Source: Azolla caroliniana
Taxonomy: Eukaryota; Plantae; Polypodiophyta
Direction: 5' to 3'
Assembly (NCBI GenBank): GCA_043228905.1
Contig: JBHGNT010000003.1
Coordinates: 24,862,001-24,926,000 of the forward strand
DNA: 64,000 bases
Part shown: positions 1-64,000 of the stretch, piece by piece
Numbering within the stretch: position 1 is the first letter of the stretch
Layout: each line of letters begins with the position of its first letter
The notes under the pieces: model-generated
Database searches by the model: none
Told to the model about the DNA's origin: nothing
The model's input: only the letters and a program-made list of their open reading frames with translations
Position numbers and translations under genes: made by a program

Positions 1-327
1 TTGAGAAACAAAGGCTCTGCCATCCTTACGATTCTCTGGTAGAAATTTTACAAACTTCAGTTTGAAATGGTCTATGCTTCTTATGGAATGCAACAATTCA
101 ACAATTTTTTATCCAGAAGGATGTAAAAGACTTTTTTCCTTAATTGTAACAGCTCTAAATTTAGAAGCTCCAGTTTCAAAATGTAACATACATTTTATAA
201 ATGGGGACAATCTGCTGCAAATCTTCTATAGTGTTGAGTTTTCCACAATGAAAAATTGCAAATTACGTTAAGATTTAAAATTAGAAATGTATTTAATAAA
301 CATAAGTGGGATCCTAACGAGATCAAC

Positions 328-3300
328 CTCATCTCCTGATGTTTCTGGAGCGTCTTTGAGAAGTGTCAAGACAGAGACCCTTGGAACTAGTGGCCGTTCT
401 TTATGTGCATTGGCCTCAGCAATCGCCACCTTTTTGGAAACACAGGCACAAACTTAAATAAACACTTCCCAGACATATACCCTAATTTCAAAAAATTATC
501 CATATCCAAAATATTATATTACCTGTAATTCTTCACCAATCTTCATAGTTCGGAAAGTGGCAACAGTTGTGCCAGTATGAAAAGAATGAAGGACTATATG
601 CTCAACCTACATTCAGAGACTTCCATAAGTAAAACCACATGCCAATGGAAAACAAGACAGTAAGCTTTACTAGAAATAACTGAAAAATGAGATAAGGGTA
701 CACTCGTTCCAACAACATGCATGAGAGAACAAGGGAACCTTAATTGATGCATAAATCAATGTAAATATACTTAACACAAACATTACCATTGAATTTGAAT
801 ACTAACATTATGTACATAGTCGATTGATATAGCTGACATATAAGGATGGAAAAAAAACAATGAAAATAAAGACATAGATTCTAAGCTCATAACTCTTCTA
901 CATGTCTGCTATAATTTTCTAATAATGTATTTCACTTAAGATGTAATCTCTTGTCTGGTCTTATAGGCCCTTTTGGCATCTTAAAAGGCATTAATATATC
1001 TTTCTTTCCTTCTTTTCCCAAAAACCTGTGGAGGTCTTCAAGATGCTGCACTATCAAATCTCACACGAGTTCATCAACAAAGAAAAAACACAACTTTCTT
1101 TAGCCCCATCACTCCTACTCATTCTACAAGTTAATCAAGGACCCAAGACATTGCAAAGGCGTTACAATAAATCGGCCAATAGAAATTTTTTGTGCATGTA
1201 GGCGCTGGTCCATGGACCATTGTCTCACCACCCTTGTCCTAGACAGATGACGGTCATTATCTCCCACCATCGCAAGTGCTTCCCACGCTTTGGACACCTC
1301 TCATTCTGGATCAACCTATGCTAAAGATATTTTGAAGAAAAAGAATTTCAATATATCTAACTTGAGAATCTTACATGTATAGATGATGGGATTCTTTAGT
1401 CATGTCTTATCCAACATGTGAAAAGGATGCACAAGGATGTTATGCTCATCCTAGAAAACGATCATGGTTGAGAATACCATAAGTTCATTGTGGATTGTTG
1501 TTCCCAAAGAAAAGATAACATTTTAATATGTAATTTCTTGTTTGGTCTTATAGGTCATTTTGTTGCCCAGAGAACCACATCATAAGACAAGAGCAATAAG
1601 GTAACTTGTTGCATAAGTTTTGGAGCATCTAATCCTTGTCTTGCAACCGTATTCACCATTTCTTCCAATTTATCAATACATAAACCGACGAGTGTAGGTG
1701 ATAGTGGACATCCTTCTTTAACCCCCATGTTGCTTAAAAAGTATTCTGAGAATCCATTCTCAGTTTTTAGTTGGCATCTAACTTGCTAATATAAACTTGC
1801 AATAGCAACTCGATACTCTAATGGCATGCCAATTTCCACCATTTGATTCCAAAGTTCACTTTGTGGTACTATGTCAAAAGATTTTCTTAAAATCAACAAA
1901 ACAATAGTAGCGTGTTCTTCCCTGTAGCCAACTTTCTTGCATAATTACTCTTAATATAACCAAACGATCCACATTGGAGTGTTTTGGTCTAAAACCCGAT
2001 TCCCCAAGCATTCGTTTGTTTCTACTTTCCTTATCTTTTGCTCCATAAGAGTGTTATACAATCCAGCAATGGTTTGATATTGTGATATTTTGGCATGCAA
2101 ATCACAGTGATTTTGTGATAATTTGATACTAGATTCTTAACAATAGTTTGATTTTGTGATAATTTGATATAGAAATCATCCTGATTTTGTGATAATTTGA
2201 TATAGAAATAGTCCTGATTTTGTGATATGAATCTTGATTTTAATCTCCTACTTTGAAATTTGGCTTAATCCAATTAATAAGATAATCATTCGGCAAACCT
2301 TCTTTAATAGCTTGATCTTAATGGTCATTATTCAATGACAAGTATATGGTATTGTCCATTTTAAGAGCTCACTTGTAGCTATATTTTCTGATCCCTTATT
2401 AATGTCCTCAATATCAATGCATGGATTTACGAGATGTTCCAATGCTCTCAACCATAGGAGCCACTCCCTCATGCATATATAGCCTTTGTACATATTCTAG
2501 CATCTCATCATTTGTAAATTCACTTTTGATATATTCCTTTTTACCCTTGAGTTGTCTTCGTGCTAGTTTTGATTGGCACTTAAACAACATTTTCTTTTTC
2601 CTTTCTTCCATTTGGAAGTATCATCTTTTTTAATCGTCACTAACTTTCGATATTGGTGTGAAGATAGGTCTTACTTTCCTCATCAAACCAAGAATTACAT
2701 GGGAAACTGGATCTTTAACATCCACCAACACACATTTGAAAGCATTGATATCCTACCTTAAGGATGTAACCTTTCAAATGTTTCCAATTTTCTTTGATAT
2801 CATTGTCTAGAGAGACCTTTGACAAATGGTTCTCGACTTTTGTTGCATATTTCCTAGCTTTGTTTTAACAAGGTCGAAAAAAGTATCTTCTTTCCTCATT
2901 CACTCCACTACATTTGGAGTGAAAAAGTGTAAGGTCCAAGTACACAAGCTTACGAGATGAGTCAGGAAATAGAGGACCAATCTTAAATGCATTCACATGG
3001 ATAGACTGCATGCCTTCATTATTATATAATCTGCCACACTTCCTCTACCTGAGGCTGGTAAACATGTGTGTATATTTGTCAAAGGAAAAACATGTACACC
3101 AAGCATATGTATCAGAATCTTTCCATAATCCATCACAACACAATCCTTTGAATCATGTAATAGACAAGGACCCACTAAATTTTCTTCTAATATCTCCACA
3201 TTTTGGTATTTTCCAACTCTAGCATCAAAATCTCCCATAGTCAACACTATACTAAGATTCTAAAAAAAAGTATATCTTAACATAAGTTTGTGGAAGGATC

Positions 3301-6300
3301 ATCGCGTTCCAACCCAAATCTACTATATTAATTTCACCTTTTTTGAGGAATGTAGCATGTGGCTAAGTAGAGCTTATATTTGCCCAAAGTAATTTTTATT
3401 TATTGGCATAGCTTATAATCATCATACTTAAATACTCCTATATAATTATCTAAGCTTTCATGGTAAATACATGATATCCTTGCATGTCCAATATTCCTTT
3501 TGTGATGAGGCCATATCAGTTTTTTCTGCCACTCTATTTAATCTCTCTCTCCATCTAAGTGGTTGTGCTTCCCTCACTCACTAAGGGGAGAAGAACATCC
3601 TGTAATCTTCAACCAATTCTGCGCTTCAATGTAATTACCAGGTTTTTATAAAGTAACCATCCATTTTAGGTATGCATTTTACCTCACAAATTTGATAGAC
3701 TTATCCCAAAAATAAGTCCATCATGTTTATCTTTAGATACACCCTACGACTATCTAAAATGATAGCTCTTTTGCGTTCATCTAGGAGATGTAAAGTTTCA
3801 TCATTCCAATTAAGCTCGCAGCAATACCTAGTATCTTAGGCAAATGTATTAATTTACTTATTTATATAACAATTTTGACATTATCAGATTATCTCTCTTT
3901 CAATCTCATAAGCCTTTTTGGCCTCTTTAAGAAACATCAAGATATCTTTCTTTCCTTTCATTATAGACATTGCAGATATTGAGAGTGATTGATTAGGTGT
4001 CTATCATTTTCAATCCCAAGATTTCAAAAACGGAAATGCAGTATTGGGAAAAAGCTTCTGAAAACTGGTATATTCACTACTGTATCATTTTGTGCAAAAA
4101 TTGAATTAACAAAACCATTGAAATCATACCTCCAATGGATCTAAGAATTTTCTCCTCAACTTAGAAAGCGCTATAGACTTTTTTTCACTCTCCCATTGTA
4201 GTTCTTGTTTGACTTCAGTGATTTTGGCCTGAATCTCATCCTCAATCATGCTTAAAGATAATAAGGGTCATATAATCAACAATGGTTTCTATATTAGCCA
4301 AAAACATAAAATTTCAACATAGTCCGCTTATCCATATCTGATACAGTGCATGATCTAGTGTTGCTAGTGATCAACGTAGTGTATTTTATTCAATTCAAGA
4401 ACATGTGACTTACACAGGTTAATAAAAAGTATTAAACTTTTATAATTGGATACCTCCTAAGGCTAGGATCAATTTCAAAGTCTTCCAATGGCAGTCTTTC
4501 ATTTGACTCATGTTCCCTATTTTCCTTCATGAGTTCAGCTAGATCTTTCTGGATCAGGACCACTCTCTTTTTCAACTTGTCTTTTTTTTGCAAAGCCATC
4601 TTTAACTTGTTTTCTTGCTCGGTCTTCTGTTTATCTTCCTCAATGCTGTAAACACCTGTACCTATATCTTTTGCTTCAACCTCCCTTACTCCCATATCTG
4701 TACTGCACATATGTCATCACAAGTGCAAAGAGAAGGAATTACATACCTTAACCAAATTATGCTTGGAAAATGATATCGAATGGGTATGGTCTATTTTTTC
4801 TAGATTTGAATGTCTAACCACAAAATAAACATAAATTCAAAAAGTTAACCACTGTTAATAAATGAAAACTACTGACATACAATTCTGCCAAAATAATCTT
4901 CACTGCTTGCAAACCATTCCAAGATTTTTCATTCCACTATATGAAGAATCTTGGCACTACATCAGAAAAAGTGTAATTCATGGGGAGGGAGAGAGTCAGA
5001 GCCAGTTTACTCCACGATTGAGGTGAAATAAGGATATACATTTTCTCCAACCCTTTTAGGACTGCCACCTAGGTATCTGATGAAGCTTGGCAAAACCAAA
5101 ATCATGATCTTTATCTTTAATATTATTGTATAGTGAATCAATAGAGCATATATATCTTTGGAATAGTGTTTATTATAACCACCTTTTTACGTTACGGTTG
5201 AAGAGGCCAAACAAATTAGATGGTATATACACCTAAGTAATAAATAGATCTGACCATGGTGAGTGTTATGAAATCAATTTCATGAGTCTATACTAGAGCT
5301 CGAATTGGAGTGTCAGCGTTTCAAGGCCCAAGGATAGACTCACCTTGACTATACTCAAGTTGGAGGGGAAAATTAATCTAGACTGTATGTACATTCATAC
5401 AAGCAAAAGCCAGATATGGTGTTATTGAGTTATTGTGATGACTCTATATTAGAACTCAAACTAGAGACTGTCTAGCATTTCGAGACCAGAAAGGATTTCA
5501 ATTACATGGGCCAACTATCACTGGGTCATGAGTGCTACATGTTGGCTTGAGACACATAGGGTATCATAACAGAGATGAATTCACATTTACAAAATATAGC
5601 ATATCGCAGGTAAGAAAGAAAGAAAGAAAGATATATTAACGTCTTTTAAGAGGCCAAAATGGCCTATAAGACCAAATAAGAGATTACATCTTAAGTGTTG
5701 TCTCGTCTTTGAGAACAAATCAAAATAAAATAAATATTACACAGTAAATATAAAAGTAAATAAGATGAAAAGAAAAGAAACGAGGGAATCTGGTTTTTGG
5801 CACATGTGAGATTCTCAAGTTAGGTATATTGTAGCTTTTGTCAAAGATGATAACTACCTGATCTAAAATCATCCTGAATCGGCAAGTTGAATGGGAGTTT
5901 CTCAAATTTAAGTTGGTGGATATAAAAACTCCCATCATGTGCGGCACTCGCCTGTCAACAATGCTCCAATAGAGTGCGTAAACTTTCAGAACAGATCATC
6001 AAATACTTATGTCAACTGTTTGTGTAAAATAACTCACCAAATACTGGTGATCAAAACTAATCATTGCTCCACTTACAGCACCATTAATGCCATCATGTAC
6101 TCGACCCTGTAACCAGCCTCCATATGGCATTCACAACTCATGAGTAAACCATCAAGAGAATAATCTCACAACTTAAATTCACTCCCTTAAGCTTGAGGTT
6201 TTTGGTTCCAAGCATGTATCCCATTTTGAAGTTATGAGTAAAAGATCGAAATTAACCTCCCAAAACACATGATGCTGCAATATTGACAATTGTCCAGGTG

Positions 6301-9300
6301 TAGGAGCTGTTTGGATTCGAATAATTCCATCATCATGACCTGAAATTATGTACTGATGAGACTCTGAGTACCTGCAGCACCAATACACAATGACATCCTA
6401 TAACCATACTCTTTTCTCAATTCCAAAAAATATTTCTTAAAATCCAACTAAGAAAGTAAAAGAATATTGTAAACAATAGATCTGAGATGTACAAAATAAC
6501 ATTCACCAGAGGGATTATTCAGGACATTAAACGAGTTAATGCAGATGCTGAGAGCTCCACTACCACAGTAGAATTTCCAGAATGGATGCCAATTAGTGTC
6601 CTTATTAGATATAAAAAACAATGGGAAGTAGACCCAGACAGATGTAACAACGATGCAGCTTCTAAAATCTGGATCTTGGAGGATACATGCCTGAAGAACA
6701 TGACGTGGGATCCAGCAGAACTAGGATGGACAACTCCAAAAGGTAATATTCAGTTTTTCCGTTATTCGTCTAAGCTTGGCCACAGTATTCTACAGCGCAA
6801 GAACTTGGAGCAAGAGGGCCTTTCTAGAAAGTGGATCAAGGAAGACTTGGATTATGATTTCCTAAATCAATACTGGAAACAATTATGGGCCACTAAGATT
6901 GCTGAAAAGATAAAAACTTTCTTATGGCTATGTTGCCACAGATCTCTTCCAGTAGGCGCTTGGCTGCAGAAAAGTGGAATTGATGGGAACTGCAGGTTGT
7001 GCTCTTCAGGACTCGAATCTCTAGAGCATTGCTTATAGGAATGCTCTCATGCACAGGAAGTTTGGTTGAAAAGTGATGAGAATACTAATGAAGAGCAGGC
7101 TGGAAGGTTGTACGGTTTGGTTCGGTTTGAGAGTGTCAAAACCGAACCAATTTGAAACCGAATCATTTAAAATTTTTGAAACTTGAACCGAACCAAACTG
7201 AACCACGAAACCATTTGAACCAAATTTTTAAAAAATCCAAACCGTTAAAACCGCAGTTTCGTGGTTCAGTTCAGTTTTCAACTTTGTCAAAATTCAAATT
7301 TTAAAAAATTTCATTATTTTAAATTTTAAATTTTCAAAATATTAAATATTTTCCTAAAATGTGATAATTTAATTTTTAAAAATTAAACTTTAAAAACCAT
7401 TAAACCGTTTAAACAGCGGTTTCGAACTGTTGAAACTGAACCAAAATCGAACTGTTAAAAAAAACTTGAACCTGAACCAAACTGTTTAAACCATCAAGCT
7501 GTTAAGCATGGTTGCCTACTGTTACTGGAAAGCTCCATAACTTTGGGATTTGCAATATGGTGGAGATTGGAGAAGAAAGCTTGGATATCAGGAGACCTAG
7601 GTGGGCTGAAGGCATTTCGTGTGCAAAGAAATAAATGCACTGTAGAACCATCAAGGAATAATTTGGTGTTCGAATAGGCTGAGTGACATCTGGCCCACCA
7701 TAGCCTCTATCATGCTATGGAACATTTGGAAATCTAGATGCAAAGTAGGTCTCACAGGAGAAGAAAGTTGACCAAAAGAGACAATCACTGCTCTATGGTA
7801 TGATCTGATTACGAATATACGAGCTCAATATGAAGAGTTGGAAGGAACTTCAGACACAGTGGAAGCTGCGAGACTTTCCTTTCAACAATCATGGTTAGAT
7901 TCGCCCTTGGTGGATTATGTAGATGGCTTGCCAAAGTGGTGTTACACCACGTCAAAATGGTTATTTCCACCTTGGCAGCCCAACCAGGAAGGTACATGGT
8001 ATTTTTCTGAAATTTTACATACTGCAAGATGATAAACACATACTGGGGTAGTGTGGTTGAATGTCTATCATGACATTTCTGGTGTACATATTGGTGTAAA
8101 GACACTCTACCTAACTAATGGGAAGTATCTTTTTTTTTTGTAACTACTCTAGGTTATGTAACTGACGTAGATTCAATCAAATAAGTTTACTGCACATAAA
8201 GATTGACTATTTGTTGCCATATCTCTTTTTGTGCAGTTAAATCTCGTTTTATAGTTCCTTTAGGGAGGATAGTCTATTCTATTATAAACTCTTCAAATAT
8301 CATGCAGTAAAGAACCTCACAGGCTGATATAAGTGTACATATTTTTAAAAGAATAACATATTAATCTTCAATTTATATAGATTATAACTCACCTAAGACA
8401 TCTTATAGGCGTAGAATGCCACCTTGCAACACCCATTACCTCCTTCATATCAATGTGGCATTCAAATATATATCCTGCTGCATTGCCCTGCATCACAAGT
8501 TCTATGAGTTTCTCGTTATTATGTGTAGAATCTATATAATGCTCCACTAATGACATGTACACGTTACCTCCAAGGCTATGTAAAATGTGTTGAGGACACT
8601 ATTTGTGTAAAGCAGTGCACAGACTGCTAAAACAGAGTTTTTATCCTGTTGGGCATTCTGCCCACCTGAAGGCAGAGCTTCTACAGAATCAGATTGCTTT
8701 GTAGAGTAGACAGCATCTTTACTGGCAGTAGGATCCTTGGTTGATCCTATTGACGTTTCTTTCTGGTTTTCTTCACAAACATCTCTAGACTGGATGTCTG
8801 TTTTCAGCTCTTCTTTACTTTTGTTAATCTCTTCTGTTTGTACAGTTTCACTAATGTCACTTTTTGGTTTATTGGTTTCCTCCTGGATTGGAGAATTTTG
8901 CACTGCCATTTCTTGATCAGCTTTCAAAGATTTGTCTTCCTATGGCCGAACATTCTCATCATTAAAACCAAGTGAAAATATGTTTATTTACTTCTACAAA
9001 GATAAAAGTGGAGAACGATTATCTCTACATGAGATTCTGTATTGCTTGACACATTTTGAGGAATCTCTGGCAAAATAAATGTGTATAACTTTGAAGGAAG
9101 ATTCAGCTCGAAAGTGAATTTTGTGTCTGTATCATATCCTATACCACCAAATTCATTGTTTTGTCAGGATGTCTATGTACTCACAAAGCACAAAAACTTT
9201 ATAACGCATAACATCAATTAGAAAACATACAAAATTAGCTATGAGAAACTCTTTAATATTCTTGCCATTTCATTAGTACCAGGGCGTGGGACTTCAAGAA

Positions 9301-12300
9301 CTTCTCCATTACTGCAACCAATAAGCAAATTTGCACCACTTGGTGACCAATCAATACACGTCACTGGTCCTGAGGCTTTGATGTATCTATACAGTAATAT
9401 AAATTGCAAAGTTATATCAAGGTTTCTAACAATAACAATATTCCGGATAGTGAGTATCAGTGGCTTAAGGCAGAATGAAGAAAGAAACAAAGATATAGTA
9501 ATGTCTTTTAAGAGGCCAAAATATAATGGCCTATAAGACCAAACAAGAAATTACATCTTAAATGTTGTCTCATCTTTGAGAACAAGAAATGAGAATAAAT
9601 GTTACTAAGTAATTAAGCAAATAAAATAAAAAGTGACTAAAGAATCTTCTTATCAATACATGTAAGATTCTAAAGTCTAAATTGTAGTTTTTGACTTCAA
9701 AGGATCTCTCTTATATGTCTACCCAGAAAGGAAAGATCTCCAAAGCGAGGGAAGCACCTGTCAGCGCAGAAGATAATGGCCTTTACATGTCGATGCCAAG
9801 GGTGGTGAAACCATGCTTCATGAGGCCAAGTCCAACGTGCACGGAAAATTACTAGTCTGATCTATTGTAACCCCTTTGTTATGACCTAGTGGATAGCCTA
9901 TTTGTGTAGCCATTGATTGACATGTAGCATGAGTAGGAGTGATGGGGCTAAAGAAAGTTGCAATTGTTCTTTGTTAATGTGTTTTTGTGGTTGTATTGTC
10001 GTCCAACACTTTTTACCTGTGTCTTTTGAGTTCTAGCAAGAAAAGCCCCAAGCACTGTCTATCCTCATATTCCATTACCTTGTGTAGTGGGTCAAAACCT
10101 TGCTTAACGAAGCACTAGTATCACCCTCTTATTTCATAAAAAACACCATATGACAAACATAGTGCTCTTCAGCTTCCACTTCCTCATGACACAATTTAAA
10201 TTCTAGAAGTATTTGTGCATATCTGCCTACCTCATCTAATTGATGTGAGAAGTTTGCAGCTGCCCTATCAGACTGCATAGCGCATAAGGTAGATGTATAC
10301 ACATAAGATGTCCTGATTAATCCATCCTCCATAAGGTAGTGTCTTATAGTGGGCCATCTTCGTACCGAGTGATATTTTGGGGCTGATCCATGTTATCTTG
10401 TTTTCCATGTTAATAATATCAGTTTGGACCACTCTATTCTTTTCCACTTTGGTCATGTTTAGATGGGGACCATCCAAGCTATATTGGAATGGAGGTAATG
10501 CATTTACCCTTATGCCATGTGGCTTGAAACATTGTTTTATTTCATGTTCAGCATGTTGTTTTGATGGCATAAAGTGCCAACCTTGTGTACCTTAGTTTAG
10601 GGAGCGGATCTTCCAAAGCCATTGGATATAGGTCACTAATCAGAATAATGCCTTGATAATAAGATATATTAGCATCTTTTAAGAGACCAAAATTGCCTAT
10701 AAGACCAAACAAGAAATTACATCTTAAAATGTTGTCTAATCTTTGAGAACAGCAGAAAAACTAACGAAGAAAAATGGACTGGACATGAAGGGTATAATAT
10801 TAGGATAATAAACATTTTTCCTCTTAATATTCTCAGGTCAGGAAACATACTTCTTACCCCAATGGCTTGTACTTCTTTGATGAGTGGAAGAAGAAGACAG
10901 TAGAATCAAGTGACGCCGTTGCTAAGATTTCTCCATCTGCTGTGTAGCTTAAGGCTGTTACATCCATCTTCAACCAACCATACACAAAAATAAGTAAAGA
11001 AGACGCCTTATTATTACCAATATATCTAGCTTCGCATGATAAATGAAGCTTTTAAAGAAACATGGCAGACAGTCTATAACAGTATCATGTCCACTTTACA
11101 CAGCAATACACCCATGTTTAACATTTTCAGAAATAGAAAATAAGTTGTCATAATTACAATGTAAGTTTTCACTGTAAATATATATATTGTAATTGAAATC
11201 ATTCTTCTTTGAAGTTCAAAGGTATTATTATTGAGCATATTTTTATAAGATCTTACTACTAACTTAATGCATTCTAAAGATTTCATGCCCCTCTACTCAA
11301 TATCAGTTCAAGATTTGGTCAATGCCAAGATTTTGAGACGTCAAACATCCGAAAATTCCATCTATTTCAAGCAAATTTTTCAAGTTGGTAGTCATTTTAT
11401 AAAGGACCAATATCCACAATCATCGACAACAAATATAACAATTCCCAAAATGAGCCTCTTACCACATGTGGCTTTTTAGCATTTGCGAGCACCCATTGAC
11501 TGCGATCTTGAGAGAGAATCCTTATCACACCATCAGAAAATCCAGCAATGACTGTTTTACATAGTGGATCTACAGTGGTTGATGGCCAAAGTATAGATGA
11601 TGCTCCACTTGAAAACCACCTTGCATATACTTGCTTCTTCTCATTAAAATGAAACAACCTTATCTGATTACAGAATTACTTAGTGAAGACGTGAAAGTAC
11701 CAGTTTTCTTATCATAGATAAATCAGACATAGCCTTTCATTCTTACGAGTTATGACAGGGAATGTGCATCCCAAGAATCATATAGTATCATAAAATAGAT
11801 TAATGCTGCGTAGACAAAAATTGTCTGAAAATTAGGCGAAAAGAAGTTCTTGGGAAAATACCGAGTAATCAGAACCTGATGTGGCCAGTAAATGACAATT
11901 TGGGGAGACTGATAATCCTGTAATGATGCCGGAATGAAATTCAAGCACTTTCTCTACCTCAAAGGATGGCACATTAACTTTACACAAAGCTCCATTTTCA
12001 TCCTGTTATGATGAAATTGAAGAACAATGAGACAAAATGGATCGAAAAACTTGGCTAACTGGACACATATGATCAATAAATTGAAACAAATTTGGAGTTT
12101 TTTTCAAAGCAGAAATTATGAATATCATTGGTCTTCAGACTAAATTAAATGACTTTAAGGTGAGCGTACATGCCTTGAATATCTTAAGAATAGTTCTCAC
12201 CTGAATAAGCCAATGATCCTCAGCAACTATGATCCCTTTGATTGAACACCTTTCATCTACTTGTAGCTCACGCAACGGATTCACTTCACAAACAGTCTTC

Positions 12301-15300
12301 TCATCTCCATCATCAGCTGCATCCAGCCACTTTATACACTCTTGTATTATGAGTAATTGTGTTAATTTAAAGATTATTTTATTAAAATGTATGTATAGAA
12401 GCATGGAATGGTGGGAAGAATGAAAGAAAGAAAGATATATTAGCATCTTTTAAGAGAAGATACTTGGTCTATGAAGTAAGTTGCAACCACAGATTGCTAG
12501 GCACACATGCATTGTCAAGAAAAATCCAGGTTTAACTTATGAAATTATAATGCATGATCTTGCTAGTCTGCACCCAAAGGTTACGGTGTTATTTGGCATT
12601 AAGTCTACATTTTTTGACATGTTTTTTCTCAGTGTCCCCTTTCTTTGTACTGCTAAAGTCAGTTTGATAAAATCTTAGTAAAAAATGATAGTATTTAGTA
12701 GAAAACAATATCACAAATTTGTATAATAAATCATCCGTCAGATGATTTGGCATCTAAACCTATGCTCAATATACAAGCTAACATGCAACCGATATTTTTC
12801 CAACCATTCAGCCCTCTCGTTCATTTATGTGCCTCATCTCATCCGATCGATGATCGTATTAACTGGACAGTCAGTCACTTCTGCTGCTGTTGAAATGAGC
12901 TCTTATGTGGTTTATGCTGATGAGCTGCAGATTTAAGCATCCAATTCTCAAACCAAAACATAATATTTATGTACTTCAAGTGTTTCCCTCTTCGTTTTCG
13001 GATTCTTATCAAATGCTCTCATACTACCCAGATTAGGCTAATGCTGGAGCAAGACAGGCCCAGACTACAGAAGAAATGAACCTCTCTATATAAATTGTCA
13101 TTTCTTTGCCCCACACCAATATAAGCCAAATCTGCTTTGGAAGATCTAGACAATTGTTCAGCAACATATGAAGAGAAGGTAGTTTAGTTTTTTTTTTCAT
13201 AAAAATATCCTCCATTGGTATTAAAATTAAAGTGGCCAGGGGCAATATACAAATAGTATATAAACTATGTCATCTCAACAATTATAGATCATCCAAGAAA
13301 GGACCAAAGATAAGTGATGTCATTTGGCAAGATACCTTCTTGCCTCATTCAATCAAAGAATTTTATTACCTCGTCATGAACACCATATTCTACATAGCCT
13401 TGCTGAGAGTGCAGCCTTGTTGCACCAATAAAACTGCACAACCCAGGTATGCTCTGGTCACACTTATTCCTCTCTAGCTCATTGGAGTGCTTCTGATACC
13501 ACCGTTTTTTTATGTGAGATAGGAAGATTTCTATTTGATTTATCCATTACATAGAAGAACTTTGATGACCTTTCCCGTTGAGGGCCAAAATCACTATCTC
13601 AGAGAGAAACTTGCCCACAAACAAACCATTTTTTTGAAAACGAACTTATGCATCTCTGGCTCTCTTTTGTGTGTGTGTGTGTGTTTTGCTTCTAGAATCT
13701 GCATACATCCATGGCTGTGTATTTCTCTTTTCCTCCAAAATTTCCATTCCTCACAATTTTTTGAAAACAATTACTTATGCATCTCTGGCTCTCTTTTGTG
13801 TGTGTGTGTGTTTTGCTGCTAGAATATGCATGCATCCATGGCTGTGTATTTCTCTTTTCCTCCAAAATTTCCATTCCTCACCTCTATCATCAATTAGTAC
13901 CTTTATATTATTCACTTTCCTTTAACCTTGCAAAATGCATATAGTCCTGTCCCAGTGAAACCAAGAAGCGGACCTAAAACATTTAACCAGTCAAAAAGAT
14001 AAACCTCCAAATCATACCCACCCTAATACCACAGTAAACAAGTCCTTCAGATTCCCACAAATTGTTTTGAGTCAAGGGAGAGTTAAGTGTTGTCTTCAAA
14101 AAGAATGCCAAAATGCATGAAGCCAACACAACAAGTTGAAACCCTGTTTCAGACACTCGAAGAAAATTCATGGTTCTCTCTAAATCTTCATTTAAAATTG
14201 CCCATAGTGCCAATATGGGTCCACAGATCATAACATTACACCACATAAGACCAAACTGTTGAGCCCACTTGTTTTACCAAAATGAGAGATGATTGAGAGA
14301 TATATAGCAGTTGTCAAATTTGATAGCAGAACCACCATGTAACCGTGCAAAGTGAAAGACAGATCTCGTGAACCAGCTACAAATGCACCCAACACTATAA
14401 TTTCGACACTAGCAATAACATATCTCTTATTGATGCCATGCCAATTATATTCATAGCATCCACTAGCAATAAACCTATCATTCTCATATCCTGCCAGTAA
14501 GATCTGGATATGTATCTTTTGTCCAATAATAATTGACTTCAAATTGCCACAAGCTCTCACTTCAGCTTGCATTTTGTCAAAATAGTTTAATGCCTCTACT
14601 GAAGGTCCATGTTCCACGTATCCTGAAATTAGGGCAGTCCATGAAACAACAGTATAACTACATAATGTAGTGAAAACATGTTGTGACTCAAACATGTAGC
14701 ATACAAATCCACCAAACTGTTACCAACAAAATGGTCATCCTCAAATCCCTTACATACAATATCTGTATGAATTTCCCATCCTTCATTGAGAGCTTGTATG
14801 CTACCTAATTGCTCCAACGCTACCAGATGCTTTCAATATACAAGCAAGAGTAACTACATTCAGCATAGTGAAGAGAAGGTAGTTAATTTCACTTCATTCA
14901 ATTTAGTAACTTATGGAGTTTAGTCTCTACATTAGATCATGTATAGAAAGTATCAGGAAAATTGCTTTGTATATGGAAAAGAATGAAGGTAGATTTTAAA
15001 AAATTACATGCTATTTATACCAGTTTGTTCAACTTGGAAACCAATACCTCTGCTAAAATTATTTACTCAACCAATTGACATTTTGATAATTTGAATTAGA
15101 CTGGAATTGGTGGAATAAATGATAGTGAATCTACCTCAAGACTCCAAAATCTGACACAACCATCTATTCCAGCAGTGAGCATCTCGTTCACCTTTTCATC
15201 CAACTGAATAAATTCAATCATGCCCTCATGGCATGGTTGGCCCCCAGGTCTTTTAAGCTGGCATTTTATTAACCCATCATCCCAAACAAGAACTGTCCCT

Positions 15301-17664
15301 GTCTCTGACCCTGAAAGGACCTGATGATTGATCGCAGAGCTGGGTGAATATATTATGTACAACTACAAGATCATCCCTATGATATAGCACAAACATTGAA
15401 ACTTAAAAATGAATGTAAGCTCTCACCTTTCCGTCAGGGAGCTCAACATACGCACAGATGTCGCTGAGAGGAACTTGTCCAAACTTCCCAATAAGTCCCT
15501 GACAATGGATTTACACAAACATAATAAGTAAACATGAAGACATATATTTTCATTGCTAGAACGTCTGTAATGAGCCCTACATGATCCCCTAGCAACAGGA
15601 CTTCCTAGGAAAGTAGTCAGAGGAACCATCTGACCAGAGCCACCATGCAGCAGCTTCCCAATACTGTAGCCAATGTCCAAGGACAAGGCATAGCACCTGA
15701 AATTGCCAAGTCACGTGTACAGGATCCCACATATAGCTTCAACCATCTGCCTATCATCATTGAACCTGGTGACTTGTATGGTTTCTAGTTGCCATTGTTT
15801 TGATGATGCTGAGAAAGGAGCTGTGACAGTCGTCAATGTTAACTTTACAGTGAAACCTGAATAGCTGAAGTCATCATTGCCATACTTGTGAGTGTAGCCC
15901 AAATTCACAAGAAAGAAACTTACTCAATTATCACATGAGGGAGAAGATCTGACCCTCATCTATAAGCAGAAGAGAGGATAATGGATATCTAGGGACTGGC
16001 AAAGATCTTGGGACAGCTATAGACTAAGAATGATCCAAAAACAAAAAATGGCTATATCTTCAAAAAAATGCAAGAAACATATACTTTAGAATAACCTGAT
16101 GAATTGTGGGAGGCATAATCTACGAGTCAAAAATTAATGTCGTCCTTGGAGTTGTTCAGAGGTTTGATGGCCTACAGGCTAGAACTTTTGAAGGAGAAAA
16201 TTGTTTATACCTTTGAGATATACTGAATCAAATATATGCTTTAATATATTATTTAGAATGTCTCATCACCTCAAGCTTTGGGCCAGTGAACGTATTTGCC
16301 ATTTTCCAAAATCTTATATGACCAATTCCTGCTGTTAGAAGCTGACCAGGAAAATACCTTGAAAAAGATACCTACATCAAAAAACAGATTCTATGAATTT
16401 TACATAAGAAAAAATAAACTGATTATGTGCCAGCAATTTTCCAATGATATTGTTACTGCATCACTGGTCAGCATCAACTGTAAGGCTTCATGCAGTGATA
16501 TGCTCTTCACATTTTTTATATTCAGTAATTTTTTATTCACATAATGTGCAGCAAAAGATGTGTCTTTCCTCAAAACAGGATGGGTGTTAATTCCTTGGAA
16601 GATTTAAAGTTTCACTAGCATACTTGGAAAATTTCCTGTGAGAATGCCTTTGATTGTAACACAATGGTCTCATTTTTCCAGTCCCACACGGTCAACCAAT
16701 AATCTGGATGACCGCCAACCTGCAGGTTGCACAACATAAACAATAAAATATTATATAGTAAAAACAAACTTGGCAGTAAGAACATTTTATAAATCCCATT
16801 TTACCGTGGCAAGATGAGATCCATCATTATTGAAAGCTGCTGCTGTGTATACTCTCTCGGTTCCTTGTTTAAGTACCTACTCATACATAAGATGATGCCC
16901 TTCACACTTTACGCTTAAAATATATGGTGGGAATGAATGAATATCTAGATGTCACGTAACTTGGACATCATTAACTTCCTTCTTTAAGATGTACATCTAC
17001 CTTTTCGTACTGAATAAGCAACATGCTCAAAACCACTTTTAATCCATCATATGGTCAAATATTTATCGTGCAATTCATATAGAAAATAGAGTAATGCAGT
17101 ATAACTTGTAGATTAACATTTTGTACTCTGAGAGAGAAAGAAGGAAAGTTGTATTCACCTCTACTAGAGGATAAAATGACCCACGAGACCATAGTATACT
17201 TTACAAAATGTTTACAATTGGAACATGAAAATAGTTGCAACAGTAAATCATTTCATAAAAGAACCAGAATGGTAGTAAACCTTGAATATTGTCAAATCGG
17301 GGTAGTTATAGACGTAGACATTTGGACCGTTTCCTTTTTCACAGACAGCAAATAACGTTTTTGATGGATGCACAGCTACACACCCAACACCATTACCACC
17401 GACAGTCTGTAACAATAAAACCAGCAGTTTTAAGTTATTCAGCGTCGCTTAAATCTTTTTGCACACCTTTAATTATTCTGTCACACACACATACACACAT
17501 ATATTAAGAGCTAATGCTTGATCATCATTTATGTCAATGAGGAATAGTTTTACCGGAAGATTGATTTGTGTCATTGTACTGAGATTCAGGAACTGGACAG
17601 AATTTCCACATGTGTGGATTAATATATCAGCTTCAATATATACTAAGTTATTTCTTCGACCTCC
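328..17664 (-). CDS. CFAP44: Cilia- and flagella-associated protein 44 (WDR52/FAP44-like WD40 + coiled-coil axonemal protein), partial multi-exon gene
   Basis: 22 GT-AG exons in one continuous frame (about 953 codons): 17554-17664, 17281-17406, 16805-16876, 16624-16719, 16270-16371, 15427-15498, 15135-15320, 12201-12329, 11862-12002, 11463-11663, 10858-10967, 9280-9386, 9029-9138, 8568-8939, 8393-8487, 6257-6371, 6038-6106, 5858-5951, 4454-4697, 4130-4250, 523-606, 328-429. Peptides [99 protein letters not shown] and [13 protein letters not shown] are collinear with animal CFAP44 as I recall it. The donors at 9029 and 328 are less certain. The 3' end lies beyond the window and the 5' exons are unresolved. 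Confidence 0.93.
933..1565 (+). mobile_element. Two adjacent 3'-terminal fragments (3' UTR/tail) of an RTE-like LINE family
   Basis: 933-1013 and about 1500-1565 match the tail CACTTAAGATGTAATCTCTTGTTTGGTCTTATAGGCCATTTTGGCC...(TTTC)n. 1085-1400 is the reverse complement of the 3' UTR at about 9630-9965. Confidence 0.7.
1570..3850 (-). mobile_element. Degenerate non-LTR retrotransposon (RTE-like): APE endonuclease and reverse transcriptase remnants
   Basis: ORF 2993-3247 has MGDFDARVG and GSVADYII (endonuclease GDFNA and S-x-VDY motifs). About 1790-1900 encodes a frameshifted [25 protein letters not shown] segment. Many stops and frameshifts. Confidence 0.75.
2070..2240. repeat. Short imperfect tandem array (TGATTTTGTGATAATTTGATA units) interrupting the LINE relic
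   Basis: About 5 degenerate copies at roughly 2073, 2108, 2149, 2182 and 2215. Confidence 0.75.
5612..5845 (-). mobile_element. 5'-truncated RTE-like LINE tail with (TTTC)n end
   Basis: 5612-5716 is nearly identical, in reverse, to 22055-22152. 5795-5845 matches the 3' UTR seen at 1340-1400. Confidence 0.75.
6487..8140 (+). mobile_element. L1-like LINE 3' portion (zf-RVT region), interrupted by a MITE-like insertion
   Basis: ORF 6487-7038 has [44 protein letters not shown] (zf-RVT). Downstream are LWNIWKSRC and [15 protein letters not shown]. 3' tail motif AACTAATGGGAAG-T-rich at about 8113. Confidence 0.85.
7106..7524. mobile_element. Non-autonomous AACCG/CGGTT-subrepeat element (MITE-like DNA transposon derivative)
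   Basis: Dense AACCG/GAACC and CGGTT subrepeats around an AT-rich core. Flanked by the direct repeat CTGGAA (7100-7105 and 7525-7530) that splits the L1 coding region. Confidence 0.7.
9472..10570 (-). mobile_element. 5'-truncated RTE-like LINE: RT C-terminus, 3' UTR and tail
   Basis: ORF 10129-10332 has [30 protein letters not shown], the degenerate SSH-L-IE-GR...CxxC...E-E-H C-terminus of RTE-type ORFs. It is followed by the shared 3' UTR and by the tail at 9472-9583. Confidence 0.75.
10660..10750 (-). mobile_element. Isolated RTE-like LINE tail copy
   Basis: Matches the tail consensus seen at 5612-5716 and 22055-22152. Confidence 0.7.
13630..13880. repeat. Tandem duplication of about 125 bp inside the retrocopy
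   Basis: Two near-identical units at about 13630-13753 and 13757-13880, each with a (TG)n core. Confidence 0.85.
13912..14440 (-). pseudogene. Intronless, frameshifted 3' half of a UDP-GlcNAc/nucleotide-sugar transporter (SLC35D-like, Arabidopsis UGNT1/At4g32272 type)
   Basis: Peptides [71 protein letters not shown]-stop (TGA at 13914-13912). No introns; frameshifts and deletions present. Confidence 0.85.
14460..14865 (-). pseudogene. PLS-class pentatricopeptide-repeat gene fragment
   Basis: [71 protein letters not shown] and RACGNL..GQKIH are L/S/P PPR motifs with internal deletions. Confidence 0.85.
15563..16177. mobile_element. Candidate solo LTR or short transposon insertion in a CFAP44 intron
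   Basis: Ends TGTA (15566) and TACA (16176), has an internal TATAA-like motif at about 15961, and is flanked by the 8-bp direct repeat GCTAGAAC (15555-15562 and 16178-16185). Confidence 0.45.
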
Positions 17665-18389
17665 CTGCTCATAAAGGTGTGACTTTCAGTTGGGTAATTT
17701 AAACACCAAAACATGAAAACTGAAACAGGTTATATTTAAGCAAATGTATACAGGAGTGTTACAATCAAGTTCCTTCCTCATCTTATAGATCAATATGCCT
17801 TAATTACATCTGACAGATTAAGGACATGTGATGAAACGACAAACAAAATTATTAAGCCACTGCTGAAAGTACCATTCACCCCCTTAACTGATAATAGAGC
17901 TACATTCAGTTATCAGGAATAGATCTTTAAAACATCAACTGCAATTCATTCTCTCTAGGTTCCATCCAAATGACAAAAAGAAACAAACACAATAACATTC
18001 GGTCCATCTTTTCCAAGAAGATCATAGCAAACAGGAACCTGGTAGAGCCATAAACAATAGTTGGTATGACAAGGAATGTCGTGTACAAACAGATGGTTGC
18101 ATCACAATGTAATTCAGGTGATTCGTGTACACACATAAGCAAGAGTAACCTTCCAATGCCTTGTGAGGAAAAAGAAGAAATTATATTTGGTTAAATTTGA
18201 AGCATACATGTATTTCTTGTTTCTAGGAGAAGAAAATGAAAGAGCATGGAAAATGTTTAATCAGAGGCAACCTACCACACGACAGATCTCATCTCAGGGG
18301 GTTGTGGCTGAACACACAAAGGTACTAAAGGATATCCATGGCAGCCCCCACTCGCCCACACACATAGCTCATGCCCAAGTGAATCCACC

Positions 18390-19800
18390 TTTCTTAGTCG
18401 ACAAAATGTAAAAATTGCTATTAATCAGTTACCTAAGCAAGGATCAAGATCATGATGGATTGGCAGGTGAGCGTTTTATCTATGCCCATCACATCTTGCT
18501 CTCATTGCAAGGACACATCTTCAATAGAGGTATGAGTGAAGGTTTCCTACAGAACATACAATTGCACCAATCTTCAAGAGAGGAAACCCCATGATGCCAA
18601 ACAATTTAAGGACAATCATGATAGGCCATTAGTTGGCAAAATTATATGTCTCAATCATGATTGGTCATTAGTTGGCTAAATTGTATATCTCGATCAATCC
18701 TAGAGTCAGAATTGGGTGTATAGGCTGAGAGAAGTGGCTGCTGTTCAGCTAGACAGGCAGGCATTTGATAACCTAGTGACCATCCACTGCCTTATTGAGG
18801 AGGGCAGAGCCCAGAAAAAGAGGTTTAATTGCTGCTTTGTGGATTCCCTAAAAGCCTTCAAAATTGTATCATGTGCTCAACTTATGCAGTGGTTAGAAGA
18901 CCATGGTGTCCCCCTAGATATCCAATAGGAAATACATGCACTATATGAATCCATGTCAGAAAAGTGTGGGTTGTCAGGGGCTGTGACTAACACAATTGGA
19001 GTAAAATAAGGATCCCACTATCACCCACTCTCTTTAGCCCCTATTAGATGAGGTATCACATTACATAGAGACATTGGATGTTCATGAGCATTCTTCACTA
19101 GTAACACCAAACAAATATTACTATATACTGATGATATTGTGCTGATCTCCAGCTCTCCAACGGTTTTTGTTCTCAAAGACGAGCAACACTTAAGATGTAA
19201 TCTCTTGTTTCTTATCATCCATTTTGGCTCTTACACTACATTAGGTAAAGAAAGAAAGAGGAAAGCTCGTACATTACATGTACGAGTGGTTGGTTGGACT
19301 GAAAAAGGAAGCCCACAAGAAGATGCCAAGAATCTCATAACAAAGATCATGGAATCAGATATTTCATTTGCTTCAACGTGGAGGGTGGGAAGAGATGAGT
19401 CTAGAGCTAAAGCCCTGATCATCCACATCATGGATATGGAAAAGAAAAAAGCTTTCCTATCTAAAAAAAGGGCATTCAATGGTGACAAGATATATTTAGA
19501 TGACGATCTCACTCCAACTCAAGTGGCACATCACAAAGAAAACATGACGTGAATGCTTGACGCAAGAAAGAAGAGAAAATGGGCTGTATATAGATATGAT
19601 AAGGTCATTATTATAGAGAGAGAGCCACATGACGATGTATGGCCTATGAGACCTTACGCATGACGATATGGAATTACAATGACTCTATAAGGGCAGATGT
19701 CAGGTATTTTGAAGATACCTTAAAGAGCACAAATATTGCTATGTATACAAAGACCCATCAATGCATGGCTAGTAAACTCCCCGATGTAAAATTATGGCAG
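18390..19800 (+). mobile_element. Composite RTE-like LINE relics: RT fragment, tail, then ORF1/endonuclease start of another copy
   Basis: CCFVDSLKAFKIVS and LLYTDDIVLIS are RT motifs. A tail copy lies at about 19165-19233. HVRVVGWTEKGSP...IYLDDDLTPTQ is ORF1-like. Confidence 0.7.
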
Positions 19801-19899
19801 AAGAGGTTGGTCTAAAGTGATAAGGTCAAGATATGAGTACAATAACATAATATGGCAAACACTTTCTATCCATGGGAAGTGCATATGGATTTGTGATAT

Positions 19900-20330
19900 A
19901 TAATGGACTGTCACAATGGCTCAGATCAGATGCTTTGACATGTTGGAACCAAAAGGAGATGCAAGCGCAGTCAATTTCCTAATGCCATCTCCATCTCTTA
20001 TACCTAAAATAACAAAGTTCACTATATCTGGTAGACCTATTGGCTTGGCAGCAGATCATGTATATCTATGCTTTGAGGTGTGGACTCTTGGTCCTTTCGG
20101 CGAGCTTCTTCATTCAGCAAGCTCAACTTCACCTCCTCTAGGGATAGATGCTTACCTTCCAGTCCCGCGTTGCCCAATGTGACAACCAGCGTTTCCCAAC
20201 TTTCTAGAAGGGATCCCATCAACAACAGTGCTAATACCTTGTCGGCAAGAGGTACTTCTAGAGAGGTGGTTTGGTTCATCAAACCTTGGAAGGCATTGAT
20301 GCACAAGGGATGTATAGCTAAGAAGGAGAG
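19900..20330 (-). mobile_element. Ty1/Copia gag (UBN2-type) remnant
   Basis: ORF 20037-20306: INAFQGLMNQTTSLEVPLADKVLALLLMGSLLESWETLVVTL..SLLNEEARRK. Confidence 0.8.
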
Positions 20331-20929
20331 TGGTCTGGCTAAGTACCAATTTACTCAAGAGACAATTTACTATAAGATATCCCGGGGCAGCCTCCACTTC
20401 CCCACCCACATGACTGACACCCACATAAAGCCACGTTTTTTACTTCACAAAATGTAAGAAACGTCAGTGATTACATTATGGTGTACATATTAAATGTTGG
20501 GTTCTCAGGAATACCTGTCAGCCACTTGAAAAGAGTTGGGTGCTTCCCTATGGGTGAGGGGCATTCCTAATTTCACTTGAAAAGAGTTTGAAAATGTCTA
20601 AAAATGTTTTTCTACTAAGTTTCTCCATGTCAAGAAACAAACGCCATAGACCCTCCTACTTCTGGAGACAGTATCAGTTCCCATTGAGATCATGGCCATG
20701 GAGAGGGTCATTGAGTAAAGTCCCTCACATCAATTGCATAGAATCACATGGGAAGCGAGTAAAAAGATGCAAAAGACAAATAAAGAAAACATTTGCATTC
20801 CAATTGGATGCAATATATGAAAAAAATGGCTTGGAAGAGAAGATGTAACACGCTTGCTTCATGATGCATCAATAGATTACTCTATGAACGAGGCTTTTTT
20901 GCAATGGCAATATATCATAACATGGAAAA

Positions 20930-21078
20930 ATGTGGAGGCTCATTCTTCACCAATTATACTGCATATGTTGCACCTAATTACAAAACCATATTCTCTACGG
21001 AACAAGGGGAGCAATGTGGAGGCTCAAGCTTCACACATTATACTACATATGTTGCACCTAATTACAAAACCACATTCT
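20930..21078. repeat. Tandem duplication with a period of about 83 bp
   Basis: AATGTGGAGGCTCA...ATATGTTGCACCTAATTACAAAACCA occurs at about 20930 and 21013. Confidence 0.75.
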
Positions 21079-21949
21079 TCGCTAGAAAAGGGAACCACAC
21101 ACATTGATACATGTTAGAGCCCATCCCTTTGTCCAATATCTGAACCTTTGCCTACATACGACTTAGTTCAAACTCGATTTGATGTGAGACTAGATGTTGG
21201 GGCACAAGTGATGAAACTAGTCAACTGCGCACATTTTCCCTAAAAAAGTTTTGGAGTCTAAGTATCCCCCTTTGATACAATGTTCTGCCTTTGATCACAT
21301 TCAACTACGCTTTCCACGCATCTTCAACCCAACCCAATCCTTGCATGAATTTCTCTCATGGTCACAATTTCCACTCTCGATTGGCACATTTGTTAGTAAA
21401 GTTCTTAAACATCAAGCACCATTGCTCGCTTTCCCATATATTACGAGAAAACTATAAAAATTTTGTCGCATTGGTCATATTTGACCTTCACATATGATAA
21501 GAAAATATATGTATCTCCCTTCACCCCATTGCTCTTTTTCTCTTGTTCTATCGTCTAATGAATAATGAACCATTATAGACTTCTTTAGCACCATCATCCT
21601 TTCCTACCGTACTATAAGCCAATCATGAGCTACACAAGTAGGGTCTCGAACCTCCACCACAACATTTAAACGGGGTTGCAACTTAAAATATATCAGTAAT
21701 AGCAGTATCTCATGCATGTGGCCACCGTTCGATTTATTCTTGCTATCAACAAATCAATGCCATCACCACCCAACACCAAACGTGATTTCCTCACTTTAGC
21801 AATCTCTCCTCTTGGATCAGTCTATATTGAAGACCTTTCAATGGTAGATGTTCCAAGTCTATCTATGTTCATAACTTTACATGCTTAGGTAGCAGGAAAA
21901 TCCGGCAGTTTAGGTGGTTTTACTGATCTAGATATGTTTATTTTGATTT

Positions 21950-22152
21950 CTTGTTCTCCAAGATGACAAAACAATTTAACACGTAATCTTTCTTTCCGTC
22001 TCATAGACCATTTGGGGATCTTCAAAGGCCCTCTCTCTCTCTCTCTCTCTCTCTCTCAAAATACGAGACAACACTTAAGATGTAATCTCTTGTTTGGTCT
22101 TATAGGCCATTTTGGCCTCTTAAAAGACATTAATATATCTTTCTTTCTTTCT
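21950..22152 (+). mobile_element. Two RTE-like LINE tail copies separated by a (CT)n tract
   Basis: Diverged copy at about 21950-22030, (CT)n at 22031-22057, near-consensus copy at 22055-22152 ending (TTTC)n. Confidence 0.75.
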
Positions 22153-22269
22153 AAAACTTACCTCAAAACCGAGGCATCTCTTGAACATGGCAGTATCGGG
22201 GGGGAGCGGTTGTGGATCAGTCATCGGTAACCCCATCTTTGCAAAACAAACTCCTGTTGCTTCAAACAG

Positions 22270-22272
<3 letters not shown>

Positions 22273-22315
<43 letters not shown>
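22273..22315. repeat. (TG)n microsatellite
   Basis: About 21 TG units. Confidence 0.95.
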
Positions 22316-22317
<2 letters not shown>

Positions 22318-22465
22318 ACGGTGTTATGTATGTATATATGTGGTATATCAATGTGTGTGTGTGTCTGGTGATGAAGCTAAGAATGATCAGAGATTGATTG
22401 AGGGGTCGAAAGTCGAAAGCCGAAGAAAGCGTGATGACAGTAAATGCATGTGAAGGTCGGGGCAC

Positions 22466-22632
22466 CTGCATTCCTTTCCTTTCCCTTTCCTTTCCCTTTC
22501 CTTTCCTGTGTTTTCATTCCATGTGGTTCTGTTTTCTGTTTTGCATTTCTGGTTTGGAGATGGCTGCCGTTTCCCACTGTCCCCTCCCCCATTCTTATTC
22601 TCTTGTCCTCCGCCTCGGCTCTCCGATCCCAT
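22466..22632 (-). CDS. Candidate first coding exon of the CFAP44-like gene (low-complexity N-terminus MGSESRGGGQENKNGG...)
   Basis: ATG at 22632 in a GC-richer island, open frame up to an AG|GTGCC donor at 22466/22465. I could not link it unambiguously to the exon at 17664. Confidence 0.35.
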
Positions 22633-23239
22633 CGACAATAATAATAATAAACCCGACACCCGAAAAGCAGGACACTCGTCCGGTCTTCGTATCATGTCCG
22701 CCCCCCCCACCCTACGTTTAAAACTCTCTCCTTCTGTCACGAGCAGAATGATGCCATTGCACTCTCCTTATTCGTGAGATGGATCATCACGGAAGGGCAT
22801 CTCTAGTGTGTTGCATAGCAACATTGTCACTGCGTGTATCATTGGAGTGGTACAAGTATGTATTAGTTCCCCTGATATGTTGAACCCGTAGCTCACCCAG
22901 CATTCCTTGGCTAGTATCCCATCAGTCCAAAAAATTAACTTTATGATGAGAGCAGGGGTCTCATCGTCCCCTCGAGAGTGTTGCGACTACGTGGGCTTCA
23001 TTAACATGTCTCCCGCTAGACAAAGATACATTGTTTGTAACAAAAAGAGGCACAACAAATTCTACATCCACAATTTAATGCGCATCGCACTAGCGAGTGC
23101 GCCTTCAAACCAAGGGGTTGCATATCTTAAGGGGTCTCTAGCTCCTACAATCAACATTCATTCATAGATCTCCTTGGGCATTTGTAAAGTTCCTTTGTAA
23201 ACGAGCGGGGTATAATTCCTTGACGTGAACCATGATTTA

Positions 23240-24900
23240 TTTTTATTTATAAAGAAGGATGCACCTTAATATATTACTTGAAAACAATACATAGAGAAAA
23301 CAAAAGGAGACATTTCATCTCACTTCTAATGTGATACAAAGTCTAGTATAAGCATCTAATCAAGTAGATGATGTCATATATGAAACAATAAATATCAGGG
23401 TTTTTTTTTTAGAAAACATATCCTTCCATTAGTTTAAAAAACCATATCAACTACAAAATACAAAATGATGGAAAAGAGATGATTATCCTTCCCCAACCCG
23501 TCTTGTGTAAGACAATAGCTAGCCATGAATCCTTCTTTTGATAGACTTGATTGAACACTTCCTCAATAGTTGAAACATACCATGAATTTGCATATGTTCA
23601 AACGAAATCAATCTTCCTCGTCATGTTCATATTCAACATATCCAGATACTACCTTTGGGTCATCCATCACATGTATCCAATATACCCCCACGTTTACAAT
23701 GACCAAGCATCCTCTTTTTTCCATATTCAACGTAAAACTCAATCAAAGCATTATGGTATAGAGGTCATTTTGCATGCCTCAATCCATGATTCCAGCATGT
23801 ATGAACATACCGTCATGGTTCTAGCATGTATGAACAATAAATATCAATTATGCAGCATAAAAGAAGGTATGGCATAATTCCACTTCATACCAAAAGTTGT
23901 ACTGGAAAATAAGTGAAGTCCTTGCCATCGGTTCTTAAAGGCCACTTGTTGTTGCCACAAAACATCAACCGAACTCTGTAGATCATCACAATGACCAGGT
24001 AGTGTGTTGACAAATAACATCCAAAATTCAATAAGCATAGTGCGGAGATGTATGTGAACATTGTTAAAAACATAATCACATCTCACTTTCCATATTATCC
24101 AAAGAGCCAACAACGTAATAGTATGCCATGATAATCTATTAACTTATGAATAACTCAGTGCTATGGGTTTGAAACCCATCTCATGTTATTTTTGGTATCA
24201 ACAATGCTTTTGTGGGCTCCAATTGGATTTTGTTTCTCTCATTATTTATGCATGTTCCTTGTTTTGCCCCTTGCATGATGAAAATTCAATCTTATTGACA
24301 ATTGTCTACAATTTTCTATGTTCCCTGTTATGGAATAATGCTCACATCCAACTCGTCCATATTCATACATGATGCACTCCTTGTCATCACAATTATTGGT
24401 TGTGTCAATGATGTCCATTTTCCCCACTCATTTATTGGATGTTTGGTTGTTTGATTTCATAATAAAATATGGCATTTGTTGGCATCCATTGATGTACCGT
24501 TACCACTTCTTGATTGGTTACATGTTTCATCTAAAGTCAACTTCTCAGGTTTGTTTGCTATCTTTTGATTGTCACTCTCACTCAAATGTATGTTATGCAA
24601 CACTTATGCTATACACTAAGTAATTCTCACTTCTATGCTCCATATATGTGTTGTTGCCACATTGATCTTGATTCCCCGTTTGAATGTGTTTATTTTATTG
24701 GCTTCATGGAAGTTATTCTTGTTTTATTACTATATTGATTGGTTTTGGATAAAATACCCACATTATATACACGATATTGCTCTTGACAATCTTTCAATAT
24801 GTAATGATTTGTTGGATTCCAAACAAGTCACTCGTGTGCCCAAATATCATTCCAATGCGCAAGTTCATTGACTTCCAAACAAATAACTTTCAAAGCCAAT
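23240..24900 (-). mobile_element. Degenerate L1-like LINE 3' region and 3' UTR pieces
   Basis: ORF 23844-24113 LALWIIWKVRCDYVFN..WNYAIP. Tail motif at 23400-23435. The 3'-UTR block at 23250-23390 is shared with 26165-26300 and 51655-51745. Confidence 0.7.
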
Positions 24901-26149
24901 TGTCCGAAATTCAAGTACCATGTGTCAACAAATTAATATAATGACCATTTTTCTTTTTCGATAATGATGTAAACACAAGAAGTCGTGCAAAGCACAATGT
25001 CATGGACTACCTTTGATTTATGATTAAAAAATAGAATAATAACATCTATGAATATCAACAAGAATTATAAATAGGATTGATGAAACTTGATCTTAAAATA
25101 TTACTTTTACGTTGGTATTAAGTTTTCCTAGGTTTATGTATTTTCAAGATACAATTTTACATAGAATGATCACAAAAACTAAATCTGAAAACTTGAAATC
25201 AAAACATTTAGTATTCCATTGATTGACTATTTTTATAAACAAGCTAGTTTTGTTATAAATTCGTATAATGTGACTTAATACTACTGATGATGATTTGATG
25301 TATTATTTTTTCATATTCATAGTAATAATCTCCTCTTTGTTTTGTATTACTGGATGGGTTAACAATGTTTTATAACTTTCTCATTTAATAGATTATTATC
25401 AATATGTATGTGTTTACGTGCAGCTACAATGTTGCTTCAACAAATGAAGGTTTGATTTGATATCCTTTTCTATTATTTGATGTCGAAGATATTCAAAATA
25501 AGAATATCCTTTCATATTGTTAACATGGAGCAATCATTTCTCTAAAAAATATTTGCAGTTGTGAGTGTGTAGAAGCAATCCTTGTTTTTGTTAACAAAGA
25601 GAAAATAACTTTCGTTAGTTACCTATAACCCTTCTCACGTCGTGACAATGCAATTCATCCTTTTCCAATTGTGCTTGTATGTGTTTAGTGCATCGATATG
25701 TCCAACTAGTACTATTTCTTGAATATCTAAGGTGGAACTTATAACACCTTTCAAATGAAAGACAAAATCGCAATAACCTTGTTGTTCCCTCATCAAGAAC
25801 CGCCCTAATGTATTAACATACTACTTTGAATGGTTTAGCATTCCTTAAACATGTACATGGTCGAGATAAGGAGACATAAGTGTGATGCAAACAACCTACA
25901 TTATTTGTGTTGAAGGAAAAACCATCAATAAACTACAAGCCAAACAACAATCCCAAGCATTTAAGTGGTCAAAACTTTTGTGGTTCTTGACAATAGAATT
26001 ATCAAATTGGGAATATAATCACAACTATGACATGATAATAAGGAATGATTTCTCCTTAGTTATAGATTCTCCTTAGTTACAGATTCGCATGTTTAATTAG
26101 TTATTTAAACAAAATAGCTAAGAATAAATGTTTTTTATTAGCTTTTTTC

Positions 26150-26900
26150 TTTCTTTCTTTTATTAAAGAAAAATACACCTTAGTATATTACTTGAGATAT
26201 GTACATAGAGAAAACAGAAGGAGACATTTCATCTCATGTCTATTGTGATACAAAGGCTAGTACCAACATCTGATCAAACTGATGATATCATATAAGAAAC
26301 AAGTAGAGCAAAAACTACAAGCTATGCCACAAAAAAAAAGGTATGGCATAATTCCACCTCAGACTAGAAGTTGTATTGTGACTTTGTTGGAGATAGCAAT
26401 CTATGTAGACGAGAAAGTGGATGGAAGTGGAACTATCATGCAACTACTTGTAAGCTCATGCTCAAAAATAATAACGGAAGAGTGGGAAAAATATATCAGA
26501 TAATCGAAGGCATAAGTCACATTACCAAAGCTACATTAATATATGTCATTATTGCAACGAAGTGAACTCAAATCTAGGAAGTGATCATTGCCACGATTCA
26601 ACACCATTCATAACTAAGTCATGCAAGCTATTGCTAACAATCATAAAAAAAAATGTTGTTTTTTTGGTCCACAAATCGCATGTCAAATCATTTTCTTACT
26701 ATCAACATTATTCGCGGAGAAAACATTTATCACGAGACATTATCAACCCAAGAATATGTGGTATAAACAATCATGTAACTTGTTTGGTAGAAGCAAAATT
26801 TGTGGCATGTAAAGAAATGCACATGTCAACACGAAGTGTCACAAATGCACCTCACATTGGGCTTTGTGACATACCTTGAGCCTTGGTCTTGATTGATGTG
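26150..26900 (-). mobile_element. Degenerate L1-like LINE 3' end
   Basis: The reverse strand at about 26340-26360 encodes RWNYAIP. 26165-26300 is homologous to 23250-23390. Confidence 0.6.
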
Positions 26901-26962
26901 TACCATATTATTAGCCACAAGAGAATGCCTTACTTGAAGGGTTGACTGATCCAAAGATGGTT

Positions 26963-27198
26963 ATTCGATTGTTTCTAAACCATGTTGATTGCAATCTCAT
27001 ATTCATTTGTTGACTAATGTCGAGCCACATGACACTCCAAGCTTGGTAGACACACGTCTTACTGTCGGACACAATTAAGAAGCATTAATTCGATTGTTTC
27101 TAAGCCATGTTGTTTACCATCTCATTAATGTCGAGCCACATGACACTCCGAGCTTGGTAGACACATGCCTTGCGTGTCGGACACAATTAAGGAGCATT
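26963..27198. repeat. Tandem duplication of about 110-125 bp upstream of the RlmH-like gene
   Basis: ATTCGATTGTTTCTAA...TAATGTCGAGCCACATGACACTCC..GCTTGGTAGACACA...TGTCGGACACAATTAAG is present twice. Confidence 0.8.
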
Positions 27199-27450
27199 TG
27201 AAACCCCCCAAGCATCAAAATTGAGTTGGAGAAATCAGGAGGAGGTTTTATGTCTGCCTGGCACACAAACTTTGGTATTTTACGTGGACAATGCAAAGTT
27301 AAATTTTTACGATGGACAATGTCTTTGGGCATGACGTTAAGTTGGTCGGTGTGTTTTCGATTGGCCCGGACAACAATCGATCCCCAACTCTCTCCGTCTT
27401 TTCTTTTTTTGCATTTGTTTGGGATTTGATCTCACACAAATGTGAATCCA

Positions 27451-30217
<2,767 letters not shown>

Positions 30218-32779
30218 AAAAAGTGTAACTAGTCATTGAAAGTAGGAAAAGAAAAATATAATTTTCATTTCTAGAGGATATACCTTAGCAGAAGATTATT
30301 TATTTGTATCATCAAAACATGAGAGTCATTACTTTTAAACTCATAAAATAGAGTAATTTTGAACAAAAATAATGCTTGACATTAGTTTGTTACAATTCAA
30401 TTGGCCTACTGAACAAGTATTCAATCTAAAATACAATACAGGAACATTTGTATTTACTTTGATACCCATTTCATGGTATGCACTAAAACAAAACCATGGG
30501 GGAGTAAAAAATAGAAACATTGGACAATGGCGGATGCTTCTAATTAACTAATTATTGACAAATCACCATATGTAAGAAATGGTGAGTGGGACATTTTTAA
30601 CGAGGAGATGATGGGTGCTATAGTAGGCCGACTAACCCTGAAAATGCGTGTAGGTCATGATCATCTAGATTGGGTCAATTAGACAATCATTTCACAGCAA
30701 ACTAATGGGCCTAAAGGACTCCATTATGCCAATAACATATGACTATATTCTTGATCAACGATTGGATACAATTGGAACTGCTCATGACTTTGTCTTTTCA
30801 TGTCTACTTGGACCAAATGTTTGTATATTGAAAACTTGTGCAAGACCCTCCTTGTTTGGAAGTGTAAGCATGGGCCATGGCTTCAATAATTTGAACATCA
30901 ATGGTTCCTTGTATTTTCCACATTTGTAGCATATACGATTGGAATTGTATACATATCCAAATTTATCCTTATGCAGATATGCACCAGATTGCATATGCTT
31001 CCTTTTCTTGAGTCAATTCCCCAAGAGACAAACATTGAAGAGATGAAATCCCACACAAAATGTCATAACCACAAGGGCATATGATGTCATCAATTTTTGA
31101 GCAAATACCATCATAAGTTATTCAAATAACCCAAAAAAATCCTAAGCACAAAAAATCATGACTACAAACAACTTCTATAAAACGTATATTGATCAATTGA
31201 AGTTCTTGCTTAGAATTTTGAGTGGCAATAATTCTTTGTGGAATTTCACTATTTGATAGACAATATGCATCATGGAATGAACTATTAAGATCAACAATGC
31301 AATTTTGGACAAAATGTGAAAGAAAAGGGAATTAAGGTCTTGATGGTGATAATTTATTCATTTTGATTTATTGATTTCATGTGATGAATGCTGAGTTTGT
31401 ACTTATTGTATTGCTCTGCACTTTAATCTATACAAGAAACATGAAGTTGTGTGTGTGTGTCGTATGTGCGTGTGCATTTGTGCATTAAAATAAGATTCAT
31501 CCAATGAGTTTATAATTGATGTGAGAGGCCGGTAATTATGTTGCCACTAAAGTAGGAAAGGAATAAAGGACTACAATGAATGAAGGAATATATTGGGCAA
31601 AAGGTTAGAATTTAGAGTGATGCAAAATTCCATTAGGCACATTGTTTTAATCTTTGGATAGAACGTATGTGTGACCATGTGAAGGTGTCCTCCATTTTCA
31701 ATAAATATGGTTTGGTTTGTTTCTCACAAAATTGCATGCCCCCTACTCTTCTTTTCTTTTCTGAATTCTTCGTCCACTTCATAATGGTTGTTTATAGTAT
31801 TATTTTTATTAAAACTATAGAACAATAATGAAGCATAGACTTGTATACAAATAGGCTACATAGTCATAGGGTGTTTAATGGAATCATGGAATGAATTCTT
31901 GAGAGATACACGTGGATTGTTAAAAGAAATGTTATATTAAATTTGAAGAGGATTTCTTCATCGCTTGATTATATGGCCCTTACTCATTGTTAAGCAAAAT
32001 AACATCATATTTTTTTTGTAAAATCATATTTTGTTATAATATCCCTAGAGGCATTAATGTTTCAGATTTAGAACATTGGGCATAGTCCGAAATGTATAAA
32101 AACATTGGGCATGTTTATGTTTAGAAGTTTGAATCAAGACTACTCTATAACATGTGGCATGGTGTATGCTTGATGGATGAGGTTGTGATGTGAAATGTAA
32201 TCTTTAGGGTTTCCAACTTGTCTAAAAGGCCAATGGCTCTCTATTCAAAACAACCTTTTGGTGCCCAATTTTGGGGTTACCTTATGGTTCTCATTCCCTG
32301 TCCCCTTTCCCACTATGAATCACTTTTGCCAATGTAGATTTTCAAATCTAATTATTTGAGATAATCATATTTATTTATCTATTTTATTTAATTGAACCAT
32401 CTATATTTCTTAATTATTATTATTTAATGGAATCATATTTCTTTATCTATTATATTTAATTGAACTATCTATATGTCTTAATTATTATCTAGTGTAGTGA
32501 TCGAGTATGTATTAACCATAATCGGAGGAAGTTGCCTATGTATATATCATCTTAAAGACCGGCATGGAAATATCATCACCCCTGGTCCTTGCCCTGACCA
32601 TTTCTTTTGTATATAGCACTCTGGGAGTTCAAAACACTATTTATGCTCTTGCTTGAGGCAACACATATACTTGACGGCTTGGGGGAAAGTTTGTTCACGT
32701 TTTGATTATGGGAATGATTTGTGTTTTAATGTGAGGTACATAATGATAATGTGTCTTGATGAGGGAATTGACCTTAGTT

Positions 32780-34178
32780 TTTTTTTTTTCCAAAAAAAAA
32801 CTCCTTCCATTAGTTATAAAATTTTAGAAATGGGATCATTATGTACAAATCCCTCTAGGGACATGATAGTTCCATCTTATGTGGATGCCCACTGACTCAA
32901 GAAAGGGAGAGGATGACCATTGTTGGATGAAGGCTATTCGTTGTCTTTCAACTCCATCAGAGCCGCCATTGAGGCCATCATATTGGCTCTTTAGAGTGGT
33001 TACAATTTCACTCCATATCTCTTGCAGTAACATTGTTGGATGCACGGTTTGGTTGGAGAAGACCCGTCTACACCGTTATTTCCATAGAATCCAGAGTGTT
33101 ATTGGGTTGACCAATTCCAATACAACTTGAGATTTGTCATTAAGAGGAGTTGAGTGGACATTGCTGTTGGCGGAGAAAAAAACCTCTTGTGCTTTTATCA
33201 CCAAAGTCCTCCCCTCCTCCTGATGCTCGTATCTGCCAACTAGGGTTTGCCAAGATAGCCAACATATATTACCCCACTTGATTGAGCCTTGCACCTGGCA
33301 TAATTGCAACAAGCAGCCAACCCCTAACCATATTCGATAGGACGCTAGGCAGTCCCATAGAGCATGTCGTATTGATTCTATTGTATTTGGGCACTCTACA
33401 CAATTAGGAGAGCTAAGGTTCCCATGTTGCCATGCTCCCATAGGTAGTGACTTATGTATTAATAGCCATTGGAATGTGGTAATTCGCCTCGCGTGTTGTT
33501 GTTTCCAGATTTTTTGCCAAAACTTGGTGATAATTGTGTGAGGAACTTGATATGTGTGCCAAACCTTTGCAGCAGCCGGCTCTCGGGCAGTTTGAGCAGC
33601 TAGGATGCGGTGACCCAATCTAGTTGTGAATTGGAAAAAAGGGATGGGTTTGCTTCCTTGCCCCGTCCCGTGTAAGGATCACGCCATGTCCATTGCAAAG
33701 GATCCCAACTGACATTACGGAGCCATGTGTTTTCATGAGTACATGAGTCAATCGGGTTGTACTTTGATCAGATCAGGGTCTACAATCCATTTATGACCAG
33801 TATATGCAAGTACTCAAATTGCGTTATTCTGTGTGGGCTCAGTGTCTCGCAATTCAGAGCCTTTGATCCTGTTTGGTGTTCCCCTACCTCTCGTGATCAA
33901 AGATCCCTCCTCCTCGTAGCCTATCCATTTCTCCATTGTCGGCCTTTGAGTAGCAACTTCCCTAATCAATAGTGTTAATGATTTTCGATCTCATAGTCCA
34001 TCCGCCCATGATTCCATGGAGTATGTTGGCTTGATCTTGTAGTGGCAATGACATAAACCGTCTCCAACATTCTATACTTTTTCCTGGGCCTTCTGCAATG
34101 TATCCCCATGACAACCCCTTACATGATCCAAGTAGTTGATTAGATTAATCCTTGATACATGGGTTCCATAGGATACGT
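32780..34178 (-). mobile_element. 5'-truncated L1-like LINE (zf-RVT region) with poly(A) and a 20-bp target-site duplication
   Basis: ORF 33076-33618 has FWQKIWK..FQWLLIHKSLP..CVECPNTIESIRHALWDC..ITLWILWK. Poly(T) at about 32778-32789. Perfect direct repeat TGAGGGAATTGACCTTAGTT at 32760-32779 and 34179-34198. Confidence 0.9.
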
Positions 34179-35149
34179 TGAGGGAATTGACCTTAGTTAT
34201 GAGTGACTAGATGAGACATGAAGTGATGTTTTGAAATATTTGTAAGTGGGAGACTTGAGTCTTGCATAAAAGCTCTTATAATATTTGTCACCATATGGAT
34301 ATCAATATGTAATAGTGAAGGGTTTTGTCATTTAAGTTCTTCTAATATTATAAACGTATCATTACATTTGGCGGGAATTTGGGGAGGGCATGTTTGCCCT
34401 CTTGATAGAGCAACTTTGAAAAGATGCAAAATATGTTCATATGATGTCATATTGGGGTCAAGTACTCAATTGTGCTCCTCAAAATGGGAGTTTAAACCAT
34501 GGTATGGTCTTAGAATTTAGAATGGAGCTTGGAGAGGCTTCGTTAGAGCAACCAACACGTGCATACTTTGTTGCAATAAGGAGATCAAGGATAAGGAATA
34601 CATCAAACTATGATGTGAAGCATTTACTTAGTTATCATTTGGCTAAACCCTTTGTTGTACTAATGAGTTCAACTCTCTTGTAAAGTTATTTTTCTATCCT
34701 AGAGGACATTCTTGATGATAATAGTTCACTATCATCTAGTAGTTTAAGCTCTTCTATATGTAGATTTATAATGAGCATATTCAAAAACTGAATGGGAGAA
34801 AGATATGACTATGTTTCTTTGGTAAAACCTAGGTATCAAAACAAAACCACCTCCTACTTGGTGCTTATGGAGATGAAGATAAGGTTCATTGAAATTAACG
34901 CTATCATGAGGGTCTATGCCAAAGTTATAAAAATGAAGGAAATGTGAGCATATAATTTACAATTTACAGACATGGAAATGCAACCTCAAGATTTCAAAAA
35001 CTAACAAAATAAAATTATGTAATCTAGTCATGCGTAAGTCTTTAAATGACCAGGTATAATTTGTTTGGGATTACTCATAGAAAATATGCACATGGTAAAC
35101 ATCGAGTTTCATCTTTTGAACAACGTAACAACAAAATGTGAAGCATGGA

Positions 35150-35450
35150 ATAGGACAATCAAACTATAACAATACCATCCCCTTTTAAACGGCAGGTGTT
35201 AGGACACTTATTGAGAGATGTTCAAACATGACCAACCCCACCTTTTCATCCCCATAGCCTCCTAGGATAGAAGAGCGATCATGCTCCTCAAAACATGTAA
35301 CCATGAACCATTCATTAAGAATGAAATGTGGCAATTCCTAACTGAGGACCAAACATGCACATCATGTTGGAATCATGAGATTGAGGATGAAAAACATTTC
35401 ATACTCAATGCATTGTTAATATAATGGTATAGTTCCCATCGCTCACCACA
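35150..35450 (+). mobile_element. Highly degraded RTE-like C-terminal remnant
   Basis: QTCTSCWNHEIEDEKHFIL matches the CxxC...E-E-H motif. Confidence 0.45.
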
Positions 35451-38400
35451 CACTGCAACCACCTCTGAAGAAATGACAAATAGTGAGAGGAAATCCTATT
35501 TTTTAGGAACCCCCTTCACTAGAGGATAATCCTATCATGTAAGTATTTTGGCATCATGCGGACAATAATACACCCTCTCTCTCTTTGCTGGGAGCAATCA
35601 TGTGGTGAGAATTGTTGATGGTTACCTAAGAGAGTTATGAGTATAGTTTAAGGAACATCGGTTGTTGGAGCAAGTTCCTTTCATTTGCATCATGAAATTG
35701 CAAGCCTCTTGTCCTACGAGCCCAAAGACTATATAATCTTATCGTAACTTCTCATTTACAAGCTTCTTATTTTTGTGCAAAACTTTACACCATCGTAACG
35801 ATAGATACATACCACCATTACATAGTTAAAGAACAAAAAAACAAGACAATATTTCAATATGATCTCAAAAATTGAGATTTTCTCTTTCCTTGATTATGAC
35901 TATATGCACAATTGCTCGACCAACCACCAACCCACTTCTGTATAGTCACATAATGGAAATAATAGACACAAATGGTTTTTGCTTCTACGACTTTATTTAT
36001 TCGTCATGGTTAAATTACTTACTAAGTCTCTCCACCCAAAAGGCTTAGTTGTTCCATTTGGGACCATGCAATTAAACAAATGCATTTTCTACATTGATTT
36101 GTTGATCACACTAAGCATGATACCTTATACATGGATGGATAAATAAGGGTTTTATTTATTTTTGGAAAAAAAGGAGGGTTTTAAACAAGTCTTGGTGGGA
36201 CCAAGTTTTGAAAGCCATTTAGTTTTAAGGACAATATGCGTACACTCTTTCCATTTTTATTTTTATTTTTGTTTTTTGTGTTGTTTTCCTTTATTGATAT
36301 TATGGACGTGTTCTTGATAGGAACAAACACACACTCCCTACATGGCCCATGGAAAAAAAAACACCACCACCTCTATTCATTCTTCTTTATTCAATCAAAC
36401 AAGGAGCACATGGAGCATATGTATGCACATTGCATTTATGGGCCAAGCACAAATACATTTTTCCCCCTTAAACGCTTGGGAAATCACATATTAATGGAGC
36501 AAGCAAAGTAGTGTAATGGAGTTTTTAAGTATGTATGTTGAGGTAAGTGCGAAGTATACATAACAAGCATGGTGTACAAATAGAAGTTTCAAACGGGGTG
36601 CGAAAATGTACTAGTAATTATCAAATAGGGGATGGTTGACAAGAATCTTTTTCTGGTTAGGATGATGGTAAAGCGGAGGGGGTAAGAGCCATATTGCGAA
36701 TTCTAAGAAAGATTCTTGCTTAATTTTTCCTGATTGGTAAGGATAGTAGGGTAGGGTATCGAACCAATAATTTATTGCTACCTTGCCGCGTATCGAAAAA
36801 ACAATGATAGTGAGCACACACACTATATATATTGCCTTCTATTGAAAAAGTTATGTTGCATTCATTACCTTACATAAAATATTCCAATACTGTTAATACG
36901 TCAATCATCCCGAGCATTTTATCAAATACCAAAGATCAAAATATTGAGATTTGCAGATGTTAGTTTCTAGCAAATGAGCTTTATTAAATCCTCTAAATGG
37001 TACATGCAACACGAATTACCATGATAACCCTCAAGGTTATAGTAGAATGTCGATACGATTTATCAAGTTGCAGTCTTAAACCGTTGATGTTCTTGATGGT
37101 TATATGGTGTCTGTAAAGGTATGCCACATGAACACGCACGTCGATGGTGAAGACGATTGAACAACGTCAAGAACCCCACAACCTTCCGAGTTCTCGTAAT
37201 AGCAGACGTGTTGCTTGTCATGAATGTGTGTTTCCTAGAGCCAACATTTTAAGCGTTAATGGTGTTGAGTGTCGAGACTCTTCTTCTTGTGATACATTGT
37301 TAATCCCCATTTTTCTGTTAGGAATGTTATTCATTGTGGGCAACACAATTCTTTGGATCGGGCTTGATGACAAATTATGAAAGCCTCAAAAATGCTATTT
37401 TCACTTCAAGTTTTATGCATTCTTGTGCTTTAGTTACATTCTCATTTCAGGTGGGTTGAGAGATATATTTTTTATTGCATTTATTTGATGGACATTTACT
37501 TGTCACTTTGCTAATCATGAATGCTTGCATCCACACATGACGTAAGAATGGCTCAAAAAAGTCTTATATTAACGTACAAAAAATAAGAGCGATCATTTCT
37601 TAGAAGCTACGACGAAAACACGATGCCTTTGGTGTCATAAAATATTGTTATAAGTGTAAAACCCAATTTTCATATAAACATGCGATGATGAGGCTTGAAC
37701 GAAATTTTGTGTTTCCAATTGCAACGGATCCGTTCATATATATGCATGGGTTTGCAAAAAAAAAATTGGGTGTATTATGAGGACAAGTTCCCATTATTAT
37801 AGCATCTCAAGTACATACTCATCCAATGGCCTTTATAGTTGGTAGGTTTGTGACACACTGACATGTATATGATGTTCGTTTTTAGTTTGGCTATAGATTC
37901 TAAATCATAATGCTTTGTAGTAACTCAATCTGAATAACAAACAATCATACTCTTGCCAAAGCAATAATATCAACACTAATTCAATTAATCTACAAGGAAA
38001 TTTCTTATTGCACATAAAATTATAATGAATATAACAATTAGAAAAGTTTGCGTCTTTACAACAAACTTGATGTCAATTAGAATACCATTGGGTGTTGGAT
38101 TGGTGGTTTACATTGTGGCATCCAGGTCATGCATTTGAAAGAATGTATGTTTGATTCCACATGGGCTTGGCCTTTGTCTCACGAATCATGTTGGTTTCAT
38201 AAGGAAATCAATATATCTAGTTGCCAGATGAGACAACATTTTACGACATAATCTCTTGTTCAATCTCATTGGCCATGTTGGCCTCTTATTGATGTTTCGA
38301 TAACTTTCTTGTCCTCTCCAATCAATCGAGAAACTTCATCTTGACAAAAGTCAATAAATTCTTAAAAATACAAATACTTCATTGACAATGTCAAATTCAC

Positions 38401-39098
38401 ATTCGGTAGAACAATCAAGGTTTTGCTACTAAGCAACAAATGCTAACAATAGTAACGTGTCTCATAAAATGAATAAATGACTAAAACCATAACGTAGTTT
38501 GTGTTCTATCTATTGATGAATACAATTTAATTTAATCTAGATGAAATAAGAAGTGCTCAAAAATATTGGATTGAGAATCATTAACTTGATAGAGATATTT
38601 GATGCATTGTTGGAAGCTTTGTTGAGGCAAGATAGCAGACACTTACAATGGACAACAACGCCAATGACCGACGGTCTCAAATTACGTAACCGATCGATTG
38701 ATCGATCACATGCTTCATGTGTGGGGAGCAATGCGTGTCTCGAGTAATAAACAAGATTGATATGAAGCATGAAACGCTTCATGTGGGGGGAAGGAGCAGG
38801 GTATTATGGATCAAATTAATGATAGGCAAAATAATAAGAGATTAAGGGTTCTTAGCCACATTGACCACCCTTGAGCAAAGGATATGAGATAACCATACCA
38901 CTGAATATCACCTTATGCTATACCTTGGTTGTTGAAATAACAGATCTAAAGCAATGAGCTTGGCCTCACCAATAGAGTCTCAACAAACATCTCAAGATGT
39001 AGAGCAATGAAGGGGAGTACTAGGCTTGCTTTTACAGAGCTCAACACTTAGAGGCTCCTAGACTAGGCCACCCCACGTGCTCCCAACGTGTGACAAAG

Positions 39099-39210
39099 TC
39101 CATCTGGGTTTCTGTCCTAGCAGTTCCTAGGATGGCCACTTTCCTGATGGCATGTCATAGATCCATCTGGGTTTTGTCCTAGCAGTTCCTAGGATGGCGA
39201 CTTTCCTGAT
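39099..39210. repeat. Duplicated block of about 49 bp
   Basis: TCCATCTGGGTTT(C)TGTCCTAGCAGTTCCTAGGATGGC.ACTTTCCTGATG at about 39099 and 39162. Confidence 0.8.
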
Positions 39211-39391
39211 GATCCTACTCTTAAACCCGTTACAATCAGCTACAGGATCGGTTTGCAGAGGTAATGCATACTGATATAAAACGGGGGAGGCTCCCCATGG
39301 TCAGAAGAAGGCTCTTGTGGGCGGTCATTCTTGGGTGATGGACATACACGATCCATGATGGACCCGATCACAAAGCAACCAATGAGACCCT

Positions 39392-39393
<2 letters not shown>

Positions 39394-39444
<51 letters not shown>

Positions 39445-39624
39445 CTCCTCCTGATTCTCCTTCATGAACAACTAGATCACAGATGAAGTCATCATCATCA
39501 TCAAAAGGGAGAAGTTCAAATGGTATTCAACTCTCTTTCTTTCTTTCTTTCCTTCCTTCCTTCCTTCTTCTTCTTCTTCTTCTTCTTCTTCTTCTTCTTC
39601 ATGCATTGTAGGAGAGAGAGACTC

Positions 39625-39662
<38 letters not shown>

Positions 39663-39960
39663 CCCCATCCATTCATTCTATTCTTCCTCCTCTTTCGCCA
39701 CTCTGCAGCCATCATCATTCTCTCTCTCTCTCTCTCACACATTCTCTCTCTTGACTTCCTCCTCCTTCCTCTTCTTCTTCTTCTTCTTCTTCTTCTTCTG
39801 CTTCTGCCATCGCCCACATCCAAACTAAGCTCGAATCCTCGGTTTTTCTCTGCTTTCCGATCCAGCCTATCCAGACACTCTCTTGAACATTCATCATCCC
39901 TCTCTCTTTCTCTCTGAAAAAGCTTCAAAATTTAACCTAATCTCTCTCTCTCTCTCTCCA
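39394..39960. repeat. Microsatellite cluster, (CTA)n, (TCT)n, (AG)n and (CT)n, in the promoter/5' UTR of the CID gene
   Basis: (CTA)n 39394-39443, (TCT)n about 39565-39600 and 39770-39800, (AG)n about 39610-39660, (CT)n about 39720 and 39941. Confidence 0.9.
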
Positions 39961-39980
39961 TCGGAATTCTAAGAATTTCT

Positions 39981-42900
39981 ATGGCTATAGTAGACTCTTC
40001 TTCTTCTTCTTCTTCATCATCATCATCAACATCATCATCATCATCAACATCTTCTAGGATTTTTGATTCCTCTTCCTCTCCTTCCGATATAGGAGACTCC
40101 CCTCCAACAAAGCACACGGAGGATCAAAGCCCCCATCTGGGGAAAAATCCCAATTCAGACCACAACTCGAAATCGGAAGATGATGAGATTCAGAAGAAGC
40201 CCAATTATGAGGATGGATCGAGTCCGGATCATGGGTTTGAAACCGAGATTCCCAATGGTTTTGTGACTGGGAATCTGTCCGAGAGTGTTCCAAATAGCGA
40301 TTTTGTGTCCGAGACTCAGAATTATGGGTCTGGGACTTCTTCTACTGGGTCATTGTCTTCAGAAGGTGGACACGAGAATGAAAATGAGACCACGGAGAAG
40401 GAGACTGAGAATGGGTTTCATAATCATAGTCATCATCACCACCACCACCACCATCATGCACCCACTATGCAAGAGCTCGTAGATTTCTTCTCGAAGCTCA
40501 ACCCACATGCGAAAGAGTTCATCCCACCCTTGTCTCATGCCAATTCGGAAGAGATTTCACCCGAGAATGCCAACAAAGCTAACAACAATCGCAAGGTTAG
40601 CTATGATTCCAAACAGTTGTTTTCTTTGTATATACATCATTAAAATCCTATTTCTTTTGATTGTATATCTATTGTGTTTTAACATCCATCTTATATAGCA
40701 TTATACACATATTTGGATTTGACGTATACACTATTTAATTGTCACTGAACTAACACAAGAGAAGCCAGATAAAGCTCTGTAACCTCATAAAGAACATGCC
40801 GACTGTGGTTATTGTAATTTACTAGATCAAATGTTGGTGCATCTGCATTATGTTTTGCCACCCATAATATTGCATAGAAGTATACACATTATTGAATTGA
40901 GGAAACATATTGTTTGATTCTCACCAAAAAACCCGCAAGGAAATCTAATAAATTTAAGCAACCAGATGATAAAGAACATATCAGTGTGGTTTCTATAAAT
41001 GTGCATCCATGAAAATGAATCCTGATTATCCGTTGGTCTCATCCCACACATAAGTGAACTTGAGGATTAGATTCTTGCCAAAAAGGAAATTGAGGAATAG
41101 TACAATGCTATTATTGGCATAATGTGAAAACGAGGGGTAACATGATTCAATTATAGCCGGAAAACCACAAGGGAAATCTGGTAAAGTTTGGCAGTATATA
41201 ACATATCATTGTGGTTTGCATACCTATGCACCAATATAATTTCTCTTTCATTATTCTTTAACAGCTGCTTTTGATGGTTGTATGCACATGACCCAATATT
41301 GTGTAATAACATGATTCTATTGTAAAGTGAAGTTTTTAAAAACAATATGTAATCCATCGCATTACATATGGGCATCTGAATAAGAGGAACACATTCTTAA
41401 CTTAAACCAGTCTGGCTTCTTTAACAATGCCCTGGTGGAAATATTATCTATATCAGTTATTTGGTTGTAAATAACTATGAGTTTGGAATTTGAATAAACT
41501 TGCCTATGTAAATTAATCATTGCATCAGATATGGACTTCATAGTGATCAGTCAATCCATGTGTAATTTATGGGCTTCCTAATGAAATATAAGGAGGTATT
41601 GCAAGTCTATGCATTTTTGTGAGGTTAACTAAGAAACCCTTCAATCTTACTCAATGTTGGGATTGTATTTTAAGTTTTGTGAGACATAGAATTTCAATTT
41701 AAACCACCATGTGCAACTCATTTATCCTCTATGAGTTTCTTAATGAGAGGTGAAGTACTATTGCAAGTGGACAATTTTCATGAGTTTCACAAGGCACTTC
41801 ATTAATATTATCATTTGTTTTTGTATACTGTGATCATATTTAGCTTCATAATTTCGTCACAAATCTAAACTCAATTTGAACTGGTAAATGTTCTACTATT
41901 TACACTAATATCACATATTTGGTTTTATTAATGTGAGTGTCATGACTGATATATGTATAGAAGAAAAATGGGTATGGTACCAAAAAGCGCAGTGCCAATA
42001 GCAGATTGCATAGAGCCCAATGGGACGATAGCATTCGCCGGACAGTTTATGTCTCTGACATCGACCACCAGGTGCGGACAACGTCCTAAACTTGTCAGAT
42101 TCTCATATTAGCTCTTCTCTTTGCAACATTCATACATTAGAATTGAAAATTTCAAATGTTTGATATATGCATAGAAAGTCAACATTATGATAACATTATG
42201 AAGGTGCAATCCTCAAAATTTGCATACTTCTTGATAGAAGAACTGACTTTCACTTTTAACTCAAAATGAATGGCAGGTCACGGAAGAGCAGCTTGCAGCT
42301 CTCTTTCTTTCATGTGGACAAGTAAATCCTGTCAATAGCATGCTATGTTATGATATCAATTCACCTGATTGGATGTTTCATAGCTGATTTATTCAGTGAA
42401 TTCTTTGACAGGTTGTGGATTGCCGTGTGTGTGGAGATCCGAATTCTGTTCTTCGTTTTGCGTTTGTAGAGTTCACTGATGAAGGTGAGCAATAATATCT
42501 GATGTGATAATATATGGAACGCGTTGCACATTTAGAAACATTTACTTTACCTCTTATATGTACTGCTAAATATGATTACCTTCTCTTTTCCGCTCATGGA
42601 ACTTTTTATAAGTTGGTACTCCCTTTAGAATTAGGCCACATGGAAATTCTGAGGGATTAAGCACAGTTTTTATTAATAAGACCTGTTAAAATAGAAGAAG
42701 AAAAGAAACATTCACATTATACATTTGGTGCTTTTGCTTTTCCAAAGACGGAGCTCGCAGGGCACTTAGTCTTGCTGGAACAATGCTGGGCTTTTATCCT
42801 GTGAGAGTTTTACCCTCTAAGACTGCCATAATACCAGTAAATCCTACATTTTTACCTCAGGTATATTTTGAACTTCTAAAGGCACTAGGGACTTACACAA

Positions 42901-44929
42901 GTTTTTTCTCATATTGTCCTTGAGACTGCTTGTGTCAAATATGTATGCGTCCTTTTTGCAGTCTGAAGATGAACGTGAGATGTGTGCAAGGACCATTTAT
43001 TGCACAAATATTGATAAGAAGGTAGATGTTTGTGTTCCAGTGCAGTATTGTTTGGATTTCTTTTATCATGTATTCTAATTGTCTTAGATTGGGGGATCCA
43101 AAATTATTTCTTGTAGATATCACAGGCAGAGGTCAAGCTATATTTTGAAAGCGCGTGTGGCAAGGTGCTTTATGTAACACACTTAGTGATTGGGGTTGTC
43201 AAGCAAGTAGATACATACATTTAATACTGTCTTTTGTTTGTTTAGGTTGCACGGCTTAGACTGCTTGGGGATCATCGCCATTCCACACGCATTGCTTTTG
43301 TTGAATTTGTCATGGTATGTATCACAAACTAGTTCTATTTTGTGCAATAAGAATAATGTGAAATATGTATGTATTTAAATCTTGTGACCTGGGATAGTCC
43401 CATGAGACATGAACTATTGAAATTTGATGACAATACTCTGATTTATGTCATGCATAACCTATGGCAACTACTGTGCCCATATGTGTCTATTCTTTTTTGC
43501 CTGGATTCAGAAGTATTTATGTATGGAACATGGTAGAATGCAAGGTTTTGGTATATGACCTCTTCCTTACTAATTCTCTTCTTCTGATTATCAAAGAAAG
43601 ATGTTTCTATATATCATAGAGCGTGACAATTGTTTCTGGTTGGTCATGCTGAGTGGGGTTGTGGAGTCACATGCATAGATTCCATTTTTCGTGGACCTGG
43701 TTCTCTAGGGTTTAAGTTAGTCGTTGCCCAGAGTTAAGTTTACTCAATATCTAGGGTTAAGTTATTGAGAATGGCATGTAGCATCCCAATTCCATACTGT
43801 CAAGCACCATTCTTTGTAACGCAAGGTGTTCACTAGTTCCCATCTCACAGGGCATGGCAGTTTTTCCAATTTTTGTGGTCATGTTAGATCATACCAAAAT
43901 GTGGTTGTGGAGCCAGATCCATAAGCTTCAATGTTCCGTGCATGCCTTGAATCCTACGGTTAAGCTATTTCGTCGGCCATCCATTGCATCTAGTGTCCCA
44001 ATTCTGTACCACCAAGCATCATCTCTCTGAAGCTTTACATGCCATTCCTTTGCCTCTCCCACGATCCTCACAATAAAAGTTTAGGTTTCTGTATGTAGAT
44101 TCACTTAACTTCCTCTTAAAGCTAAACTCTTGTTAACTCGAGTAATTTAGCCCTAAAGCCCGAAACATGGGGTATTTTCTGGCCCTTTTTGCAAGCCAAC
44201 TCAGTTTACAATGGTGAAACGTGCTTAAGGCTAAATATACATAATGTGGCAATCAGGATGATAGTAATTTAAATTTTATGCTCTCATGTGAACAATATCT
44301 TGATGATGAAAAAGTGAACTCTGAACAAAAAGATATTGTGTGGATGCCTGATTGGTCATGTGGGAAGACTCTTCAAAGTAAACCAAATGTGAGGGCAGAA
44401 ATGTAGCATGACACAAGATGTTCACGTTGTCCTTATGTGATTTTGTCCATGAAAAAAGTATGTGTAGTATATATCTGGAAAATTTTCAAAACAATGACAT
44501 TGACAGTTTTTGCCTGCCCTAAGAAACATGGAAATAAGCATAATTTGTTTAGGCACATAACATAATCAATAAAGTGATGTGGAAGGAATATAATTTTCTT
44601 TCTTTTATCTATTTTATTTTTTATCCACAGGCTGAAAGTGCTATAGGTGCTCTGAATTGTAGTGGTGTTTTGCTAGGTACACTTCCAATCAGGTAATTGT
44701 GTGTTATCATATGAAATTTCTACCTTAACATTTCTCTCTTTCATCAGAATTGAACTCCTGAATCTTTGCTTAAATGTGAGGGCTCCATAGTACTAGACCA
44801 ATCTCTCTGCTTGTGTCAAAAGTTAAAACTATTATATATTAAGCCATATCCAACTTGTTTTTGTTTTGCAGGGTTAGTCCATCAAAAACTCCGGTAAGGT
44901 CTTGCATGGCAAGGCCATTCTTCATGTAA
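39981..44929 (+). CDS. CID: Polyadenylate-binding protein-interacting protein (CID8-CID13 family: PAM2 motif plus two RRMs), about 417 aa
   Basis: Exons 39981-40595, 41961-42071, 42277-42321, 42412-42484, 42748-42860, 42962-43021, 43117-43164, 43246-43314, 44631-44692, 44872-44929. PAM2 motif SKLNPHAKEFIP. RRM1: RRTVYVSDIDHQVTEEQLAALF..VVDCRVCGDPNSVLRFAFVEFTDE. RRM2: RTIYCTNIDKK..RLLGDHRHSTRIAFVEF..PIRVSPSKTPVR. Confidence 0.95.
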
Positions 44930-47900
44930 AATCTACTACTATTACAATTAAAGTAAAGGATGGAAATTGGGAAGGGTGACAATCGATGATTACATGCTCT
45001 TCATTTCAGAATGCACAAGCCTTCTTTTCAACTGGTCTATTTTGTCGGGTGCTCTACGCTACTTAACAAATCATTCATACATCTATAGAGGGTATAGTTC
45101 CACTAAAAAGTTGTATACACCTAGATGTAGTTGTACTACCTTTGTTTGCAGGAAAAGAGTTGGAAAGAGACACCGAAAATGGCATTCAATTTCACGCCGA
45201 ACTTGCATTTTAGGTGTCATTTCCTTCCCTACGACTACTATTTTTAAGTTAATCGGTTTTTCTATGTCCTTTTATGCCTATCCTCATGTTTCCCTGGGGA
45301 AGGATTCCCTCCCCCTAGTTTTAGTCTTGACCAAGCCATGCTCTTGTCAAGATAGTCCAAGAAAAACAAGTGACACCAAGTTTATAGCCACGTGATTTTC
45401 GTATGCACACACATCTTTTTTGTACCACAGAGCCGAAGAGCAAAAGACACAATGGGCTATTATTATTTTTACACAATGCAAAGACAATAAAGGATATTTT
45501 GCCCCATGTCTAAGGGCAACTTTTTTCTGTTTATGTTGGCTTGTTTGTTTTTGTTCAAGCTATTTCCATAGGTGCAATTTATTATTTCAAATAATTTTGT
45601 TGATGTAGCACAATAGTCTTTAATATGTTATCATATATTTTGTTAACAAAATCTAACCTTTTAGTATTATTATCTGAAGTTAGTAAACCTTCCTCTAACT
45701 TTGTTCAAAGAATTGAAGTCAAGAAGTGTCATTTGCACATCTATTTTGCTAGGTCAATCACAAATGTAATCTCTCCCTATCTCTCTTTTGGTAAAAACAC
45801 ACTATTATATATTTTTTGTATGTAAAATCCACTTGTTACAACACTTTTTAGTCTCCTCTACTTATCTATACTATGTAGGGAGAGGGATGTCTTCTAACGC
45901 CACTAGAAAACCTGAAGATGTATTTGAGGACATGATCCCCACATGCTCTAATATCTAGAAATTCCACATAAGAATACCTTTCAACTTCTTCATGTAGGCA
46001 TTCACCCCATGTTTACTATCAAACGTGAAAGCATTACGCATACATATTCCAATTGTGTTGCAATCCCCAATATTGTAAAAATTGGAACAATATCTCCATC
46101 TTTGCATTTGTACCATTTGAACAATCTCTCTCTCTCTCTCTTTCCTAAGTAGCTTACTCTACTGGTAAGTTCTTAGACTACTATTCATAGGCCTTGGGTT
46201 TTAGATTTGACTTTGATACCTTTCTATTACATTATACATCTTTTTCTTGATTTACTAGGTGCCATTTTGGAATGTAGGGGTTGAACACATGACCTTCTAG
46301 TCTTTGTTAGACAACTTTACTAGTCAATATTGCCAAAACAAGCTCAGAACATTAGATGCAAGGTGCAAAAACCTATAATCCTCTCATCTAGTTGGGTTTT
46401 GATCTTATGAAATGATTTAAGAGATGGGAGTGAAAGATGTATTTGAACTCTTAAGTGATGCTAGGAAGTATGTGATAATTGAGGATGGATTACTAGAGGC
46501 GCTAATAAATGAAGTGACAATCGATAAAATGTCAAAATTGGAATATTACATTGAAAGTAGTAACCTTCAATATTGGCCCCAATACAAGGTAAAAATGGTA
46601 GAACTTATCCTATCGCATCTAACTATCCCCATGAACCTTGGCCCTCATAGAGCCTTAACACATTTGAACTCACAAAAGCTAGGTGTTGAGGTAGCATCAT
46701 AGCATCATTGCCCAAACATGAAGATACACATTGAAACCCTAGTGGAGGATGAATATAGATTAATTATCACATGCTTAGATTATATGGTAATTGTTGAGAA
46801 ATATGACGACTTGTCACACATGCATGATAATGTAAGTTTCATACTCAAATGCTCACCAATAAGGGTGAGCACACTAAATATTAAAAACTATAAATTACAA
46901 TTGAATGTTGATGTTAAAGTTCAAGTGTTACTTTTTTTGCTTTTTACATTTGGACAACAAAATTATATCGGAAACAAATGAAACAAATAGGTGAGAGGAT
47001 TAGCATGGGCAACATGAACACAAACCTTTTTAATTAGGAAACCATAAACTCTAAGTGACTACACTTACAGGTAAGATCCAAGTCTCAACCAAATAGTTCC
47101 ATATTACGTCAAAAGCTAGCTATACCAATTTCATTAATGTTAGTAATGGCCCATTCCTTTGCAAAAAACATCTCTGGCCTATTTTACTAGTCTCTTTGTT
47201 GGTCGTTTGATATAATGTGTCTAACATATTCTTTAGTTATGTGCCCTTGTTTACCCTTCGAGTGATAAGGGACTCCACTTTCTTCTAGTTTGTGTTTAAG
47301 ACTTCGTTCAACTTCTTTCCTTCTAGCATGATTTGGTTGTGTAATAAAAATCTTAATCTATAAGCTAGATCATGCATAGTTGAAAAAAAAGGTAGACTAT
47401 ATCTACAAAAATACTTCAATGGACATATTAGGAAAATATCACCAACTTCCCCAATAGAATATTTTTCTTAATTAGAGGCTTATGATGCCAAAATGCACAT
47501 ATTTTGGATAGAAGCCTTACTATTTTTTTGGGTAGATGTAGATTAAAAGATGGGGAATAGTTTTTGCATCTACTTTGCATCTAACTAAGCTACCTTTCGA
47601 AAGTCAAAATTGATTTGTAAAAAAGACACTTGTTCATAGACAGGGTATTTGGTTGACCTTGTTATTTGAAAACAACCCTTCAAGGTCAATCATGTCACAT
47701 CCCCCTCAAGCTTGATAGATCAAGTGGATGTTGGCTATGGACCTTCTAAAATTGCCCATTGCAACATGAATAATATGTTAAGCACCTACTGCACATAATA
47801 TGCCCATTGACGACATGAATATTAGTGTCAACTACACAAGTGTGAAAACATGCGAGGACAAATGAAGTATCATCAAGCTAGAGCTTTAGGGTCACCTAAA

Positions 47901-48179
47901 GGGGACAAAACCTTTATGTAAAGAACTATAAAGGTCATTTTTTACTTTTAGTTCTCCTCCTTATGTCCTTATGACTTCAAGCTAGAGCTCTCTATTTTTT
48001 TGTAATTAACTTGTGGTAAGTTGTTACACTATAAGTCATTATGTCTTGGGTTCGAAAGCCAATTTTACTCACCTCTCTATTATATACTTCATACATATCT
48101 CTCATGTAGGGGTTGAACCCATGACCTCCACACTCACACACACACACACATGCTTTTCGACACAATAGTGTTAAGCAGT

Positions 48180-49330
48180 CTTTGAGCCAAACCCTAATCT
48201 CTCCTTCTCTTTTATTTTTGTTGGCAATCTTATTTAATCAAAGTATGGTTAACCTTTGTATTCATAGTTGATTTACTTGTTTATATTATCTAACACTTAA
48301 AGCTTAGTCAGGCATTAATGAACTTCTTGGTAATGTTAGATTTGTGAGAAAGGTGAGTTAGTGTTCGCTTATCCTAGTTATGTGAGGTTAGTAGCTCAAG
48401 AGTGCGTGGCAACTACTCACACTTTGGTTGCCCTAACTATGGTACATGATAGTTCAGACTCCCTAGCAAAACGATCTCTATTCATCACATATGATTCAAG
48501 GAGATATGATACAATGGCTTGCCATGTTATTGGGATATATTGAGTAGGATAAGCATGAGGATGCTATACAACTCTATCCTTGAAGGTCTATGTAAGGTAT
48601 CTAATTATTATGATGACATTTTTTGGTATGACGAAAGTAGGCGACAGGTGTCACAGACACACTAAGCGCGGACTAGGACGGAGCACAGATGATGGGGCTA
48701 CGAGCGATTGATGAACTTGGAGCTAGATGTGACAAGGCAAGGAACTCTAGATGTTCTAAGCGACATGAGGGCATGAAGACAGAAATAAAGATCAAGGCAA
48801 CAAAGATGAGGCGAAACGAGAATACTAGATTGATGTGTCAATGACTGGTGTTGAACCAAATGAGTTGTGATGAATGAATAGACACCTATTTATAGGTCCT
48901 TATAGAGTATTCTAGAATGTTCTAGAATATTTTAGATATTTATGATATTTAATATAATCATGGAATATCCTAGAATGTTTTGGAATATTCTAGAATGTTC
49001 TAGAATACTCTAAATATATTGTAATAACTAATATCTTGTATAGACCAAGACGTCTTGGGCTCGAATCCTTGTAAGGCCAAAATGTATGTTTTCATGACAT
49101 TGCAGGATCCATGGCTAGTCATTGGGATAATCCTTTTTCCTCTTCTTTTTCATCTCTTTTGTAGTTTGTACATGATAGGTTTTTTAAAACTAATGGAAGG
49201 ATATTTTGTTTTGGAAAATAAAAATGATCTCTATTCATAGGCACAACTCTGCAAAGCAAAGATGTATGCTTAGTGACAACACCTTGACACATCTTTTTGA
49301 TGCCACCGTTGGGGACAACAATTGTTGCTA
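48180..49330. mobile_element. Nested LTR-retrotransposon relics (LTR-like block TGTCAC...GTGACA at 48649-49278, followed by an Athila/Tat-like PBS)
   Basis: Inverted termini TGTCAC/GTGACA. ATTCTAGAATGTTCTAGAAT subrepeats and TATTTATAG at about 48890-49010. PBS-like TTTTTGATGCCACCGTTGGGGAC at about 49294-49316. An L1 tail is nested at about 49186-49225. No clean TSD. Confidence 0.45.
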
Positions 49331-49689
49331 GAAGTTGCCGCTGAGCTTTCTATAAGCTCTCAAGGTGCCTTACTATCAATTGAAGGAAACCAATAGATAA
49401 GGAGATGGAGAGGGTGTCATGAAAGAATTTCATGAGAGGTTAAACCGTGGAGTTGAGGATGTTAGAATGAGTGTAGTGAGTTAAATTGAGGGGATTTAGG
49501 TCTCATAAGTGGAGGGTTTAGAGCTATGTTGTGTTTTAATATAAGTTTTCTTATTGTCTAACCTTTTCCACTTTAGATGATTATTGTTTTTAATCACTCA
49601 TTTATTATTAGCCCCTAATCAATTCACAACTCATTTCGCCTTTTTAAATTTTTTTTTATCTTTCTTAATTTTGTGGGTAGAATTTTAAT

Positions 49690-50915
49690 TTCCATACTTA
49701 ACTTCCCAATAATCCAAGTGAAAAAGTACTCTTAGGCTAAACATCTCAAACAATTTTGGAAATGGCTATGAGGTATAAAAATGAGTAGGAAAATTGTTTG
49801 TTTCCAACGGTTGTTGGTTCATAAAGCTGTACCAGTTAATGGGTGGTGAAAAGGAAATGTAGATTTAATAGAGATTGCTAAACATTGTTTATGGAGTTGT
49901 GGTTTTGCATGGTCATATGGAAACGAATAATAAAATTATTAACTCCAGTATATCCTAGAGCAATGTATACATGGGGTGCAATATTATGGGTGGTGGTACA
50001 TGATAAACCTATGGTATATGAAAAGGAGGTTGCTGATACTATTGTGATGAGATATGGATTGATGGAAAAAAAATTGATCCCTTTGAATCCACAAATACAA
50101 ACTGATAAATAGTTGAACGAGGGGCGTGAAAGAGATGTCATGTGGGATATTGAATGTGGGTGATGTGTATGAACGGATGGCTAGAGACACATGTGAAAGT
50201 GTAAGATAAATAAGTGAGATCTCTTATGAACGATAGGATAGTCTAGGCAAGGCCTACCCGAGAAAGGGATTGAGTTTGTGTATATTTTAACTATTAGAGT
50301 ATATTCTTTTTTGGAAAAATAAATAAATACAAACTAATAAACTTCAAATATGGCAATTGGTAAGTAGTATTACAATTTGGTATATTTGGAAGGCTCGATG
50401 TTTGAAGGTATTTCAAAATGTGACTGAAAGACCTTCCCAAATAATTTCAGAAATTTGGATAGAGATTGTGCATAATCTCGGAGGGTTGTTGGATAGTATA
50501 AAAGATAATACTCACTAACAGGAGCTTAAACGTTTGGAGTTTCATGCCATCTGAGACATAGGTATATTTTATAAACAACTTGTTAATAAGGTGGAGTGGT
50601 TTTACTCAACACCAAAGTATTTATTTAAGCCAATGGTTAGAATTTAGAAAAATACAAGGGATCTGTGGTATATCTTGTATGTATAACGTTATGGCGTTTT
50701 GTAGTATCTTTTTTTGAAAAAAGAAAAGAAAAAGTACTCTTAGGGTATAAAGAATTTATACATTCCTTAATTATGTGGTGAGGCTTTGTTGCTTCATTTA
50801 TACATGTTGTTTTCTCGTAGCCATGCAAAGTGGCTTGTAACATATGAGTTGTATATTATCCCATGTACTTTTTCTTAACTAATGGAAGTAGATTTTTTTT
50901 GGAAAAAAGAAAAAA
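49690..50915 (+). mobile_element. Degraded L1-like LINE 3' portion
   Basis: C-terminal KVEWFYSTPKYLFKP at about 50590-50635, the same family as the WNY/WCY..WLFPP endings. Tail AACTAATGGAAG..TTTTTTTGGAAAAAA at 50877-50915. Confidence 0.55.
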
Positions 50916-51654
50916 TCCTTAAGGGTTCAATAAAAGCAATTTAATTAATTCATTGTTAATGTTTTTACCCTACTAAATTTTTTTACCCAAGACCTTTCGG
51001 GAATTACTCGAAGAGAATTCTTGAGGGTTTAATACAAAGGGAATACTCATGGCCTCTACTTGATTGTTTTAAGTGAAGGTAACAAACGAGAGGAAAAATG
51101 CCTCGAGGTTTTTCTCAAACGCATTCTCCCAAACACTTTTCCTAAAGCTTCTTCGTGTCAAACTTTCTCGAATGTGATTTGTGAGGGTTTTCCTTAACAA
51201 TTTACATAAATGTGAACACTTGAAGCAATCATGCAAAGGCCACTTATACATAGAAAAAATGAGTGAAAGAAAAGTCACAGGGGATGATTTCATGGAGTGA
51301 CCTGTTTAAATTTTAGGCCCAACCAGATGATGGAATTTACGAACAAACAACCACAATTTAGTGAGGTTAGAGAATAAAAATGAATACATAAATTCATATA
51401 TGAGTCAATGCATAATAGTGATGAAATAATGATACTAATATTACTAATATCAATACCCTATTAATAACAATCATATTATAAATATAATAATAATTACAAA
51501 CTAATAATCGTACTTCACAATAAATAAATAATAGTTTGTAATTACATACGTTTAATACAAATAAACAAACCAATAATCTAACTTAACAATAAATAAATAA
51601 ATAAACAATAGCAACGTCAAAATAATAGTAGTAGTAGTAGTAATAAATACATCA

Positions 51655-51747
51655 CCACAATAGAAGTGAGATGAAATGTCTCCTTCTGTTTTCTCTATGT
51701 ACATTTCTCAAGTAATATACTAAGGTGTATCTTTCTTTTAAAAAAAT
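51655..51747 (+). mobile_element. L1-like 3'-UTR end with poly(A)
   Basis: Reverse complement of the 26165-26250 and 23250-23335 blocks, ending in an A-run. Confidence 0.65.
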
Positions 51748-53119
51748 TACATCACCACACTACCCCCATTGTCATGACCCACACCAACAAACACATTAGG
51801 ATTCAACACCACCTTCATCATCATCGTTACTAATAATAAATGATACCTTGTCTAATGCTCCTCCTCCACCTCCCTAACTATATGACCATTCAAGGTGGAG
51901 CCTTGCCTTGAACCTTAATACAAGCCCACTAGGCACCAAATGGTCACTCTCTAGACATGGGAATCATCTTATTCTAGTCCTACCAAAATGACTTTGTCAT
52001 AATGGTCAATGCACAATCTCTCTCTCCCTTCACAAGATATGGACTAAACCCACTCTCCATGAATGGCTTCCAAGGAACTTGAAAAAGTTTTCCTTATTCA
52101 CCATGCTCATTCAAGAGGTTGAATTTGCCCTCTCAACACACAATGTCGAGCTCGTTGATATCCCACTATTCCACACCACTCCCCTTGATTCCCCTACATC
52201 ATCCTCCATCCGTGTATATCTTATATGCCGCGTGACCAACTCACCATGTTCACCTCCCACACATAGAACCTTCAACCTCTTCCACTCTCTGCCAACACAC
52301 AAAGACATTTGCGTACTCCCCTTCCCCCACCATTTTCTTCACTACCTCCTTCAGCCCCCTGGACTGTGGCTCAACACCATGCAACCCAACAATATGCACT
52401 TATTAGGTTTCAGGGAACATTAAGCACCTATTGTACGTCCCACAACCCAAGAAGGTGTCGACATCTTGCACTAAAGACCAAGTGTGAGACAAAGAGAAAT
52501 GGGAACATAAAATAAGAGTTCTAGAGGTTTAAGCTTAATGGACACCCCAATATGAAAGAGGACAACCACCTTTTAGTAAGTAAGAAATAAAAGTCACTTT
52601 TGTGCCTTGTTTAGTTTCTTAAATTTTTGGTTTTCTCACCTCCTTGTAACTTGAGGCGGAACTCTCTCACCCCCGTTCTCTCATACTTGTGAGTGATTAG
52701 TGTTAATAAGCATTACTTTAAAGAAGGCAGCCAATGTTTTATGGACCAAAGCATTAAGCAACATGCTATAAAGCTTACCTTAATTGAGATATTTGAGAAG
52801 CAACACTTTCGTAGCAAGTTTCCCCATTTTCCTTTCTATTTTGGTACAAGCCACTATGTGCTTGTTAACCGACAAGCAAGTCAAGTCATGTGATAGATGC
52901 TTGTTAACTAACTTTGGGCCATTTATTACTTCCTTTGTCTTACTAGTAATGCTCAGGGAAAAACTTATAAGAAAGGTTATTCGTGTATCATTAAGATTGT
53001 AATGGTATTGTCTTCTCGTCTGCTCATTTTACTTGCTTTACATTTTTTCGTCCCCTCTTCTCCTCTCCAAGCTTTCTCACTAAAATGATAATGACGCAAG
53101 GACTTGTTTGTCTCACATA

Positions 53120-53420
53120 TTTCTTTATTTTTCTAAAAAGAAGCTACTTTCCCATTAGCTAGGAGAGATTATTTACAGTAAGAATATATAAGGTGGCTTA
53201 TACATAAATCGGGGAATCACCCTCCAACCGAGTTCAAGAATATGAGATTACGTACATATCCTTTCAAACTGAGTACTTAATGTAACTAGTGCCCTTCATC
53301 ATCGGCCAATATGAACTGGATCTTGTGGCCTACAACGAAGGGAGGATGGGAGGTGAGCAGAAATAGCCAATGTGGGGGTTGGTAGTTCCACCTCGGGCCT
53401 TTGTTAGCACTTTCTTAACT
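53120..53420 (-). mobile_element. L1-like LINE extreme 3' end
   Basis: The reverse strand encodes GPRWNYQPPHWLF. Tail motif at about 53125-53160. Confidence 0.55.
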
Positions 53421-56050
53421 CAATGATATTGTTTTTAACCTAAAATCTAGTTTTGACGTTTTTAGGTTTGTTAACATTTCTTTTGAGAAAACTATAGTAT
53501 TCTCCAAACTAAAATTATGATAAAATTACAATGGATTCTCATTTGTCAAGTGGAGCCCCAACTTTATGGTGTTGAAAGAGGTGAACCAACAAGACTTTAC
53601 AATTGTGAGAACTTTTGATTGAGAATGCACTAGTTCTGTTTAAAGACTTCAAAATCTAGTCTCCTCCTATATGGATTAATAAAAAAATTTATTTTTAAAA
53701 AATATATAAAAGAATGAATAAACATGTCCATTCATCGCCTTTGAAGTTAATCATTGGTGCATAGACTAATTTGAAGTTCAAGAGTGCATTTAATGAGATT
53801 ATGCCAACAAAGTTACACTATCAAACCTATAAATAGCAGTATAAGATAATGTGTGTTAATATCAACTTTTCTAAATTGTTGCAATCCATGACATGAGACG
53901 TGAAATATGAATACAATTTCTGATGTATTATTTGGTCCACCCTCTTCATATTAAAGCCATACATTCCATGGTAAGTTGTTAAAAATAAACATCAAACTTA
54001 AACCCAATTGTAGTTTTCCATGCTATGAAAAGTTGTTTAACGTTCATTCACAACATAAGTATTAGGTATAACAAATATAATCTTATTGATGGTGTTAAAA
54101 TACATATTGCTAAATATCTTTTGCATATGAAAATATCACAATTGCAACATTAAGGATCACCACATGAGTTAATATGCTATTACTATGTAGATAGTATTTA
54201 AATTATGTTACCCACAAAGAGAATGTGTAATTGATGTACTTAGCGATACCAACTTCTTTTTGAATAAAATCTTGATAATTGATCTTTAATATGTCGGCAT
54301 GATGCTGCCTTGTAATGTAAAATAGATGACAATGATGGTCTTTTAATGTGATTTAGAAATATCAAAATGCAAAGCTAAAGACAAACACTAGTTCTATCAC
54401 TTCTCATTAAAAGGAATTTGGCCATCATGCATAACCTAGTGAACATTGTTTACCCGAATGCTTCTAGTGGAGGCTCCAAAGTGTGAATATAATAACATGA
54501 TTCCAAATCAGACAAAAGTAAATGGAACACTTTTCTTAGATGGTTTAAGAACAAATCGTTTGTAGATTTACCCCCCCACCATTCATTCCATAAAGGAAAT
54601 ATGACAAATGTGTGAACAACAACAAAACTTATTTGTCACCTCGCTTTTAAAGTTGCAATATGTAGGACCACAATACATGGTGGGTTTTACATCTCACATA
54701 TTTCTTTGATAAAAGATAATTCCTTTGATTTTTTATATGTAGATATGAACCTTCTAGAGTATATTATGTTGACAAGTTGACACAAACAAATTAGATGCTT
54801 ATAGAAATTAAAGAGACCCGTAGTTTTTTGGAAGGCTCAATGATTTGTGACAACAAAAAGCGTAACATCACTTGTTACCAAGGTTCTTTTACTTGAGTTT
54901 CTCATGCAAGCTCAGGACCAATCCCCTCTACATAGATTGACTAAACACAACAACCTAATACAACATTCGAGAGCGTCTGACAACCTCGACTAGTATAAAG
55001 CTCGGTAATCAAACAACCTTTGAGAGCTTCTGACAACTAACCTTAAATAATATACAAAATGAAGTTTCTACACTACTTCTAGATCTAGGTAAATGACATA
55101 GTTGAGAAGTAAATCAGTTTGATGGATGATCACCAACATATTCTCGACTTGAAGTGAATGTCGCATGCATTCTATCTAAGTAGGTTCATAACGACAAAAA
55201 CATGCAATGGTATGTTTTAAACCAAAGTTGGACAATTGAAGTAAATGCATACAAAATACAAGAATCTTAGCTTGAATATGCATGGATGGCATCAAGTTGG
55301 TCATTAAGACTAGAAAATGCAGAAAAGAGTAGCACATTGGGTGCACCATGCAATATAATCCAAAAGTTGGTAAAGTTGTGAGCAGAGTTACAAATTTCAT
55401 GAAAACGGTCCCAGTAACTGGAGCAACAATGACACTAACACGTAACATTACTGGTTGAAAGCTTCCCCTATCGAATGTGGACAGCTCACCACATGAGAAG
55501 GTAAAAAGAAAAAGTTAGTCGAAGTTTTCAAACTCCTAGGTTTTGTTGTGAGTATCATGAGAGAGGGGTCCAAAGGATGGACGAAAAAACGAGGATCATA
55601 ATCATGTGGGATGAAGACAAGGATGCACTGTAAATTGCTTTTCTTATGTTAGGAGAAGGAAATAAATTATAGAAAAGAAAAGGACAAAAAAGGAGTATGG
55701 ATTAAATAAAGGAATGGAGCAGAAATGTGAGTCAAAAGCAAAAAAGGCAAAACGCAAAAGCAACCTCTTCTTCTCATGGAAGGAGAAGGAATTGCCAAAA
55801 AGGAAGATGTTCGGTACAGAATCAATAGCAGCATATAGACAAGTAGAAAGTTAAATGCAACAGAAGAACAAGACTAAGTAAGAGCAATAAGAGGATATCT
55901 CTTTCATCATGACTCCATTGTTGGGATTTGTGATCTTTATTGATGCAATGCAATGCAGTGTTGTGATTGAACCCAAGATTCTTAGCCTGTGATTTTTATG
56001 AGGTCTCTCCTCCTCCTTCATATATACTTTGTTATCAATTTCTTATACCC

Positions 56051-56104
56051 GTATGTATGTTTGTATGTATGTATGTATGTATGTATGTATGTATGTATGT
56101 ATGT
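56051..56104. repeat. (GTAT)n microsatellite
   Basis: About 13 units with one interruption. Confidence 0.9.
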
Positions 56105-56948
56105 AGTTTTTATTGGAAATGGTAGACAATTGTTTTGTTTTGTATTGTTAGTTTCTTATTTAGTTAAGATAGATTACTAATGTTATAATTATTTGAAATT
56201 TTGGGAATAGAAGATGTATGATCATAGGAATAGGTGTATATATTGTATGACATAGGAATAGTAACAGTAGTTGGGAAATGCTAATGATTTGTTTTACTAA
56301 GTATATCTTTGTCATTAACAGAAATAGAACTTCATTCCATCTACCTCTCAAGGCGCTTTACCAAAATGAAGGTAAAACCTCTTTTTTTTTTGTGAAAACT
56401 CCAATTATATTAATCATATTGACACATGGAAATACATGTTGGTGATTAGAGTGTGACAATATCAAACCCATGTGTCCCTCACTTCAACATGAGGTGTATC
56501 TTAACGTGAGCTTCATTGGGCATTCCTAATCTTCAGTATCAATGTGGCTCTTTGCGACCTTCCTTTTTATTGTGTATCAATTTGGCTAAATAGTATATTT
56601 AAGAAACTGAAAATTGGATGAATGTTAGGTTCTCTAGTTTTTCATGCATGGGTAGACTACACACAAATCCCTTTTTTCCTCCTATTTATACATCCAAATG
56701 GTCTTAAACATTGCATTTCTAGAACTAGTTCTTGATTACTTGGAGCTCTTGAAGTGTATGAAAGAATTTTGCTATTGTTGTTTTTCTGTCTTAAATATTG
56801 CATCAAATTTCCTTTTGGTATGTACTTCTAACCTACATGAAAACCATAGAACTCTATTGGTCTTCCTCTAGACTCTAGGATCATTGCATAATATGTGATT
56901 AACACTTCGTTGAACTCGCTCACACAAGTTAGATGTTGAGATAGCATC

Positions 56949-59900
56949 ATGGCATCATCACCAAGCTTGAGGATATGCAAGGTATACAATGAAACCTGGA
57001 GGAGGACGAATATCATTTGCTTCTCATATCCGCAGCATATAAGTTAATTCAGAAAAAGTATGATCACTTCTTGTACGGTCATAAAAATCAAAATGTCATA
57101 CTCAAATCTCCACCAAGAAAGGATGAATGCTAACGAGCATGCATTATTTTCAAATATCAAGAAGGCTATTTTATGACAATTTACCAAGGTTATTTCTATT
57201 GCCAAAATCTTATCGAAGTGTCATACTCAAATCTCCATCAAAAAATGGTGCGCACTTAAGACCATGCATTATTTTCACATATATGATACTTTACCAAGGT
57301 TAATTTTATTACCTGAAACTTTTCTTTATACAGCCAGCCATTCAATAGGACATTCATCTCAACCTTTGCTTTTGAAACATTAAATGGTCATAACGTGCTT
57401 TCTACATTTGCTCATTTAGTTCTTGAAACAATTGGGAAGAAGAAGAGGACAATGAAAACCACAGGATTGCCTCAACAAAGAATAAATGAAATAATGAAGA
57501 TCTCTCATGAAAGAGAGTTGTTAGTCCCATTTTGGTTCAAACAAGTTGCTAGTATTCCCAAACGGTTGCTTTCTATTCCTGGATAGCTTGATAAAGCAAA
57601 CATGGTAGCATTGAAAGTTCATTGGTAGAATATCCTCTACAAGTTCAATAATACATTATCAAGTATTCGTTCTACATCACAACTATTTGAGATTACAATC
57701 TGAGGTATAATTTGATATTCCATTATGCATACCTCATGAATGTGTTCATATAGTAAATATAAGGGTCACATTCTACATTATCTACATCAAGAATTCCCCA
57801 TTTCCCAGGAAGATACTCAAAACTTCAACATGGGATGCGTCGTCGCATTACCTTATACAAAACAAAACAAAAATTAAATTTTATAAAAGACTGTTATGGC
57901 CTATCACACATGGTAAAAAAATCACAATTATTTATGTTAGCTCATCAATGCAACTAACAACAGAAAAAATAGCATCTTAAAACTGAATGGCTTCAACAAT
58001 AATCATGAATAACCAACTATCAAGGATGATCACTATGAAGTGTCCCAAACTATGACCAATCATTGCATAGTATCAATCAATCCTAGAAAAGGCACTAGTT
58101 GCTCTCCTACCATGTCCATGTATGTTGAATACAAACTCCATGGCTTTCCTCCTTGCCAATCTTTAACATGTCCAGAAAAGTTAGTTATCCAAACATCAAT
58201 TAAGCCCAACACTAAAGTTGCCTCACCAAAGACCGAAGGTGCTTCCTTTACTCTATCATAACCCTAAACCCTATGAGAAGGGTGGTGAGATCATAGCCCA
58301 CAAGGCTAGGATGTAAACCCTTTGCAGTGTCTTGGTTGAGACCCTTTTGTGTGGCGTTAATTGATTTATATCAGAAGTGATGGGGCCAAATAGAGTAGTG
58401 ATTGCTCTTTCTTGATGAGCTCATATAGTGATATTGTATCATAGAGGGCCTGCTATGATGCCTTTCATTTAACATTCTACGCCCTTTTACTCTATCGTCC
58501 TAGGAACAACCCGTGCACATGTGCTTCAAATCTAGTTGAATATGAGATGTCTTCTTCCTCACAAGGAATTGGAAGAAAGCTATTTCTTACCTGTGTACAA
58601 ATTCTCCACTTTCCTTATCATACCAACAATTTGTGAGGCTCTATGAATCAAGGACATTCCCAATAAAGCATGTCATTCTATACTTCAAAACAATACACAT
58701 CAACTGTCTTGAGTAAATGGGTTCTTAGACAATACTTAACATTCATATCATTTTGACACCTATTTTCACATTGAGGCCTAGATATGCATGATCTACAGCC
58801 AATAAATTCTACTAGAGACAGAAACTTCTCATGTCAGGTAGAATATATGGAGGAGATCCAATAAACTAATAAACTGCTTGCACATGCCTTCCAACATGTC
58901 TAAGTATCTCATCTTGTCCATGGTGAAAAACCATATGTATTCGTCATGCAAGCAAATATTATGATATCATCTTATAATGGTGAAAATTCTGATTCTCCAT
59001 GAGGTGTAAACCTCAATTAGGTAGGTGCAAAGTAGAAAATGAGGTGTTAACCTTAACTCTCTGAGATCGCCTCTCTAACTTCATATCCATATATAAAAAG
59101 GCCTTCAGTTTTGTATTGGGACTTGTGAAATGCTAAGCCATTCAGCTGATTAGATCACTTGAACGCATTTAAGTGATGTGTCTCATCCAGAGTTTATTGC
59201 CAGAGAGAGAGAGAGATCTTTTTAACGTCCATGGGAAACCGATTGTGACCTTTAGGCAGCCTAACCCATGGCAAGGATCGAACTTCAGAGAGAGAGGGAA
59301 GGATTTGAATTGTCTTTGTAGATCCAAAACCTGTAGTTCGATGTTAGGACTTGTTATGCAATGCAGAGTCAGATTGACAATTAGATCACTTCAACCCATT
59401 TATTCGTTCAAGTCTAATCAATTTTCTCCCTCTACAGTTTGACAAGTAGCTAATTTTATTCTCAGGGATATTCCTCAGTGAAAAAGATGTTAGAAAAGTA
59501 CCATGTCACAGTACACAATGTATTTGCGGCATATGGATCATTTGTAGCAGCTCATCCCCTACCACCGTTCTTGTATGTGGATTACATATAAATTCATTTC
59601 TTCTCTAACTTGTCAAACTCTTGATTTACAATGGGTATTCCCTGCATTAAATATGACTATCAGGATTGGAATACTCCTATTAGGATCCTTATGTATTGGG
59701 CTCTTGAGAGCAAAGGAGGAATCCAACATCGAAAACCTATGGGTTGATCAAAATTCTAGGATTGTACCTGAAAAACATGACTATGATTCCTAGTAAGTAA
59801 TATCTCTAAGTAGACAATTTTTCTTTTTTTATTAGAGTGAAGTTTCGCTCCTTATTTCAAAACGTCAGCATATAATATACTGTTTTTTTACATTGTCAAT

Positions 59901-62900
59901 GACACAGTTTTGGAGGTATTTCTCGCAAGCAATCAGTAGCTATCACTATGAAGGATTTTCCAGATAAGAATTTGAACAATCTTGGACAGGCCATGGATGT
60001 GTTGACATCATCTATAAAACCCCTTTATGATGAACTTACTTGGAACTTTTCAGAACCAGACCAAATTCAGGTTGAGCTTCGCCAGGTATATTCTTTGGAC
60101 ATCATTCCCCATCAGAAACATCTATCATAATACAAGTATGGAAGCTAAATATAGTTTAATACATCAAAATGTCTTTAAATCTCGCACAAATCCAATATCT
60201 ACTCTTTTTTTATTTACTTCATTATCAGTACATACCAATGTATGATGCCTCTTACATTTGTTATACCAATAATCCAAGATGATCCATCTTTCCATAAAAG
60301 TGATTAGCTTTGCTCTTTGTAAAAGAGCTCCCAAAGTTCAAGTATAATATTCTTCATTGTCAGCCATAACTACTGGTATCTGTAAGAAAAGGCAAGACAT
60401 GAAATAAATAGGCCCCAAGGAGCAAGAAAGTCACAATTATGTGCTCCTTTCGCATGTTATAGATATAACAAATCCAAGTATCTGATGTGTTCTCTACATA
60501 AACTGTGTAAGTTCAAATACAATCATATGTTGTGAACATTTCAGAAATAGCTTTGAATGCAAGGTGATTACCTGGTCATTCAGTGTGAGATACTCCTCTG
60601 CAAGAATACCTACAACATGTTTTGAAAAGATTAGAATGCAGACCAAAATAACATATAGAAGGATTGAAAACAAACTTCTATATACAATCAAGTGACATAT
60701 TTTAAATAAGTTTTCAATCTATTATGTCAAGTGACTTATATTTTTTTATCTGCAGCATGATTTCTGCGAACGTCCTTTCATCCCAAAAACTCTAAGAACT
60801 GGAACTGATCCAAACGTATACGGAAATTGGTATGTGTGGGGATATCGGTCCATATCAAGATGTTGTTTGGATACAGTTGGATTATTTATTGGCACAAATC
60901 TCAGCAAATATTATCTTCCTGACAACTGGGGATTTGACATTCTTCCCTGCTACAAGCTTTCTCCAATGGACTGCTTCCAAGAAGGAAAGGCTTTTGACTA
61001 TCCCCAGGCCTTACAACAGCTTGAACAGCTAGGTGTTTTGCAGATCCCCTAAAATAAGCATAATTTAAGTTGAGGATGTCTTCACAAGAACACATGACCT
61101 TTTTCTTATTTTTGTGGATGGAAGCTAACTGTAAACTAACAAACTTTACAAAACCGTCTATGAAAGTGACTTCAATTTTACTGTACAATACACCCTCACT
61201 TTATGTTGTTTTTTTATGTTTCCTATAGAAACAAAAGCTAAATGAATCCAAGTAGCTTTACAATAAAGTTTTTCCTTTAGAGGACAGTCTTTCATGGTAA
61301 ACATGGACACATGTCATGTAGATGAGAGTGTGTTTTAGCCTCCACATTAAGATTTCAAAGTTCTGAACTTCTTTGCAGTTATAATAAATGCCACCCTGAA
61401 TGCAACTTTGAATCAACTAGTAGTGGGAGTTGAGAAGCTTACAAACAATTTATGCTTCAATCAGTTGCAAACTAAACTGAAGAGCAACCCCAAAAGTATC
61501 GGTGTGACAGCCACATTGTCACAAGAAGAGATTGAAAGTGTAAGAACTTACAGTATAAAGGTTAGATATGTGGTTTGATCATTGCTATTAATTGCTGACA
61601 TTGAAAGTTCCAACACTTTACAGATATTGACAGGTATTAAGACAGTTATAATATTTTTTGCCTCTTGGGGTTACAATTGGAGACCCTCATATAAGAACAT
61701 GAGCAATGAAGAGGTCAGTCCAAGCTTTCAAAACATAATAGGCTTGAGCTGAGGCTTAATCATGATTTCTTATTTATTTTTCGAATTATGTAGATTCTTA
61801 ACTATTTCAATAAGGCCATAGACTTCTCAAAGAACACAAGTATCACCAATCCAGCTGTAAGAAATCATTTTTTTCTGAAGTAAAGAATGTGTCGTTTTTT
61901 AATTAAGTGACAAACTGTAAGTGCAGGTTAAATTACCATCCCTTCACATCCAAATTCTTCAAATATTCAGAAACTTAACAAACATTTATAGATAGAGAGA
62001 TGGGTGGAGTTCAGGCATTCATGCTAGTTCAAGAGAAATCAACACATGAACAAAATCCACTTGTTATTATTCATATGATTACCATTATTACAGGTACAAT
62101 ACTGCATAACTGAACACAGACCCTGTTGTTTGACATGGTTTGGAGCAACTTCACCAGTCGAAGCTTCTTTTGGTAGTGTGAATTATGATCAATCCGGGGA
62201 AATATCCAAGGTAACTAAAAGACATGTACTTTTGTCATTTGCTTTGTCTAGTTTTTCTAAGCAGACTTGATCATAATAATTAGATTGGATCCTTGAGGTG
62301 GGGAGCCAACAACTGGAACCAGAACCACCCCTTGTGGGTAGAGTATATTGCAACAAGGCTCAACACCAGTTTCAATGATGAGCAAAGGAAGAGCTTGGTC
62401 CTTTCCTGGGAAAACCTCATGGTTAAAAATCTTTCCCCATTGCATGCCAACAGAGATGGTACAAACTTTAGCGCAGGAGCTATCTTTGAAGATTATCAGG
62501 TCCAGTTCACAATATGGGTATGTATTAGGATCAGTTAAAGGTAACAATTGCATGTAATGAATTGATCTGAAATAAATGTTTCTTAGGAGGTGCTGCCTAT
62601 TCAAGAATATTTATTCTCATTGACTATCTAGTTCACTATAACTGCTGAGTCATTACAGTGCCGTGAGTTCAGATAACTTTTGAGAGGGATGAACTATGGA
62701 CCTTGCAACAGTAAACAACCTTCAACATTCTGATAATCAATTAGAATTGGCCCTGTACATACATCTCAGTACATATTACAGTTTCCAATATACTGAGTAA
62801 CAAAAAATGGTATATGTAGAAAGAATATCAAAACTCCTAGCCTAAGTACATTATTGAATTAGTTTTATGTACAATGAACATTATCCAATATCAGTTTAAG

Positions 62901-63950
62901 AAAACATTGACATGTAGAGACAATATCAAAACTCCTTTTCCATGACTAAACGGAAGTAACAGAATAAAAAGATTTAACTTCGCATTTAAATGCCACGAAA
63001 CAGGAATCAACATACCCCATTCAGAAGCATCTTCATTCATAATTATGTTGGGTGATATGTAGCAGTACAAAATGTAATACAGACAACAAAATTGTTTTAG
63101 GTATCCTTTTCTTATCTTGTACGGATTATAAACTGAATATATAACCTGAATGTGAATATATATGCTAAAATAACACAGATCCAAAATGTCTTTTTAAACC
63201 AAATTTCAGTCAGTTCAAGGAAAGTTCCAAAAAACATGGAGTGAGATCTTATTGTTCAGAAATTCCAGGGTAATAAGAAAGCATTTCAGCATGTGTATTA
63301 TTAGATCAATTTTGATCCTGAAATTTTTGTTTTACGGATACACGAGCATGATTGCCATCTCCCAAGGTTTTTATACCTTCCACATCATACCAAATATGTG
63401 CATATATATTATGATCACAATTATTTGTGGCTTCAGGTTATCGATACTGTGTAAGACAGAGAGATAGAAATAAGAGTAAACGTGATATTAATGTCATCAA
63501 AGGGCCAAAACGCCCTATGAGACCAAAAGTTACATCCATTTGAAACTAACGGAGAGAGTGCATGTGGGTGTCGGTGTGCTTGCATGTACACAGAGGTCGA
63601 TAGAGGATGTACTACAAGATGCAAATAATGTTCCCATTTGGCAAATTATTTTGAGTGCTGGATTGGTATTTATTTACTCAGTCGCATGCTTCATCAACAT
63701 TCGTCATCGCATTCACTCACATGCATGGCTTGCCCTCATGGTAATAGAATATTTTCAATAACCCACTCTTGAAATTCTTATGAACTTCATTAGCTGAATT
63801 ACATAAAAATAAAATTTTGGAATTTTGATTATTAGGGAATTATTGTAGTCTTGTTCGCAATAATTGCGGGTTTCGGTCTAGTATCAGCTCTCGGCATAAA
63901 GCTCTCTCCTTTATCAGGATCAGTTGTACCATTCCTTGCTCTTGGTCTTG
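56949..63950 (+). CDS. Patched-like (PTCH-type) sterol-sensing-domain RND-family membrane protein, 5' half; continues beyond the window
   Basis: Exons 56949-56981 (candidate first exon), 59466-59572, 59664-59792, 59908-60085, 60756-61032, 61379-61539, 61624-61713, 61794-61856, 62094-62210, 62284-62517, 63594-63740, 63836-63950. All GT-AG, continuous frame, about 550 codons. TM1 and flank: YGSFVAAHP..FLIGILLLGSLCIGLLRAKEESNIENLWVD. ECD1: [70 protein letters not shown]. Confidence 0.9.
57093..57313. repeat. Imperfect tandem duplication in the putative first intron of the Patched-like gene
   Basis: TGTCATACTCAAATCTCCA..CATGCATTATTTTCA..TTTACCAAGGTTA at about 57093 and 57219. Confidence 0.7.
57400..59000 (-). 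mobile_element. Degraded LINE relics (L1-like endonuclease remnant and RTE-like 3' region) in the Patched-like gene intron
   Basis: The reverse strand at about 58020-58140 gives FSRID and SDHP (endonuclease motifs). 58275-58425 is homologous to the RTE 3' UTR at 9795-9970. Confidence 0.5.
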
Positions 63951-64000
63951 GTAAGTACTAAGCAGCTGCACTTAAAGCTTTTTAAACTTTGTTCTTATCA

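Follow-up and report, generated by a model that had tools for sequence, protein, structure and literature searches.

What is a Patched-like gene in a fern, and how does it relate to the Patched proteins of animals? The question is raised by a stretch of 64,000 nucleotides of Azolla caroliniana DNA (contig JBHGNT010000003.1, positions 24,862,001 to 24,926,000), referred to here as the window, in which the front (5') half of such a gene is located on the + strand and runs off the window end. Animal Patched, a member of the RND superfamily, acts as the receptor for Hedgehog and transports cholesterol, and the "patched family" of flowering plants is usually equated with NPC1. Plants are not known to possess Hedgehog or Smoothened. 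An earlier note on this DNA had described an intact, intron-containing gene of PTCH type with 12 GT-AG exons, retained in a seed-free plant and possibly acting in flagellated sperm.

The 12-exon model was reproduced as described, with GT-AG introns and no stop codons. Exons 2-12 (11 of the 12; 59466-63950, + strand) proved exact, but exon 1 had been wrongly placed at 56949-56981. In a transcript contig of run X1, position 59466 is joined to an upstream exon ending in ...CCAAAATGAAG, which was found at 56340-56371; the loose end of this contig before 59464 matches there exactly, and nowhere else in the window. The true first exon ends at 56371, and the corrected protein start (MKGYSS...) falls in line with the N-terminal residues of every orthologue. 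The segment at 56949-56981, with the translation MASSPSLRICK, is not used: it lies in a repeat within intron 1, with a depth of 85 in run X5 and many partial contigs, and no contig joins it to 59466. The corrected model still has 12 coding exons, with 541 stop-free codons within the window, and consists of the following features.

56340-56371, + strand: true first coding exon, minimum extent, with 5' UTR, ATG at 56366, AAG ("MK") and GT donor at 56372 (X1 contig)
56372-59465, + strand: intron 1, 3,094 nt, GT..AG, both ends checked; repeat at about 56900-57100
59466-59572, + strand: exon 2, brief cytosolic N-terminus, then the beginning of TM1 (tblastn; X1 and X2 contigs with the joint 59572/59664)
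59664-59792, + strand: exon 3, remainder of TM1 (IGILLLGSLCIGLL) and start of outer domain 1, NLWVDQNSR (joints in X1-X3; alignment)
59908-60085, + strand: exon 4, outer domain 1 (joints 59792/59908 and 60085/60756)
60756-61032, + strand: exon 5, outer domain 1, with conserved Cys and the motif common with PTCH (joints; alignment)
61379-61539, + strand: exon 6, outer domain 1, with two N-x-T sites (joints)
61624-61713, + strand: exon 7, outer domain 1, WGYNWRPSY (joints)
61794-61856, + strand: exon 8, outer domain 1 (joints 61713/61794 and 61856/62094)
62094-62210, + strand: exon 9, outer domain 1, with conserved C-x6-CC (joints)
62284-62517, + strand: exon 10, in which outer domain 1 ends (joint 62210/62284; past 62517 the loose contig end runs into exon 11)
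63594-63740, + strand: exon 11, TM2 and start of the sterol-sensing domain (loose-end sequence reads 63594 onward; tblastn; alignment)
63836-63950, + strand: exon 12, TM3 and start of TM4, GT donor at 63951 (Pfam PF12349; alignment)

Eight of the introns between exons 2 and 12 correspond to joints in spliced contigs of the public runs X1-X3. The ninth is indicated by a loose contig end beyond 62517 that carries the opening 30 bases of exon 11 (from 63594), while the last intron (63740/63836) is based on its GT-AG ends and on tblastn with the Ceratopteris orthologue as query. The same search against the window recovered the same exon blocks, and no second copy of the gene. Other features of the window are a PPR-repeat ORF and LINE-like ORFs.

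Spliced contigs from run X1 and from the relatives X2 and X3 lie over the gene with 0-1 mismatches, and transcript contigs reach at least about 300 nt beyond the window end. The fern Patched-like gene is real and expressed, and the earlier description of it as intact and intron-containing holds within the window. All eight outer-domain cysteines conserved in the family are kept. Among the exonic differences from close relatives, the nine with the best support comprise five synonymous changes and four conservative replacements. Spliced transcripts, an intact frame and conserved cysteines together argue against decay.

The window encodes the N-terminal half of the protein: a cytosolic N-terminus of ~30 aa, TM1, outer domain 1, which is Cys-rich, with disulfides, and probably glycosylated, and TM2 up to the beginning of TM4. 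A length of about 1,120 aa and 12 TM helices are expected for the complete protein. For the Ceratopteris orthologue, an AF2 model (pLDDT 85) and full-length Foldseek matches to PTCH1 and NPC1 show 12 TM helices arranged as two 1+5 repeats, with one large outer domain per repeat. In exon-by-exon searches of Pfam and PDB, exon 12 alone gave a match, to the Sterol-sensing domain PF12349 (E = 7.3e-6, 26.4 bits, cutoff 22.3), and the other searches were blank. Eight full-length relatives were scanned against Pfam, comprising one land plant (Riccia) and seven other eukaryotes; PF12349 (1e-36 to 3e-14) and PF02460 were found in all eight, and NPC1_N (PF16414) in none. Precomputed Pfam assignments of plant orthologues likewise contain PF12349 and PF02460 and lack NPC1_N, while the plant NPC1 matches have it. 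The transcript-defined start lies ~30 aa ahead of TM1 and is shared by complete Pteridium transcript ORFs, which bears out the earlier claim that an NPC1 N-terminal domain is absent. A charged relay, G-I-D-D in TM4 and S-E-F-T in TM10, is kept in every plant orthologue displayed in the alignment; it is known from these orthologues, as in the window gene the TM4 Asp-Asp and TM10 Glu fall past the window end.

The earlier note had also matched a series of motifs to human PTCH1. One of them, the PC-x5-P-x-DCF-x-EG block of outer domain 1, aligns with "IPCLIISPLDCFWDG" of coral PTCH (P0077) and is absent from the NPC1, PTCHD3-like and NCR1-like rows of the alignment. A profile of the outer domain alone finds PTCH1 solely through this 16-residue block (E about 0.02), and therefore the other motif matches lack statistical support. 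Taken by itself, the outer domain bears hardly any resemblance, by profile, to proteins of solved structure.

The local model shows 62-67% identity to full-length fern proteins over ~540 aa in one collinear alignment, and 41-44% to bryophyte and lycophyte proteins. Full-length orthologues occur in liverworts, mosses, lycophytes and ferns, and every bryophyte, lycophyte and fern genome that returned matches has one. The gene is single-copy in M. paleacea and Riccia, while in ferns there are two paralogue clades, into one of which the window gene falls. A clade member is also annotated in the conifer Cryptomeria japonica, as an 860-aa model without TM1 and most of outer domain 1, which weakens the view that the gene is restricted to seed-free plants. 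In flowering plants, the database matches were NPC1 only, with no Patched-like member.

Unrooted trees, with the joined 541-aa model as one of the rows, were inferred under LG+G4 (47 and 25 rows) and LG+C20 (21 rows). Their references included one PTCH (coral) and one PTCHD3-like protein (Artemia, P0082), and the sampling lay outside Dispatched, PTCHD1/2/4, nematode PTR and any bacterial outgroup. Under LG+G4, the land plants were recovered with support of 100/100, as was a Patched-like group which encloses them together with a red alga (Bangiopsis), a stramenopile (Chrysoparadoxa) and a choanoflagellate. The split of PTCH plus the Patched-like group from NPC1, PTCHD3-like and NCR1-like proteins received 100/99; the corresponding LG+C20 values for land plants, Patched-like group and PTCH split were 100, 99 and 97. 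The PTCHD3-like reference, a single sequence on a long branch, lay on the NPC1 side. Judging by these trees, the land-plant family, comprising liverworts, mosses, lycophytes, ferns and at least one conifer, nests in a eukaryote-wide Patched-like group; its stem is long, at 0.74-0.98 substitutions per site, and its identity to the protist members is 25-28%.

The AU test rejected a grouping of land plants with NPC1 (p = 8.3e-5), in agreement with the earlier view that the protein is not of NPC1 type; membership of the window gene in the RND/Patched superfamily, other than as an NPC1 orthologue, is supported. Placing the Patched-like group with NPC1 instead of PTCH was not rejected (p = 0.12), with one PTCH reference only. 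In PDB sequence searches, the Riccia orthologue ranked PTCH1 (1.7e-50) ahead of NPC1 (9e-42) and NPC1L1 (3e-30), and gave no match to Dispatched at E <= 1e-3. A comparison of predicted structures, proposed in the earlier note, pointed the same way: the top 15 Foldseek matches of the Ceratopteris model were all PTCH1 (E = 1e-39, TMq 0.62-0.68), followed by NPC1L1/NPC1 (from 4e-33; TMq 0.60-0.66) and then Dispatched (TMq 0.43-0.48). Among characterised proteins, animal PTCH stands nearest on all three measures: tree, sequence score and fold. Direct orthology to PTCH was not shown by the sequences, and the plant proteins belong to the separate Patched-like group. A feature search of the ESM Atlas returned generic Patched, PTCHD and Dispatched clusters only.

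We consider it roughly 80% probable that the locus is the 5' half of an expressed fern nuclear gene for a Patched-like RND sterol-sensing transporter, with PTCH1 as its nearest characterised relative and a putative role in lipid transport. What has been demonstrated is the structure of the gene, its expression and its place in the family, together with the fold and the relay residues of its orthologues; substrate, membrane, direction and physiological role we infer as follows. Transport would be driven by a cation gradient, as in PTCH1 and NPC1, with the Asp-Asp of TM4 and the Glu of TM10 as the relay. The cargo may be a sterol or related isoprenoid lipid, which would be moved between a membrane leaflet and the outer domains. 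Such movement could regulate membrane sterol locally, with no canonical Hedgehog/Smoothened pathway involved.

It is scarcely credible that the gene is instead an NPC1 orthologue with missed N-terminal exons, a relic that is decaying or no longer expressed, or contamination from a source other than a plant. The Patched and SSD domains of Pfam are indeed common to NPC1, and most of the exon-by-exon searches were blank, but the AU test is against an NPC1 grouping, the transcript start coincides with the start of every orthologue, and distinct NPC1 proteins with NPC1_N exist in plants. Decay is countered by the transcripts, frame and cysteines described above, while a foreign contig, which the earlier note had named as a risk, is countered by fern proteins as the nearest relatives and by the PPR-repeat and LINE-like ORFs of the window. 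The proposed role as a regulator of membrane sterol in the sperm flagellum, kept only where sperm swim, is unlikely. It draws on the action of animal PTCH1 at cilia, on the presence of the gene in all matching bryophyte, lycophyte and fern genomes, set beside NPC1 only in flowering plants, and on the abundance of Patched-like genes in flagellated Ectocarpus gametes (PMC3879662). The link to cilia is weakened because one clade member is from Cryptomeria and the red alga Bangiopsis belongs to the wider group, neither lineage being flagellate: the sperm of conifers is non-motile, and red algae are not known to bear flagella at any stage. Moreover, the supplements of a plant-spermatozoid gene screen contain no "patched" entry.

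Descent of a true PTCH orthologue from the last eukaryotic common ancestor, serving in seed-free plants as receptor or antagonist of sterol-modified Hog/Hint ligands, is distinctly unlikely. In its favour, both full-length trees give PTCH as the sister of the Patched-like group, and PTCH is the best PDB and fold match and has the outer-domain motif in common with the plant proteins; signal-peptide Hog-domain proteins have been reported in Physcomitrella and Selaginella (PMC2362128), and Ectocarpus gametes express nine Patched-like ("Ptc-like") genes together with a Hint-domain gene (PMC3879662). Against this, the Riccia orthologue, which here stands in for the window gene, reaches 175 bits versus PTCH1, compared to 974 for a true cnidarian (coral) PTCH, and the plant proteins are without the long cytoplasmic tail of PTCH. 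A constraint that unites plants with PTCH to the exclusion of the protist members was disfavoured but not rejected (AU test, p = 0.07), and rooting by the internal repeat (TM2-6/TM8-12), in which only the N-half was resolved, parts the plants from PTCH, which it places with NPC1/PTCHD3. A wider proposal, that an ancient Patched-like transporter and secreted Hog/Hint proteins form a sterol-linked module of cell-cell or gamete signalling in non-flowering land plants, a counterpart of the nematode pre-Hedgehog system that was lost toward flowering plants, must be regarded as speculative and quite improbable. A Patched-like sterol-sensing transporter is the reading that we retain.

Literature searches brought up no study of a Patched-like gene in land plants, and at least one comparative-genomics study treats Patched as confined to the animal lineage (PMC3495828). 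The novelty is nevertheless lower than had been thought because public databases already contain over 15 orthologues from plants, one of which, from Selaginella, is named "protein patched homolog 2"; the window gene is an ordinary member of this available, though unstudied, family. Its significance lies in a separate Patched-like lineage that is conserved and expressed across liverworts, mosses, lycophytes and ferns, probably also in some gymnosperms, and that was not encountered in flowering plants. Marchantia and Physcomitrium offer a tractable and often single-copy gene with which the role of a Patched-type sterol transporter without Hedgehog or Smoothened can be addressed, and the family could reveal why flowering plants manage without it.

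Among known systems, PTCHD/Ptr and Dispatched are similarly RND/SSD proteins without NPC1_N, PTCHD being of similar size. Dispatched differs in lacking a PDB sequence match at the threshold given above and in its TMq of ~0.46, the sampling of both families being too thin for a firm verdict. NPC1, NPC1L1 and NCR1 share with the plant family the RND/SSD fold and "LW..FD..FG..R" at the start of the first outer domain, but the plant proteins are without NPC1_N and have D-D in TM4 rather than D-N, and NPC1 is without the DCF-EG motif. Animal PTCH1/PTCH2 and Drosophila Ptc, like the plant family, have 12 TM helices, two outer domains and a sterol-sensing domain, and no NPC1_N; the G-x-D-D of TM4 and Glu relay of TM10 (in plant orthologues), PC..P.DCF.EG in outer domain 1, the best PDB sequence and fold match and the sister position in unrooted full-length trees add to the likeness. 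In contrast to animal Patched, identity over the fold alignment is only about 20%, the plant proteins (~1,120 aa) have neither the long cytoplasmic middle loop nor the C-terminal tail and end ~30-40 aa after TM12, an insert of 45-50 aa precedes the DCF motif, the His after E-F-T in TM10 is missing, and beyond the motif block the outer domain cannot be aligned by profile. The Patched-like protein of Phytophthora sojae (PsPTL/SCP3) has 1,046 aa, and its knock-out is reported to have no growth or stress-response phenotype (PMC8530017). The kinship of the plant family with such non-animal Patched-like (PTL) proteins was placed through those of the red alga, Chrysoparadoxa and the choanoflagellate, the published oomycete and brown-alga sequences lying outside the trees. 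The PTL proteins have the same make-up as the plant family, with SSD and Patched domains and no NPC1_N, and are of similar length.

The 12-exon, stop-free gene model proposed in the earlier note was reproduced by six-frame translation and splice-site checks, with all introns bounded by GT-AG on the + strand. The gene is transcribed, as spliced contigs were present in the public sequencing runs X1, X2 and X3 (the last two from close relatives), and the X1 contig pieces differ from the window by 0-1 mismatches each. Eight introns were recovered as direct contig joints in these runs, and the last intron is listed after them:

59572/59664, + strand, intron joint (spliced contigs X1 and X2)
59792/59908, + strand, intron joint (X1-X3)
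60085/60756, + strand, intron joint (spliced contigs)
61032/61379, + strand, intron joint (spliced contigs)
61539/61624, + strand, intron joint (spliced contigs)
61713/61794, + strand, intron joint (spliced contigs)
61856/62094, + strand, intron joint (spliced contigs)
62210/62284, + strand, intron joint (spliced contigs)
63740/63836, + strand, last intron (GT-AG ends and tblastn; outside the 6,000-base stretch compared with run contigs)

The contig overhang past 62517 is identical to the start (30 bases) of the 63594 exon. A tblastn search with the Ceratopteris orthologue returned the exon blocks of this model and no further copy of the gene in the window.

The first exon had to be replaced. 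Upstream of 59466 the X1 contig reads '...CCAAAATGAAG', a sequence that occurs once in the window (56340-56371) and is directly followed by GT, whereas the exon 1 first assigned to 56949-56981 is unused. The latter lies within a repeat inside intron 1, at an X5 run depth of 85. The corrected start, 'MK/GYSSVKK...', aligns with residue 1 of all orthologues. This gives 12 coding exons with 541 codons in the window, which the gene leaves at 63950. The repeat itself (~56900-57100) is dispersed, with a summed X5 contig depth of 85 and many partial contigs, and includes the ATG...GT stretch previously read as an exon. A (GTAT)n microsatellite of ~60 bp (56046-56105) precedes the first exon, as far as that exon is known, by ~240 bp.

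All eight outer-domain cysteines conserved in the family are retained, the gene model contains nine N-x-S/T sites, and among the nine exonic differences from close relatives with the best support, five are synonymous.

The joined 541-codon model was assembled from window coordinates and compared locally with fetched proteins, while single exons or full-length orthologues served as queries in the database, family and fold steps. Most searches call for queries longer than a single exon, and exon 12 alone exceeded the Pfam threshold (Sterol-sensing, 26.4 bits). The 92-aa exon 5 retrieved 26 relatives from 1.84 billion representative proteins. Fifteen of these are proteins of 1,050-1,230 aa matched at residues ~95-290, which leaves no space for the NPC1 N-terminal domain, in agreement with the earlier note. 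The top full-length match, a Riccia fluitans 'SSD domain-containing protein', was used as proxy query in word-based orthologue searches. Full-length orthologues were identified in (i) liverworts – Riccia, Marchantia paleacea and Calypogeia, (ii) mosses – Ceratodon and Physcomitrium (two copies each) and Sphagnum, (iii) lycophytes – Selaginella (RefSeq 'protein patched homolog 2') and Diphasiastrum, and (iv) ferns – Ceratopteris (two copies), Adiantum (three neighbouring genes) and Pteridium (two transcripts). A conifer, Cryptomeria japonica, has an 860-aa model. In flowering plants these searches returned no orthologues, all matches being NPC1 with NPC1_N.

The window model shares 62-67% identity with one fern paralogue clade (a single collinear alignment of ~540 aa), 50-54% with the other, and 41-44% with bryophytes and lycophytes. 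The Adiantum capillus-veneris genes (P0064, P0069 and P0074; GOP47_0011419, _0011420 and _0011425) sit on one contig with near-consecutive locus tags and span both fern clades, which may thus stem from an old tandem duplication. A second X1 contig matches only part of exons 2-3 (59511-59753) before continuing into unlike sequence. It reads like the transcript of a paralogue, in agreement with the two fern clades, and suggests that both are expressed.

Against solved structures, the Riccia orthologue matched PTCH1 best (1.7e-50), followed by NPC1 (9e-42), NPC1L1 and yeast NCR1, with no match to Dispatched. However, it scored only 175 bits against PTCH1, compared to 974 for a coral PTCH (P0077, Montipora foliosa), and hence is no close orthologue of PTCH. 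P0077 (1,897 aa) has two PTCH1-matching blocks separated by a long insert with SSD-like matches, and its gene model looks fused or duplicated.

In maximum-likelihood trees (LG+G4 with bootstraps; LG+C20 PMSF), land plants formed a single clade (100/100) and ferns grouped with Cryptomeria (95/96). Within fern clade A, Ceratopteris 01G097400 and Adiantum 11425 accompany the window gene. The plant clade lies inside a Patched-like group of other eukaryotes (100/100), including the red alga Bangiopsis, the stramenopile Chrysoparadoxa and a choanoflagellate. This group had coral PTCH as its sister, apart from NPC1, one PTCHD3-like and one apicomplexan-type NCR1-like protein (100/99 with LG+G4, 97 with LG+C20). 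A clade of plants plus NPC1 was rejected (p-AU = 8e-5), in line with the proposed distinction from NPC1 orthologues. The AU test did not reject the Patched-like group with NPC1 instead of PTCH (p = 0.12), or plants with PTCH to the exclusion of the protists (p = 0.07). When the internal TM2-6/TM8-12 duplication was used for rooting, the N-half grouped PTCH with NPC1/PTCHD3 and had its root within the Patched-like proteins; the C-half resolved nothing. The trees and structure search support PTCH as the nearest characterised relative of the plant proteins but do not establish orthology to it.

For the Ceratopteris orthologue, the AlphaFold model (pLDDT 85, pTM 0.79) resembled PTCH1 most closely, with PTCH1 as all of its best 15 Foldseek matches (E = 1e-39, TMq 0.62-0.68, 20-21% identity), followed by NPC1L1/NPC1 (from 4e-33, TMq 0.60-0.66), with Dispatched and HpnN far lower. 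Among the PTCH1 motifs given in the earlier note, PC..P.DCF.EG is aligned in coral PTCH and the protist group and absent from the NPC1, PTCHD3-like and NCR1-like rows. The profile of outer domain 1 by itself (the large extracellular loop between TM1 and TM2) reached PTCH1 through the 16 residues of this motif only (E about 0.02), so the note's other motif matches carry no statistical weight. The same profile reached the NPC1 middle domain through its 'LW..FD..FG' start only (E about 1e-3).

A link between the gene and flagellated sperm had also been put forward. It agrees with the presence of the gene in all bryophyte, lycophyte and fern genomes with search matches, and with the NPC1-only matches in flowering plants. 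Nine Patched-like genes are, moreover, expressed in Ectocarpus gametes (PMC3879662). However, a published screen for spermatozoid-linked plant genes has no 'patched' entry in the supplements searched. The link is further countered by the clade member of Cryptomeria, albeit with an N-terminally truncated annotation, since conifer sperm are non-motile, and by the red alga in the wider group, as red algae are not known to have flagella.

Four other ORFs with domain matches were found in the window:

6487-7035, + strand, zf-RVT (zinc-binding reverse-transcriptase) ORF, E = 8e-11
14231-14695, - strand, PPR-repeat ORF, E = 5e-7
33079-33618, - strand, zf-RVT ORF, E = 1e-7
39981-40640, + strand, ORF of 220 aa carrying the PABP-interacting motif PAM2, E = 9e-6

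The two zf-RVT ORFs are LINE-like retroelement remnants. The PPR ORF is probably part of a pentatricopeptide-repeat gene, consistent with a plant nuclear genome, and the PAM2 ORF may represent one exon of a different gene.

No study of a Patched-like gene from land plants came up in full-text literature searches, and a comparative paper describes Patched as restricted to animals (PMC3495828). Patched-like genes have been described in a brown alga (PMC3879662) and in oomycetes (PMC8530017), and Hog-domain proteins in moss and Selaginella (PMC2362128). The plant orthologues already carry automated labels ('patched homolog 2', 'patched 1/2 protein', 'SSD domain-containing protein'), so the clade is not new to databases, though no dedicated paper was found. 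The window gene is genuine and expressed, and belongs as an ordinary member to a plant family that databases already contain but that is unstudied. It does not represent a new kind of system; the point of interest is the phyletic pattern of this family.

The G-I-D-D of TM4 and the Glu of TM10 (S-E-F-T) are kept in all plant orthologues, in which this conservation was read, the corresponding residues of the window copy lying past the window end. TM4 Asp-Asp and TM10 Glu form the cation-relay triad required for PTCH1 activity. In the plant proteins, a cation gradient would power the transfer of a sterol, or of a lipid similar to it, between membrane and outer domains, and such movement would be their most likely function by analogy with PTCH1. 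NPC1, in contrast, has D-N in TM4, where the plant orthologues have D-D.
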